A stretch of DNA of 63,701 nt, counting the filler. It is 7 parts of 7 records of this genome, joined end to end, with 100 filler letters (N's around TTAATTAATTAA, not from the genome) between each part and the next. Parts side by side here need not be neighbours in the genome. Positions count along the whole stretch, not along the records: positions 48,766 to 53,974 come from SRR31147125_26026; 6 more parts are not named here. The stretch is one strand, 5' to 3'. The position numbers were made by a program, and so were the translations under genes. Below are positions 1-63,701 of this stretch, in pieces (within the stretch, counting starts at the first letter, position 1; each line of letters starts with the position of its first letter). The notes below the pieces were generated by a model, which was not told the DNA's origin, ran no database searches, and worked only from the letters and a program-made list of their open reading frames with translations.

Positions 1-25
1 GCAAAAAATAATAAACAAAAGAACT

Positions 26-856
26 TTGCCAGAGATTATCCGCGGTAGAGGACTTAGGCATGATAGAGAACTGTATGTTAAAAGAGGCGAGCTAGAGGTT
101 GAAGCTTTAAAAAAAGTGAACCATATTATTGGAAGAACAGAATGGGATTATGCTTGTTCAGGATTTATAAACCCAAATACGACGTATTATAAATGCAATG
201 AATCTTTAAGAGAAACGTTTTATAATAGAGTGTGGGATTATGAAAAATGTGATAAACATTCGATATTTTTAAGCCAAGGTGATTATCCTATTAAAGGGTT
301 GCATCATATGATTGAAGCACTAGTGCTTATAAAAAGATTTTATAAAGATGTTACAGTTTTTGTTGCCGGCGGGGCACATACTGAACCTAAGACGTTTATG
401 CAAAAATTAAAGCAGAAATCTTATCCAAGATATATAAGGTCTTTGATTGACAAATACAATTTAGGTGACAACGTTATATTTACGGGGTTTTTAGATGAAA
501 AAGCAATGTGCGATAGATTCTTGGCTTCAAATGTGTTTGTCAGTAGCTCTAATATAGAAAACTCGCCAAACTCTGTGGGTGAGGCTATGATACTTGGAGT
601 GCCTTGCGTGTCTTCTGATGTTGGTGGCGTCAGTGATTTGATGACGCATAAAAAAGAAGGTTTTGTTTATCAATCAACTGCACCCTATATGCTGGCTAAT
701 TATGTTATAAAACTGTTTGAAGATAAAGATTTATGCTTTGAATTTTCTAAAGCAAGCAGACAAAAAGCTCTTTTGACACATGATGCAGATAAAAATAACA
801 AAGCACTTTTAACGATATATAAGAGCATAATAATGAAAAATGAAGGTAAAGAATAA
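26..856 (+). CDS. Glycosyltransferase family 4 (GT-B), 5'-truncated at the window edge
   Basis: C-terminal GT4 motifs: KGLHHMIEA, ENSPNSVGEAMILGVPCVSSDVGG. Confidence 0.85.
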   Translation: MPEIIRGRGLRHDRELYVKRGELEVEALKKVNHIIGRTEWDYACSGFINPNTTYYKCNESLRETFYNRVWDYEKCDKHSIFLSQGDYPIKGLHHMIEALVLIKRFYKDVTVFVAGGAHTEPKTFMQKLKQKSYPRYIRSLIDKYNLGDNVIFTGFLDEKAMCDRFLASNVFVSSSNIENSPNSVGEAMILGVPCVSSDVGGVSDLMTHKKEGFVYQSTAPYMLANYVIKLFEDKDLCFEFSKASRQKALLTHDADKNNKALLTIYKSIIMKNEGKE

Positions 857-2037
857 TGACAAAAGTCATCTTATGCGGACATACAGGAAGCAACAACCAT
901 GGTTGCGAAGCGATTATTAAAGGTACAGCAGAAATATTTAATAGACATAACATAGATTGCGCACTAGCTACAAAGGCAAAAGATCAGGACGAAAAGTTTG
1001 GAGTATCTGAATTTTGCGATATCTATACTTACAAAAATGTTACAGGTATTAGGCTTTTTATAAGCAGAATAGTAAATAAACTGACATCTCCAAGAGCGTG
1101 CTCCGAGTTTTTTCATCAAAAAGACGTGTGGAAAAAGCTAAAAGGGAATATTGCTATAAATGTTGGCGGAGATACTTATTGTTATGATATCCCATGGACA
1201 AGTATTCATCTAAATAAGTTCACATCAAGAAAGAAAATACCTTGTGTATTGTTTGGATGCTCTATAGAGGATACAGCTATCACGGATTTTATAAAAAGAG
1301 ATTTGGAAAAATTTGATTTAATTATGCCGAGAGAAAGCCTTACATATAAAAATCTTATTGATGCTGGGATAGAAAAGGATAAACTTTTTTACATGACAGA
1401 CCCAGCATTTGCTTTGCCTGTACAAGAATATAAGCTTGATGAAGGTTTTTTAAAAAAACCAGTAGTTGGAATAAACCTAAGCCCGCTTATTATAGAGGAA
1501 TGTGAAAAAGATGGCATGGTTATGGAAAATTATAAAAGGATGATTGAGCACATTTTGGATAGTACTGAGTACAATATTTGTCTTGTGCCGCATGTATATT
1601 CAAAAAAAGTAAAGCAGGATTTAATTCCGCTTACAGAGCTGTTTTTGGAGTATAAAAACACTGATAGGATTATGCTTATAGATGAGGAAATAAACTGTAA
1701 GCAATTAAAGTATGTTATATCAAAATGTAGTTTGTTTGTATGCGCAAGAACACATGCATCTATTGCTGCTTATTCATCACATGTTCCAACTTTGGTTGTT
1801 GGATACTCTGTTAAATCTAAAGGTATTGCGCTCGACTTGTTTGGATCCTATGAAAATTATGTTATACCAACGCAGGATCTAAGTTATGAGAATCAACTAA
1901 AAGATGGCTTTATTTGGCTTGATAAAAATAAAGATAACATACATAAAAAGCTTACTGATTGTATGGATAACTATAAGCAAAAAGCGCATGATTCGGCAAA
2001 AGCCATAAGAGAAATTATAAACAAAACAGGAGAATAG
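856..2037 (+). CDS. Polysaccharide pyruvyl transferase family protein (WcaK-like)
   Basis: N-terminal NHGCEAI, GGDTY, PRES, DPAF and RTHASIAA..VPTLVVGYSVKSKG motifs. Confidence 0.85.
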   Translation: MTKVILCGHTGSNNHGCEAIIKGTAEIFNRHNIDCALATKAKDQDEKFGVSEFCDIYTYKNVTGIRLFISRIVNKLTSPRACSEFFHQKDVWKKLKGNIAINVGGDTYCYDIPWTSIHLNKFTSRKKIPCVLFGCSIEDTAITDFIKRDLEKFDLIMPRESLTYKNLIDAGIEKDKLFYMTDPAFALPVQEYKLDEGFLKKPVVGINLSPLIIEECEKDGMVMENYKRMIEHILDSTEYNICLVPHVYSKKVKQDLIPLTELFLEYKNTDRIMLIDEEINCKQLKYVISKCSLFVCARTHASIAAYSSHVPTLVVGYSVKSKGIALDLFGSYENYVIPTQDLSYENQLKDGFIWLDKNKDNIHKKLTDCMDNYKQKAHDSAKAIREIINKTGE

Positions 2038-3573
2038 ATGGTAAATCAAAGAAAAATGGGGGCAATATTGTCCTATGTAAATACGTTTTTGGGTATTTTA
2101 CTTGGCTTTGTAAATATAAATATTATTACAAATCTAGTGAGTCTAGGTGATGTTGGAGTATATGGTGTACTTGGCTCTGTCATTGGTCTTATGGGTATTT
2201 TGGACCTTGGATTTTCTAGCACTATGGTACGGTATTATTCTAAATCGCTTGCACTAGAAGATAAAGCAAAACAGGAAAACACACTTGCGACTGGTGCCAT
2301 TATTTATGGTGGAATATCCATTTTGGTTATTATAGCTGGCTTTGGTGTATTCCCTTTGATAGACGTTTTTTACGATGTATCATTTACAAGCAGTGAGCTT
2401 ATTCTTGCAAGAAAAATGTTTATTATTATGGTCTTTAATTTTGTTATGTCCATAAGTACAAACATCTATAATTCGGTTTTAACAGCTAAAGAACGTTTTA
2501 TATTTATGAATGTATTGGATTTTGTAAAAGCTATTATGAATCCAATTTTGATATGGACATTGCTCTATTACACTCACAATATTATGATTGTGGTAATTAT
2601 TCATACTGTTGTAAACATAGCAGGAATAATTGCTAAGATAATATATTCTCATGCTTCGTTAAAAGTTAAAATTAAGCTTCATAGCTTTGATAAAGATTTA
2701 TTTAAGGCGATATCCGCTTTTGCGTTTTTTGTATTTTTAAACGTAATTATGGACAAGGTATACTGGCAGACTGACAATTTGATTTTGGGTTCTGTTGTTG
2801 GTACAGCTGCGGTTGCGGTTTATGCTCAAGCGTCAACACTTACAAGATATTATCTTAATTTTTCTTCGCAAATTGCTAGCGTGTTTTTGCCTAAAATCAC
2901 ATCTATTTCTGCAAAGACAGATGATATGAAAGAACTAAATTCGATATTTTTACGCATCGGTAGAGTTCAGTATATTATAATAATGTTGATACTAACAGGA
3001 TTTATTATATTTGGACAAGAGTTTGTTGTAAAACTTACAAATAATAATTATGCTGAAGCGTACTACTTTGCGCTTATATTAATGGTTCCTTTGGTTGTTC
3101 CGCTTATACAAAATACAGGAATCTCTATTTTGCAAGCAAAAAATAAGCATAAGTTTAGAAGCGTCGTGTATTTCTTTATAGCTGTTTTAAACTTTAGTGC
3201 ATCCATACCGCTTGCAAAGCTTTACGGTGGCTACGGTTGTGCTGCGGCTACTGCTGGTTCGCTTATCATTGGTCAGTGGATCATAATAAATATATATTAT
3301 AAAAAAGTTATTGGCCTTGAGATTGGAAACTTCTTTAAAAATATAGTTAAGATGTCGCCTTCTATTTTTTTACTAGGTGCTGTCGGTTATTATATAAACC
3401 AATATGTTATAACCGACAATTTATTTGTGTTGGCGCTAAAGATTGTTATTTATTCAAGTGCTTACTTTTTAATAGTTGGTAAATTTTCGTTTAATGACTA
3501 TGAAAGAGATAGTTTTTTAGGTATATTTAATAAAGCAGTTTCTATGATTTTTAGGAGAAAAGTGAATGATTGA
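2038..3573 (+). CDS. Wzx-type oligosaccharide flippase (MOP/MATE-like)
   Basis: About 12-14 hydrophobic helices, LDLGF motif, located in a polysaccharide operon. Confidence 0.85.
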   Translation: MVNQRKMGAILSYVNTFLGILLGFVNINIITNLVSLGDVGVYGVLGSVIGLMGILDLGFSSTMVRYYSKSLALEDKAKQENTLATGAIIYGGISILVIIAGFGVFPLIDVFYDVSFTSSELILARKMFIIMVFNFVMSISTNIYNSVLTAKERFIFMNVLDFVKAIMNPILIWTLLYYTHNIMIVVIIHTVVNIAGIIAKIIYSHASLKVKIKLHSFDKDLFKAISAFAFFVFLNVIMDKVYWQTDNLILGSVVGTAAVAVYAQASTLTRYYLNFSSQIASVFLPKITSISAKTDDMKELNSIFLRIGRVQYIIIMLILTGFIIFGQEFVVKLTNNNYAEAYYFALILMVPLVVPLIQNTGISILQAKNKHKFRSVVYFFIAVLNFSASIPLAKLYGGYGCAAATAGSLIIGQWIIINIYYKKVIGLEIGNFFKNIVKMSPSIFLLGAVGYYINQYVITDNLFVLALKIVIYSSAYFLIVGKFSFNDYERDSFLGIFNKAVSMIFRRKVND

Positions 3574-4735
3574 TATTAAAGACAAAAAGGATTGTAGCGG
3601 TTGTTATGCTTGCGTTAATATATGCCCAGATGATTGTATCAGTATGCATATAGATAACGAGGGCTTTTGGTATCCTAAAGTTAATAAGGATATTTGTACC
3701 GAGTGTGGACTTTGTAGAAAATCATGTCATGTAATAAATAAAAATATAGCGAAATCAGACCCTAAAGCTTATGCTGCATACTACAAAGATGAGAAAATTA
3801 GAATGCAAAGTTCTTCTGGAGGAATATTTACACCTCTTGCAAAATATATCTTGGGAAAAGGTGGAGTTGTTTTTGGCGCTATGTTCAACGATGATTACAG
3901 TGTTTCTCATGGGTTTGTTGAGAGACAAGAGGATTTGCATAAACTTAGACGCTCTAAATATGTCCAATCGAATATTGGTAACAGTATGGAGATGGCTAAA
4001 AGATTTTTGATAGACGGAAGATATGTACTTTTTACAGGAACGCCATGTCAGGTAACAGGTTTTAAGCTTTTTTTAAGCCATAGCTATGATAATCTATTTC
4101 TTTGCGATATAATTTGCCATGGTGTGCCTTCTCCAAAAGTTTGGCAAAAGTATAGAAACCTTGTTGCAAAGGATGCCGAGCATATTAACTTTAGAGATAA
4201 AACCAAAGGTTGGAGAGATTTTTCCTTGCGCTTTGATTTTAAAAACAGAAAAAAGATTAGAGTACAAGATGACGATAAATATCTCTATGCTTTTTTTAGA
4301 AATATCATTTTACGTCCATCATGCTATGATTGTACTGAAAAACATATGGAGAACCATTCTGATATTACAATTGCCGATTACTGGGGCATTGAGAATGAAC
4401 ACCCCGAATTTTCGGATGATAAAGGAATATCGCTTATAATAACACAAACGCCAAAAGGTGAAAAAATATTGGACAAAATAAGACCCGAAATAGAGATTAT
4501 AGATTCCAATATAGATATGGTGCCAAAGTATAATTTAGCATATACGCATTCAGCTAAAATTCCAAGTGTTAGACAGGACTTTTTTGATAAACTGGATAAC
4601 ACTGACTTTAACACTTTGCTCAATGAATATTGTAAAGATCCTTTAAAAGTTAGATTGCAAATAAAAGCGGATAAAGAGATGATTAAATTAAAAACGATCG
4701 TTAAAAAAATTATAAGATATAAACGAAAGGGATAA
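3566..4735 (+). CDS. Coenzyme F420 hydrogenase/dehydrogenase beta-subunit-like protein with an N-terminal 2x[4Fe-4S] ferredoxin
   Basis: CSGCYACVNICP and CTECGLCRKSC; SSSGG, SKYVQS, GTPCQ, CHGVPS, RPSCYDC, SDITIADYWG. Confidence 0.85.
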   Translation: MIDIKDKKDCSGCYACVNICPDDCISMHIDNEGFWYPKVNKDICTECGLCRKSCHVINKNIAKSDPKAYAAYYKDEKIRMQSSSGGIFTPLAKYILGKGGVVFGAMFNDDYSVSHGFVERQEDLHKLRRSKYVQSNIGNSMEMAKRFLIDGRYVLFTGTPCQVTGFKLFLSHSYDNLFLCDIICHGVPSPKVWQKYRNLVAKDAEHINFRDKTKGWRDFSLRFDFKNRKKIRVQDDDKYLYAFFRNIILRPSCYDCTEKHMENHSDITIADYWGIENEHPEFSDDKGISLIITQTPKGEKILDKIRPEIEIIDSNIDMVPKYNLAYTHSAKIPSVRQDFFDKLDNTDFNTLLNEYCKDPLKVRLQIKADKEMIKLKTIVKKIIRYKRKG

Positions 4736-4743
4736 AAAGACAT

Positions 4744-5526
4744 ATGAATATATTTATGGCTAACGATGATGGCTATAATTCGCCGTTGCTTTTAAAATTA
4801 GCGACAAAGCTTGCAAAAGAACATGATGTTACTGTAGTTGCACCACAAGGACCACAAAGTGCAGCAGGTCACGCTCTTACTATGCATAAACCGCTTAGAA
4901 TAAGCTACTATAAAGATTTATCTGAGCAGACAGGAGCTGAAATTTACTCTTGCTCAGGAAAGCCTGCAGACTGCGTTAAGCTTGGTCTTGATGTTGTTAT
5001 GAAAAAGATGCCAAATCTTATGATTTCGGGCATAAATTATGGTGCCAATATAGGGACGGATGTAATGTATTCTGGAACAGTTGCTGCTGCATTGGAAAGC
5101 TCATTTATGGGGATAACATCTATTTCAACATCGTTGGTTTATGGCGAAACCATAGAGGAGCAAACAGCGGTTGATGTTATTTGTGATTTTGTAAGGAAAT
5201 ACCCATTTGAGACTATAAAAGATCATACTATACTCAATATAAATGTTCCAAACGTTAAATACGAGGATATTAAGGGAGTGAAGCAAACGCCGCTTGATAT
5301 TGTAAAGTATACGGATATAGTAAAAGAAGGAAAAGACCAATGGGGAAGAGATTTTTACTGGTTGGGCGGACAGGTATCTAGCGATACAAATGAAAATACC
5401 GATGCTTATTGGATAAGAAAAGGGTACATAACAGTAACGCCGCTTACCTATATATTCCACGATAAAGATTCAATGCAAACTGTTGGTGATAACTTAAAAG
5501 AGCACATTGGCGGTATTTATGAGTAG
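4744..5526 (+). CDS. surE: 5'/3'-nucleotidase SurE
   Basis: ANDDG, VVAP..QSA.GH, SGKPADCV, SGINYGANIG, YSGTVAAA. Confidence 0.93.
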   Translation: MNIFMANDDGYNSPLLLKLATKLAKEHDVTVVAPQGPQSAAGHALTMHKPLRISYYKDLSEQTGAEIYSCSGKPADCVKLGLDVVMKKMPNLMISGINYGANIGTDVMYSGTVAAALESSFMGITSISTSLVYGETIEEQTAVDVICDFVRKYPFETIKDHTILNINVPNVKYEDIKGVKQTPLDIVKYTDIVKEGKDQWGRDFYWLGGQVSSDTNENTDAYWIRKGYITVTPLTYIFHDKDSMQTVGDNLKEHIGGIYE

Positions 5527-6732
5527 TGTTGCTGTAATTGGAGCTGGTCCTGCTGGCGTTATGGCTGGTATATCTGCTAGTCAAAATGGGCATGATGTTA
5601 CTATTTTTGAGCAAAACGAAAAGATAGGTAAAAAGCTTTTTTTGACAGGCAAAGGAAGATGCAATGTTACTAACGATGCAGATGTAGAGGATTTTTTTGG
5701 GAATATTCCTACCAATCCAAAATTTTTATACAGTGCACTTTATACTTTTTCAAACTACAGTCTGTTAGAGTATCTAAATGAGCTTGGGCTTGAAACAAAA
5801 GTAGAGCGCGGAGGGCGTGTTTTTCCTGTTTCGGATAAATCCAGCGATGTTATAAAGGCATTGCAAATTGGGTTGCGCAAAAGCGGTGCACAGCTTTTGT
5901 TAAACACTAAGATTAAAAGCCTTATAAAAAAGGAAGCTTTTTTGAGTTAAAAAACGATTCAAATACATATCATTTCGATAGTGTTATTGTTGCTACTGGT
6001 GGCGTTTCTTATAAATCTACTGGCAGCGATGGAGAGTTTTTTAAAATCATTAAATCATTGGGGCACAACATCAAACCACTTTCGGCCTCACTTATAGGTT
6101 TAAATACAAAAACTGATGTAAGTGCGCTTTCTGGGCTTACGCTTAAAAACGTTAAGGCTAGTTTTTTTGGTTGCAATAAATTAGTTTATAGCGAACAAGG
6201 CGAGATGCTTTTTACGCATAAAGGAATATCAGGACCATTGGTTTTGTCCGCAAGCGCTTACTATAATGACAAAACTCTTGCCGATGCTTATGTGCTTTTG
6301 GATTTAAAGCCTGCTTTAGATGAAAAGAAACTCGAAGCTAGGTTGCTTAGAGACTTTTCTGAATTTCCTAATAAGGATTTTTTGAATATCATGAGAGGAT
6401 ATTTACCATCATCTTTAATTGATGATTTTTGCCAAAGGCTAAGTTTTGATCGACACACAAAAATAAACTCAGTAACTAAGAAAAACAGAAGCGAAATAAT
6501 AACGCTATTAAAATCATATAGAATAGATATAAAATCTAAAGGAGATATAAACCAAGCTATTATAACAAGAGGTGGAGTGGATGTTTGTGAAATAGATGCT
6601 TCTACAATGCAAAGTAAGATAGTAGATGGGTTGTATTTTTGCGGAGAAATGATAGATGTTGATGCGCTTACTGGCGGGTTTAATTTACAGATTGCTTTTT
6701 CTACTGGTTATTTAGCAGGGGCTTCAATATAA
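5519..6732 (+). CDS. HI0933/BaiN-family NAD(P)/FAD-dependent oxidoreductase, with a 1-nt frameshift near 5935
   Basis: GAGPAG, GKKLFLTGKGRCNVTN, GRVFP in frame 1; ATGG, LFTHKGISGP, TRGGV, GEMIDVDALTGGFNLQ in frame 2; the break lies in A/T runs. Confidence 0.88.
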
Positions 6733-6733
6733 C

Positions 6734-6771
6734 AAAAAACGCTATTGAGTCATAATCCTAATAGCGCTTTT
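6734..6771. terminator. Probable bidirectional intrinsic terminator between convergent operons
   Basis: CGCTATT..AATAGCG stem flanked by A and T tracts. Confidence 0.5.
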
Positions 6772-6798
6772 ATAGTTTTGATGATGCTTTCTATTGCA

Positions 6799-9099
6799 TT
6801 ATTTTTTAATCTTAAGCTTTTTAAGAATTTTATCCATTGCTTTTTTTCTATCCAGCATAAACATGAGTATCAGTTTTGATAGCTTGCCCTTTTTAGCCTT
6901 TTCTAGCTTATTATAAGCTTGTTTATGGGCTAAAAGCATATCGGCAGAATAGACATTATGCTTTTTAAGTTCCATATCAATTTTTTCTTTTATACTTATA
7001 TTGCTTCCCTTTGAATAAATGTAAGATAAAAATTCGCGATCTTCATCATTATCATATAATAAAAAGTACTCAAGTGGCATTGCAAAGCTTGTTGATTTGT
7101 GGCTGTATATTTTATCGTGTCCAAATAAATTTCTATAATCATTAAAAAACTCATGAACACCAATATGGATATCCATCATTATTTGATTTTGGACATATCC
7201 ATTATCAGCATTATCTGATAATAAATCTTTGTATATGCTTATATCTATCATTGGCATATCATCAAATAAACTGACTAAGCTATCATAATTGGAACTATGG
7301 TCGCAATACACACAAATTATCTTATCGTAATATTTCAACAAGTCTTTTTTACTTTCATCAAAATAATATGTAAATCCAGTTTTAATACTTTCGTCTATTT
7401 TGTCGTTTTTTAAGTAATCAAAGCAACTATCGTGGCATAATGCTATAAGGCTGTGTATGCCATCGATGAATTCTATGCTCTGCGGATTTGAGTTTTGCGA
7501 AATAAAATCTACAATACCTTTGATATATGTTCCAAGCACAAAATATCCAAAAACAAAAGCACTTGAGCTTACGAAACCTTTATTAGCGTAGTATGAATAG
7601 GGGTTGTCATAAAGCTTATTTGCAGTTAATCTAATCATATGATCCAATACTGTATCTGAGCTAGAAAAGTTAATGGCACCATTAGAGTAAATATCAGAAA
7701 TACTTGAAATCTCACGTCTATCATAAAATGACTGCAAACTGGATCTTATATATATATTTGGTATATCGTAAGAGCTATTTGAATTGCTGTGTAGATACAG
7801 GACTTTGTTACCGTCTTGGATATCAACAGCGTTAAGCGTATTAACTATTTCTGTATATTTTGCATCTGAAAAATAGCCTATGATATCTTTTACAGTTTCT
7901 TTAGTTTGGGTTTCACATTTGATTATATACACTTTCTTTTGTGCACTGCATGCTAATGAAAGAAGATTAAAACCATATTCTCTTTTGCTAAAATGACTAT
8001 CACCTTCTGCTTTATTATAGTATTTTGTGCATCTATTTAAAAGGATACCCTTAGCATCAAGTATTATGATATCGCTAGAAAGTATACGTTTTTTTATATC
8101 ATTATCACGATCATCAAAAGGACATATTTTGCTGTATGCATAATTATCATATCTATCAGTAAGCTCTATCTTCTCTTTGTCAAAGGTTTTTAAAAGCAGA
8201 CCATATAAATATTGCATATCTTTTTTAGAATGCTTTGTTTTAGAAAGAGAAACGCACCAAGACCTGAAGTATTTTGACTTAAGAGTATAAAAATCATCTA
8301 AAACTTGTTTCTGCTCATGATGGTCTTTTAAATAGTGCTCTATAAAATTAAAAACGTATTCAAAGTCAGAAAATGATTTTTCGAATTTTTTGATGTTTCC
8401 AGAAAGTCCTGTTGAGGAATTTCCGTGTCTTTGATAGTATATTCCAAAGTATTTTACCGAGGATATGATTCTTGCATGGGTAAATAGGATGGTTGAAAAC
8501 AACAAGTCTTCTAACATAATTACGTGCTTATCGACAGATAAAATATCCTGTTTCGCTTTTTCAAATAAGTCTCTTCTAATAAGTTTACTGCAAACAGAAT
8601 TCCATTTTACGCTTATACCATTATGGTAGTATAAAAAATTTACTAAATCATCGCCAAGGAAAACCTCATCTTTTAATAGGTCTGCGGTTAAAGTGTATTT
8701 AAAACTTTCGTGGGCATGTTCGTGAATAAAGTTGCAGCACACGATTTCAGAATTATTTCCTTTTGCATCAAAAAGCATCGTCTGAAAATAATCACATGTT
8801 ATATAATCGTCGCTATCTAAAGAAGCAATATAGTCGCCTGTGCAGTTTAACATTCCTGTTACTCTTGCACGGAATAGACCTTTATTACTCTCGTGTTTTA
8901 TATATTGTATTCTTGAATCTTTTTCAGCATAATTGCTTATAATTTTTGCGCTATTATCGGTAGAGCAATCATCTATAAATATTATCTCTAGGTTTTTATA
9001 ACTGTTTGATATAACGCTTTCTATGCACTTTGGCAAAAACTCTTCTACGTTATAAACAGGTATCAGTACAGAAATTTTATCATCGAATATTTTAGACAT
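6799..9099 (-). CDS. Glycosyltransferase family 2 with a long, degenerate C-terminal extension
   Basis: ISVLIPVYNVE, IDDCSTD, LDSDD, MLEDLLF. Confidence 0.85.
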   Translation of the reverse strand: MSKIFDDKISVLIPVYNVEEFLPKCIESVISNSYKNLEIIFIDDCSTDNSAKIISNYAEKDSRIQYIKHESNKGLFRARVTGMLNCTGDYIASLDSDDYITCDYFQTMLFDAKGNNSEIVCCNFIHEHAHESFKYTLTADLLKDEVFLGDDLVNFLYYHNGISVKWNSVCSKLIRRDLFEKAKQDILSVDKHVIMLEDLLFSTILFTHARIISSVKYFGIYYQRHGNSSTGLSGNIKKFEKSFSDFEYVFNFIEHYLKDHHEQKQVLDDFYTLKSKYFRSWCVSLSKTKHSKKDMQYLYGLLLKTFDKEKIELTDRYDNYAYSKICPFDDRDNDIKKRILSSDIIILDAKGILLNRCTKYYNKAEGDSHFSKREYGFNLLSLACSAQKKVYIIKCETQTKETVKDIIGYFSDAKYTEIVNTLNAVDIQDGNKVLYLHSNSNSSYDIPNIYIRSSLQSFYDRREISSISDIYSNGAINFSSSDTVLDHMIRLTANKLYDNPYSYYANKGFVSSSAFVFGYFVLGTYIKGIVDFISQNSNPQSIEFIDGIHSLIALCHDSCFDYLKNDKIDESIKTGFTYYFDESKKDLLKYYDKIICVYCDHSSNYDSLVSLFDDMPMIDISIYKDLLSDNADNGYVQNQIMMDIHIGVHEFFNDYRNLFGHDKIYSHKSTSFAMPLEYFLLYDNDEDREFLSYIYSKGSNISIKEKIDMELKKHNVYSADMLLAHKQAYNKLEKAKKGKLSKLILMFMLDRKKAMDKILKKLKIKK

Positions 9100-9163
9100 T
9101 TTGATTTACTCCCATTATTAATTTGAATAATAATACGTAAAACTATATTAAGGTTTTTATCAG

Positions 9164-9937
9164 TTACCATACCTTCCAAGGAGCATTACCTTTATCCCAA
9201 AGCTTATTTAACTCTTGTTTTTCGCGTAAAGTATCCATAGGTTGCCAAAAACCAGCGTGTTTGTATGCGGCTAATTCTCCTTTAGAAGCCAATACAGAAA
9301 GCGCATCTTTTTCCAGCACAGTACTGTCGCCGTCCAAATAATCAAAAATTTCTGGTTGTGCTACCATAAACCCAGCGTTAATCCATGCCTGTTCGAATGT
9401 TTCTTTTTCTTTAAACTCATCTACAATATCATCTCCGACAAACTTTAACGTTCCAAACCTAGGTTTTAACTGTACTGCTGTAAGCGTAACAAGTTTTTGA
9501 GCCTGTTTATGTCTTTCTACTAGTTTATTAATATCAATATCAGAAACACCATCACCATAGGTTATCATAAAGGGCTCGTTTCCAACATATTCTTTTATTC
9601 TTTTTATTCTGCCGCCAGTCATAGTGTCAAGCCCAGTTTCAATCAGGTTTACTTTCCAAGGTTCTGTCCAATTGTTAAAAACTTTCATGCTGCCAGATTG
9701 GCTATAATCAAACTGAACATCTGATGTGTGTAACATAAGGTTCGCAAAAAACTCTTTAATCACATATCCTTTATATCCAAGGCAAATGATAAAATCGTTA
9801 AAACCATAATGAGAGTATGTCTTCATGATATGCCAAAGTATTGGATAATTCCCTATCTCAACCATAGGTTTTGGTCTAACGGTAGATTCCTCGCTTATTC
9901 TTGTACCGTATCCTCCAGCTAATATTACAACTTTCAT
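9164..9937 (-). CDS. rfbF: Glucose-1-phosphate cytidylyltransferase
   Basis: LAGGYGTRISEE..RPKPMVEIG, TMTGGRIKR, TYGDG, INAGF, GFWQPMDTLREK. Confidence 0.93.
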   Translation of the reverse strand: MKVVILAGGYGTRISEESTVRPKPMVEIGNYPILWHIMKTYSHYGFNDFIICLGYKGYVIKEFFANLMLHTSDVQFDYSQSGSMKVFNNWTEPWKVNLIETGLDTMTGGRIKRIKEYVGNEPFMITYGDGVSDIDINKLVERHKQAQKLVTLTAVQLKPRFGTLKFVGDDIVDEFKEKETFEQAWINAGFMVAQPEIFDYLDGDSTVLEKDALSVLASKGELAAYKHAGFWQPMDTLREKQELNKLWDKGNAPWKVW

Positions 9938-10004
9938 AAAGTTATATATCCTTTCAATTTTAGGTCTAAAAATCAGTTATCTATATTATAACAAAGCATA
10001 TGGT

Positions 10005-10945
10005 TTAATCATAGTTTATTCTCTCAAGTTCAACAACTAAAGGCCTGTTCATAACCCTTTTATTAATACTTAGGATATATTCTCCTAGTAAACCAATAAA
10101 AAACAGCTGGGCTGAACCTAAAAAGAATATACCTATAACAAGTGGGGCTATTCCTGCGTTAAACCTATCCCAAAAACATAATTTATAGATTAAATATATT
10201 AATGCGGCCAAGATTGAAAGTGCTGCAATAATGAATCCCGCAAAAGTTGCTACTCTTAAGCCGACTTTTGTGTATGAAGTAAACGAAAGCATTGCAGCAT
10301 CGTAATATCTATAAAAGTTATAGCTGCTTTTTCCGCCTTTTCGCAATTGTTGCTCATATACTATGTCTTTTCTCTTATACCCAAATTCTGCAACGATTCC
10401 GCGTAAAAACGGTATTGGGTCTTCTAATTTTTCCATAACTGCCAAAAATTCTTGGTCATAAAGTGCAAATCCAGTAAAATGAGAAATTTGTTCAACTTCA
10501 CTCATAGCACCAATTGTCTTATAATAGCAAGAACGCAAAAAGTACATAATCTTGTTTTCCTTGCTGGTTGCTTTTATTCCACAAACTATCTTATATCCAT
10601 TTTCCCATTCATGTACAAATTTTGGTATCATATTAAGTGGATCCTGGAAATCTGCACAGAGCAAGATAGAACAATCTCCAGTTCCTTGAAAAAGACCATA
10701 GTATGGCGAATTAAACGGACCAAAGTTTTTTGCGTTGAATATAGCTTTTATCTTCTTGTTTTTAGCACATAAAACTCTTACTATATCCCTTGTCTTGTCT
10801 TTAGAATCATTATCGATAATAACTATTTCATAATCGTACTTAGGTAAATCACTTTGCATTAACTCACAAACCTGTTTTGTAAGCTCTGCTATATTTTCCT
10901 GTTCGTTATAAGTTGGAACAATAATGCTTATTTTTTCTTGTCCAT
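10005..10945 (-). CDS. GT2 polyprenol-phosphate glycosyltransferase (GtrB/DPM1-like) with two C-terminal transmembrane helices
   Basis: IIVPTYNE, IDNDSKD, NAKNFG, CADFQDP, RKGGKS. The likely ATG is at 10945 (MDKKKISII), which needs one extra A in an A-run. Confidence 0.85.
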
Positions 10946-10948
10946 TAT

Positions 10949-11857
10949 CTACACCTTTAACCAATCTACTATTCTTTTTATCCCTGTTTCAAATGATATG
11001 TTTGGCTGCCATTTTGCTTGGGTTTTAAGCTTTGTTATATCTGGCATTATGCTTACTATTCCTGTTTTTGGATACTCTACAGCTCCAAAAATAAGGTCGC
11101 TTTGTGTTTTTGTTATATCTTTCATATCTTCAATAAAACTCTTTAGTTGCCTCGTATCATCGCTTCCAAAGTTATAAGCTCCGTCTAAAACATTGTTATT
11201 CATAAGTGATACAAGAGCGTTTACAGCATCCTCTATATGTAAAAAGTTCCAGTTTTGAATGCATTGCGTAAGCTTGCAAGGCTCATTATTTAACATATTG
11301 TTCAATATGGATATTACCATAGTTCCAGAAAAGTCTCCTTCACCATAAAGGCTGAAAAACCGCGGTTCTATAAGTGTTGTACCACGTTGCTTGCAAAGCT
11401 GTAACGATCTTTCAAAAAGCTCCAGTTTCTTTTTTCCATATTGAGTTTTTGGCTGACATATGGTTTGTTCACTGATTACTCTATCATTTATACCATATTG
11501 TGCTTGTGATCCAGCTAAAAATATCTTTTTCGTACCATACTCGCAAAGACTTTTTATTAAATCGTAGGAATACTCAAGGTTGTCATTTTGCATGTCCTCA
11601 TCATCTCTATCCTTGCCACGTGTTCCGTTCCAAGAAAGATGAAAAGCGCAGTCTATATCATAGGGTAATGCTTTTATTATCCCTTTATAATCACACATAT
11701 TAAGTTCTAAAAAACTTATACGGTCGCTTTTCGGCAAAAGATGTTTCTTTTTGCTGTTGCTTCTAATAACCGCCAAAATATGATGGTTATCAGATATTAA
11801 TCGCTTAATCAGGTTTATACCAATAAAGCTTGTAGCACCTGTAATAAGTATGTTCAT
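10949..11857 (-). CDS. NAD-dependent epimerase/reductase (extended SDR, NDP-sugar)
   Basis: ILITGATSFIG, GSQAQYG, YGKKK (YxxxK). Confidence 0.85.
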   Translation of the reverse strand: MNILITGATSFIGINLIKRLISDNHHILAVIRSNSKKKHLLPKSDRISFLELNMCDYKGIIKALPYDIDCAFHLSWNGTRGKDRDDEDMQNDNLEYSYDLIKSLCEYGTKKIFLAGSQAQYGINDRVISEQTICQPKTQYGKKKLELFERSLQLCKQRGTTLIEPRFFSLYGEGDFSGTMVISILNNMLNNEPCKLTQCIQNWNFLHIEDAVNALVSLMNNNVLDGAYNFGSDDTRQLKSFIEDMKDITKTQSDLIFGAVEYPKTGIVSIMPDITKLKTQAKWQPNISFETGIKRIVDWLKV

Positions 11858-11860
11858 ATA

Positions 11861-12781
11861 TTATTTACCCATATCTTTTGATATTCTATCTGCGATGCTT
11901 ATTGCATCGATTTTACATTGTTTTCTTAAATAATCTTGAGTCCCAACAGCACTTACGTAAGTATCTTGTATGCCAAATCTTACTATTCTACTGCTGTTTT
12001 TAATGCTTGAAGCAGTTTCACATACAGCACTGCCAAAGCCACCGACTATATTGTGCTCTTCTAAAGTATATAGAGTATCCATTTGGCTTGCAAGCTTTAT
12101 AACCAACTGTTCATCAATTGGCTTTGCAGTAAAGAAAGAATACACTGCACATTTAATACCTTTTTGTTTTAAAATCTCAGATGCCTTAACCGCTTGTCCT
12201 GTAATGGCTCCAACAGAAAGGATAACAGCATCATTGCCGTCACACAGCTTTGTTGCTTTCCCTACAGAAAATTCGGTATCCTCGCTAAAAAGAGTATCCT
12301 CACTGCCTTTTCCAAGCCTTATATAACAAGGGTGTTGTATGTTGCGGCTAAGCTTAGTTGCGTATACTGCCTCTATTGGGTCTGCTGGAGTAAACACCAC
12401 CATATTAGGAAGCGCCCTCATTACCGCAATATCCTCTGTTGCATGATGACTCATGCCAAGGTAACCATAAGCGAAGCCAGCACCAACCGAAACTATATTT
12501 ACATTAGCCTCATGATAACATGCATCGTTCCTTATTTGCTCTAAACATCTAAGTGTAGGAAAGTTTGCTATAGAATATGTATAAGTACAATGACCTTCAA
12601 GTGCCATACCAGTAGCAACTGACGTCATATTTTGTTCGCAGATTCCTGCATTGATAAATTGATCTGGGAAATCTGTCCAAAATTTTGTTAAAACACCATA
12701 ACCTAAGTCTCCAGTTATGAGTGTTACGCTTTTATCCTCTTTTGCCATATCATATAGAGCATTAACAAAGTCATTTCTCAT
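11861..12781 (-). CDS. Transketolase, C-terminal (pyrimidine-binding) subunit
   Basis: GDLGYG, NAGICEQNM, GMSHHATEDI, YIRLGK, LEEH..GGFGS. Confidence 0.9.
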   Translation of the reverse strand: MRNDFVNALYDMAKEDKSVTLITGDLGYGVLTKFWTDFPDQFINAGICEQNMTSVATGMALEGHCTYTYSIANFPTLRCLEQIRNDACYHEANVNIVSVGAGFAYGYLGMSHHATEDIAVMRALPNMVVFTPADPIEAVYATKLSRNIQHPCYIRLGKGSEDTLFSEDTEFSVGKATKLCDGNDAVILSVGAITGQAVKASEILKQKGIKCAVYSFFTAKPIDEQLVIKLASQMDTLYTLEEHNIVGGFGSAVCETASSIKNSSRIVRFGIQDTYVSAVGTQDYLRKQCKIDAISIADRISKDMGK

Positions 12782-12800
12782 GATTTAAGTATCCTTTCGT

Positions 12801-13035
12801 CTAAACCTTTGCAGAATTTAGCTCTTCTACTGCCATAGTATAAAATTCATCTTTCGGGTCTCTATAATGATACAAGATGTTTTGTTCCATAAACGAAACA
12901 CCTTTACCTTTTACCGTATGAGCTATTACAACTGTAGGTTTTTCTTTATCAGTTTGCACTAAAGCATTTTTTAATGCTTCATGCTTATGTCCATCCACTT
13001 CAACAACATTCCAGCCAAAAGATCTCCATTTTTCG
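12801..13035 (-). CDS. Transketolase, N-terminal (TPP-binding) subunit, 3' fragment at the contig end
   Basis: KWRSFGWNVVEVDGH..KPTVVIAHTVKGKGVSFME. Confidence 0.85.
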
Positions 13036-13135
13036 NNNNNNNNNNNNNNNNNNNNNNNNNNNNNNNNNNNNNNNNNNNNTTAATTAATTAANNNNNNNNN
13101 NNNNNNNNNNNNNNNNNNNNNNNNNNNNNNNNNNN
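13036..13135. other. Artificial contig linker (N44-TTAATTAATTAA-N44)
   Basis: Identical 100-nt spacer with stops in all six frames; composition changes across it. Confidence 0.98.
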
Positions 13136-13199
13136 GGGGATAAGGCATGGCTGGAAAATCTTAATAATCCGTTTCATCAGTAGTCAAACAATATTTTTC

Positions 13200-13246
13200 T
13201 TGCATACAAATCTAAAATTATTTATACTAAGGTGTACAAAAGTACA
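13200..13246 (+). promoter_or_regulatory. Sigma70-type promoter of the dnaE gene with an adjacent palindromic operator candidate
   Basis: TTGCAT (13200-13205), 17-bp spacer, TATACT (13223-13228), then the palindrome TGTAC-N4-GTACA (13233-13246). Confidence 0.55.
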
Positions 13247-13330
13247 ATCTTGTGCAAACAGTGAAACGATCGACTGTTACAAAAGTTTAATACGTGAGAA
13301 CCGATAATATTTTGGAGTTTATATCAATCC

Positions 13331-16300
13331 GTGAATGTAAATAAGACCACAAACTTTGTCCACCTGCACGTTCCACTGAATTATTCCCTGTGCCGGGGTG
13401 CCAATACCATTGAACAGATTTGTGCCACAGCAAAAAGAATGGGGATGAGTCATATGGCATTGACCGACACAAATGGCGTGTATGGTATGGTGTGGTTTCT
13501 GGAGATGGCTGAATCCTATGGCTTAACACCCATCATCGGGGTAGAATTAAAGACAGAACAGCATCATTGCGTGATGCTGGCAAAAAATGTAAAGGGATAT
13601 CAATGCTTGTGTCGCGCTATCAGCTGTCTGCATGCTGAGGAGGATTTTGATATATCGGACTTTTTGTTGCGGGAACGGCGTGATGTGGTGATTTTGTCGA
13701 ACCAGATAGAGCTCCTTTCCGGGCTGGCTCAAAAAGATTCTCTACAGGATGTTTACGCTGAACTCATTCCTTATGATAACAGGGAGGAGGTGCTTGGATT
13801 TGCCAGACGACATGGTATACAGGTGGTTGCCAGTAATGCTGTTTATTTTATCGAACCCCAAGACTGGGATATTCACCAGTTGCTGCGTGCCATTGATCTG
13901 AATACCACGTGTGAACGGATTCCGACTGACGAAATCGTGCCTCGTCAAGCCTGTTTCAGGAGCAGGGAGCAGATGCAACAGGATTTTCCTGATTGCCCCG
14001 AAGCTATTATTAATACGCAAAATATAGCCAATGAATGTAGTTTTAATTTGAGGAGTGACAGGTTTATTTTTCCCTCCTATAAAGGGCCTCAGGGTGAAGA
14101 TGCGCACACGTTTCTTGAAAAAAGAGTGATCCAGGGAGTGACCTGGCGGTATGGTCAGATGAACAGACGTATTCGTCAGCGCATGGATTACGAGCTTGGT
14201 ATTATTCGCGAGAAAAAGTTCGCGCCCTATTTCCTGGTTGTGGCAGACATTGTCAATAAAGCGCCCAGAACCTGCGGACGTGGTTCTGCTGCCGCGAGTC
14301 TGGTCAGTTATTGTTTGGGTATCACCCACGTTGATCCGATAAAATATGACTTGTTCTTTGAAAGATTCTTAAATCCCGGCAGAAAAGATCCACCTGACAT
14401 TGATGTGGATTTCCCCTGGGATGAACGGGATGATATACTGGATTTCATATTTCAAAAGTATGGTTTTGGTTATACAGCCATGATCTCTAACCATAATTGT
14501 TTTAAAGCGCGTTCCGCGGTCAGAGAAATTGCCAAAGTTTATGGATTGCCTGATAACGAAATCGGTGAGGTGTCCAAAAAAATAACAAGTTACTGGCAGC
14601 CGCAGGATATCTGGAAATTAACTCAATCTCATCCCAAATTTAAAAACACGGAATTGCTGCAGCCGTGGCCTGAGATTATCAAAAAAGCGGAAAAAATACG
14701 CGGATATCCCCGGCATTTATCTGTTCATTGTGGTGGTGTGGTCATTGCGCCGGATGGACTGGATCGTTATGTGCCTTTTCAACCAGCCAAAAAGGTGTTA
14801 AAGCTGACGGACCAGTTAGCCGATGGATCAAGCGGAATACCACGCAGCAATGGAAACGGAAACACTGTCCAGGTTGTGCAATGGGAAAAAGATCAGGCTG
14901 AAGAGATGGGACTGATCAAGATGGATATACTGGGTAACCGCTCTCTGGCTGTGATTCGTGATGCCCTGGCTGCTGTAAAAGCAAATTACGGAATTGAAAT
15001 CGACTATCAAAAATGGAATCCACTTGATGATAAAAAAACGCTGGAGTATATGGCCAGGGGCGACACCATTGGTGTCTTTTATGTCGAATCCCCGGCCATG
15101 CGGTTGCTGCAACAAAAGACCGGTAAAAGCGATTTTGAACATCTGGTGATTCACAGTTCTATCATCCGGCCGGCTGCCAATGAATACATTAACGAGTATG
15201 TACGACGATTAAAAGGCGGTGCATACGATCCGATCCATCCGATCGTAGAGGATTTATTAAAGGAGACTTATGGCATTATGGTCTATCAGGAGGATGTCTC
15301 CAAAGTGGCCATGGCGCTGGCTGATTTTGATGCGGCTGAGGCGGATGATCTGCGCAAAATCATGACAAAGAAACATAAAAAACGACAGCTGCAGGATTAT
15401 CAACGCAAGTTTTATTTGGGTGGGCAAAGCAAAGGTGTGTCGCCGGAAATGTGTAAAAAAATCTGGGATATGATTATGAGCTTTTCCGGGTACAGTTTTT
15501 GCAAGCCTCATTCTGCATCTTATGCAATGGTATCTTTTAAATCTGCTTTTTTACGTGCGCACTATCCCGCTGAATTTATCGCCTCGGTCATATCAAATCA
15601 GGGGGATATTATTCGACGTTTGCTTATATTTCCGAAGCCAGGCGAATGGGACTGAACATATTGATGCCGGATATTAACAAGAGTCAACAGTGTTATTTTG
15701 GAAAAAACCAGGATGTTCGCATTGGTTTGATGCAGCTTAAAGGATTATCTAACAAAGCGTTACAGGCTTTTTTGCAAAGTCGGGAAAAAGATGGACCTTT
15801 TAGATCTTTTGACGATTTTTTGACCAGGATCACAATAGATCCCTCAGATATTACGATATTAATAAAGGCGGGATGTTTTGATGGATTGGAACCTGGCAGA
15901 TCCCGTCCTGAGTTACTTTGGCGACTGGAATGGCGTGTGGCACAAAGGCAACAGTCCAGGCACGAAATGTCCTTATCTCTGTTTGAGGATAACAAGCCAC
16001 AACAAAATGTATTGCCAAAACCGGACAATTATGACGAGAAAACCATACTGCAACATGAGGTGGATACGTTGGGATTTTTGCTTTCTCGTCACCCATTGAC
16101 ACTATATAAAGAACGACTTTTAAAGCTGGATTACGTGAAAGGTAAAGATCTTTTCAAGCATATTGGCAAAAAAGTGAAAACAGTGGGATGGCTTATCACT
16201 CATAAAGTTGTTAGTACCAGGAAAAAGGAGTTGATGGAGTTTATGAGTTTTGAAGATACAACTGCGATTTACGAAACTGTCTTTTTTCCAAAGGCTTTCG

Positions 16301-16410
16301 CTGAATTTGTGCATATGATTACCAGTACCAGACCCTATATTTTGTCCGGTAAAGTAGATAGCCAGTATGGGGCGGTTACGTTAACGGTAGATAAAGTGGC
16401 TCTTTTGTAA
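13331..16410 (+). CDS. dnaE: DNA polymerase III alpha subunit, DnaE2/error-prone type, with a 1-nt frameshift at the G-run near 15601
   Basis: PHP domain (HLHV, ALTDTNG), RGSAAASLV, PPDIDVDF, HLSVHCGGVV, KMDILG, YSFCKPHSASYA. Adding one G restores SNQGGYYSTFAYISEARRMGL and joins the HhH and OB domains. Confidence 0.9.
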
Positions 16411-16716
16411 AATATAAATCTGATTTACCAGATGATTTCGATTATTTGTTAAAATAAAATACGACAGAACATCGTTTTTTCAGGATCAAAAACCTGAAAA
16501 AAAGTATATGTAATATGGATCAGATGTCTGGTAATATCTCATAGATAGAGACGAAAAAATCGTGATAAATGTTAAAAAAAGACAATTTAATTGATTTACG
16601 GCTTGAATTTTGTATAAAAAGTATTATTATTGAATATGTTTCAATTTTGTAATTATTATAAAGCATTTTGAATATTTGAATTAATTATGTATAGATAAGC
16701 GATAAAAGGAATCGTT

Positions 16717-17784
16717 GTGATCGATACAAGATTGAAAAAATTTATTAAATTTATGCCCAAGGTTGAGCTGCATCTGCACCTGGAAGGATCTATCCGGGCA
16801 CACACAGCTATGGAGTTTATTCAGCGCAACAATAAGACATGTTCGACAACCAGTATTAACGATATAAAAAAACTGTACCGTTTCAACAGTTTGTCAGAGT
16901 TTGTGCAAGCGATGAGAGCTGTGTCGGATAATATTATCTATCTGGAGGATCTAAAAAGAGTTACGTCTGAGCTGCTAAAATCTCTGGCCCAACAAAATGT
17001 ACGCTATGTTGAATTTGATTGCGCCATTCAAAAATATTTAAACCTGGGTTACTCGTTAGAAGACATTATTGAAACAATCTACTCATGTGTTCGGACGGAA
17101 CAAAGACATCTGAACTTACAGGCAAAACTTATTGTTAATATCCAGCGCGCTCATGGCAGCAAAAAGGCAGTCAACCTTGTCAGACAAATCGCGGAACTGG
17201 AGCATCCGTTTATTGCCGGAATCGGATTATCCGGAGATGAAACTAAATATCCTCAGTATCTGTTTGCAGATGCTTTCGAGTTAGCAAAATTTTATGATCT
17301 GAAACGAACAGCCCATGCCGGTGAGGCGATGGGTCCTGAAAGCATCTGGGGCGCCATCCGTCATCTTTATGTAAATCGGATCGATCATGGTACGCGGGCA
17401 GTTGAAGATACCCGTTTAATGAATTATCTGATAGATTCTCAGATACCCTTAACACAATGTCTTAGCAGTAATATTCGTTTACATGTTGTGAATAATATTC
17501 AAAATCATCCATTTGGATTGTTCTATCAAAATGGACTTTTTGTTACATTAAATACAGATGATCCCGAGGTTTTTGGTACCACACTCACCAGAGAGTATGA
17601 ATTGGCTGCAGAGAACTTTCAGCTTTCAGCTGATGATTTGTCGAAAATTGTTATAAACGGACTAGCCGCCTCTTTTCTGGATGATGAATCTAAAAGAGAT
17701 CTGATGGAAAAGGTACAGGCCGAATTTTATCGGATTTATAACGAAATCGGCATGCAAGTGAGCGAATCTTATTCATTACGATAA
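16717..17784 (+). CDS. add: Adenosine deaminase family protein
   Basis: PKVELHLHLEGS, TAHAGE, RIDHG, CLSSN, LNTDDP. Confidence 0.9.
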   Translation: MIDTRLKKFIKFMPKVELHLHLEGSIRAHTAMEFIQRNNKTCSTTSINDIKKLYRFNSLSEFVQAMRAVSDNIIYLEDLKRVTSELLKSLAQQNVRYVEFDCAIQKYLNLGYSLEDIIETIYSCVRTEQRHLNLQAKLIVNIQRAHGSKKAVNLVRQIAELEHPFIAGIGLSGDETKYPQYLFADAFELAKFYDLKRTAHAGEAMGPESIWGAIRHLYVNRIDHGTRAVEDTRLMNYLIDSQIPLTQCLSSNIRLHVVNNIQNHPFGLFYQNGLFVTLNTDDPEVFGTTLTREYELAAENFQLSADDLSKIVINGLAASFLDDESKRDLMEKVQAEFYRIYNEIGMQVSESYSLR

Positions 17785-17836
17785 TCACCTGTCCTGTTTG
17801 TTAATTAACCATTTTACTTATCGACTGGAGAATCTC

Positions 17837-18394
17837 ATGAAAAAACTGGCTGCACTTATTCTGCTTGCTGTTGTTTTAACGATACCGTTTGAAGCATCGG
17901 CTTTAAATTTATTTGGATTTGGACCACGAGCCGGTTATTATAAAGTAAAAGACGCGGATGAAGGGGATATTATGGGAGGCGTGGCTGCCAGATTAAAATT
18001 GTTGGGTATCCTGGGCGTAGAGGCTTCAATAGATTATCGCTCGGAAGAGTATGTAGATGGTGGCGTATCTGTGGATAGCTGGCCAGTTATGGTGACAGGA
18101 ATCGTATACCCGTTTCCACTGGTCTATGGACTCGCTGGTTTTGGCTGGTATAATAACAAATACGAGTATGATGCTGAGAAATTAGGTGTACAATTGGCAG
18201 GTGCTTTTGAAGAAAGCGTACAGGAGACAGGCTGGCATTTTGGCGCCGGTCTTGAGCTGCCACTCGGTTTTGCAACTTTGGCCGCTGATATTCGATATGT
18301 CTTTCTGGATTATGATTTTGAGAAACTCCCGGGCAGTAAGGAAGTCGATTCGAATTTTTATATGATTACTGCGGGATTATTGTTTGGTTTTTAA
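17837..18394 (+). CDS. Outer-membrane beta-barrel (OmpA-TM/porin-like) protein
   Basis: Signal peptide, amphipathic strands, C-terminal F, GGAG Shine-Dalgarno before ATG 17837. Confidence 0.75.
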   Translation: MKKLAALILLAVVLTIPFEASALNLFGFGPRAGYYKVKDADEGDIMGGVAARLKLLGILGVEASIDYRSEEYVDGGVSVDSWPVMVTGIVYPFPLVYGLAGFGWYNNKYEYDAEKLGVQLAGAFEESVQETGWHFGAGLELPLGFATLAADIRYVFLDYDFEKLPGSKEVDSNFYMITAGLLFGF

Positions 18395-18466
18395 TCTGTT
18401 ACAATCGTTAGTAAGATTCTCTGAAATTGATCTTTAGGGAGATCTTTATTCAAAAGAATTGATAAA

Positions 18467-18507
18467 GGGCCTGTAGCATTATTGTAAAGCTACAAGGCCT
18501 TTTTTTA
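18467..18507 (+). terminator. Intrinsic terminator
   Basis: GGCCTGTAGC..GCTACAAGGCC followed by a T tract. Confidence 0.6.
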
Positions 18508-19617
18508 TGTCTGTCTCTACCTGTTTCAGGTCATCCGGTTTACCCAGATCTCGCCAGTAATTATTCTTCATTTGAAAACCAAATACTTTTCTACCCTCAG
18601 CTGCCAGCTGTAAGTAGAGATCTATACTCTTGAATTTCTCCTGAAAATAATCCATGAAAACATACGGGGAAATGATCTGAATACCATTAAATCCATAAAA
18701 CCCAATTTCTCCTTCGGGTTGTTTAATCAGATTCGCTTTTTTTCGATCCTCCTGACCCCGACCGCATAATTGATTTTTTTATCAAAAACGAGATATCGTT
18801 TTGTCAATCGATCCTGGATCGCAAGAGAGATACATGCCTTTTCAGCGACGTGTTGGTTATAAAATTCGCCCAGGTCCAGATCCGTTAATACATCCACATT
18901 ATGAACCAGGACCGGTTCATCTGTACTCAGAGATTTTACGATGTTGCGGATACCGCCGCCTGTATCGAGGATCTCCTTTTCATGAAATAGTGTGATTTTC
19001 GCCTGAAAATGCTGATTTTTTATAAAATGCTCTACCTGATCGGCAAAGGCATGCACATTAATATAAATTTCATCAAATCCTTCCGAGTAAAGTTTTTGAA
19101 TCACGATTTTCAGGAGAGGTTTATCAACGATTTTTACCAGCGCTTTTGGACGTGAATCCGTCAAGGGGCGAAGGCGCGTGCCAAAACCGGCTGCCAGTAT
19201 GATCGCTTTCATGAATAAAAAATCCGGTTTATCAATGTGATAAAGATGGACAGAATAACCTTCCTGTTTAAGACGTTTGACCATCTTTTCCGCGCAATAG
19301 ACTGAACGATGCTGACCTCCCGTGCATCCAAATGAAACCATCAGGTTTGTAAACTGTCTTTTTTCATAATTTTGAGCATGCAAAAGCACGAGTGAAAACG
19401 CATTCTTCATAAAGTCGTCTACATTCGTTTCTTTTTCCAGAAAATGAATAACCTCCTGGTCCTGTCCTGTTTTTTGTAAAAACTGACTCTGTCGTCCCGG
19501 ATTTTCCAGACCGCGGCAATCAAAAACATATCCACCACCGTTTCCTGTTTTATCTTGCGGTATTCCTGATTTATGGTAACCAAAACTATAAATGTTTATT
19601 GTTAGAGAACTTTTCAT
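18479..19617 (-). CDS. RapZ C-terminal-like domain apparently fused to a MurU-like nucleotidyltransferase, with a frameshift near 18775
   Basis: SFGY..GNGGGYVFDCRGLENPGR and FGCTGGQHRSVY, then MKAIILAAGFGTRLRPLTDSRPKAL, LDTGGG, HNVDV. The alternate frame continues to YWRDLGKPDDL and stops at 18479. Confidence 0.8.
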
Positions 19618-19672
19618 CTTTTTTTAGATTCCTTATTGTGAATGTCTGTGTTGAACTGGGTGTAGCTTTCTA

Positions 19673-20692
19673 TCATAGCTCTCTTAGAGCAGGATCCTGG
19701 CACATATTTATAAATATTTCCTTGAGCACGGGCAGTCTGTCTAAAATTGTTCTTTTGCCTAAAATTATTTCCAGATTCTTAACGGCATAGGGCACACTGG
19801 ATAAAAAACGTTTTTTACCCTTTACCTGAGACAAATAGCCATATGCCCCAAAAGTCTGCAAAATCCGGATGAGAACAAAGCCGTAAAAATAGTTAAAAAA
19901 CCGAGAGACATCGATATTTTGCCATTTTGATGCTGACTCGATGTAGAAATCGACCAATTCTTCACGGATATTTTGTGGAATATTGGCTTTGGCATTGAAT
20001 AGCAAAGAGGCAACATCATACTGTAACGCGCCGCGTCGACCGGACTGATAATCAATGAAATAAGGTTTTTCATCTTTTATCATGATATTTCGTGACTGAA
20101 AATCACGATATAAAAAATAATCCGGTTTTTCCTCTAACAAATGATTAGTAAGAGTGTTGAAATCTTTTTCCAGCTCATCCCGGTCCAGCTTGTGTTTGTA
20201 AAATACGGCAAGAAATCGCTCATAAAAATAATACAAATCAAAAAGCATAGATTCGGTGGCAAAAATTGGATGCTGATAACAATAGGAATAATCCAATGTT
20301 TTACCCGCTTTAATCTGAAATTGAGGTAACCATTGCAGGATAACTTTGTACATCTCAAATATGCGGTCAGAAAAGCCTTCTTTTTCACGAATGTCTGTCA
20401 TCCAGTCAAAAAAAGTGATAGAACCAAGGTCTTCCTCCAGGTAGATATCTTTTTCCAGATCCTCAGCATAGATGGCCGGAACCGGCAAGTTATATGTCCG
20501 AAAATGCCTTGAAAAATGGATAAATGCCTCATTCTCCGGTCTGTTTTTACCAATAATACCTATGACGGAACGATTTTGATTTATAATTCGATATATACAC
20601 CTGTCAGAGCCATCGCCTTTTAACATGTGGATAGAATCGGGATATTCAGACCAGGTCTGATAGTATAATTTTTCCAGATTGGTTTTGTTCAA
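19673..20692 (-). CDS. APH-fold sugar kinase, AmgK-like (anomeric MurNAc/GlcNAc kinase family)
   Basis: GDGSDRCIYR, EEDLG, LYRDFQSRNIM, IDYQ, YDVASLL; upstream of a MurU-like gene. Confidence 0.8.
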   Translation of the reverse strand: MNKTNLEKLYYQTWSEYPDSIHMLKGDGSDRCIYRIINQNRSVIGIIGKNRPENEAFIHFSRHFRTYNLPVPAIYAEDLEKDIYLEEDLGSITFFDWMTDIREKEGFSDRIFEMYKVILQWLPQFQIKAGKTLDYSYCYQHPIFATESMLFDLYYFYERFLAVFYKHKLDRDELEKDFNTLTNHLLEEKPDYFLYRDFQSRNIMIKDEKPYFIDYQSGRRGALQYDVASLLFNAKANIPQNIREELVDFYIESASKWQNIDVSRFFNYFYGFVLIRILQTFGAYGYLSQVKGKKRFLSSVPYAVKNLEIILGKRTILDRLPVLKEIFINMCQDPALREL

Positions 20693-20963
20693 TTTAAAAC
20701 CCGTGTTGTCTTTAATGATTTATTTCCTGTCTAAAAATAGGCATTCTCATCATGGTATTCAATTATATTTTAAAGGTTTTAATCTAAAAATAGAGAGACA
20801 CTCTTTTTTCGTTTATTGTGGCGTGCAGTTTATGAAGCGATTTTTAAAATTAAACCATTTTGGGAACATTGTCTTCTATATCTTGTGTTTATATAAATAG
20901 AGCGTGTAAATGTTCAGGAGGTTGTTTTAAAAGTGATCGTAATGTTGAAAAAAGGAGGCCGTC

Positions 20964-21542
20964 ATGGAAACAACTTTTACAGAACTGGTCATTAAATCCC
21001 CGTTCCTTCTTGTTAAAGGATTTTTGATGGGATTTATGCAGGGACGAGGAGAGTCATTCCCATATTTCTTTCACCGCAAGGCGGGTATTACCAGGGAGAC
21101 ATTAGGTGAGATGCTCAGAGAATTGTTTGCCTTTGACAGTCACACTCATATCTGTCTGCCGGATTATGTAATAAAAGAGTTTGAGATGGCATTGAAAAAT
21201 GTTGAACCTGTCATCAGGGCGACTGTTGAATCTAAAAAAGAAATAAAAGGCGCTGAATTTTCTTTTAGTTTTAATATATACAACAAAACCCAGGCAGAGG
21301 AATGCAAAAAACTGTTTGGCCATATTGAGGATGGTGTAAAGCTGCTTGATTTTGATCCATCTGAAGAGATTAATGAAAGCTTTGTTGGAGTCAATGAGTA
21401 TGCTCCGATTCATCCGTATGTTTATCGCGGTCATGGAAAAGCACAGGGAGAGTTTGAAGGCATTATGGATTTCTATCTGTCTGTCAAACGAAGCGATATT
21501 GCTGATGTATTATTGTGTAATCATATACGTCTTAACTTTTAA
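20964..21542 (+). CDS. Hypothetical protein
   Basis: 192-aa ORF with a strong AGGAGG Shine-Dalgarno; no recognised motif. Confidence 0.7.
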   Translation: METTFTELVIKSPFLLVKGFLMGFMQGRGESFPYFFHRKAGITRETLGEMLRELFAFDSHTHICLPDYVIKEFEMALKNVEPVIRATVESKKEIKGAEFSFSFNIYNKTQAEECKKLFGHIEDGVKLLDFDPSEEINESFVGVNEYAPIHPYVYRGHGKAQGEFEGIMDFYLSVKRSDIADVLLCNHIRLNF

Positions 21543-21816
21543 ATTCTCTGCCTGGATTTAACATTTTCAATGCCCACAAAACGAGCCTTGCTGGTTTGGT
21601 CGGGCCTAAATTTCAAGGGGACTTGATCAAATTCGTTCAGGGGTGACATACCATTCTACTTTAAAAAAAGCGCTTGAACGGTTACCGCAAGAATATTTCA
21701 GAAATGGAACATGGCAGAATATAGTATCTGACATACTTTTATGTAACAAGTTGAATCATATAAAGATATAATGGAATTTTCTACACTTTATTACTTTAAA
21801 AATCCGCTTCATCTGT

Positions 21817-21916
21817 NNNNNNNNNNNNNNNNNNNNNNNNNNNNNNNNNNNNNNNNNNNNTTAATTAATTAANNNNNNNNNNNNNNNNNNNNNNNNNNNN
21901 NNNNNNNNNNNNNNNN
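21817..21916. other. Artificial contig linker
   Basis: N44-TTAATTAATTAA-N44. Confidence 0.98.
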
Positions 21917-24900
21917 TAAAGGGTGGTTTACCTGCGATTTGAATTCTCTTGACCGGAGCATCTGTTCCTGTCTTGACGTAAATCACACCTTGATAAGGAT
22001 CAACATCAACTCTTGATAAAATGGATCCGTGGAATTTATGCCCGGCATATCCGGTATCACCGGAAGCATCTGCATCATCAAGCATAGAATCGGAATCGAT
22101 ATCCTGAATAACGAATTTGGGATCTCCACCAGTTTCAGCAGAAACCGACATCAAATACCCACCACCGAGCTTTTCCATTTTTCCTGTAACCGGGTCTGCA
22201 ATATTACGGATATCGCATGTTCCCTGCATGTTAGGTGTAAATGTTGTGAAGAAAGCAATCCATTCGGAATCCTTCTGGACATTTTTCTTTCTCGTTTTAT
22301 GGTTTTCCTGCTCCCAAATAACAGGTTTGGTAATAACCTTTTCTCCACGGTTATCAATATCGATTGAATTAAATACGGTATACCATCCCTTGTAAGATGC
22401 TGTTTCACTCTTGTCGTGAATTATATTTCTTACACGAATCGGATCACCATTAACATCTGTTCCTTTGTAATCATCAGATACATGATTGGGAAGCATGTCG
22501 TCCCAGCTTACAAGCCCGCTATTACCTGTATTTTGATAATCGATAACAGCGAACATAGCCTGCAAATCTCTTTTACATCCAACACCATATGGCCATGACT
22601 CACAATCGGAATGATCAGGATCTCTCATATATTCATCAAAGCTGTCATAAAAAGCGTCATACTTGCCACTACCAAAGAAAACCATCAATTTGTTACTATT
22701 ATCGGTGGTTCCAAGGAAATCTTCCGGACCGGCACCTACATCTGAAGTTCTCCAAACAACAGGACGCACTGTAATCGGTCGCGGATATTTGTAAAATTCA
22801 TAAGTCTGGTCGCTTGTGCCGGAAAAATTTTCCTGACGCTTATTATGCACTGTCGCTTTAAACGCAGACAGCGAATCATAAGACCCTGGAGAACCTGAAA
22901 CCGGAGCTTTGAAAGTATTGAATAGAACCTGAGCATGAACATCGCTCGAAGATGAAGCATTACCGGAAACAGTAAAGCGAAGTAAATGTCCTACAAGGTC
23001 ACCAACATAAACGACATCTTCATACCCATCTCCGTCTTTATCACCGACAGTAGGGGAACTTAAGGCATTATTGTATAGCTTACCAACTTCATCAGCTCCT
23101 ATACCATCAACACCATTTACACCACCATCGATTTTGATTTTTGCTAAAACAGTAGGTGTTACGGCACCAGCAGAAGGGAACATTTCCAAAGCATAGAAAT
23201 AACCCTGTTTTTGCATCTGAGCTGCTGAATGTTCAGCATAACCGGATCAAGGAAGACCAACCATTTGTCGGGAGGCGGATTGCTACCTACAGCATTTCCT
23301 GTCTTGAATCTACCGGAAGTTGGAATCGAGTAAGTCATTCCCAAATCAGCATCAGTAAATGTCCACAGGAACTTCAATCTGCTTTGAGCTGCTGGTAAGG
23401 GGGTGTCAACAAGTCTCTCACCTGGAGTCAAATGGCCCATCTTGGGAGTAATATCCATGGCCCAGTATCTGGTACCACCACCACGACTTCCAACCATTAA
23501 TATAGTGCGCCAGTTGCTTCCGTCCCAGGCATCATGGACAACTGGAGTCAAATCCATCAAAGGAAAACGTAGTTGTTCATAAAACGGTTTAGCAACTTCT
23601 TTGAGTTTGGGAAGAACATCCCAAGGAACAAACGCCCAGAGTTCATCTCCTGTCTCTGAATCGTATGCATGAAGCATTCCGTCATTTGCTGCAACCAGAA
23701 GAATCGGTTTGCGACGCATATATTCTTCTTTATTAACCCATGTGCTATAGTGCTCTCCTCCCACATCAGTCCAGCCATTGCTCGGACGGGAACCGATAAA
23801 TACCGGTTCAGCATGTGCAATATCACCAAGCAGCCAGCTGTTATTTGCTGTGGAATCGTAACGTTCACGAAGCAACTCGACCACATCACCACTGGCAATC
23901 TCTTTTAATGGTTTATGAAGATCAAAATCATGAGTTTCATTTGAATCGATAATTAACTCATCAGATGTATTGTAGAGTGAACCCACTGTCCACCTGATAA
24001 GATTAGCTGCTGAAGCAGTATCTGCATAGCCAAATTGTGCATTCAATGTGGCTGCATTACCTGTATCAAACCAGTAGCGAGTTCCTGTTGTTGGTTCAAA
24101 AGTAAAGATATTTCTGTCACTAGTAGTGGTGTTTTCCAGAGATTTTGTTGCCCAATACCAGCGAGAACCAGTGTCCATGCAAAATCCGAACAGCTCTTCT
24201 TGGCCGGACCCACATCCGCTTGTAGCCAATCCTGCTGCACAATATTTCGGACAATTTGCCTCACCTGAGCATTCCGGAGTTGTAAGACACGATTCGGTAA
24301 CTCCCGACACATCGCAATCGGCATTTGTTTCGCACGTTTTAGGCATTCTGGCACCGATAACCTTACCGCGCCAACTTCTGGAATCGTAACGAATATCAAA
24401 CAATCTCGGTTCAATTTCCGTTTCACCTGCTGTTTCGTCATCAAAAGTTCCATCATTGCTGGAAACAACGAACATAGAGCGAGGTGTACCGTAGTTTGAA
24501 TTTAAGATAGGATCATCAAAAGTCCATCTGACTGAAATATACGTAGGCGTGGGGCTGATAGTCAAATCATCCCATTCCTGCGCAATAGCGTTATCTTCCA
24601 ATGTAGTTAAAGGAACTACTTTTTTTGATGGGTCTGCCGTACTTGGGCGAAGTGGCTGTGACCAAGTAAAATCGGGAAGATTATCAAGCTTCAAGAGCTG
24701 GAAAACTGCTCCCCAAAATCCTTCAAACTGTTTATCAGAAGGATGTAAGGCAATTGTTCCTTGGAAAAATGCAGAACCACCAGTTCCACCGGCAATTTTA
24801 CAAACATCGCACAAATAACCGTAACCAAAATCATTACCGCCTGTGAAAGTATCTACACCATGAAAAAACTTGACTTCATTTGTGAATGTTCGTCTTTGTG

Positions 24901-25576
24901 TTTCTATTTTCCAGGTTATATCGAAATATGAATCGTTATCCGGTTTATAGACATATTGAGTTACAGTGATGATATCTTCATCGGTAGGATCTTTGGTCTT
25001 TAACCAAGTCATGTATCTGGCTTGAATGGAGTCCGTAGAAGGAGCCAAAGCATGCCAGAACATGTGTCCACCGATTGTGTCAGGGAAAATGATGCCAATG
25101 GCATCTTTTTCATGCTCTGTCAGTGTTTCCAGGTCTGAAATATCATCAAATGCGCGATCGGGAAGAAGAGGTCCTGCATACATAGTACTCCAGGAGCATT
25201 CGTCTTCAGTCGAACACATTGATGGAATTTTGAGACCGATCACAGTGTTGGTCAATCCGGGAGTGGCATTTGAATCACGATTGACAACCGTATAGGTCTG
25301 CACTACTCTCGCACAATCAGAAGTGCGAGCATCATCATACGTAGGCTGTACAGAACCAGCCATAAGTAGTGCTTTATCACTCGTAATAAATCTGCTGACT
25401 CCGACTTCTCCCGTATCGGCACAAACGCCGCCACGTCCATCAAGACCTGACATCTTGAAATAATAAGAGGAGTCGAGACTCTGGTCTGTTCGTGTTTCTT
25501 GCGCAAACGCAACCGATGACGCAAAGCTAACGAAAGCCAGAATAACCAAAAATGTCTTCAAATGTTTACTTACCAT
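21917..25576 (-). CDS. pilY1: PilY1-like type IV pilus tip adhesin (more than 1200 aa), frameshift near 23248, 3' end cut by the contig end
   Basis: Signal peptide; PilC/PilY1 propeller motifs LGDIAHAEP, AANDGMLHAYD..GDELWAFVP, YWAMDIT, DKDGDGYEDVVYVGDLVG, FFGSGK. Adding one G restores FLGSGYAEH. Confidence 0.85.
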
Positions 25577-25587
25577 TTTTCACTCCG

Positions 25588-26079
25588 TTATAGGGAGTAA
25601 CGACTCTGTTGTTCCAGTGTCTGAATATGTCGAACAGTAACCAACTGTCCACTATAAGTTCTCTCTACCATGGCATCTATCTTATAATAGTAGGTCGTAA
25701 AACCTGCCGCAGACTCTTGTCCGGACTGCCTACCTTGAGAGTTATCTGTACTGCGTTCGGATTTGATCAACTCAATGCAATAATGAACATTCGGAGTTGC
25801 CGTAGAGTTTGGATAATAACGTCCCGCATTGTCTACACAGTCAAAACCATCCATTGTCGGATCTGTGGAGTTAACTATTTGCTGTCTGGCCATTTCAATA
25901 CCGGCTTCAGCCCAAGCGGTTGCAACAACCGTGCTTTCATAGTTCTGAGCAATCTTTGTTTCCTGAACAGAAAGGTTTACAGCAACCACTCCCATAAGAG
26001 ACATAACAACCAAAAGGAGCAATGACACTAAAAGAGTCAAACCTTTTCTGTTTGTCATAATATTACGTTTATTTTCCAT
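25588..26079 (-). CDS. pilX: PilX-like minor pilin
   Basis: RKG/LTLLVSLLLL prepilin lacking Glu5; AEAGIE motif. Confidence 0.8.
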   Translation of the reverse strand: MENKRNIMTNRKGLTLLVSLLLLVVMSLMGVVAVNLSVQETKIAQNYESTVVATAWAEAGIEMARQQIVNSTDPTMDGFDCVDNAGRYYPNSTATPNVHYCIELIKSERSTDNSQGRQSGQESAAGFTTYYYKIDAMVERTYSGQLVTVRHIQTLEQQSRYSL

Positions 26080-27182
26080 TATCCGTTGCCTCCCGCGGTT
26101 ATCATGTTTGGGATTCGGACTATAGTACTCATCTGTACATATGAATATTTACATCCATCAAAACCTACATCAATCTGACGATCACCAATGTAATATACTC
26201 TCTGAATGGTGCCTCCACCACAGTTTGGGGTGTTATACATTGGATGTTTCTTATCACTTTTTACAAGCAATTCTATTTTTACTGCGTTTATCAGATTACG
26301 ATTATCAAGAGTCAAAGCTAAAGGAGTAGCTTGGCTTGGTAAAAATTCGGATTGTCCTTTAATTAAATAAGAGAACTGAAGATCCACGATATTATCAGCT
26401 AAATAATAAGACGTGTTAGAATCAGCTGGAGTTGGAGGATTGTTCAAAAAAGACTCATCGCAACCATGTTTGTCAGCTGTCCAATCTGATCTGGCACAAC
26501 GCAAAAGTCTTCCAGCATTGAGCATATAGGTAATATAGAGAGGTTTTTGAACAACAACCGACCCTGTCGGTATTGAACTCAGTGAGGCATTTTCCATTGT
26601 GAAAGTCCCACAAACCTTACATGTCCTGACAGTTCCATTCATTGTGCAAGCAGGTAATGGTCCCAAAACACCTTTTGCAATCAAATCTCTGTCAAGACTT
26701 AATATTTCGACGTTCATGCCTTCCTTTAGCAGATCATGTCCTATTGAAGGATGCACTGACATTCCACCGCCTGACGAACAATCCAGATTTGTCGAGTTTG
26801 CCTCTTCATTAACGAGCGTCATACCACCCAAATTAGCTCTAATCTGCAAGATATCAGAAGTATCTGTTGCATTGGTGGTATACATGTTGAATGCCATTTG
26901 CTGCTCTTGTTCCAAAGCAGTCGGAATTGTGGAGATTGCAGCAGGGTTCAAACAACCCAGACCTGCCATTTTTATTTCATTGGCCATAATATCAAGAGCC
27001 GCTCTTGCTCCTTGCTGGGTTATACCGGACATATTACTTGCCTGATAAACTCTATTCGCACTGATAAACATTGCGAATCCGGCTCCCATAACAATACTTG
27101 AAAGCCCAAGAGCAATCATTAATTCAACCAGGGTAAAACCCTTGCTCGATTTTTTTGACCGGTTGCGGAAGTATAATCTCAT
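26079..27182 (-). CDS. pilW: PilW-like minor pilin
   Basis: KG/FTLVELMIAL, RAALDIMANEIKMAG, LADNIVDLQFSY. Confidence 0.8.
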   Translation of the reverse strand: MRLYFRNRSKKSSKGFTLVELMIALGLSSIVMGAGFAMFISANRVYQASNMSGITQQGARAALDIMANEIKMAGLGCLNPAAISTIPTALEQEQQMAFNMYTTNATDTSDILQIRANLGGMTLVNEEANSTNLDCSSGGGMSVHPSIGHDLLKEGMNVEILSLDRDLIAKGVLGPLPACTMNGTVRTCKVCGTFTMENASLSSIPTGSVVVQKPLYITYMLNAGRLLRCARSDWTADKHGCDESFLNNPPTPADSNTSYYLADNIVDLQFSYLIKGQSEFLPSQATPLALTLDNRNLINAVKIELLVKSDKKHPMYNTPNCGGGTIQRVYYIGDRQIDVGFDGCKYSYVQMSTIVRIPNMITAGGNG

Positions 27183-27202
27183 GTTTAACCTCTTAGTTTC
27201 GA

Positions 27203-27760
27203 TCAATTATACTGAGGTACACGTGGTACCTGATTAATCAAAACGGAACCTTTTTGTCCAGCTACCCTGACGGATCGATCAACCCAATCCACTTTGACGG
27301 AGATTTTTTTATAACCTCCCGGTTTACTCGAATCTCCCACATCCTCGATCATATAGTAAAGCTCGTACGGGAAACTCTCGAAATCCAAAGCTCCAGAAGG
27401 AAATCTGGCAGTAAAGGTGGCTGCACTATAGCCATGTTTATTAACAAGCTCAGGACCCACCCATACGATTGCTGTTTCATCTCCTGTCTGAGTCAATTTG
27501 GGATCAAAATCTATCGACCCATCTTCCAGATTCATCGTATAATTCAAGCTACTTAGCTCATTAAATTTAGCTGAAGCGATAGCGGCGGCATCACTTCTCA
27601 TCTCTCCATCGACATTTCCTCGTACACCGATAACCTGCATACCGGCAAGAGCAACCAAGCCGATCGAGAGCAATCCGACACTTATCAGAACCTCAAAAAC
27701 AGTAAAACCGGAAGCTGAGGAGCTTTTGCCGAATATCGATTTAATCAAATGTTTTCGCAT
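27203..27760 (-). CDS. pilV: PilV-like minor pilin
   Basis: SG/FTVFEVLISVGLLSIGLVALAGMQ and KKISVKVDW. Confidence 0.8.
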   Translation of the reverse strand: MRKHLIKSIFGKSSSASGFTVFEVLISVGLLSIGLVALAGMQVIGVRGNVDGEMRSDAAAIASAKFNELSSLNYTMNLEDGSIDFDPKLTQTGDETAIVWVGPELVNKHGYSAATFTARFPSGALDFESFPYELYYMIEDVGDSSKPGGYKKISVKVDWVDRSVRVAGQKGSVLINQVPRVPQYN

Positions 27761-27774
27761 ACTTAACTCTCCTA

Positions 27775-28299
27775 TTACTGCCCGACCACGGCTTTTTCTC
27801 TTGTAGTTAAACCGACAGGATTAGTTACCAGCCACATTGATCTACCACTGGAAAGGCAAGATCCCGGTGCATCAGGATCTTTTTCACAAAATTTGATAGT
27901 TAAAGAAGTAGACTGTCCTGTAGAAGTTACAAGATTTCCGAGGCTATTAAACATTACGGGAGTAAAATCCTCTTCAATCAACATTGTCTGAGGAAGATCG
28001 TATGAGGTACGAAGCACATCACCGTTACCGGGTTCATAGACATTGTTACTATCGAGATCCATGTATGTGATTACCTGATGTTTACCTTGTTGCTCGACAA
28101 CCACGTTCAATCCACGTTCTCTGGCGAAAGACCTTGCATCCCTCATGTATGCTTGCATCTCTTTCGTTGAAGACTCGGAATAAACTTTCATCGGATCAGT
28201 ACCGGTCAACGATACGGCCACAGATGTGACAATAGCGACGATCGATACAACGACCAGAAGTTCAATGAGTGTGAATCCGTTTTGTTTTTGTGTCATCAT
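27775..28299 (-). CDS. FimT/FimU-like minor pilin
   Basis: NG/FTLIELLVV, ARSFA, FNSLG; first gene of the minor-pilin operon. Confidence 0.8.
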   Translation of the reverse strand: MMTQKQNGFTLIELLVVVSIVAIVTSVAVSLTGTDPMKVYSESSTKEMQAYMRDARSFARERGLNVVVEQQGKHQVITYMDLDSNNVYEPGNGDVLRTSYDLPQTMLIEEDFTPVMFNSLGNLVTSTGQSTSLTIKFCEKDPDAPGSCLSSGRSMWLVTNPVGLTTREKAVVGQ

Positions 28300-28355
28300 C
28301 AACCACCTCAATCGGTTGCTAAATCCAGAGGGCACTATAGCCCCGTTACACTAAT

Positions 28356-28373
28356 AAGCAATTAGTGTACCAA
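28356..28373 (-). promoter_or_regulatory. Sigma54 (-24/-12) promoter of the minor-pilin operon
   Basis: Minus strand reads TTGGTACACTAATTGCTT, an exact GG-N10-GC, about 60 nt upstream of the fimT-like ATG. Confidence 0.65.
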
Positions 28374-28572
28374 CACGAACAAGGTAGCTTGTTATATATA
28401 TAGTATTATAGGAAAATGGTAATAAGCCTGAAATTTCGCCTACTTAGGTCATCTCGCAACCGCTTTGGACTCTTAGGTTATCCTGAAACAGCCACATAAG
28501 CTTAATATACCAATTATCGAACTATGCATCTTTTTCATAGAGCCTGCAATTTTTCACAACAAAATTGCGTAA

Positions 28573-29001
28573 TTAATTCTCGATATCGTTGTATCTGATA
28601 TCGAATTTTCCACGAGCATCAATAGCCACAATATCTGCCGTATTGTCATCGTCAATATTGCAGTCAGGAGGACGACAAGTAGCTGTAATCACAAAGTTAT
28701 TCTGATCTCCTGATTCAATTTCTATCGTGTACACACTGCCTGGATCGACACCGAACCACTCACCGGGATCATAGCCGGGCAAAAGGTTTGGAGATTCTCC
28801 TCCGGCAAGGTAAGTTCCGTTCCTTGATCGGAAATTTTCATTAGCCAAGCGAGCAGCCTCAAGAGCAGAAATAGCCTGTGTCCGTCTGGCTTTGGCTGAA
28901 TTTTTGGAAAACATAGGATAAGCAATAGACGCAATTATAGTGACAATCACAACGCTTATCATAAGCTCGATTAAGCTGAATCCTTTTTCTCTACGTCTCA
29001 T
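28573..29001 (-). CDS. Type IV pilin (PilE/PilA-like)
   Basis: KG/FSLIELMISVVIVTIIASIAYP; GGAGG Shine-Dalgarno before ATG 29001. Confidence 0.85.
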   Translation of the reverse strand: MRRREKGFSLIELMISVVIVTIIASIAYPMFSKNSAKARRTQAISALEAARLANENFRSRNGTYLAGGESPNLLPGYDPGEWFGVDPGSVYTIEIESGDQNNFVITATCRPPDCNIDDDNTADIVAIDARGKFDIRYNDIEN

Positions 29002-29042
29002 GGCTAGCCTCCGGTCATTAAAGAACTCCTGAGCATAGTTAA

Positions 29043-29060
29043 ATGCAAAAACCATGCCTT
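29043..29060 (-). promoter_or_regulatory. Sigma54 (-24/-12) promoter of the pilin gene
   Basis: Minus strand reads AAGGCATGGTTTTTGCAT, GG-N10-GC, about 45 nt upstream of the pilin ATG. Confidence 0.65.
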
Positions 29061-29074
29061 TATGAGGTTTGTTA

Positions 29075-30282
29075 CTAGTGACCACCTGCCATTGTAAAGA
29101 TCGGCAAGTACATAGCGATAAGAACAAAACCGATGATTCCACCAAGTCCAACCATCATGAGAGGCTCGATGAGAGATGTCATGGCATCAACTGCTGTATC
29201 GACTTCCTCTTCATAGAAATCGGCAATTTTTCCAAGCATGGCATCAAGCGCACCAGTCGATTCTCCAACAGCAATCATCTGCACAACCATCGGAGGAAAA
29301 ACACCGGTAGCCATCAATGGCTCAGCCATTGATTTACCCTCTGTAATCTTGTCTCGAACCTTTTGAATTCCAGCTTCGATAATCATGTTTCCAGCGGCTT
29401 TCTGAACAACTTCAAGAGCCTGCAAAATTGGAATACCAGATGAAATCATTGTACCCAAAGTACGTGTAAAACGAGCAACGGCTGTTTTCTGGATAAGTGA
29501 TCCAACTGCCGGTAATTTCAGGAAAATCGCGTCAAGTACATATCTGGTTGACTTGACTTTCATAAGCGTTTTCCACGTAACCACAATCGAAGCAATTCCA
29601 ACCAGAATCAGTCCTAAATAATCAACCACGACATCAGACATTGTCATAACAAGGCGAGTAGGTCCAGGCAACTCTCCACCACCCAAACTACTGAACATTT
29701 CAGCAAAGGCTGGGATAACGTAAACCATCAAAACACCAACAACGACCATGGTGATAATAAGAATCGTGACAGGATATGTCATTGCGGATTTAACACGTTT
29801 TTTCAATTGTTCAGCTTTTTCGATGTATGAAGCCAACCTGTCAAGAATCGTATCAAGAATACCACCAAGCTCACCGGCGGAAACAAGTGCAACATACAAT
29901 TCATCGAAAATATTCTGGTGCTTTTCAAGAGCAGAAGCAAAAGTCGATCCGGATTCAACGTCTGCTTTGACCTGGAACAAAACTTTCTGCATCAGAGGAT
30001 CATCATTCTGAGCAGCAAGAATATCAAGTCCCTGAACCAGCGGCAAACCTGCATCAATCATAGTTGCAAACTGTCTGGTAAAAATAACCAGAGATTTCGG
30101 CTGAAGTTTCGGCTGTGTTCCAGGAATTCTCAACTCCATGGAACCCATTGATTTTTTTATGGAATCAGGAATAATTTGCTGTTGTTTCAGACGAAGAATT
30201 ACTGCCTGTTCATCTGCGGCGGACATTGTTCCTTTTTTTGTTCGCCATTTCTTGTCTTACCGACCCATTTGTAAACCGGCAT
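29075..30282 (-). CDS. pilC: Type IV pilus platform protein PilC, frameshift in an A-run near 30235
   Basis: FTRQFATMIDAGLPL, GELGGILD, AMTYP, GESTGALD, MYLPIF. True N-terminus MPVYKWVGK starts at 30282 after GGAGG. Confidence 0.92.
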
Positions 30283-30343
30283 GTTTTGCCTCCAGTTTCA
30301 GGTGATTGTTACACCACTCATTTATTGATCAATTATATCATAT

Positions 30344-31429
30344 TTATTTATAATTTCGCTTGCTTTTATCGCTGGAAATCATTTCCCTCAATTCTTCCGG
30401 ATCATGCGCCCACATCATAGATTCATCAAGAGAGATAAGTCTTTGTAAATACAGGCTATATAGTGCCTGATTCATGGTCTGCATTCCATGTTGGGTTTGT
30501 CCAGTTTGCATGGAACCATAAATCTGGTGCAACTTATCGTCACGAATCAAACTTCTGATAGCCGGTGTCGGAAGCAATATCTCTACAGCCAAAGCTCTTC
30601 CAATGCCAGATGAACGAGGTACGAGACATTGAGACAAAATCCCTGTAAGAACAAAACTGAGCTGTGCTCGAACCTGATCCTGATTATGAGGAGGAAATAT
30701 GTCGATAATACGATTTATTGTCTGAACAGCCGAATTTGTGTGCAAAGTTGCAAAAACAAGATGACCTGTTTCCGCGATCTGCAATGTAGCTTCAACCGTT
30801 TCAAGATCGCGAATTTCACCGATAAGCACTACATCGGGGTCCTGTCTCAGTATATATCTCAATGCACTTCCGAAACCAGATGTATCGGCTCCCACTTCAC
30901 GCTGATTGACAATGCTGTTTTTGTGAGGATGCAAGTATTCGATAGGGTCTTCGATCGTCAGGATATGACAACTTCTTTCCTGATTGATAAGATCAAGAAG
31001 TGAAGCCAATGTCGTTGTTTTACCAGAACCTGTGGGGCCTGTGATGAGTATCAATCCTCTGGCTTTTCTGGCCAAATCACCGACAACAGACGGCAAACCA
31101 AGCTCGCTGAAAGACAGAATCTTGAAAGGAATGGTTCTGAAAGCCCCTGCAATCGCCCCTCTTTGCATAAAGATATTAGCTCTAAAGCGGGATAAACCTT
31201 TTACACCAAAAGACAAATCAAGCTCGTTATCGGCCTCAAAAGACGCCTTTTGACTTTCTGTCAAAATCGAATAACAAAGTTGCTTGGTTTCTGCTGGAGT
31301 CAATGGAGGAGTTTTAACCGGTACCAACCTTCCATCAATACGTAACTGTGGTGGGGAACCAGTCGTAATATGTAAATCGCTGGCTCCGCGTTCGATCATG
31401 GTTTTTAAAAGCTGATGAAGGTTTACCAT
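30344..31429 (-). CDS. pilT: Type IV pilus retraction ATPase PilT
   Basis: ASDLHI, TGPTGSGKTTT, TIEDPIE, LRQDPDV, AETGHLVFATLHT, AIRSLIRD. Confidence 0.95.
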   Translation of the reverse strand: MVNLHQLLKTMIERGASDLHITTGSPPQLRIDGRLVPVKTPPLTPAETKQLCYSILTESQKASFEADNELDLSFGVKGLSRFRANIFMQRGAIAGAFRTIPFKILSFSELGLPSVVGDLARKARGLILITGPTGSGKTTTLASLLDLINQERSCHILTIEDPIEYLHPHKNSIVNQREVGADTSGFGSALRYILRQDPDVVLIGEIRDLETVEATLQIAETGHLVFATLHTNSAVQTINRIIDIFPPHNQDQVRAQLSFVLTGILSQCLVPRSSGIGRALAVEILLPTPAIRSLIRDDKLHQIYGSMQTGQTQHGMQTMNQALYSLYLQRLISLDESMMWAHDPEELREMISSDKSKRNYK

Positions 31430-31479
31430 TATCTTCCTTACTGCAATGTAAAACTATAACCTATTGAAATTACAAATAA

Positions 31480-33191
31480 TTAATCTGGTGACGAGTTACG
31501 AATAACTTCCTCAAGTGAAGTCACCTGATCAACCAGTTTATTCAAAGCAGCCTGTCGCAAAGTCTGCATACCGAGTCTGACGGCTTCACGTTTTAGCTCA
31601 ACTGCTGACGCTCCATTAAGAACGAAATCCTTAAGTTCATCTTTAAATGGCATAACTTCATAAATCGCAACACGACCCTTATAGCCTGTGTTTGAACAAG
31701 TTTTGCAACCGGCACCTTTTGAAGGCTCACATTCATTCGCTCTTTCTTCATCAAGACCGGATTCGATAAGCCTTGGGATATCGATTTCTTCAGCTGCTTT
31801 GCAATCACTGCAAATTCTGCGACAAAGACGTTGTGCCATAACACATACAAGAGAAGCAACGACAAGGAATGGTTCGACACCCATGTTAAGCAAACGTGAA
31901 ATGGTCGATGGGGCATCATTGGTATGCAGAGTCGATAAAACAACATGGCCTGTCAAAGCGGCCTTAATGGCGATTTCAGCCGTTTCAAAGTCGCGAATCT
32001 CACCAACCATGATGATATCGGGGTCCTGCCTCAAAAATGCTCTTAGAGAAGAAGCAAAGTTGAGTCCGATATCTTCGTGCATATGTACCTGATTGATACC
32101 TTTAAGCTGGAACTCGACCGGATCTTCAGCCGTACTAATATTTACATCCGGCTGATTAAGATCGGTTAACGCACTGTAAAGAGTCGTTGTTTTACCGGAA
32201 CCAGTCGGTCCGGTAACCAGAATCATACCCCAAGGTCTATGAATACCATCCTGAAAATCTTTCAGTGGTTCGGGGTCAAATCCTAGCTTGGTCATATCAA
32301 GCTGGAGATTTTCTTTATCGAGAAGTCGTAAAACGACTTTTTCACCAAAAGAGTTGGCAAAACGGAAACACGGAAATCCATTTCCCGGCCCTTACCGAGC
32401 TTCAGTTTCATACGACCATCCTGGGGGAGTCGTCGCTCGGCGATATCGAGTTCACTCATAATTTTGAGACGGGAAACGATAGCGTTTTTTAGTTTCAGTG
32501 GCGGCTTCATAACTTCGTATAAAACGCCATCAATTCTGTATCTTACACGGAAGAATTTCTCGTAAACCTCTACATGAATATCGGATGCGTGCTTTTTGAT
32601 AGCATCGATCAGCATCAGGTTAACAAGTTTGACGACAGGGGCTTCTTCTGCCTGGTTTTCGAGATCGACGATATTCGATTCTTCTTCCTCTTCCTCGTCA
32701 TCTCCTCCGATTTCGATGTCCATGTCATCGAAACCTTCCATCATGTCGTACTGTTCCTGCTCTTCTTCCTGTGAATAGTAGTTATCGATCGATTCTTTGA
32801 TGGCAGATTCGGAAGAGACAACTACTTCAACGTTAAAGCCTGTCAGGAATTTTATATCGTCGATGGCAAAAATATTCGACGGATCTGTCATGGCAACAAT
32901 AAGCGAGGCTCCGGCCTTGTTGACAGCTATAACCTGATGTCTTTCGGCCACTTCTCTTGGAATCAATTTGATAACGCTGGAGTCGATATCGAAATCGCCA
33001 AGGTTGATTGAAGGCACACCATATTGCTTGGAAAGAAAGTCGGTAAGATCGCTTTCTGCTAGATACCCAAGCTTGGTAAGGCTATACCCTAACCGACCAC
33101 CTTCTTCTGATTGTAATTCTTGCGCTTTCTTGAGTTGTGCCAGTGTTATCAGGTTCTCACGAACCAGAAGTTGGCCTAGCCTGTTTCCCAT
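31480..33191 (-). CDS. pilB: Type IV pilus assembly ATPase PilB, frameshift near 32349
   Basis: MshEN-type RLGQLL N-terminus, ERRLPQDG, GPTGSGKTTTLY, LRQDPD, Zn-binding Cys motifs. Adding one T restores LPTLFGEK. Confidence 0.93.
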
Positions 33192-33289
33192 AAGAGACTA
33201 CCTCATATATCTAAAAAGAGTCCAAACCTGTTGGAAAATCCAACATGAACATTAACTAAAACAGAATTATCAGAGCTGTAACGGGCAAA

Positions 33290-33318
33290 ATTCTAGCAAA
33301 ATTAAGCATAAAAAGCAA
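33290..33318 (-). promoter_or_regulatory. Sigma70-type promoter upstream of pilB
   Basis: Minus strand TTGCTT, 17-bp spacer, TAGAAT with an extended TGn. Confidence 0.45.
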
Positions 33319-34036
33319 GAAATTGAACTATATATTGGGTAAACATTGACTAAGGATTTGTAAGCAGTCGATTATTTTTAGGAAATTCGTTAAATTGAAG
33401 CGATTAGTCACCCTGACACACCTTACATTTTTTCGATAGAAGCAGTAAATTTCACACTGATTCAAGCGCAATTTTTGCGTTTGCATCCTCTTCTTATGCA
33501 CTTCATGGCACTTCTATGGTACTTTTATGGCATTTTCCTTGTACTTTTCTGTTTACTCTCTAAACAACAAATCCTGATTTTTCAAAGTTTTATACTTCCT
33601 AACGAAAAAACACTTTAAATTTCAACATGTTACACAACCAACAAATCACTCCAAAACTTCAGCCCAAAATCTACCTCTGAGAATTCCGGAAACGAACGCC
33701 CTTTTTCCAAAAAAGCGCACCTGTGTCAAAATGTCACAGCATTTTGCGCAAAATTTGCGTTTTTCGGCGATTTTCAGCAACAAAATAAAAACAGGTTTTC
33801 AAAGTTCCAAAACTTTTATTTGAATTTATCAGTTCGTTGGCTTATATTGCTTTTGTCGTTTCAGAAAAACTTTTAACCGGATATGAAAATGATCGAATAT
33901 TTATTCAGCAAAACATGAAAAATGAACGGTGAAACCCGTGGGGTTTCATTCAGGTTTTCAATCCGCGGTTCTTCCTAACCTGCCAAATTCCTTTTATGTC
34001 GGGTGGAGAGCCGCCCCAACTTAATGGAGGATTCAA

Positions 34037-35326
34037 ATGAGTGAACAATCTGTCGACTATCATCCAATGTGGAAAGAACTGGGTCTTGATCTTGAAAAAC
34101 ATGACGCTCTTTTAAGCGTGCTTGGTCAAGGTTATCAAGATGTGTTTTTGTCACAAAAAAATCGCCCGGAGGGAATGCAATACTTCGATTTCGTCATGAG
34201 TGAAGTTCATGGACTTCGGATAAAAGAACTTGTCGATGCAAAAAAGGAAGGCCGCATTGTTGTCGGTTCTTTCTGTGTTTTTGTCCCTGAAGAACTTATT
34301 TTGGCAATTGATGGAGTGTCGGTCGGTCTTTGCGCCGGAGCAGAATTCGGGCTTGAAGCGGCTGAAAGATTCGTACCTCGCAATACTTGCTCATTAATTA
34401 AATCTGCTTTCGGTTTCGCATTGGAAAAGGTTTGTCCGTATATTGCCGCCTCTGACATAATCGTTGGTGAAAATACCTGTGATGGCAAAAAGAAAAGCTA
34501 TGAATCTTTCGGCGATCTCGTTAACGGATTTTACGCAATGGATTTACCGCAGGTAAAAAGCGAGGAAGGAAAGAATCTTTTAAAAGCCGAATTCAAGCGT
34601 TTCATTTCTTTACTGGAAGAAAAATCAGGCAAAACGATCACAGCGGAAAATCTCAAAAAAGGAATTGATACTGTTAATAAAAAACGAAAAGCGATGCACA
34701 AGCTTTCAGATTTAAGAAAATCAAATCCTGCGGCTATTTCAGGTTTGGACGCATTGCTTATAAATCAGGTGTTTTTCTATGACAATCCGGAGCGATTCAC
34801 GGATTCGGTCGAGAAAATAAATGATGAGATCGAGGAAAGAATCAATTCAAAGACCGGAGTTTTCGCAAAAGAAACTCCAAGGCTCGTCGTTTCGGGATGT
34901 CCGATGGCTGTTCCAAACTGGAAAGTTCATAGCATTATCGAAAATGCCGGTGCGGTTGTTGTCGGAGATGAATCCTGTGTCGGTGACAGAGGAACGCAAA
35001 ACCTGACAAATCCGGAAGGTGAAACTCTCGACCAATTGATTGACAATCTTGTCGAAAGATACATGCAAATCGATTGCGCCGTTTTCACGCCCAATCCGAC
35101 AAGAATTGAACATTGCAAAGAGATTTATAATAAAACAAAAGCCGATGGTGTAATTCATTATGGATTGCAGTTTTGCTCGCCATATCAGATGGAAGCGATA
35201 CCTTTTGAAAAAGATCTTGAAAAAGCAGGAGTTCCCACTTTGAGAATCGACACCGATTATTCTCCGGAAGATGCGGAACAACTACGAACCAGAATCGAAG
35301 CTTTCATCGAAAGAATCAAAGGCTAG
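34037..35326 (+). CDS. Double-cubane cluster protein (DCCP; 2-hydroxyacyl-CoA dehydratase superfamily)
   Basis: N-terminus MWKELGLDLEKHD..NRPEGMQYFDFVMSEVHGLRIKEL; Cys motifs FCVFVPEE, LCAG, NTCSLIK, CPY, TCDGKKK, GCP, ESCVG, DCA, QFC. Confidence 0.8.
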   Translation: MSEQSVDYHPMWKELGLDLEKHDALLSVLGQGYQDVFLSQKNRPEGMQYFDFVMSEVHGLRIKELVDAKKEGRIVVGSFCVFVPEELILAIDGVSVGLCAGAEFGLEAAERFVPRNTCSLIKSAFGFALEKVCPYIAASDIIVGENTCDGKKKSYESFGDLVNGFYAMDLPQVKSEEGKNLLKAEFKRFISLLEEKSGKTITAENLKKGIDTVNKKRKAMHKLSDLRKSNPAAISGLDALLINQVFFYDNPERFTDSVEKINDEIEERINSKTGVFAKETPRLVVSGCPMAVPNWKVHSIIENAGAVVVGDESCVGDRGTQNLTNPEGETLDQLIDNLVERYMQIDCAVFTPNPTRIEHCKEIYNKTKADGVIHYGLQFCSPYQMEAIPFEKDLEKAGVPTLRIDTDYSPEDAEQLRTRIEAFIERIKG

Positions 35327-35328
35327 AC

Positions 35329-35943
35329 ATGATTAAAGCTGGAATGGACATAGGTTCACGCACAATCAAGCTTGTTATAGCGGATGCCGGTCGGATTATA
35401 CATGAAGAAATTCAAATGAATTCTCATGATCCGATCGGCATTTGCCGAAAGCTTTTGCAGAATCAAACATATGACAAATTAAGTGTCACCGGATATGGCA
35501 GGCATCTTGTTGAGCGATATTTCGATTGCGAGGTCATAACGGAAATCAAAGCTGTTTCAATCGGAGCAAAGCATCTTTTCCCTGATTGCAAAACAATACT
35601 GGATATTGGCGGACAAGACACAAAAGTAATTTCTCTGGATCAATCCGGTCGCTTAAAAAAGTTCGAGATGAACGACAAATGTGCAGCAGGTACCGGAAAA
35701 TTTCTGGAAATAATGGCAACCGCTCTCGGTTACTCAATGAGCGATTTTATCGAAAATGCCATGCAAGCTAAAAAGTCGCAAAGCATAAACTCCATGTGTA
35801 CAGTTTTTGCAGAAAGCGAAGTCATCGGCATGGTCGCTCGCGAAGCACCAAGAGACGAACTTGCTTTAGGTTTGCATCAGGCTGTTGCTAAAAAAGCTTC
35901 AGGATTATTGAAAAGAATCGAAATCCTTGACGATGTAGTTTTT
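35329..35943 (+). CDS. ATP-dependent [4Fe-4S] activator (HgdC/DCCP-R, ASKHA archerase), 3'-truncated
   Basis: GMDIGSRTIK, TGYGR, DIGGQDTK, MNDKCAAGTGKFLE, SMCTVFAESEV. Confidence 0.92.
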
Positions 35944-36043
35944 NNNNNNNNNNNNNNNNNNNNNNNNNNNNNNNNNNNNNNNNNNNNTTAATTAATTAAN
36001 NNNNNNNNNNNNNNNNNNNNNNNNNNNNNNNNNNNNNNNNNNN
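35944..36043. other. Artificial contig linker
   Basis: N44-TTAATTAATTAA-N44. Confidence 0.98.
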
Positions 36044-36420
36044 TAATCCCAAATTGGATGATTTTTTCCGTTAATGCTATACATGTTATTCAGTAAAGTC
36101 AAAGTATGTACAGAGAATCTTCATGCTTACATATTGATCAAGTATGTTTAGTAGGAAAATAGTCTTTTCCGAAATCATGACTTTAAAACTTAAGTCTCTG
36201 GGAATAGAAAAGGATAAAAAAATGGCAATCTTAGGGCACGTCAAGATTCGCTTTTTCTTGTGTTAATCTTTTCCATGTATACACTTGTTATATATGTACG
36301 TAGCGAGTATGAAAGTTGATAAAACTATTGCGATTCATTTGCATCAATAGTAATTTGAAGAACAAGTGGCTATAATGAAAAATCCAAATAACTTTTATTT
36401 TTAGTAAGGAATATTATCAC

Positions 36421-37690
36421 ATGAGCAGGTTTAAACAACTGTTACAACTCTTTCTAATCATGGCTTTTGTACTAGCAACAACAGCCTGTGATAATTCAGG
36501 CAATGAAACACCTGATGGTGATGTTGACGTGGATACTGAAACAGAATCAGAAGTAGAAGCACCCCTTGTTATTCAACCCTTCGATTATTGCGAGCCCAAC
36601 ACTCCACCAGATAAAGTTTGCTATGCCCAGAAAAAGAAACCCCGATTCTGCAGCAATTAAATTGGCCAAATCTATTGCAGACAAGCAGATAGCAAAGCAC
36701 CAGCCAAATGACATAATTTGGGATTGGGGTGAGGCTACCATGATGATTGGAATGAAAGAGCTATACCGTGTAACAGGAGAAAAGAAGTATTTTGATTACT
36801 ACAAAGCCTGGATAGATTATCATATTGAAGAAGGATTTATGGTGAAAAAATACATTGCGACCAGTGATACTTGTGCTCCTGTCGCCTTGGCAATCAGTTT
36901 GTACGAAGAGACGAAAGAACAAAAATATGCCGATTTAATAAACGAAGCCTTTAACTACTTCGAAAATGTAGCATTAAAAACAGAAGAAGGTGGCTTAAAC
37001 CACATGGGTGACTGGGACCTGATTGGGGTCACCTTGTGGATAGACTCACTTTTCATGTTTGGAAATGTTATGACAGGCTGGGGAGAATTTACAGACGACA
37101 AAACTATTTTGGATGAATATGCTGAACAACATGAAATTTTTACAGATTTACTGCTAGAAAAATCAGGTTTATATAAACATGCATACGGATATTTAGGAGA
37201 ACAAAGTGATAATGTTTACTGGGGACGTGGTAATAGCTGGGTTACAGTTGCAACTGCCGACCACCTTCGAGTAAGACTTGCAAGAGGAGAAAGAGTAGAA
37301 GCAATGAAGCAGGCTATGGATACTCAAATCGCTGCAATCATTCCACTACAAGACGAAAACACCGGACTTTGGTGGACTATTTTAAACAGACCTGGAGAAA
37401 CCTATCTTGAAACTTCATGTGCAGCGTTGTTTGCCTATGGCATGACAAGAGCTTGGCGTTATGGTTTAACGGATGACTCTGTTTTGCCAGTTATAAAAAA
37501 GGCAATGAAGGGTGTTAACAGTATGATCATCAAAGACGAAAACGATATTCCAACGGTTACTGGAACTTCAGGGCCTACTAGTGTAGGTGAATTTGAATCG
37601 TATAAGATAATAAACCAAACTGATGATATCTCCTTTGGTATTGGTGCTGCAATGTTAGCCCTAATTGAAACATCAGGCTTGCCAGAATAA
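36421..37690 (+). CDS. GH88/GH105 unsaturated glycuronyl hydrolase, lipoprotein; frameshift near 36635
   Basis: Lipobox ATTAC in the 79-aa ORF; WDWGEA, LWIDSLFM, WGRGNSW, YLETS in the second frame; break in an A-run. Confidence 0.8.
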
Positions 37691-37794
37691 GCAAAAGAAA
37701 AGAAATGTTAAGTTCGTGGAACTGTTCAGCAAGCTTGGAACATTACTACGAGCATGGCTTCGAAAATCGATAATAGACCACGACGAGAGGAATT

Positions 37795-40566
37795 ATGACT
37801 AAAAGAATAGGGTTATTCCAGTTTCTTACTTTGGCAATTATTCTGCTTTGCACCTCCTGTTATAATGCAGACAAAGATGAAGCTACCCCAAAAATGACAG
37901 CAGTCTTCAATTTGCAGAGTGAGGTTCCTGTCTTGCCCGTCCCCAACGAGGTTATTCCCACAGCTCTTGGCGAACGTTTGCCTGCAGAAGTGGGAGACAA
38001 CGAACTTGATGCGGAAATCAAAAGTCAACTCAACAAATTCAATGGATTTCCTAACTCCTCCGCTACTACGATCTATTTTGATAGGGAACCTGACCCCAAG
38101 ATGCTGAATGAAGAATACTTTCAGCTCTACGACATCACTGAGGCTTTGAAAAAACCGGATAATCCCCCAATCAAACTCTTATCGGAATCCATCCTTCTAT
38201 CTGATGGTGATGCAGAATCAACGGGCACTGCTGACTACCGTATCTCCAGTAAATCCAGGAAAGAACAGTCCGGAGACTCCATCCTCTATGCTGTTGACCT
38301 GATTCCAACCACTATCTGGGCTTCCGGTCATGACTATTTGGTCATCATATCTCCTAAACTTCAATCACAAGACGGTCTACCCTGTTTTGGAAGCGCAGAA
38401 TTCTCCCTGTTGCGTTCTGGTACACCACTGGTCAGCGATGGAAAAATCCAAAGTGCCCTGCTTGTTGATGATTATGCGGAAGACCGTGGTTTATCCACCG
38501 CACAGCAGTTGGAAGATTTGAGACTCTTGCACCAACCGTTTTTCGAGTTTGCACAAAAACTGGGCTTTGACAAAAAAGAGATCCCAGTGCTTTTCAGTTA
38601 CCACATTGATGACGATGCCAAGGTACTTTTCGATCCAGCAGATGCGGAAAATCGAGTTTCCTTCCCAACCATCGGAGCTTATGACACGGAAGGAATGAAG
38701 GTCGCCCTTCCTACAGAGGGATTGGATCCCGGCAGTCTTGAACTTGTTGAAGCCTTAAATGCCTACAACGGTTTCGGTTCGCTGATGGACTTATTTAATC
38801 CTGTCGAAGGCCATATCGTTGAAGAAAGTATCAATAAGCAGACGGTCAAAGTCTACATTGCAGATATCAATGAAAATGGAGATTTTAAGGAAATTAGGGC
38901 TTTTGAAGATTTTGAACTAAACTATAAAGGCGACGAAAAACTTGGCCGAATCGAAGTTATTCCTACTCAACCCTTCCCTGAGAACTCTATCGTGGCTGTC
39001 TGCATTTCAAAAGGTGTCAAAGGTAATGCCGTCTCCGCAGGGGATTCCTCAGTCATTGGTGAAATCAAGGCTTCGGCAGCATATTATGCTGCTAGCTCGG
39101 CCCAATCTCTGATTGATGATGCTGGCAAAAGCCGACTTGGTCTATTGAACGATGAGGAAGCAGGAATGCTTGAGCCGCTCCGTGTCTTCAATGATCGTGT
39201 CATAAAGGCCGTACTGGATTTCGAGAGCCAACAAACCAAGAACAAAAGTGGCTATGAAGCATCATTCAAGACACGCTCAGACTTTCGAGGCATACAGATC
39301 GTTCCCACTCATTTGGCTACACAAGAGCTTTTCATCATCCAAAAGGCATTTGCCGATGGCAGCCTTTCTTCTGGATATGCTTTCACGGCGACTCCGGTTG
39401 ATTCTCAAGCTCTTAAGGATAGCCTGAAACCGACACCGATAAACACGATTCATTGGCCAGATGAATCAGAAGCTTATATCATTAGTGGAAGTTTTGATGC
39501 TCTTGAGTTGCGGGACCCCATGCTTGTCACTGATTACATGGAACTATTAGGTCCTTCATTGGATGATCTGACACTGCACGACTGGAGACAGATTCGACTT
39601 GATAAATCTGGTCGACCGGTGGACATGAAGGGTGATCCTATGCATCAGATAGTTCAGCGTGAGTTTATCTTGACTCTGCCAAAAGTCCATTCCAACTCTT
39701 ATCCTGTAGTTATCCTTCAGCATGACCTAGATTCGAGAAAAGAGGACATGTTGATGCTTGCAAGAGCTTTCACTAACAACGGATGGGCTACTATAGCCAT
39801 CGACGCCTCGAATCATGGCAGTCGTAAGGAGAGCTTTATGGGAACAGAGCTGCCAATTATTATGCCTCTGTTACATCACACACGGGACAACATCCGCCAA
39901 AGCATCCTCGACCTAGTACAACTGGTTGGATTTATCAACAGTCTGAAGGCAGCTGAAATCGATGATGGTCAAGGTGGTACGATTACCTTCTCTTTGGATC
40001 CGCAACAAATTGCTTTTCTCGGTGAATCCCTTGGCGGCATGATCGGGTCTGTTTTTCTTGCCATAGAACCTCGTGTTAAAACCGGTGTACTTACAGCTAC
40101 CGGTGGCCATTATCTAAAGGTATTGTTAGAGACGCAGGATCTGTCAGATGTACGTTGCCCAATGATTGAAGCTTTTGCCATGGCCCTTGAAACGGACCTC
40201 AGTGAAGAAACATGTCCTTATGATAATTTTGCAAGTTCGGCAAGTTTCATTCAATTTGAGCAATTTGCACGTATGGTGCTAGGTCCTGCCGAACCATTAC
40301 TCTATGCTGACCGAATCCTATCTTACCCGGAACGCTCGGTTCTGCTACAGAAAATGGACAAAGATCTGGTCATTCCGAATGCAACTACCGACATGCTTTA
40401 CAAAGCCATAACACCACCCTATAGTCTGAATGATGTAACTTTCAATGGAGGGGAGCATGGTTTTCTGACTGATTGGAAGGATGAACAACTGACAAGGAAA
40501 GCCCAGAAACAAGCAGTCGATTTCATAACAAGTGGCGGACAGCTTACGCCGGTTAGTAAATTATAG
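37795..40566 (+). CDS. Large lipoprotein lipase/alpha-beta hydrolase (Pla-1/Cef/VolA-like) with a duplicated N-terminal domain
   Basis: Lipobox LCTSC; two units of the LNKFNGF/LNAYNGF..P..LEDLR/LEPLR type; AID..NHGSR, RDNIRQSILDL, GESLGG, D(LVIPN), HGFL. Confidence 0.75.
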   Translation: MTKRIGLFQFLTLAIILLCTSCYNADKDEATPKMTAVFNLQSEVPVLPVPNEVIPTALGERLPAEVGDNELDAEIKSQLNKFNGFPNSSATTIYFDREPDPKMLNEEYFQLYDITEALKKPDNPPIKLLSESILLSDGDAESTGTADYRISSKSRKEQSGDSILYAVDLIPTTIWASGHDYLVIISPKLQSQDGLPCFGSAEFSLLRSGTPLVSDGKIQSALLVDDYAEDRGLSTAQQLEDLRLLHQPFFEFAQKLGFDKKEIPVLFSYHIDDDAKVLFDPADAENRVSFPTIGAYDTEGMKVALPTEGLDPGSLELVEALNAYNGFGSLMDLFNPVEGHIVEESINKQTVKVYIADINENGDFKEIRAFEDFELNYKGDEKLGRIEVIPTQPFPENSIVAVCISKGVKGNAVSAGDSSVIGEIKASAAYYAASSAQSLIDDAGKSRLGLLNDEEAGMLEPLRVFNDRVIKAVLDFESQQTKNKSGYEASFKTRSDFRGIQIVPTHLATQELFIIQKAFADGSLSSGYAFTATPVDSQALKDSLKPTPINTIHWPDESEAYIISGSFDALELRDPMLVTDYMELLGPSLDDLTLHDWRQIRLDKSGRPVDMKGDPMHQIVQREFILTLPKVHSNSYPVVILQHDLDSRKEDMLMLARAFTNNGWATIAIDASNHGSRKESFMGTELPIIMPLLHHTRDNIRQSILDLVQLVGFINSLKAAEIDDGQGGTITFSLDPQQIAFLGESLGGMIGSVFLAIEPRVKTGVLTATGGHYLKVLLETQDLSDVRCPMIEAFAMALETDLSEETCPYDNFASSASFIQFEQFARMVLGPAEPLLYADRILSYPERSVLLQKMDKDLVIPNATTDMLYKAITPPYSLNDVTFNGGEHGFLTDWKDEQLTRKAQKQAVDFITSGGQLTPVSKL

Positions 40567-40575
40567 GGGGATTAC

Positions 40576-41826
40576 ATGCTGAGACTCGTTCTATTTGCAA
40601 TACTTATGATCCTTGTCCTTCCTGGAGAAATTATGGCAAGCGGTTTCATCACTGGTGATCAGGGTGGACGCGCTACGGGCATGGGATCCAGTGTAACCGC
40701 GGATGACACTGAGCCTGCGGCGATATTCTACAATCCGTCTGTTCTACCTTTCATCCCCTCAACTATTTATGCCGGATTTACTTACGTCACCAACATCAAC
40801 AGTCATGAAAATCTTAAAACCGGCCTTCGAACTGATTCCATTCAGGGACACTTTTTCATTCCCCATCTATATGCCCACTGGACAGGACTAGTAGATCATG
40901 CTCCCGGGCTTTATGGATTATCGGTTGGATTAGGTTTCAATGCTCCCTATGGACTCGGTTCAGCGTGGCCAGATGATTGGGAGTACAACGAATCTATTCA
41001 GAAAGCGGATATCCAGGGTCTGCTCTTCAATCCGACCCTGGCATGGGCACCGACACGATACTTTTCAATCGGTGCGGGACTGGACATTATGCTTGGCTCT
41101 GCTAGACTGGTACGCGCCCTTCGATTTGGTGATTTCGCTACTGGACAGGTGACCATGGCAGGAGGTCCTGTTGTGGGTTTAGGTGGCAATGTTGGGCTTT
41201 TCGGACGACTCTATGAAACTCCTAAATACAAACTTTGTCTCGGCGCAGCATATCGATCTACCATCAAAATGGACCTGACTATGGATGTGGATTTCGATGT
41301 TCCCGTAGAAGCGGAGGATATGCTCTCTGACCAGAAGGCGGATACCGGTATGAGTATGCCGGACGAGTTGGCAGTCGGTCTGCGCTTCTGGCTGCTCGAA
41401 CATCGGTTATCTATAGAATTCGATTTCATCATGACTTTCTGGCAAAGATACAAAGATCTGGTCTTCAATTTCCATGAGGAATCTCCGCCGACTGCTATCC
41501 AGAGAACAGAGTGGTCAAACAATCCTATGATCCGCCTTGGACTGGAATGGTGGTTTTACCCGGAATGGGCCATGCGTTTCGGTTTTGTCTATGACGAAAA
41601 CCCGGTCCCTGATCATACGCTGGAGCCGTCAATGCCAGATAACAAGCGTGTGGAACCCTCGATTGGTTTCGGATTTAAGAAGTGGGGTTTCATTGCTGAT
41701 ATTGCCTACATGTTTCTATACACGTTACCCAGAACGGTTTCGGACAACGGCAGCAATCTCTACCCTGGTAAATATGAAGCCATGGTTCATGAGCTAGCAT
41801 TCAGCGTAGGATACCAGTTTGAATAG
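40576..41826 (+). CDS. OmpP1/FadL-family outer-membrane long-chain fatty acid transporter
   Basis: ASGF..QGGRATGMG, AIFYNPS, NAPYGL, NPTLAW, YDENPVP, MPDNKR. Confidence 0.88.
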   Translation: MLRLVLFAILMILVLPGEIMASGFITGDQGGRATGMGSSVTADDTEPAAIFYNPSVLPFIPSTIYAGFTYVTNINSHENLKTGLRTDSIQGHFFIPHLYAHWTGLVDHAPGLYGLSVGLGFNAPYGLGSAWPDDWEYNESIQKADIQGLLFNPTLAWAPTRYFSIGAGLDIMLGSARLVRALRFGDFATGQVTMAGGPVVGLGGNVGLFGRLYETPKYKLCLGAAYRSTIKMDLTMDVDFDVPVEAEDMLSDQKADTGMSMPDELAVGLRFWLLEHRLSIEFDFIMTFWQRYKDLVFNFHEESPPTAIQRTEWSNNPMIRLGLEWWFYPEWAMRFGFVYDENPVPDHTLEPSMPDNKRVEPSIGFGFKKWGFIADIAYMFLYTLPRTVSDNGSNLYPGKYEAMVHELAFSVGYQFE

Positions 41827-41946
41827 TATCCAAGATTTTTGATTTTAACTTATGAATTGATCCGGGATAGCTAAAGTCAACAAAAAATAAACGGACTTCA
41901 GCTTTGATTTCTACGTAGAAATTTCGGTTTAGTAAGTCTTGCCCTG

Positions 41947-42046
41947 NNNNNNNNNNNNNNNNNNNNNNNNNNNNNNNNNNNNNNNNNNNNTTAATTAATT
42001 AANNNNNNNNNNNNNNNNNNNNNNNNNNNNNNNNNNNNNNNNNNNN
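41947..42046. other. Artificial contig linker
   Basis: N44-TTAATTAATTAA-N44. Confidence 0.98.
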
Positions 42047-42580
42047 ACAGAAGTTTACTCAAACACTGGTGGACAAGCGTCAAAAGCTACTCCAACTGGT
42101 TCAACTGCTAAATTTGCAGCTGCTGGTAAACGTACTAAGAAAAAAGACTTGGGTGCAATAGCTATGACTTATGGCTATATATATGTAGCTTCTGTTGCTA
42201 TGGGTGCTAACCAAGCTCAAGTTATTAAAGCTATGAACGAAGCTGAAAAATATGATGGTCCTTCTCTAATTATCGCTTACTCACCATGTATCAACCATGG
42301 TATCAACATGGGTAAAGCTCAAGCAGAAGAGAAAAAGGCTGTTGAAGCTGGTTACTGGCCACTATATAGATTCAACCCAATGCTAAAAGCAGAAGGTAAA
42401 AACCCATTCACATTGGATTGTAAAGATCCTACAGCAAGCTATAGAGAATTTATTGAAGGAGAAATCCGTTATAAAGTTCTACAAAAACAATTCCCAGAAG
42501 TAGCTGAGAAGTTGTTTGATATGGCTGAAGAAGAAGCAAAAGAAAGATATGCTTATTACAAAAAAATGGCTGAAAAATAG
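42047..42580 (+). CDS. nifJ: Pyruvate:ferredoxin (flavodoxin) oxidoreductase, C-terminal fragment
   Basis: TEVYSNTGGQASKATP..KKDLG, YVASVAMGA, AYSPCINHG, GYWPLYRFNP. Confidence 0.93.
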   Translation, partial: TEVYSNTGGQASKATPTGSTAKFAAAGKRTKKKDLGAIAMTYGYIYVASVAMGANQAQVIKAMNEAEKYDGPSLIIAYSPCINHGINMGKAQAEEKKAVEAGYWPLYRFNPMLKAEGKNPFTLDCKDPTASYREFIEGEIRYKVLQKQFPEVAEKLFDMAEEEAKERYAYYKKMAEK

Positions 42581-42612
42581 GTCTTAACCTAAAAAGTTAT
42601 TTAAAAAATTTA

Positions 42613-42644
42613 GCGGGATAGCAAAAATGCTATCCTGCTTTTTT
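42613..42644 (+). terminator. Intrinsic terminator after PFOR
   Basis: GCGGGATAGCA..TGCTATCCTGC followed by T6. Confidence 0.75.
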
Positions 42645-42806
42645 CATTTGAATAATTTGTTAGATTACCTTATAATATTATTAATAAAGTACAAAAATAA
42701 TACTACTTAATAAAAAATGATATTAACAGCTTTTTCTTGACGCGAATGATGACGTAAAATGGCGAAAGAAGCTTATATATGTAGTATAAGAAAGTGGAGC
42801 AGTAAT

Positions 42807-44201
42807 ATGAAAGCTATTGACTTAAAAGATATATTTGAAAACGCAAATCAGTATTTAGATAAGGAAGTAAAGGTTCAGGGTTTTATTAGAACAAACAGAA
42901 AGGCGAATTCTCAAGTTGGGTTTATAGATTTAAATGATGGCACATGCTTTAACAACTTGCAAATTGTATATTCTGAAGATTCAGATTGCGATGATAATAT
43001 AGAAAAACTTGGTATTGCAACTGCTGTTACTGCAAAAGGCACACTTGTGTGTACCCCAAATGCAAAACAAGATTTTGAACTTCAATGTTCATTTATAAAA
43101 GTTGAGGGAAAATCTGAAAATGATTATCCATTACAAAAAAAGAGACATAGCTTTGAATACTTAAGAGAGATAGCTCACTTAAGACCAAGAAGCAACACGT
43201 TTTCGGCTGTCTTTAGAATAAGATCAGTTGCCGCAAAAGCGGTTCATGATTTTTTTTGTGAGAGAAATTTTATGTATGTTCATACTCCAATAATAACAGC
43301 GAGCGACTGTGAGGGTGCTGGGGATATGTTTAGAGTAACGACTTTGGATGCAAAGAACCCGCCATTGGATGATGATGGGAACGTTGATTACAGCAAGGAT
43401 TTTTTTGCAAGACAAACCAACTTAACAGTTAGTGGACAATTAGAAGGAGAAAGTTTTGCGCTTGCGTTTAAAAAGATATATACTTTTGGACCCACGTTTA
43501 GATCGGAAAACTCAAATACTCCAAGGCATGCAGCAGAGTTTTGGATGATTGAGCCTGAGGTTGCGTTTAATGATATAAACGATAACATGGATTTAGCAGA
43601 AGATATGATTAAATATGTAATTAAACGCGTTATGGAAAAGGCGAAAAAGGAGATTGAGTTTTTTAACAGATTTATTGATAAAGAACTTATTCAAAGGTTG
43701 AACGGTATTTTGAGTTCCGAATTTGAAAGAATAACCTATACAAAAGCAATAGAGGATTTAATGGGATCTAAGCAAAAGTTTGAATACCCTGTTAAATGGG
43801 GGATTGACCTTCAAACAGAGCACGAGAGGTTTTTAACAGAGAAACTATACGAAAAGCCAGTATTTGTTACTGATTATCCAAAAGATATCAAAGCATTTTA
43901 TATGAAACTTAACGATGATAATAAAACAGTTGCGGCTATGGATTTGCTTGTTCCGAAAGTGGGAGAGATTATTGGTGGAAGTCAAAGAGAAGATAATCTT
44001 GAAACGTTGATAAGTCGTATGCAACAAAGTGGTATCAAACCAGACGATTATAGTTGGTATACAGACCTTAGAAAATACGGAGGAGCATATCATTCTGGAT
44101 ATGGTCTTGGCTTTGAGAGGCTTATATTGTACCTAACTGGTATGGCTAATATACGAGACGTTATTCCTTTTCCAAGAACACCAAGGAGTGCAGATTTTTA
44201 A
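42807..44201 (+). CDS. asnS: Asparagine--tRNA ligase
   Basis: [57 protein letters not shown]. Confidence 0.96.
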
Positions 44202-44603
44202 AATTTTATAGCGTAAACATTAGGTAATGAGTGTGGTGGATATAGGTTTATTTGTTGTCTATAGATTAAGATTATGATATAATTCTCATGATTATAATGC
44301 TGTTGTTATGAAAATGTGCAAACATTATAGTATAACAAGGTTTATGGATTGTATTTTCTATTATAGTTGGATATATAAGTTTTTTGCAGTTGTGTAAGTT
44401 GATTATACTCCATTACTGTATTTTTATTTACCTTAAATATTATCAATTTATAATGTATTGTAACAGTTTCGATAGTAACATATGATTTTATGCTAGAAAT
44501 GCTTCTGCATTTTGAAGGATCAATTTTAAAAACGCATAAAAGTAATATATAAATGATGACATAAATGCCATGCTTGTTTTAATGGTTCTGGAGAGTTAGA
44601 ATT

Positions 44604-45524
44604 ATGGATTACAAAGTGAGCGTTGTTATTCCAACATACAAAAGAAATTCAATATATTTAAAGCGTGCGATTGATTCGGTTTTGATGCAATCATACAAAA
44701 ATATTGAAGCTATTGTAGTTGATGATAATCCGCCAGGTTCTGAACATAGAAAAATTGCAAACGATGCAATGAAAGAATATGAAAACAATGATAGAGTTGT
44801 TTATCACCAAAACAAAGAAAATGTGGGTGGTTCGTATGCAAGAAACAATGGAATAAATATTGCAAAAGGCGATTATATAACCTTTTTGGATGATGATGAT
44901 AGATATTTAGAAGATAAGGTAAAAGATCAGCTTGAGTTTATGGTGAAAAGTGGTTATGATATGACTTTTACCGACTTAAAACTTGTTAATGAAAATGAGA
45001 TTGTTGTAGATTATAGGGAGTATAGTGGACTTAAGGCATTTGATAACGATACTTTATTAAAGTATCATATAAAGAGGCACTTAACAGGTACGCCTACATT
45101 TATGTATAAAGCAGAAAAACTAAAGGAAATTGGTGGATTTGAGTTTGCAAAAGTTGGACAAGAATTCTACTTAATGCTAAAAACGATTGAAAGAGATTTA
45201 AATATTGGATACTTTCCTTCCTGTGGTGTTGTTGCATATAGACATCATGAGGGTGGGATATCTTTTGGAATGAATAAAATTGTTGGAGAAAAAACTCTAT
45301 ATGATTTTAAAAAGAAGTATTTTGATATTTTTACATCTAAAGAAAAGAGATTTATTAAATTTCGACACCGCGCTGTATTAGTTGTAAGTTTTATTAGGAT
45401 AAAAAAATACTTAAAAGCATTTATAAACTTATTACTGGCATTCTTTGCATCACCAGTTGATTTTGTAAGAGAAGGTGGAGCTTTTGTCAAAAAAGTTAGA
45501 AAGCTTAGAAGAAAATCAAAATAG
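44604..45524 (+). CDS. Glycosyltransferase family 2
   Basis: SVVIPTYKR, VVDDN, ARNNGI, FLDDDD. Confidence 0.88.
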   Translation: MDYKVSVVIPTYKRNSIYLKRAIDSVLMQSYKNIEAIVVDDNPPGSEHRKIANDAMKEYENNDRVVYHQNKENVGGSYARNNGINIAKGDYITFLDDDDRYLEDKVKDQLEFMVKSGYDMTFTDLKLVNENEIVVDYREYSGLKAFDNDTLLKYHIKRHLTGTPTFMYKAEKLKEIGGFEFAKVGQEFYLMLKTIERDLNIGYFPSCGVVAYRHHEGGISFGMNKIVGEKTLYDFKKKYFDIFTSKEKRFIKFRHRAVLVVSFIRIKKYLKAFINLLLAFFASPVDFVREGGAFVKKVRKLRRKSK

Positions 45525-45664
45525 TTTTATTTCAATATCATCTGGATGACAGGACTATCGGTATGTTTGGGGCTTTGAAATTATGATGTAGCTACTTTTT
45601 GCTTGTCTTATGTGCTAAAAGTAATGATAAATAAACTACCATTATAGATTAATATATAAGAGAC

Positions 45665-45705
45665 AAAAAAACTACTGCGTGGTTAGCACAGCAGTTTTTA
45701 TTTTT
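45665..45705. terminator. Probable bidirectional terminator
   Basis: A tract, ACTGCGTG..CACAGCAGT stem, T tract, between convergent genes. Confidence 0.5.
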
Positions 45706-45723
45706 ATAGTGTTTAGTGTTCGA

Positions 45724-46071
45724 TCAATCTAAAGTAATCAAAGCTATAATTCTTAAATCTTCGCTTCCGTCGTTTATCAAGGCATGTGGAGCATCTCCAT
45801 CTGTTTTAGCTACATCACCAGCATAAAGCTTTACATACTCGCCGCCATCCAAAACACTGCATTCGCCATTAAGAACAAAGTATACTTCGCATTCGCCTTG
45901 GTGTGAATGTTCGCCAACGCTGTCTCCTGGAGCCAAAGTAAGCTCTGAACAGAGTCTTATGTTGTTTGGTAAGTAATCATCTGCAACAATCATATTGAGT
46001 TTTGTAGGGCCTTTTCCACCTCTAAGAGCATCCTTTTCAACGTATTTTCTATCACTTTTTTTAATAATCAT
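45724..46071 (-). CDS. Cupin domain protein (TM1287-like)
   Basis: LRGGKG, PGDSVGEHSHQGECEVYFVLNG, PHALIN. Confidence 0.85.
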   Translation of the reverse strand: MIIKKSDRKYVEKDALRGGKGPTKLNMIVADDYLPNNIRLCSELTLAPGDSVGEHSHQGECEVYFVLNGECSVLDGGEYVKLYAGDVAKTDGDAPHALINDGSEDLRIIALITLD

Positions 46072-46088
46072 ATTATTTTACCTTTCTA

Positions 46089-46465
46089 TTATTCATCCTT
46101 ATAGTACATAGAATCCTGTATTTGGTGCTTTTGCTGATCCTCGCCACTTTTTTCATTTCCATCATCATTTGTAGAATTTCCGAAGAAATAATTAAAAATA
46201 GGGATAGTCAAAAAAACAATCCATGCAACATTCCACGCGCTATATACAAAACCTAATGTTAAAAATACAATGACGCATAAAATTGGAACGACATGTATGA
46301 ATTTTTTTCTTTAGAGACGATAAAATAGTAAACGGGTATTGTAAGAAAAACAATCCATGCAATCTTCCATAAATCCCATAAGTACCCCATAAGGAAAAAA
46401 GCTATTACGCATAAAATTGGGTAAGGAAACTTTGCGGGGTCACGCTTATTGTTGTTTTCATCCAT
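46089..46465 (-). CDS. Small membrane protein with an internal duplication, frameshift near 46305
   Basis: Two copies of PILCVI.F..G....W..AWIVFLTIP lie in adjacent frames, separated by an A-run. Confidence 0.6.
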
Positions 46466-46539
46466 AATCTTTCGCCGCCTTTCAAAATATATGACTATTT
46501 AAAAAAAGGACAGTTTAACACTGCCCTATTCTTTATAAA

Positions 46540-48477
46540 TTAGTTGTTCTTTTTTGTGTGGTTTAAAAGTCCACCGTCAACGATTACTTTTCTAAGCCTT
46601 TCGGATGTTTCTAAAACTACTTTGAATTCAAAGCCCTTAGTTTTGTTCAGCATAGTAAAGTCCGCTTTGCCTAAAACTTTGTCAACACTATCGGTTATAA
46701 CAAGTTCATCGCCAAGGTCTATTTTATCGTATATGCTTTCATCTTCAAATACCAATGGTAGTATACCAGAGTTTATTAAGTTTGCCATATGAATTCTAGC
46801 AAATGACTTAGCAATAACACCTTTTATTCCAAGATAAAGAGGAACTAGCGCAGCATGTTCTCTTGAAGATCCTTGACCATAGTTATGACCAGCAACTAAG
46901 AATCCGCCGCCTTTTTGTTTTGCTCTTGCAGGAAAAGCTTCGTCTACTGGAGCTAAGCAATAGTCAGAAAGATGAGGAATATTTGATCTATATGGCAATA
47001 ATTTTGCGTTAGATGGCATGATATGATCTGTTGTGATGTTGTCCTCCATTATTAATAAGACTTCACCTTTAGTCTCTTGTGTTAGTTCATCGTTTAGCGG
47101 GAATGGTTTAATGTTTGGACCTCTTACTACTTCAACATCATTTGCACTATCAGCAGGAGCTACAATTAGATTATCGTTTATCATAAACTCTTTTGGTTGC
47201 TCAATGTTAATAAGTTCATCTAAATCGATTCCAGCATCAGTTGGATCTGTTAGATACCCGTTTACAGCAGAAATAGCCGCTACTTCTGGGCTAACTAGAT
47301 ACACGTCAGCAGATTGTGTTCCGCTTCTTCCAAAGAAGTTTCTGTTAAAAGTTCTTAGTGAAACAGCATCGCTTTTTGGTGATTGTCCCATACCTATACA
47401 TGGGCCACATGCACATTCCATAAACCTTGCGCCAGCAGCAATCATATCAGCAAGTGCACCGTTTTTTGCAAGCATATTGAAAACTTGTTTTGATCCAGGC
47501 GATATAACTAAGCTTGTATTTTCTGATATGGTTTTGCCTTTTAGGATCTTTGCTGTTTTCATCATGTCTAAATAGGATGAGTTTGTGCAAGATCCAATAC
47601 ATACTTGATCGACAGCGATTTTACCAATTTCCTCAACAGATTTAACTGCATCTGGGCTGTGTGGACAAGCTGCAAGTGGTTTTATGCTAGAAAGATCAAC
47701 AGTGATCTTTTCATCATATTCCGCATCAGCATCAGGTAAAAGCTCAATGTAATCTTCTTCTCTGTCTTGTGCCTTTAAAAATTCTCTAACCGTGTCATCA
47801 GATGGGAAAACAGATGTAGTTGCTCCAAGCTCTGCGCCCATGTTTGTTATGGTTGCTCTTTCAGGAACACTTAGAGTCTCAACTCCAGGACCTGTATATT
47901 CAACGATTTTAGAAACGCCGCCTTTAACAGATAAAACCCTTAAAACTTCTAAGATGATATCCTTTGCTGCAACACCTTTGTTTAGTTTTCCTGTGAGTTC
48001 TACGTTTAAAATTTTTGGCATTGGTATATAATACGCACCGCCAGCCATAGCAACAGCAACGTCTAATCCCCCAGCACCAATAGCCAACATACCAATTCCG
48101 CCGCCAGTAGGTGTGTGACTATCTGAACCAAGAAGTGTAGCGCCTGGTTTAGAAAATCTCTCTAGATTAACTTGGTGACAAATACCGTTACCTGGTTTAG
48201 AAAAATATACTCCGTGTTTTTTTGCTACAGTTCCAATATATTTATGATCGTCCGCATTTTCAAAGCCAGACTGAATGGTGTTATGGTCGATATATGCAAC
48301 GCTCTTTTTTGTTTTAACTCTGTCTACTCCCATAGCCTCAAACTGAAGATATGCCATTGTACCTGTAGAATCTTGTGTAAGTGTATAATCGATTTTAATA
48401 CCAATCTCTTGTCCTGCAATCATCTCACCGCTAAGTAGGTGATCTTTAATAATTTTTTTCGATAGTGAATAACCCAT
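46540..48477 (-). CDS. Aconitate hydratase (short clostridial type)
   Basis: QDSTGTMA, GNGICHQ, GSDSHT, IGSCTN, CACGPCIG, TFNRNF, NITTDHI, NYGQGSSREHA. Confidence 0.92.
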   Translation of the reverse strand: MGYSLSKKIIKDHLLSGEMIAGQEIGIKIDYTLTQDSTGTMAYLQFEAMGVDRVKTKKSVAYIDHNTIQSGFENADDHKYIGTVAKKHGVYFSKPGNGICHQVNLERFSKPGATLLGSDSHTPTGGGIGMLAIGAGGLDVAVAMAGGAYYIPMPKILNVELTGKLNKGVAAKDIILEVLRVLSVKGGVSKIVEYTGPGVETLSVPERATITNMGAELGATTSVFPSDDTVREFLKAQDREEDYIELLPDADAEYDEKITVDLSSIKPLAACPHSPDAVKSVEEIGKIAVDQVCIGSCTNSSYLDMMKTAKILKGKTISENTSLVISPGSKQVFNMLAKNGALADMIAAGARFMECACGPCIGMGQSPKSDAVSLRTFNRNFFGRSGTQSADVYLVSPEVAAISAVNGYLTDPTDAGIDLDELINIEQPKEFMINDNLIVAPADSANDVEVVRGPNIKPFPLNDELTQETKGEVLLIMEDNITTDHIMPSNAKLLPYRSNIPHLSDYCLAPVDEAFPARAKQKGGGFLVAGHNYGQGSSREHAALVPLYLGIKGVIAKSFARIHMANLINSGILPLVFEDESIYDKIDLGDELVITDSVDKVLGKADFTMLNKTKGFEFKVVLETSERLRKVIVDGGLLNHTKKNN

Positions 48478-48665
48478 TTACGCTCCTTTATAGTTAATAA
48501 TATTCAAAACTTTTACTATCTCCATTTTATTAAAAAACAGCCAAAAATTCAACCTTATTGTGTTTTTTTATGCAAGTTGTAGTATAAATATGAAAAAAGC
48601 CGCATAGCGCGACTTTTCAGACCATCGATAAAGGACACAAACGCAAAACTTTCAACAATTTAAGA

Positions 48666-48765
48666 NNNNNNNNNNNNNNNNNNNNNNNNNNNNNNNNNNN
48701 NNNNNNNNNTTAATTAATTAANNNNNNNNNNNNNNNNNNNNNNNNNNNNNNNNNNNNNNNNNNNN
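48666..48765. other. Artificial contig linker
   Basis: N44-TTAATTAATTAA-N44. Confidence 0.98.
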
Positions 48766-48799
48766 CCTGGTTAACGGGGCTGTGCCCTGGACCCCGATA

Positions 48800-48867
48800 C
48801 GGACGGCCAATGGCCGTCCCTACGGCGCTATATGTAGGTTATACGTAGGGACGACCATTGGTCGTCC
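48800..48867. repeat. Inverted pair of GTAG-family REP elements (family A)
   Basis: CGGACGGCCAATGGCCGTCCCTAC (48800-48823, reverse) and GTAGGGACGACCATTGGTCGTCC (48845-48867); each is a GTAG head plus hairpin, with compensatory changes between copies. Confidence 0.75.
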
Positions 48868-48921
48868 TCCGTATGCCTCTGTCCTTAATATCATTCATAC
48901 CTATTATTCAAGGAGAAAGTC

Positions 48922-49833
48922 ATGGAAAACATCGAGGGGATCGTATTCAATATCCAGCGATACAGTATTGACGACGGTCCCGGCGTTCGGACGACCGTCT
49001 TTTTAAAAGGATGCCCGCTCACGTGTCTGTGGTGCTCCAATCCGGAGTCCCAGTGCATGAAGCCGGAGGTGACATGGCGGTATACGTCCTGTAAAAGCTG
49101 CGGGACGTGCGTTAAGGTCTGTCCCGTCGGCGCTGTCACCATGGGTGAAGACGGTGTTCATATTGATCGGGATAAATGCACGCTCTGTGAAGAATGCATT
49201 AAAAACTGCGTACCTCAGGCACTTCAGCTGTCCGGTAAGAAAATGTCGGTTGAAGAGGTGTTCAAAATCGTCAAAAAGGACGCCGACTATTATGAGGCCT
49301 CCGGTGGCGGCGTCACGGCCTCCGGCGGCGAGATTCTTGCGCAGGCCGACTTTGTCGCGGCGCTCTTTAAGCTCTCGCACGAAGCGGGCTTTCATACCAA
49401 TGCAGACACGTCCGGCTACGGCGACCCGGCTGCGCTGGAAAAGATCCTGGAATACAGCGATCTTGTGTTCTTTGATCTCAAGCATATAGACCCGGCTAAG
49501 CATCAGGAATATACCGGTGTGTCCAACGAACTGATTTTAAAAAATCTCGGGCTCGTCGTCAAAAAAGGCGTGCCTGTCGTGATACGCGTGCCGCTCATTC
49601 CGGGGTATAACGACTCGGACGACAATCTCAACGCGCTGGGACGGACCGTGAAGGAGCTTGCGCCGGATGCGCCGGTGAATCTCCTGCCGTATCACCGATA
49701 CGGCGCGAATAAATACAGGATGATCGACATGGTTTATCAGCTGGGAGATGTGCCCGAGCTGACACCCGAGCAGCTGGACCACGCTAAAGAGATTATCGAG
49801 TCCTACGGGCTGAAATGCGAGATATCAAAATAA
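48922..49833 (+). CDS. Glycyl-radical enzyme activating protein (radical SAM with a 2x[4Fe-4S] ferredoxin insert)
   Basis: DGPGVRTTVFLKGCPLTCLWCSNPE; CKSCGTCVKVCP and CTLCEECIKNC; GGGVTASGGE; LLPYH. Confidence 0.93.
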   Translation: MENIEGIVFNIQRYSIDDGPGVRTTVFLKGCPLTCLWCSNPESQCMKPEVTWRYTSCKSCGTCVKVCPVGAVTMGEDGVHIDRDKCTLCEECIKNCVPQALQLSGKKMSVEEVFKIVKKDADYYEASGGGVTASGGEILAQADFVAALFKLSHEAGFHTNADTSGYGDPAALEKILEYSDLVFFDLKHIDPAKHQEYTGVSNELILKNLGLVVKKGVPVVIRVPLIPGYNDSDDNLNALGRTVKELAPDAPVNLLPYHRYGANKYRMIDMVYQLGDVPELTPEQLDHAKEIIESYGLKCEISK

Positions 49834-49914
49834 CTGAAAGTAACACATGGTTCCCTCGCCAACCGCGGGGGATGCCTGATACAAAAATATCAAAATACTT
49901 GAGGGGGAAAAAAC

Positions 49915-51828
49915 GTGATCAAAGTCAAGCAGGAAAAAATAGACGAGCAGACCTTTGCCAAGATGCGTCAGGAACAGCTGGCGCAGTGGCCCACCGGCAA
50001 GGAAGTCGATATCGACGAGGCCGTCGAATATCATAAATCGCTGCCCGACAGCAAGAACTTCACGAAGCGTCTGGCGCAGTATAAGGCAGAGGGCAAAATT
50101 GGCCTGTTCCCGCGCTCTGGCGTCCCCGTCGTCGAAGAAGAGATCAAGCTGCTGCAGGGTCTCAACGCCGTCGGTGTGCAGCTTTTCCCGTTTACGACCG
50201 ACTCATATACGAGAAACCTCCAGTTGGACAAGGCCCAGAAGGGCTTGGAGGAAAGTATCCGCACCGGGAAGAAGAAGCTCAACGGCTACCCCATCATCAA
50301 CCACGGTGTAAAAACGACCCGGAAGGTCGTCGAGTCATGCGAGGGCGCGTTTGACCCCCGCTCGTCCCGTGTTGCCAACAGCTTCGTCGGTGAGATCGCT
50401 TTTGCCTCCGGCATGACGGCCATGCCCAACAGCTTTTTCGGCTGGATTGGCGGCTACGACAAGAAAGCAACGCCCGAGGAGTGCATCCAGACGGCCCAGT
50501 ATCTTGGCCGCCTGATCGGCCTATACGCCGACCGGGGCGTTATTATCTCCACAGACACCCACGGGTGGCTGCCTAACGGCGTTATCCCCATGTATGTCAA
50601 TATCGCCACGCAGATTATTGAGGCGCTCATCTCAGCCGGACAGGGGACAAAGAGCATCGTCCCGCTGATGAACTTCCAGGGCAACATCGCCCAGGATGTG
50701 GCCGAGATTAAAATCTGCGAAAAGCTTTTCAGAAAATACCTGGATAAAGCCGGCTTTACCGATACGATTATCCCCGGCATCATCGGCAACCAGTCGTCGT
50801 TGTTCCCGTTCCCGCAGGATCTGGGTAACGCTTTCGGCTACATAAACTACGTCGCGATGGAAGCGGCCATGACGGATCTGGCCGCCTGCTCCGTCAAGAC
50901 AATCGACGAGGCGATTGGCGTGCCGAGCCTTGAGTCCCACATGCAGACATACGCTTCGGCCAACTGGATTTTCAACGTTGTCCGCCAGCAGAAGTTTGAG
51001 GCCGATACGCCGGCGATCCAGCAGGAAATGCGCATGACGGAGCTGGCCGTCTCCGCGATCCTCGACAAGGTCCTGGAAATGGGCGACGGCGATGTGGCTG
51101 TCGGCGCTGTCAAGGCCGTTGAGGCGGGCGTTTTGGATTCGCCGTTCTCCATCAACATCTATCCGAAGGATCTCGTTATGGGCGCCAGAGACCTTGAGGG
51201 CGCGTGCCGCTATATCGACTACGGCAACCTGCCGATTCCCGAAGAAGTTCGGAAATATAACGACGAGAAGATTAAGGAAAGAGAAAAGTACGAGGGCACG
51301 AAGCTCAACTTCAAGGCCTCCATGGCTGACTTCTGGTGTCTGGCGCAGGGTAAAGCCATTGGTGCGTTCGATAAGAGCGACGTCGAGCTGGAAAAGATCG
51401 AGATGAAAGAGGTTCCGACCATCGTAACGGGCACCGTCGGCGTCGACGCGCACGTCATTGGCACGAAGATCATTTCAAGAGCGCTGACAGAGCAGGGGTT
51501 CAACGTTGTCCCGCTCGGCGCGCAGACGCCGGCCGAGGAGTTTATTAAAGCCGCGCAGGAAACGGATGCCGACGCCATCCTCATTACGTCCCTTTACGGC
51601 ATGGCTGAGATGGATGTGCAGGGTATCCGCGAGATGTGCGTCGAGGCCGGTATCGGCGATATCCTCATGTACATCGGCGGCATTCTGGGCGTCGGCTCCA
51701 GAGACTTCGCGGAGGACGAGGCCACCTTTAAAAAGATCGGCTTTGACAGGGTCTATCCGCCTGAGTCCGATGTCAATCAGTCCATTAAAGACCTTACGGA
51801 GGACCTCAAGGCCAGAAATAAAATTTAA
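49915..51828 (+). CDS. AdoCbl-dependent mutase: divergent glutamate/methylaspartate mutase E subunit fused to an S-type B12-binding domain
   Basis: QWPTGKEVD, DSYTR, LNGYP, PQD..AFG, VKT.DEAIG, GAVKAVEAGVLDSPF, RYIDYGNLP; the C-terminal domain (from about residue 497) has DAHVIG (DxHxxG), SLYG, YIGG, GFDRVYPP. Confidence 0.9.
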   Translation: MIKVKQEKIDEQTFAKMRQEQLAQWPTGKEVDIDEAVEYHKSLPDSKNFTKRLAQYKAEGKIGLFPRSGVPVVEEEIKLLQGLNAVGVQLFPFTTDSYTRNLQLDKAQKGLEESIRTGKKKLNGYPIINHGVKTTRKVVESCEGAFDPRSSRVANSFVGEIAFASGMTAMPNSFFGWIGGYDKKATPEECIQTAQYLGRLIGLYADRGVIISTDTHGWLPNGVIPMYVNIATQIIEALISAGQGTKSIVPLMNFQGNIAQDVAEIKICEKLFRKYLDKAGFTDTIIPGIIGNQSSLFPFPQDLGNAFGYINYVAMEAAMTDLAACSVKTIDEAIGVPSLESHMQTYASANWIFNVVRQQKFEADTPAIQQEMRMTELAVSAILDKVLEMGDGDVAVGAVKAVEAGVLDSPFSINIYPKDLVMGARDLEGACRYIDYGNLPIPEEVRKYNDEKIKEREKYEGTKLNFKASMADFWCLAQGKAIGAFDKSDVELEKIEMKEVPTIVTGTVGVDAHVIGTKIISRALTEQGFNVVPLGAQTPAEEFIKAAQETDADAILITSLYGMAEMDVQGIREMCVEAGIGDILMYIGGILGVGSRDFAEDEATFKKIGFDRVYPPESDVNQSIKDLTEDLKARNKI

Positions 51829-51864
51829 CGGCGAGCCTTACGCGCCGGCTTATCGCATAAAGGC

Positions 51865-51888
51865 AGGGCCGCATGAAAATGCGGCCCT
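51865..51888 (+). terminator. GC-rich hairpin downstream of the mutase
   Basis: AGGGCCGCAT-GAAA-ATGCGGCCCT perfect 10-bp stem; no U tract. Confidence 0.4.
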
Positions 51889-51916
51889 CAAATCGTCGTA
51901 AACCTGCATACAAGCT

Positions 51917-51944
51917 GCAGGGGTGGCGGATTCCATATCCGCCC
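51917..51944 (+). repeat. REP element (family B), degenerate head
   Basis: GCAGGGGTGGCGGATTCCATATCCGCCC, matching the copies at 52353-52462. Confidence 0.65.
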
Positions 51945-52032
51945 ATTCCTGCGGGACCCACAATAATGCGCCTAACGACGCTTTTATGGAACATAATGGT
52001 TTCCCGTCAGTCATAACTCACGGGGTGATAAC

Positions 52033-52326
52033 ATGAAAATACTTTTATGCGCCGTTATTTTACTTACATTATTTCTGACACCGGCGGACAGTACATTAAA
52101 AACATCCGATGAGGTACAAACGCAAGAAATGTGCGTTGTGATACCAGAAGAATTGGACGACGGCTTAGCGGCATCTATGGAAGAGCTGTATAAGCAGCGC
52201 GGGCTTTGCGACCCCAAGATGCATTTGCAGCCGGGAGACAACTGTGACCCGGATATGCTGATAGAGGTCACACCCGATAACGATCCCGGCTTTATGATGG
52301 AACAATTGCCTGAGATTGATCCCTGA
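52033..52326 (+). CDS. Small secreted acidic hypothetical protein with DP repeats
   Basis: GGGGTG Shine-Dalgarno, signal peptide MKILLCAVILLTLFLTPA, repeated (C)DPxM units. Confidence 0.55.
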   Translation: MKILLCAVILLTLFLTPADSTLKTSDEVQTQEMCVVIPEELDDGLAASMEELYKQRGLCDPKMHLQPGDNCDPDMLIEVTPDNDPGFMMEQLPEIDP

Positions 52327-52352
52327 CCGTTTGTCATGCAACATTAAACACA

Positions 52353-52462
52353 GTAGGGGCGGATTCCGTATCTGCCCGCCGCGACATGGGCGGATATGGA
52401 ATCTGCTCCGACGTTGTGATACTATTAGCGATATAAGAAGGGCGGATATGGAATCCGCCTCT
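52353..52462. repeat. Cluster of three GTAG-family REP elements (family B)
   Basis: GTAGGGGCGGATTCCGTATCTGCCC (52353-52377); reverse copies GGGCGGATATGGAATCTGCTCCGAC (52388-52412) and GGGCGGATATGGAATCCGCCTCT (52440-52462). Confidence 0.75.
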
Positions 52463-52528
52463 GGGGATAACAGATACAATTTTATTGGGCGGGACGAGGC
52501 AGCCCGCCATTATACTGGGGGCAGATAC

Positions 52529-53914
52529 ATGAGCAGCATTCGCATATTCATCGATTTCGGCAGCACGTTTACGAAAGCGGTCGCCTTTGATCTTGAAAAG
52601 GAGGAGCTGGCCGCGCGGGTACAGGTGCCGTCCACTGTTGATACGGATATCTCCGTCGGCTTGCGTGAGGCGTTTGAAAAGCTCGGCGAGACGGTGACGA
52701 TTGAGGAAACGGACGTTAAGCGCACCGTGGCTTGCTCCAGCGCCGCAGGCGGCTTGAAGATGATCTGCATCGGGCTCGTTCAGGAGTATACCACAGAGGC
52801 CGGGCGGCTGGCCGCGTTGGGTGCGGGCGCAAAGATCGTCGGCACGTACTCCTATGAGATGACTAGGGACGAGGCTGAGGAAATCAAGACAAGCGCCCCC
52901 GATATCGTGCTTTTAACCGGCGGCACGGACGGCGGCAATAAAAAAACCATTGTCCATAACGCCCGTATGCTGGCGGGGCTGGAGAGCGGCGTCAAGAATA
53001 TCATCGTAGCCGGCAACAAATCAGCCAAGGGCGAAATCGAGGAGATTTTTGCGGGCGCGCATAAAAACGTCATCTACACGAAAAATGTGATGCCGGAGTT
53101 TGGCCGGCTCAATTTGGACCCCGTCAACGAAAAAATCCGAGAACTGTTTATCAGCCGTATTACGGATGCCAAGGGCATCAGCCAGGTCAAGGAGATGATC
53201 GGCGATGTCGTCATGCCCACGCCGTCGGCTGTACTGGAGGCGGCCCGGCTGATCGCTGACGGCGCGCGGGGCGAGGAAGGCCTAGGAGAGCTGCTTCTCG
53301 TCGACGTAGGCGGCGCGACCACCGACGTGTATTCCATTGCCAAGGGCGCGCCGACAAAAGAGGGCGCGTCACTGGCCGGTTTGCCGGAGCCGTACGCCAA
53401 GCGGACAGTGGAGGGCGATCTGGGCCTGTTTCACAATCTTGATACGCTTTCGTGCATTGCCGAGGATGCCGACGGGCTTTTTGATGACGAGCGCACCGCG
53501 TTTGAAGAGCGCGTTAAAAAGCTGCGCGCCGTCCTCAGTATACCGGACGGGGCTGACCAGACGGAGTGCCAGCTGACGCTATCGCATCTGGCCGTCAAGA
53601 CAGCGGTGGACCGGCATGTGGGCACCATTGAGCTCGTCGTGACGCATAACGGAGACTTCTGGGTGCAGCGCGGCAAGGATTTAACACAGATAAAAACCGT
53701 CATCGGGGCCGGCGGGCCCGTTGCGTTCTCGTCCGACCCGCGCCGTGTGCTGGACGGGGCCGTTTTCAAGCCGGCGTCGGCCAATATCCTCAAGCCCCTA
53801 TCGCCGCGCTTTTATCTCGACGAAAAGTATATCCTGTACGCCATCGGCCTTTTAGCGCAGACAGATCCCGTCAAGGCGCTGCGGATTATCAAAAAATACC
53901 TGAAGCAAATATAA
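52529..53914 (+). CDS. glmL: GlmL/MutL-type mutase reactivating ATPase (ASKHA)
   Basis: IDFGSTFTK, ACSSAAGGL, LLTGGTDGG, MPTPSAV, VDVGGATTDVYS, KRTVEGDLG, RHVG, GKDLT; start reassigned to ATG 52529. Confidence 0.9.
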   Translation: MSSIRIFIDFGSTFTKAVAFDLEKEELAARVQVPSTVDTDISVGLREAFEKLGETVTIEETDVKRTVACSSAAGGLKMICIGLVQEYTTEAGRLAALGAGAKIVGTYSYEMTRDEAEEIKTSAPDIVLLTGGTDGGNKKTIVHNARMLAGLESGVKNIIVAGNKSAKGEIEEIFAGAHKNVIYTKNVMPEFGRLNLDPVNEKIRELFISRITDAKGISQVKEMIGDVVMPTPSAVLEAARLIADGARGEEGLGELLLVDVGGATTDVYSIAKGAPTKEGASLAGLPEPYAKRTVEGDLGLFHNLDTLSCIAEDADGLFDDERTAFEERVKKLRAVLSIPDGADQTECQLTLSHLAVKTAVDRHVGTIELVVTHNGDFWVQRGKDLTQIKTVIGAGGPVAFSSDPRRVLDGAVFKPASANILKPLSPRFYLDEKYILYAIGLLAQTDPVKALRIIKKYLKQI

Positions 53915-53935
53915 TTAAAGGCCGTAAAACATAAC

Positions 53936-53974
53936 ACCCTCACGAACCAGCTAAACTGTTTGTGAGGGTGCTTT
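53936..53974 (+). terminator. Intrinsic terminator after glmL
   Basis: CACCCTCAC..GTGAGGGTG followed by CTTT at the contig end. Confidence 0.65.
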
Positions 53975-54074
53975 NNNNNNNNNNNNNNNNNNNNNNNNNN
54001 NNNNNNNNNNNNNNNNNNTTAATTAATTAANNNNNNNNNNNNNNNNNNNNNNNNNNNNNNNNNNNNNNNNNNNN
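53975..54074. other. Artificial contig linker
   Basis: N44-TTAATTAATTAA-N44. Confidence 0.98.
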
Positions 54075-54101
54075 GTGTCTTAACCGCTTGACCAAGGGGC
54101 C
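54075..54101 (-). tRNA. tRNA 5' fragment, probably tRNA-Glu (anticodon not in the window)
   Basis: Minus strand GGCCCCTTGGTCAAGCGGTTAAGACAC matches the acceptor 5' strand and D-arm of Firmicute tRNA-Glu; upstream TTGACA/TATTAT promoter at 54166-54137. Confidence 0.8.
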
Positions 54102-54254
54102 ATAATTTAATAGCTCGTTCTTAACACGCGAATTTCATAATACACTTTTTTGATTATATTTGTCAATACCTAATTTCACATTTAATATTTTTGTTGAATA
54201 AAAGATCAAAACATGATATATTTTTGTACATAAATATTCCATGCAGGAGGAATT

Positions 54255-54596
54255 ATGGACTGTATTTTTTGTAAAATAATAGATGGACAAATTCCATCAA
54301 AAAAAGTATTCGAAAACGACACCGTGTACGCTTTTCATGATATAAACCCACAAGCACCCATTCATGTTTTAATAATACCAAAACAGCATATCGAGTGCGT
54401 TTCAAAGCTTAAAGATGAACAATCTAATCTTATAGGTGATATGACAATCGTTGCAAGAGATATAGCAAAGGATCTAGGCATATCAGAAAACGGTTATAGG
54501 CTTGTTTTCAATATCGGAAAAGACGGCGGACAAGAGGTTTCACATATACATATGCATCTTCTAGGAGGAAGACAACTAACTTGGCCACCGGGTTAA
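54255..54596 (+). CDS. hinT: Histidine triad nucleotide-binding protein
   Basis: DCIFCKI, FHDINPQAPIHVLIIPK, GGQEVSHIHMHLLGG. Confidence 0.93.
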   Translation: MDCIFCKIIDGQIPSKKVFENDTVYAFHDINPQAPIHVLIIPKQHIECVSKLKDEQSNLIGDMTIVARDIAKDLGISENGYRLVFNIGKDGGQEVSHIHMHLLGGRQLTWPPG

Positions 54597-54627
54597 TCAA
54601 AATTAGTAAGCAATATCAAAATAGTTA

Positions 54628-54657
54628 TTGACATGTATTGCTTTAGCATAATATAAT
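54628..54657 (+). promoter_or_regulatory. SigmaA promoter of rpsU
   Basis: TTGACA, 18-bp spacer, TATAAT. Confidence 0.7.
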
Positions 54658-54719
54658 ATCTTAGGTTTATATCAAAAAACCTGTTTTCCACATCTTTCAT
54701 ATGGAGGGAGGGATAAGAG

Positions 54720-54893
54720 ATGTCAGAAATTAGAGTAGGCGAAAACGAGACTTTAGAGAGCGCTTTAAAAAGATTCAAACGTAAATGTGCAAGAGCTGGT
54801 GTTCTAGCAGAGGTTAGAAAACGTGAGCATTATGAAAAGCCAAGTGTAAAAAGAAAGAAAAAGGCTGAAGCTGCAAGAAAAAGAAAAAGATAG
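54720..54893 (+). CDS. rpsU: 30S ribosomal protein S21 (absent from the supplied ORF track)
   Basis: Translated by hand: [63 protein letters not shown] Shine-Dalgarno. Confidence 0.97.
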
Positions 54894-55006
54894 TCAAAAA
54901 ATTTATTTTACTTTTGGGAGCGAGAAACAGATTTTCTTCCATAATTACTAGGCCTAAAGGCCTTTTACAAAATGATATGATGTGGATAAGTTAGATATAA
55001 AAATAT

Positions 55007-55035
55007 ACGAGGCAAAATTAATTTGCCTCGTTTTG
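55007..55035. terminator. Terminator between convergent rpsU and dapB
   Basis: ACGAGGCAAA..TTTGCCTCGT followed by a T tract. Confidence 0.7.
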
Positions 55036-55061
55036 TTTTATCTATATTTTTTATATAATCT

Positions 55062-56282
55062 TTAAATATTAAAAGTCTTAGATACTATATCCATAGCACT
55101 TCTAGATTTATCACTATGCACACAAAAAGCAATCTTTGTTTCAGATGTAGAAATAGCTTTAATATCAATATCATCACTAGCAAGGGCCGTAAACAACTTA
55201 GCAGCAACCCCAGTTTGTCTCTCCATCCCCATACCTTCAACAGTAATCTTGGTTATATCATCAATATTCAACACGCTCGCGCCTTCAAAGCTATGTATAA
55301 AATCCTTAATAGCAGCATTTGCAATATTAATCTCATCATGCGACAAAGAAAAAGAAATAGTCGCTTTATTATCTAAATTGATATTTTGAGTAATAATATC
55401 AATATTAACCCCACTCGCACCAAGCTTAGAAAAAAGAGTAGCAATATTCTTCGGCTCAGCCGGCAAATCAATAACAGTAACCATAGACTGATTTGTATCA
55501 AAATACATGTTCGTAATAACATGATGCTGGCTTAAAATATCCTTCATCTCATAAAGCTTAGGTAATTTACCACATATAAATTTAGCAGCCCTAACCGCAC
55601 CAACAGCAAACACTTGTCTTGATAAAGCTTTATGCGTAACCTCAATAATCTCATCATTCCCAAGGAATAAAACTTCATGTTCACCAACAACAGTACCACC
55701 ACGAACAGCATGAATACCAATATCAACCTTTTCACGCTTATCAGCTCTAGTATCTCTACCACATACATAATTCATATCATCAGCAAATGCTTCGTTCAAA
55801 CAATCAGCCAAAGCAAGCGCAGTACCACTAGGAGCATCAACTTTTCTATTATGATGTTTTTCTACTATTTCTATATTATAATCATACCCCAAAAATCCAG
55901 CAACCTGCTTAATAAGATCCATTTGGATATTAACACCCAAAGACATATTGGCAGACTTAAAAAGAGTACACTCTTTTGAAGCTTCAACAATTCTCTCATC
56001 TTGCTCTTTTGTATATCCAGTAGTACAAAGAACAGCCGCAATCGAATTTTTCTTACAATATTCCAAAATATCATCTAAAGCCTCTGGTCTCGAAAAATCA
56101 ATCAAAACATCAGCCTTTTCAACTATATCCTCATATTTCTCATAAACAGGAAAATCATTACTAAATCTATCAGTGCATTTATCAACCCCGCAAACAACAT
56201 GGGCTTCATCATCACCTTTAACTATAGATGCAACAACTTGTCCCATAAAACCATTAGCACCACTAATTATAACTTTTACCAT
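55062..56282 (-). CDS. dapB: 4-hydroxy-tetrahydrodipicolinate reductase fused to two C-terminal aspartokinase-type ACT domains
   Basis: GANGFMG, IDFSRP, CTTG, SANMSLG, EKHHNRKVDAPSGTA, VRGGTVVGEH; then GVNIDIITQN, KITVEGMGM..TGVAAKLF.AL, ISTSETKI. Confidence 0.92.
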   Translation of the reverse strand: MVKVIISGANGFMGQVVASIVKGDDEAHVVCGVDKCTDRFSNDFPVYEKYEDIVEKADVLIDFSRPEALDDILEYCKKNSIAAVLCTTGYTKEQDERIVEASKECTLFKSANMSLGVNIQMDLIKQVAGFLGYDYNIEIVEKHHNRKVDAPSGTALALADCLNEAFADDMNYVCGRDTRADKREKVDIGIHAVRGGTVVGEHEVLFLGNDEIIEVTHKALSRQVFAVGAVRAAKFICGKLPKLYEMKDILSQHHVITNMYFDTNQSMVTVIDLPAEPKNIATLFSKLGASGVNIDIITQNINLDNKATISFSLSHDEINIANAAIKDFIHSFEGASVLNIDDITKITVEGMGMERQTGVAAKLFTALASDDIDIKAISTSETKIAFCVHSDKSRSAMDIVSKTFNI

Positions 56283-56336
56283 AAATACCTCACAAATTTA
56301 TAGATTGTAAAATTTACAAGCTATAAAAAATTTCTA

Positions 56337-57233
56337 CTACATTACGTCTTCTATAATATCAAAACCAAACTTCACCAATTCTTTTCTAAGCATTGCACAA
56401 GTCGCAGATGTAGCCTCAGTTAAAGGCAACCTCGGCAATCCCATTTCAAAACCAATAAAATTCAAAGCCTGCTTAACAGGTATAGGGTTAACTTCATTAA
56501 ACAAAGCATCAACCAAAGGTATAGAATCCAGCTGCATTTTAGTAGCAGCAGCCACATCACCTTCCAAATACTTCATAACCATATCATGAGCATACTTAGG
56601 GGCAACATTGGCTAAAACAGAAATAACCCCAGCACCACCTAGTGATAAAATAGGAACAATCTGGTCATCGTTTCCAGAATAAAGATCAATCCTATCACCG
56701 CAAAGACTAGCAGTCTTAGCAATCTGACCAATGTTTCCACTTGCTTCTTTTAACCCAACAATATTATCAATATCAGCCAAAACATTCATAGTTTCGGGCA
56801 AAATATTAACACCAGTTCTAGAAGGTACATTATATAAAACCATAGGCAAATCACATGCCTTAGCAACAGCCTCATAATGTTTAACAAGCCCACCTTGAGT
56901 ACACTTGTTATAATAAGGAGTAACAAGCAAAATAGAATCAGCACCAGCATCAGCAGCACTTTTTGTAGCTTTAATTACGTTATCAGTAGAATTCCCGCCA
57001 GTACCAGCCATAACAGGCACTCTACCATTGGCTTTTTTGGTAACAAACGAAACAGCCTCAACTCTCTCATCCCAGCTCATCGTACTCGGTTCACCAGTTG
57101 TTCCACAAACCAAAAGACAATCAATACCACCGTCAATCTGGTATTCAATCAAGTTTTCAAAAGCACCAAAATTAATACCTTTTTCATCAAATGGCGTAGA
57201 TAAAGCAACGCCAGCTCCCGTAAACACAGCCAT
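56337..57233 (-). CDS. dapA: 4-hydroxy-tetrahydrodipicolinate synthase
   Basis: CGTTGE, VTPYYNK, LYNVPSRTG, GLKEASG, YSGND, EVNPIPVK. Confidence 0.96.
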   Translation of the reverse strand: MAVFTGAGVALSTPFDEKGINFGAFENLIEYQIDGGIDCLLVCGTTGEPSTMSWDERVEAVSFVTKKANGRVPVMAGTGGNSTDNVIKATKSAADAGADSILLVTPYYNKCTQGGLVKHYEAVAKACDLPMVLYNVPSRTGVNILPETMNVLADIDNIVGLKEASGNIGQIAKTASLCGDRIDLYSGNDDQIVPILSLGGAGVISVLANVAPKYAHDMVMKYLEGDVAAATKMQLDSIPLVDALFNEVNPIPVKQALNFIGFEMGLPRLPLTEATSATCAMLRKELVKFGFDIIEDVM

Positions 57234-57355
57234 ATTAAAATCCATTCCTTTCACAATAACTATTCGCAACATTAAAGGCACAAGCATTCAAAAAAATTGA
57301 ATTTTCACATTGTACTCTTTCTTTGTTGAATACTATCCATCTTAACTATATTCTA

Positions 57356-58351
57356 TTAATTGTCTCTTCTAATATATTCCTCAGCAATTTGAATAGTGTT
57401 TGTAGCCGCACCTTTTCTTATATTATCAGAAACAACCCAAATATTAACCCCACTATCAACGCTTTCATCTCTTCTAATCCTACCAACAAAAACTTCATCT
57501 TTGTCTTCACAAAATAGCGGTGTAGGGTACTCACCATTAGCAACATCATCCATAACAATAATACCTTCAGCATCTTTTAAAGTTTGCTTCAGTTCAGCCA
57601 AATCAAAGTCCTTTTCAAACTCAATATTGATAGATTCACTATGACCATGGAAAACAGGAACACGCACAGTAGTCGCAGTAACTTTCATTTCATAATCATT
57701 CATGATTTTCCTAGTTTCATTGATCATCTTAATCTCTTCTTTAGTATAACCATTATCCATAAATACGTCTATATGCGGAATACAGTTACCAGCGATTTGA
57801 ACAGGAAATTTTTCAGGAGCCTCACCTTTAAGTCCATTTTCCAAATCAGCAAATCCGCCCATACCAGCACCAGAAACAGCTTGGTATGTAGAATAAACTA
57901 CTCTTTTTATGCCGTACTTCACAAGTGGCTCAAGTGCAACAACAGCTTGAATTGTAGAACAATTAGGGTTAGCAATAATCCCGTTGTGTCTGTCAATATC
58001 ATCAGGGTTAACTTCAGGAACAACCAAAGGAACATTCTCATCCATTCTCCATTGGCTAGAATTATCAATAACCAAAGCACCTTCTTCAACAAACTTAGGC
58101 GCAAATTCCTTACTTGTTCCACCGCCAGCACTAAAAAGAGCTATATCAACATCGTACTTTTTAATGTTTTCATCACAAAGTTCGATAATTGTATATTCCT
58201 TACCCATAAAATCAACCTTTTTACCAGCGCTCCTAGCAGAAGCAAATAAATAGTAATTTTCAACTGGCAATTCTCTCTCTGCCAAAACTTGCAAAAATTT
58301 TCTACCAACCATACCTGTTGCCCCAACAACAGCTACATTATACTTTTTCAT
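57356..58351 (-). CDS. asd: Aspartate-semialdehyde dehydrogenase
   Basis: VVGATGMVG, IDNSS.WRM, ANPNCSTIQ, TYQAVSGAG, VRVPVFHGHSE, DNIRKGAA; ATG 58351 with GGAGGG. Confidence 0.96.
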   Translation of the reverse strand: MKKYNVAVVGATGMVGRKFLQVLAERELPVENYYLFASARSAGKKVDFMGKEYTIIELCDENIKKYDVDIALFSAGGGTSKEFAPKFVEEGALVIDNSSQWRMDENVPLVVPEVNPDDIDRHNGIIANPNCSTIQAVVALEPLVKYGIKRVVYSTYQAVSGAGMGGFADLENGLKGEAPEKFPVQIAGNCIPHIDVFMDNGYTKEEIKMINETRKIMNDYEMKVTATTVRVPVFHGHSESINIEFEKDFDLAELKQTLKDAEGIIVMDDVANGEYPTPLFCEDKDEVFVGRIRRDESVDSGVNIWVVSDNIRKGAATNTIQIAEEYIRRDN

Positions 58352-58384
58352 ACGTCCCTCCAAATGTAATAATAATTTAAAATA

Positions 58385-58410
58385 TAAAAAGCAGTGTATA
58401 CACACTGCTG
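58385..58410 (-). terminator. Leader (riboswitch-controlled) intrinsic terminator
   Basis: Minus strand GCAGTGT-GTAT-ACACTGC-TTTTT, between the aptamer and the asd Shine-Dalgarno. Confidence 0.75.
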
Positions 58411-58453
58411 AAAGTCTAATCATTCATAGCAAAAAACGCTAATCCAACCAAAA

Positions 58454-58636
58454 ACAGCAGCACCCCGAAAAGCATAAACCTTTCGACAGTTGTACGGCTA
58501 TTAACCAATACCCCCAGATCAACCCCTTCGGCAAAAAAAGATAAAATCTTCGGCAACTTCTCCTTTTTCAAAAACCATATCAGACTGCCGAAGTCCAATG
58601 ATAATCAATACTTATAGAAGCCGCACCTCAAACTGT
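58454..58636 (-). ncRNA. Lysine riboswitch (L-box) upstream of asd-dapA-dapB
   Basis: Ordered conserved elements on the minus strand: ACAGT..GAGGTGC, AGTA, AAAGG, GCCGAA, CTGGG, AATA, ACTGTC, GGGTGCT..GCTGT; about 180 nt; lysine-pathway context. Confidence 0.88.
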
Positions 58637-59017
58637 ACAATATATCTATTATATAATTTAACCAATTATATACTAACAAAAACACAATGTCAAACATAAT
58701 TTTTATATAATCTTATACAGCCAAACTCATATAATATATCTATCATTTCTCTCATAACGCAGCGTATCTGTCACACCCTCACATCTTCATAAAAAACAAC
58801 CTTTCCATATATTTCACTTAAATTATTTTCCTGCTAATAATTTATATATTGTGTAAACACTACCCCATCTAAGCTTGTAAATCCAATCAAATAAATATAT
58901 AATCAGCTTACTTATGTTAAAATATAAGTAAAAAATTATAAAAAGTCGAGAATAATAATATACAATTATACTAATAAACATCTGCTTTTAAATAAATATT
59001 AGTTATATAATAAATAT

Positions 59018-60826
59018 ATGAAAAAAAGATATAAGAAACCACAATACTATAATACAAAACAAAACAACAAGCTAAAACTTGGTGCTTTTTTAGTGTTTCT
59101 ATCTTTAGCCATTTTAATTCTAGCAGGTCATCTTATATATATATCAAATATAAGGCTACAGCAAATTAAAATATCACCAGCGGATTTTGTAGAATTCGAG
59201 GTGCCTCCAACTCCAGCTATACTATCAGATGACGAAGGATATATGGAGGAGGATTTTGTAACAGAACCCATAGCATTCGGATATTCAAACCCTGCTGATT
59301 TCGACTTCGAAACAACTCTAAACTATCAAAGAGAAGATGTCGAAAGCTTTGAAAGGATAAACCCTATCAGAATTTTCTCAGATGAATATTCTGTTTTACA
59401 AGGAATCACAACTTACAAAGGAGATAACCTAAGAAGCTCTTCAAGCTACGGCACAGCAAGAATACAAGAAAACCAGCTAAATATCAAATGGATAACAAAA
59501 ATTGATTCAACAGAAATCCTAGGTCCATTCGACGGAACAGCCCAGCCACTTGTAGTCATGTGGCAAGCTGATATGATGAAATACGTGAAATTTAGAAGCG
59601 GAAAAAAGGACAAACTAAAACTTACAGAAGTTATCTTTGCCGACAAAAGCGGTAAAGTATATTTTCTAGATATAGATGACGGTCTTTCAACAAGATCAAT
59701 AATGCACACAACTGCATATACAGAGGGCACTCCAACAATAGACCCAAGGGGCTATCCACTTATGTATATTGGACAAACAATACAAGAGGATGGAAATACA
59801 CAAAAATCAAGATATATATATTTCTATGTCTATAATCTAATAACACAAAAATTAGAGTATAGATTCGGTTCAAGCAGTGTAGAACCGTTTTCAGATAGTA
59901 AATGGCAAGGTTACGGAACAAGTCCTCTTGTTCTCGAAGATACAATATTTATACCTGCAGAAAACGGAATTCTATATTCTTTTGAATTAGAGACGGATTT
60001 CGCTCCAAATGACAAAAAAATATCTATCAATACTGAGCCAAATCTATTAAAATACAAGTATGAAAACTCATATACAGGCTACAGAAGAGATAACTTAGAT
60101 GAAAACGGAGACAGAATAGCGCGAGAAATTGAAAATGGTACAGCAGGAAGCATAGCCGCATATAAAAACTATCTTTTCTTTTCAGAAAAAAGCGGTTTTT
60201 TACAGTGCCTAAACGCAAACACTATGGACCTTGTCTATGTTGTGCCTTTAAACGCAAGCGGAGATTTCACAGTATCAATAGATACCTCATCTGATATGCA
60301 GGATGAATTTTATCTATATTCTGGAACAAGGCTAGATTTTGCTTCTTCCACAGACGACAGTCAAGGAACAAAATCATACTTTAGAAAAATCGATGGTAGA
60401 ACAGGAAAAATACTTTGGGAAAAAGAATATGAATGCCAATCAACAGATGAAATTCGCGGCGGTATAATAAAATCATCAATAATCGGAAAAAATGATCTAT
60501 CAGAATACGTTTTCTACGCAGTATCAGGCGAAAACTCAAAAACAAAACTTATTTGTGCAAGAAAGATAGATGGAACAAACAAATGGCAAATAGAATTTTC
60601 TCAATCTTCAAAATCAGCACCTGTCGAAATGTATGATAAAAACGGAAAAGGTTATATACTCTTCTGTTCATCCACAGGAGTTTTATCATTAATCGAGGGG
60701 GCAACAGGCGACATCCTGAGACAAACAACTTTGCCAGCAGGAGCCGATGGCGACCCTGTAGTATTCGCTAATAAAATGATAGTTCATCTTCAAGATAACA
60801 GCATAGCATGTATAAGTGTAAAATAA
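59018..60826 (+). CDS. Membrane-anchored PQQ-like beta-propeller protein
   Basis: N-terminal transmembrane helix; GITTYKGDNLR, GTPTIDPRGYPLMYIG, repeated D..TG...W propeller motifs. Confidence 0.65.
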   Translation: MKKRYKKPQYYNTKQNNKLKLGAFLVFLSLAILILAGHLIYISNIRLQQIKISPADFVEFEVPPTPAILSDDEGYMEEDFVTEPIAFGYSNPADFDFETTLNYQREDVESFERINPIRIFSDEYSVLQGITTYKGDNLRSSSSYGTARIQENQLNIKWITKIDSTEILGPFDGTAQPLVVMWQADMMKYVKFRSGKKDKLKLTEVIFADKSGKVYFLDIDDGLSTRSIMHTTAYTEGTPTIDPRGYPLMYIGQTIQEDGNTQKSRYIYFYVYNLITQKLEYRFGSSSVEPFSDSKWQGYGTSPLVLEDTIFIPAENGILYSFELETDFAPNDKKISINTEPNLLKYKYENSYTGYRRDNLDENGDRIAREIENGTAGSIAAYKNYLFFSEKSGFLQCLNANTMDLVYVVPLNASGDFTVSIDTSSDMQDEFYLYSGTRLDFASSTDDSQGTKSYFRKIDGRTGKILWEKEYECQSTDEIRGGIIKSSIIGKNDLSEYVFYAVSGENSKTKLICARKIDGTNKWQIEFSQSSKSAPVEMYDKNGKGYILFCSSTGVLSLIEGATGDILRQTTLPAGADGDPVVFANKMIVHLQDNSIACISVK

Positions 60827-60854
60827 TATTAAAAAGGCAACCGAAAGGATCAAA

Positions 60855-61616
60855 ATGGAAAATAGTAATGATATAATTTTTGGAAGAAACAGCGTAAGAG
60901 AGGCAATAAAATCAGAACGACCAATAAACAAAATATTTGTTTCAAAAGGATCACGTGACGGAAGCATTAACGAGATTATTAAACTTGCTAAAAATCAAAA
61001 CCACATAATAATCGAAACCTCAAAGTCAAATCTCGACGAAATGTGTTCAGAATTTGCTCACGGAAAACAATTAGCAAATCACCAAGGTATGGTTGCATCA
61101 ATTTCGCCATATCAGTATGCAGAAGTTGAGGATATTTTAGATGTTGCAAAACAAAGAAACGAACCACCATTTATAATTATCTTAGACGGCATAACAGATA
61201 CAAGCAACTTCGGATCAATTGTTAGAAGCTGTGAAGCTATGGGAGTTCACGGAATCATAACTGGCAAAAGAAGAAGCGCTCCAATAACTTCAGCTGTAGA
61301 CAAGGCATCTTCAGGTGCTCTTTCAAACATGTTGGTTTCAAGAGTTTCAAATATAACAAGCACAATAAAGTCGCTAAAAGAAAAAAACATATGGATACTC
61401 GCAACAGTACAAGGAGAAACCAGCCTTAAAAAAACAAATATGAAAGGTGCATTAGCAATAGTTATAGGCAGTGAAGAAAACGGTGTTTCAAGATTAGTTA
61501 AAGAAAACTGCGACTACCAAGCAGCAATACCAATGAAGGGGAAAACATCCTCACTAAACGCTGCAGTTGCTTGTGCAATAGCAATTTATGAAAAATGTGA
61601 ACAGGACAATTCTTAA
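60855..61616 (+). CDS. rlmB: 23S rRNA (guanosine-2'-O)-methyltransferase RlmB/TrmH family
   Basis: IFGRNSVREA, NHQG, LDGITD..NFGSIVR, IGSEENG, IPMKG..SSLNAAVA. Confidence 0.92.
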   Translation: MENSNDIIFGRNSVREAIKSERPINKIFVSKGSRDGSINEIIKLAKNQNHIIIETSKSNLDEMCSEFAHGKQLANHQGMVASISPYQYAEVEDILDVAKQRNEPPFIIILDGITDTSNFGSIVRSCEAMGVHGIITGKRRSAPITSAVDKASSGALSNMLVSRVSNITSTIKSLKEKNIWILATVQGETSLKKTNMKGALAIVIGSEENGVSRLVKENCDYQAAIPMKGKTSSLNAAVACAIAIYEKCEQDNS

Positions 61617-62024
61617 ATGAACTCGCAGGATTTATTGATAGTGGATGGATATAATATCCTTTCAAGTTGGAGCCTAAATGCGTCAACCCATAACCTAGAA
61701 GCAGCAAGATACGATCTACAGGAACTACTAGCGAACTATTCAGGTTATATGGGAATGGATATTATCTTAGTGTACGATGCCCACAGCTCTCATGAAACTC
61801 CAAAATCAAAAAAACTGCATAAACTAGAAACAATGTATACAAGGTTCGGCGAAACAGCAGATACAAAAATAGAATGTATGCTAAGTCAAAAGCTTAAAAA
61901 GTATAGATATGTCTATGTAGCAACAGCAGACTATGCTTTACAGCTTTTCGCACTTGGCTGTGGCGCACTTAGAATAACACCCCTAGAGCTTAAAAGCATG
62001 ATAAACAGCAAAACTAAAGGGTAA
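61617..62024 (+). CDS. YacP/Rae1-like NYN-domain ribonuclease
   Basis: LIVDGYNI, VYDA, ETAD..IE, VATAD, GALR; conserved position after rlmB. Confidence 0.85.
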   Translation: MNSQDLLIVDGYNILSSWSLNASTHNLEAARYDLQELLANYSGYMGMDIILVYDAHSSHETPKSKKLHKLETMYTRFGETADTKIECMLSQKLKKYRYVYVATADYALQLFALGCGALRITPLELKSMINSKTKG

Positions 62025-62026
62025 AC

Positions 62027-62902
62027 ATGAGTATAAAATATGCATACGAACAAAAAGAAGATTCAATCATAGTAAAAAACATTGACATAGACCTTGCAAA
62101 TACTCTTTTTTCAGGTCAGTCCTTCAGGTGGAAGCAGCACGGAAAAGGCTTTATTGGTGTGTGCTACGAAAAAGTAATTTTTGTCGAAAAAGAAAACGAT
62201 AATCTTATTCTTAAAAATACAAATATGGAATTTTTCTATAGCACAATGGCTCAATACTTTGATCTACATAAAGACTACACTAAAATACTAGCCGACTTCG
62301 AGGGCGACGAATACTTCTTAAAAAGCAAAGAATACGCACCAGGTATAAGAGTTTTAAACCAACAACCGTTTGAAACATTGATCTCGTTTATAATAAGTGC
62401 AAACAATAATATAAAAAGAATAAGACTTATAATAGATAGAATATGCACAAAATGCGGAAACAAAATCACATACAATAACGCAACCTACTATGCTTTTCCA
62501 ACGCCTAAACAGCTATCAAGATTATCCGAGCAAGACTTAAAAGATTTAGGTTGTGGCTACAGAGCATCCTATATATACGAGACATGCAAGGCTGTAAACA
62601 GCGGTTTTAATTTAAATCATATCCAAAAACTCCCGTATCTTACAGCTCGAAAAGAACTATGCAAACTAAAAGGAGTAGGCAACAAAGTAGCCGATTGCAT
62701 CCTACTATATTCATTAGGCTTCACAAACGCATTCCCAATGGACGTATGGATAAAAAGAGTACTTCGCAGCCTATATGGATTTGAATCTACTAAAGACAGC
62801 GATATACTAAGTTTTGTCGAAAACAAATTTGGAAAACACGCTGGCATAGCACAACAATATCTATTCTACTACGTAAAAGAAAACAAAATAGGCGTAAATT
62901 AA
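62027..62902 (+). CDS. 8-oxoguanine DNA glycosylase (OGG1-like HhH-GPD)
   Basis: TLFSGQSFRW, FETLISFIISANNNIKRI, GCGYRA, LKGVGNKVADC, FPMDVW, AGIAQQYLF. Confidence 0.9.
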   Translation: MSIKYAYEQKEDSIIVKNIDIDLANTLFSGQSFRWKQHGKGFIGVCYEKVIFVEKENDNLILKNTNMEFFYSTMAQYFDLHKDYTKILADFEGDEYFLKSKEYAPGIRVLNQQPFETLISFIISANNNIKRIRLIIDRICTKCGNKITYNNATYYAFPTPKQLSRLSEQDLKDLGCGYRASYIYETCKAVNSGFNLNHIQKLPYLTARKELCKLKGVGNKVADCILLYSLGFTNAFPMDVWIKRVLRSLYGFESTKDSDILSFVENKFGKHAGIAQQYLFYYVKENKIGVN

Positions 62903-63015
62903 CGTTTCCAAAAATAAATATAGTTTATCAAAATTCTCCAAATCCCAAAGCAAAAAAATACCCTCACTACAAAAGCAAGGATATTGTTTTAATTAATCTA
63001 TTATACGTATATATT

Positions 63016-63701
63016 TTACTTCTTCCTACCACAAAAATCAGTACCGTCAAAACAGTTAAGATAATCTTCAACATCTTCACCTTTAACTACATAATTATAG
63101 GCTTTAGTAACAGTACATTTCGCATAATCCAACGCCTTAATTACATCAGAAACAAAATCCGCATACTCTTTTTCGGTAAAAACTTCCCAATTATTCTCGT
63201 CTTTATAAACAAGTGCCATAGGATCAAATTTCAAAAGCGGCTTAGTAAGTTTCGAAACAAGGGCATACTGTATGCTAGGGTTTTTAGTTCTAATCTTAAA
63301 ATCACAAAAATCATTTTTGCATTTTTCAATCATCTCTTTAGTAAGCTCTTGCTTATAAAGCCTATTTGCTATATCGATATAAAAATCCAAAATAGCATCA
63401 GATAGTTTAAAATCAAATATATCTTCCATATTAAAATCACAAGTTTTCTTGCCTTGCGTATCAGTCAAAAACTGCTTACCCATCATAAATTCAATTTCAT
63501 GATGTTTTGTCTCGTCATTATTTGATTTTTTATAAACAAAAGGATGAATCTGTTTATCAGCAGCATAGTGAACTATATATCCTAAAAAATAAGCCAACAA
63601 CGAATCATCCCTGTTATTCTTGATGTATTCAATTGATTCCTTAAAAAAATCAGTAACATTTTCAGAGTGCAGCCTATTCCCAAACTCAGGCAAGTTTTTT
63701 T
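63016..63701 (-). CDS. Zinc-dependent phospholipase C-like protein, 5'-truncated
   Basis: GNRLH, AYFLGYIVHYAADKQIHPFV, HHEIE. Confidence 0.7.
   Translation of the reverse strand, partial: KNLPEFGNRLHSENVTDFFKESIEYIKNNRDDSLLAYFLGYIVHYAADKQIHPFVYKKSNNDETKHHEIEFMMGKQFLTDTQGKKTCDFNMEDIFDFKLSDAILDFYIDIANRLYKQELTKEMIEKCKNDFCDFKIRTKNPSIQYALVSKLTKPLLKFDPMALVYKDENNWEVFTEKEYADFVSDVIKALDYAKCTVTKAYNYVVKGEDVEDYLNCFDGTDFCGRKK

Follow-up and report, generated by a model that had tools for sequence, protein, structure and literature searches.

A Fused GlmE/GlmS-Type B12 Mutase With a Rebuilt Amino-Group Pocket as a Candidate for a New Substrate Specificity

We analyzed a stretch of DNA of 63,701 nucleotides, filler included (the window), and found a gene for an unusual relative of glutamate mutase. 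The explanation that we favor, and that as a whole we think is probably correct, is that it encodes a single-chain mutase of the GlmE/GlmS type that depends on adenosylcobalamin, is serviced by a GlmL protein, acts on a dicarboxylate other than glutamate, and is coupled to a glycyl-radical enzyme. To our knowledge, only two reactions of free-acid B12 carbon-skeleton mutases are known (those of glutamate and of 2-methyleneglutarate), and the clade that includes this mutase is a candidate for a third specificity. It is a large family, found in several phyla, whose members uniformly carry the wrong label, "methylaspartate mutase."

The contig and its genes

The window consists of contigs that are joined by six linkers of the form N44-TTAATTAATTAA-N44 (13036-13135, 21817-21916, 35944-36043, 41947-42046, 48666-48765, and 53975-54074). 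The junction to the left of the mutase (48666..48765, unstranded) was read directly, and the true contig that bears the mutase is only 5,209 bp (48766..53974, unstranded), with a linker at each end. Genes for aconitase, a cupin, a HIT protein, and dapB were considered as pathway neighbors and rejected because they sit on other pieces, past the linkers. The order of genes on the contig is activase, mutase, small ORF, and GlmL. Homology to the closest relative (locus L001) is confined to 48907-53913 of the window, in three pieces with 88.7-90.2% nucleotide identity. The left end of the contig bears a REP-like palindrome (48801..48867, unstranded; an inverted repeat with 24-nt arms that are 92% complementary), which is probably the cause of the assembly break. 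No cobalamin riboswitch was found by Rfam search of 44000-56000 (E ≤ 0.1); the only matches were spurious, sub-threshold miRNA models on the hairpin at 48801..48867.

The first gene (48922..49833, + strand) encodes a radical SAM activating enzyme for a glycyl-radical enzyme (303 aa, with the Pfam domains Radical_SAM and Fer4). It scores 348.2 bits against TIGR02494 (cutoff 174.35), and none of the substrate-specific activase models reached its own cutoff on this protein. It is 94% identical, at the amino-acid level, to the activase that lies 3' of a glycyl-radical enzyme in L001. The last gene (52529..53914, + strand) encodes a GlmL/MutL-type accessory protein of 461 aa, with the start (ATG at 52529) taken from residues 1-461 of the GlmL of L001. 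It exceeds the cutoff for NF040745, accessory_GlmL (552.2 bits, cutoff 475), and matches Pfam MutL with E = 1e-154. GlmL was found in 35 of 58 related loci; this and the other counts of neighbors are floors, as our crude ORF caller let antisense shadow ORFs displace some genes. At eight loci, a family of 283-aa proteins lies 3' of GlmL and has no match in Pfam, NCBIfam, or PDB. For this family, the protein atlas gives a weak cupin lead.

Between the mutase and GlmL is a small ORF of 97 aa with a signal-peptide-like N-terminus (52033..52326, + strand). It is flanked by a perfect pair of 20-nt inverted repeats (51925-51944 and 52440-52459), and a copy (81% identical) was found only in L001. The gap between the mutase and the downstream GlmL in other relatives is 3-311 bp. 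The small ORF probably does not belong to the enzyme system.

A natural fusion of GlmE and GlmS

The mutase gene (49915..51828, + strand) has an intact frame and encodes a natural fusion of 637 aa, with a GlmE-like domain followed by a GlmS-like B12-binding domain. It begins with GTG, preceded by a Shine-Dalgarno sequence (GAGGGGG), and homologs begin at the same residue. The original prediction gave the span as 49915-51402, which takes in the E part alone and overlooks both the B12 domain and the GlmL downstream. The catalytic TIM-barrel domain comprises residues 1-485 (49915..51369, + strand), and the B12-binding domain comprises residues 499-637 (51409..51828 with the stop codon, + strand). 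The latter contains the base-off/His-on motif DxHxxG (DAHVIG, residues 511-516, 51445-51462, + strand). The histidine of this motif (H513) is present in all 122 members of the clade.

The similarity to glutamate mutase is more than chance. Pfam Met_asp_mut_E (PF06368) and PF02310 match the mutase with E = 2.8e-135 and E = 2.4e-13. The first ~485 aa had been aligned by eye, almost without gaps, to GlmE from Clostridium cochlearium, and a phmmer search of PDB bears this out: residues 4-483 align to the GlmE chains 6H9E_B and 1CB7_B (E = 2e-93 and 4e-92) with just two gaps, of one and two residues. Full-length identity to GlmE is 35-38%. The B12 domain matches 1I9C_A (E = 1.6e-36) and exceeds the cutoffs of NF002612 (186 bits, cutoff 110) and TIGR01501 (154.9 bits, cutoff 135.8). 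The E domain falls below the GlmE equivalog cutoff (TIGR01503, 366.8 vs. 390.1 bits), although the shortfall is only 23 bits. An AlphaFold2 model of the mutase is confident (pLDDT 91.0, pTM 0.92), and Foldseek superposes it on 6H9E_B with a TM score of 0.96 (rmsd 1.7 Å) and on GlmS (1I9C_A) with a TM score of 0.94 (rmsd 1.1 Å).

The substrate pocket

According to the active-site passages of PMC10947579, R66, R100, and R149 of GlmE form an arginine claw on the two carboxylates of the substrate and Glu171 contacts its amino group; roles are given there for Y177 and N123 as well. The mutase keeps R67 (equivalent to GlmE R66), R100, R149, Y181, N123, and K328/E332 (equivalent to K326/E330). Thus, the alignment agrees with the original prediction that the claw, Y181, and the contacts to the adenosyl ribose (N123, K328, and E332) are intact. 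The predicted replacements H150S, E171P, Y177W, and F216H are also real in the phmmer alignment, where Pro171 (codon at 50425-50427, + strand) stands opposite Glu171 of GlmE. Other changes are G172N, G173S, M294L, and an insertion, relative to GlmE, of two residues after residue 292; W218, F174, and F175 are also part of the rebuilt surroundings of P171.

It had been noted that another Glu or Asp at position 171 would count against the prediction. The mutase has no Asp or Glu between E160 and D182, so a slight change of register would not bring an acidic residue to this position. A further predicted replacement, His291 by Asn, depends on the register at the two-residue insertion: in the HMMER and MAFFT alignments alike, Gly is paired with His291 and Asn with Gln292. 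In either register, the His is lost.

Taken together, these comparisons suggest, as was first proposed, that the enzyme retains the radical machinery and the claw but has a remodelled pocket on the side of the amino group. This reading relies on alignment to residues whose roles were described for glutamate mutase. The pocket of the clade would then be unable to hold the amine of glutamate.

Fixation of the altered pocket

If the substitutions at the pocket were sporadic, then the gene might be a decaying or non-catalytic relic, as could be imagined because it has lost one of the catalytic residues of the reference enzyme. We compared 122 homologs (at least 67% identity, with the window's own sequence included), and R67, R100, R149, P171, W177, Y181, H216, W218, K328, and E332 are each present in all 122. 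Position 150 is S in 105 of them and C in 17. Similarly, P171 and W177 occur together at 57 of 57 related loci, in fused and split proteins alike, and H216 and W218 occur at all 55 loci that reach those columns. The loci with this signature are labelled as Bacillota, Desulfobacterales, Spirochaetes, Acidobacteria, Bacteroides, or Actinomycetota. Relative to 26 representatives with the canonical signature, the clade has 17 positions that are fixed differently (clustered at 156-158, 171-173, 177, 216, and 296) and 43 fixed positions that are shared, including the claw and the adenosine contacts. In a phylogenetic tree, the clade is monophyletic (10 of 10 tips, support of 100) and the canonical GlmE sequences lie apart. 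In other words, a clade with P171 and W177, which the original prediction had proposed to look for, does exist, on one branch.

The mutase is also under strong purifying selection, with a dN/dS of 0.018 vs. L001 and of 0.054-0.057 vs. L004, L005, and L007. A relic is at odds with this value of 0.018, with the intact frame of 637 codons, with the invariance of every residue that handles the cofactor or the radical, with the confident structure model, and with the size of the family (at least 1222 members at E ≤ 1e-10). We consider that explanation to be effectively refuted by the conservation of these residues in 122 of 122 homologs and by the dN/dS; the changes are fixed in the clade and are not decay.

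Natural fusions of S and E are also found among glutamate mutases with a canonical pocket (cluster representatives of 635-665 aa, such as P0212, P0221, and P0225), which are single chains like this mutase. They differ in that their B12 domain is N-terminal and in that R149-H150, E171, Y177, and F216 are kept, and they fall outside of the clade in the tree.

Annotations do not distinguish the clade. Relatives are named "methylaspartate mutase subunit S/E" by their sources, and ten cluster representatives, as well as the protein atlas, carry only "methylaspartate mutase" labels. More broadly, among 111 full-length cluster representatives of the GlmE family, E171 is present in only 31 and the claw without E171 is found in 25. 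Because so few keep E171, the label "glutamate mutase" is probably incorrect for most of the proteins that bear it.

Is it a glutamate mutase?

The mutase resembles the glutamate mutase of C. cochlearium and C. tetanomorphum (GlmE/GlmS with GlmL, EC 5.4.99.1; PDB 1CB7, 1CCW, 1I9C, and 6H9E) in its TIM-barrel E domain, its Rossmann B12 domain, His-on binding by DxHxxG, and the GlmL gene downstream, along with the claw, Y181, and the adenosine contacts (N123, K326, and E330 in GlmE). In contrast to GlmE/GlmS, E and S form a single chain, in that order; the pocket has E171P, H150S/C, G172N, G173S, Y177W, F216H, M294L, and the two-residue insertion; and the clade lacks a methylaspartase partner and has a glycyl-radical enzyme and its activase instead.

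It could be that the enzyme remains a glutamate mutase, with an alternative mode of binding for the amino group, as its name in the databases implies. Its full-length identity to GlmE (35-38%), and the scores of the S domain and of GlmL above the NCBIfam cutoffs for glutamate-mutase equivalogs, would fit with this. However, the E domain does not reach its equivalog cutoff, every member of the clade has Pro at position 171, and Y177 and F216 are replaced as well. Furthermore, Madhavapeddi and Marsh reportedly found in 2001 that mutation of Glu171 strongly impairs glutamate mutase.

The genomic context also argues against glutamate as the substrate. The original prediction had noted that the contig has no methylaspartate ammonia-lyase, which is an empty argument: the window is made of joined contigs and the true contig is just 5.2 kb. 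We therefore used the whole genome of the closest relative (G001, 98.6% protein identity) as a stand-in for the gene content of the window's organism. The best match to methylaspartate ammonia-lyase in G001 is 20.9 bits, below the cutoff of 27. As a positive control, genome G608 has a methylaspartase (407.8 bits) right beside a canonical glmE, and tblastn with this protein found no match in the window or at any of the 58 related loci. By extension from G001, the window's organism presumably lacks methylaspartase. Given all of this, we think it very improbable that the enzyme is a glutamate mutase.

Comparison to 2-methyleneglutarate mutase

A second possibility is that the mutase is an ortholog of 2-methyleneglutarate mutase (Mgm), so that its activity would not be new. 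Mgm converts 2-methyleneglutarate to 3-methylitaconate. The enzyme from Eubacterium barkeri (EC 5.4.99.4) is a single chain of ~614 aa with a C-terminal B12 domain, and the 637-aa mutase, also a single chain with its B12-binding domain at the C-terminus, has the same overall layout. Mgm acts on a dicarboxylate that lacks an amino group. Such a substrate would fit a pocket that keeps the claw and has lost Glu171, and the 1,2 carbon shift is of the type that we propose for the mutase. Enoate-reductase-type genes, which were found at 10 loci, would also be consistent with an Mgm. In the passages of PMC2667541, PMC7617358, and PMC8473912 that concern it, 2-methyleneglutarate mutase is only named.

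Unlike for Mgm, there is no gene for a 3-methylitaconate isomerase of the PrpF family, or for the nicotinate pathway, near the mutase or in G001. Specifically, the PrpF family (PF04303) has no match in G001, tblastn with four PrpF proteins gave no hit in the window or at any of the 58 loci, and the nicotinate fermentation families are absent from the annotated neighbor families. The constant partner of the mutase is instead a glycyl-radical enzyme, and we know of no place for such an enzyme in the nicotinate fermentation pathway. Conversely, a PrpF gene scores above the family cutoff in 4 of 400 Clostridia genomes, and those four have no GlmE-like gene or convincing B12-domain gene nearby. (One weak B12-domain match near PrpF has no BLASTP similarity to the mutase; the matched stretches look to us like the CBS region of an IMP-dehydrogenase-type protein.) Overall, an Mgm ortholog seems improbable.

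A glycyl-radical enzyme as the partner

In relatives, the mutase gene comes after genes for a glycyl-radical enzyme and its activase, and the mutase and glycyl-radical enzyme are accompanied by alcohol and aldehyde oxidoreductases (Fe-ADH, AOR, and SDR). Among the 48 loci with at least 4 kb of upstream sequence, the glycyl-radical enzyme adjoins the mutase in 26 and does not in 22. Here, the contig stops 156 bp upstream of the activase, and so the partner gene is missing; from the arrangement in relatives, we infer that it lies just past the left end of the contig. The CXE glutamate is class-defining for glycyl-radical enzymes. In 23 of 24 full-length copies of the partner, the Cys loop is SGCLGYH, and this glutamate is absent.

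We think it fairly likely that the mutase and this enzyme are functionally coupled. The opposing view is that they are independent and are adjacent only because they share a mobile or co-regulated island. The 22 loci with enough flanking sequence and no adjacent partner are in its favor, as are the Actinomycetota loci, whose neighbors are instead AOR, SDR, PrpD-family, and hydantoinase-type genes. Also, G001 holds 17 genes for glycyl-radical enzymes, so proximity is less surprising there. Against an island, the adjacent enzyme always belongs to one orthologous group with the same odd Cys loop. Moreover, of 10 genomes whose mutase locus lacks the partner, 9 encode an unlinked ortholog of it elsewhere (63-81% identical, vs. 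36% or less for paralogs); the exception, G308, shows none and is a point for the island. Both genes are missing from all of 300 other genomes of the same order (with at most three candidates scored per genome for the partner). Finally, in L042 and L044, the mutase genes sit between the activase and the glycyl-radical enzyme. On balance, independence of the two enzymes appears unlikely.

The pairing of the mutase with this glycyl-radical enzyme is nearly obligate, and the partner itself lacks the CXE glutamate. We take this to point to an anaerobic pathway, not yet described, with two different radical cofactors. In the literature that we searched, we found no record of a glycyl-radical enzyme paired with a GlmE-type mutase, nor of GlmE-like enzymes that act on other substrates. 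Among the B12 passages of a 2026 review (PMC13450708) that a term search brought up, none mentions such a pairing, and "Glutamate mutase" occurs once, in the title of a thesis in the reference list.

Proposed function

We propose that ORF 49915..51828 encodes a working single-chain adenosylcobalamin enzyme that would be serviced by GlmL. To judge from the conserved residues, the C-terminal domain would bind B12 in the base-off/His-on state via H513; the 5'-deoxyadenosyl radical would be held in the conserved adenosine cavity by N123, K328, and E332; and the two carboxylates of the substrate would be clamped by Y181 and the claw (R67, R100, and R149). E171, which holds the migrating glycyl amine in glutamate mutase, is a Pro here, with rebuilt surroundings. 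The substrate may thus be a dicarboxylate with a different group, uncharged or bulkier, on the migrating carbon. The same kind of 1,2 carbon shift would interconvert a 2-substituted glutarate and a 3-methyl-succinate derivative. By analogy to its relatives, the mutase would act in one pathway with the activase (48922-49833) and the SGCLGYH-type glycyl-radical enzyme.

It is highly likely that the substrate is not glutamate, and it is likely that it is a dicarboxylate. A non-glutamate dicarboxylate, as in the original prediction, is the best reading because the claw is kept, the rebuilding of the pocket is fixed and under purifying selection, the E domain is below its cutoff, and G001 has no methylaspartase. 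The hydroxy-, methylene-, and alkyl-substituted glutarates or succinates that were named as examples remain guesses, with none favored, and any single named substrate would be doubtful at best.

A more specific scenario, which is speculative and in our view unlikely, is an obligate pathway of an undescribed kind with two radical enzymes: the glycyl-radical enzyme would make or cleave a methyl-branched, substituted succinate (for instance, by radical addition to fumarate or mesaconate) and the mutase would interconvert it with a linear 2-substituted glutarate. If true, this pathway would be the free-acid counterpart of the rearrangement of alkylsuccinyl-CoA in anaerobic hydrocarbon degradation, and its reaction would be the first addition to the GlmE family's repertoire since 2-methyleneglutarate mutase. 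The question is directly testable, as a member of the clade is carried by a cultured bacterium, Sporobacter termitidis DSM 10068 (locus L008).

Separately, the PrpD-family and flavoprotein neighbors in Actinomycetota prompted the idea of a tricarboxylate substrate. The flavoprotein's best match is to vinylphenol reductase (359 bits, cutoff 600), and it scores only 176 bits against TcuA. When tricarballylate or isocitrate is put formally through a GlmE-type shift, the starting compound is regenerated.

The mutase and its contig

The gap between the aconitase gene and the glycyl-radical enzyme (GRE) activase gene, read directly, is N44-TTAATTAATTAA-N44, and the window contains six such linkers (13036-13135, 21817-21916, 35944-36043, 41947-42046, 48666-48765, and 53975-54074). 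The window joins at least seven contigs into a pseudo-molecule, and as the linkers split it, gene adjacency across them is meaningless. In particular, a linker separates the mutase from the aconitase, cupin, HIT, and dapB genes, which therefore do not count as its neighbors. The mutase's true contig is 48766-53974 (5.2 kb), with four ORFs: activase, mutase, a small inserted ORF, and the accessory protein GlmL. The original prediction had argued from the lack of a methylaspartase on the contig, but this carries no weight for a contig of just 5.2 kb that is bounded by linkers.

The mutase ORF (49915..51828, + strand) encodes 637 amino acids. It starts with GTG, eight bases 3' of a GAGGGGG ribosome-binding site, and its homologs have the same first residue. 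The span first proposed, 49915-51402, does contain the frame of the E part, but it is just the first 496 codons. Pfam assigns residues 43-483 to Met_asp_mut_E (E = 2.8e-135) and residues 502-591 to a B12-binding domain. The C-terminal part exceeds the cut-offs of both NCBIfam "methylaspartate mutase subunit S" models, while the N-terminal part is under the GlmE equivalog cut-off (366.8 vs. 390.1 bits). Because both parts have domain matches within one ORF, the mutase is, by its sequence, a natural E-then-S fusion.

The activase (48922-49833) scores 348 bits against TIGR02494 (cut-off 174), and none of the substrate-specific activase models reaches its own cut-off. The next real gene after the mutase encodes GlmL (52529..53914; 552 bits, cut-off 475). 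Between them, a 97-amino-acid ORF (52033-52326) with a signal-peptide-like start is enclosed by a perfect 20-nt inverted repeat pair (51925-52459). It is common only to the locus of the closest relative (L001; 81% amino acid identity) and looks like a small lineage-specific insertion. A REP-like palindrome lies at the contig edge (48801-48867); its Rfam miRNA matches (mir-889 and MIR4380) were sub-threshold and we rejected them as spurious. On another contig piece, 34037-35991 encodes a D component of the 2-hydroxyglutaryl-CoA-dehydratase type and a BcrAD/BadFG-type activator ATPase.

A remodeled pocket defines a family

In a phmmer search of the PDB, mutase residues 4-483 matched Clostridium cochlearium GlmE (6H9E_B and 1CB7_B, E about 1e-93). 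The match is nearly gapless, as had been judged by eye (one gap of 1 residue and one of 2). In glutamate mutase, the carboxylates are bound by an "arginine claw" of R66, R100, and R149. E171 makes a hydrogen bond to the amine of the glycyl fragment that migrates, the acrylate fragment is held by Y177 and R100, and N123 contributes to the adenosine cavity (PMC10947579). The phmmer alignment bears out the predicted retention of R67 (GlmE R66), R100, R149, Y181, N123, and K328/E332 (GlmE K326/E330), and likewise the changes of H150 to Ser, E171 to Pro (codon 50425), Y177 to Trp, and F216 to His. Whether His291 is changed to Asn, as proposed, hinges on how the 2-residue insertion is aligned; both HMMER and MAFFT place a Gly opposite. 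E171 is also said to act as a base, a result attributed to Madhavapeddi and Marsh in 2001. Another Glu or Asp aligned at 171 would speak against a remodeled pocket, but there is none in mutase residues 161 to 181, so no nearby realignment puts an acid back. An AlphaFold2 model (40-sequence alignment; pLDDT 91.0, pTM 0.92) superposes on GlmE with a TM score of 0.96 (rmsd 1.7 Å) and on GlmS with 0.94 (rmsd 1.1 Å).

At E ≤ 1e-10, a word-indexed search with the mutase gave at least 1222 proteins. The top 120 are 67-98% identical to it, and all have both Pfam domains. Across the 122 clade sequences (P0002-P0123), R67, R100, R149, S151, M170, P171, S173, F175, W177, Y181, H216, G217, W218, K328, E332, and H513 are invariant, and position 150 is Ser (105/122) or Cys (17/122). 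The same signature is present in the mutase of all 57 loci from named genome records, with P171 and W177 in every one and H216 and W218 in all 55 that extend to those columns. These are from Sporobacter, Papillibacter, other Oscillospiraceae (many termite-gut and rumen bins), and Desulfobacterales, as well as bins labeled Spirochaetes, Acidobacteria, and Bacteroides. (In Actinomycetota and one Gracilibacteraceae bin, the mutase is split into an E gene and an S gene.) The clade forms a single branch (10/10 tips, support 100), apart from sequences with the canonical signature, in a FastTree phylogeny built from 120 E domains. Pro171 and Trp177 of the clade whose existence had been raised are found in every sequence and locus of these sets.

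Compared with 26 representatives carrying the canonical signature, the clade shares 43 positions, including the claw and adenosine contacts, and is fixed differently at 17 (76, 156-158, 171-173, 177, 194, 198, 216, 226, 251, 296, 342, 378, and 419). Together with the residue invariance, this agrees with the earlier view that the radical machinery and dicarboxylate clamp are constrained as in glutamate mutase, while the amine side is fixed otherwise. The mutase and its L001 counterpart (98.6% protein and 91% nucleotide identity) have a dN/dS of 0.018; for three more distant relatives, dN/dS is 0.054-0.057. At the level of sequence, these comparisons establish that the mutase is an intact single-chain enzyme of the GlmE/GlmS type, maintained by selection and accompanied by GlmL, with conserved claw and cofactor residues and an amine pocket that has been replaced and fixed. 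The pocket changes mark a family, not decay.

Linkage to an unusual glycyl-radical enzyme

L001 shares only 48907-53913 of the window (about 89-90% nucleotide identity). There, an 849-amino-acid GRE is directly upstream of the activase, preceded by two Fe-type alcohol dehydrogenases, a PucR-type regulator, a nitroreductase-family protein, and a family-III CoA-transferase. We clustered crude ORF calls over 58 loci; antisense shadow ORFs displaced some genes, so these counts are floors. The same GRE family is in 26 of the 48 loci that extend 4 kb or more upstream (27/58 overall), the activase in 26/58, and GlmL in 35/58. Other recurrent neighbors are SDR (21 loci), Fe-ADH (16), OYE-type enoate reductase (10), and aldehyde:ferredoxin oxidoreductase (AOR), PrpD-family, and unannotated 283-amino-acid proteins (8 each). 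The 283-amino-acid protein (L005:17154-18005 and 7 other loci) is 3' of GlmL, often followed by SDR and the OYE-type reductase; nothing in Pfam, NCBIfam, or the PDB matches it, and a protein atlas gave only a weak cupin lead.

We also checked ten genomes in which the mutase locus lacks a GRE neighbor. Nine of these encode a GRE orthologue elsewhere (63-81% identity vs. ≤36% for paralogues); we did not find one in the tenth, Actinomycetota bin G308. Among 300 other genomes of the same order, evenly sampled, none had the mutase (E ≤ 1e-100) or the GRE orthologue (E ≤ 1e-200, with at most three candidates scored per genome). Two loci, L042 and L044, have the mutase genes between activase and GRE. 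Genomically and phyletically, the mutase is strongly tied to one odd GRE. As the mutase's contig stops 156 bp before the activase, within the REP-like palindrome, this organism's GRE gene is most probably just off the contig.

The linked GRE is under every NCBIfam equivalog cut-off, and among solved structures its best match is HpzG (8IOF, 376 bits). Of the 24 full-length copies, 23 (L001:6250-8799 and those of 22 other loci) have the Cys loop SGCLGYH; the 24th, with GCVE, is a second, distant GRE in L011. The superfamily's 1,2-eliminases and isomerases keep a CXE motif, the Glu of which forms a hydrogen bond with the substrate (PMC13450708); the linked GRE lacks this Glu. When it is aligned to glycerol dehydratase, an Arg is opposite His281. 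In the literature searched, which covers subscription journals little, we found no report of a GRE paired with a GlmE-family enzyme, and the accessible part of a 2026 GRE review does not mention such a pairing.

Known pathways and possible substrates

The closest relative's genome (G001, a 4.6-Mb Sporobacter genome) has two GlmE-family genes, both non-canonical, and 17 PFL-like GRE genes. It has no PrpF-family gene, and its best methylaspartate ammonia-lyase hit, at 20.9 bits, is under the cut-off. In a positive control (G608), canonical glmE (775 bits) adjoins methylaspartase (408 bits). tblastn with the G608 methylaspartase and four PrpF proteins found nothing in the window or the 58 loci. 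The genomic context counts against the mutase being an orthologue of the 2-methyleneglutarate mutase of Eubacterium barkeri. The second GlmE-like gene of G001 (L060:1324-2817, 497 amino acids, preceded by a 169-amino-acid ORF) has a pocket that is non-canonical in another way, with Gln replacing R66 and Glu171 missing.

We propose that the mutase would catalyze a GlmE-type 1,2 carbon shift on a dicarboxylate other than glutamate. The group on the migrating carbon would be uncharged, or held by aromatic and His side chains (W177, W218, F174, F175, and H216), and the alcohol and aldehyde oxidoreductases may make or consume a pathway intermediate. Candidate substrates, in no order, are 2-hydroxyglutarate/3-methylmalate, 2-methyleneglutarate/3-methylitaconate, glutarate/methylsuccinate, 2-alkyl- or 2-aryl-glutarates, and N-methylated glutamates (via cation-pi contacts). 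In the same literature, there was no report of a GlmE-family enzyme with another substrate. The mutase is of real interest to B12 and radical enzymology, and Sporobacter termitidis DSM 10068 (L008) is a cultured host for testing.

For the family at large, representatives of clusters at 50% identity were searched exhaustively, giving 814 clusters at E ≤ 0.001, and among the best 150 (P0123-P0272) we examined the 111 that are full-length, dropping 39 shorter ones. Glu171 is present in 31 of the 111, all three claw arginines in 54, and the claw without Glu171 in 25; K328 is kept in 101 and E332 in 104. By these residues, most proteins annotated as glutamate mutases are not canonical ones. Several other members of P0123-P0272 are fused, in both E-S and S-E orders, such as Tepidanaerobacter P0159 (636 amino acids, with K149 and N171).
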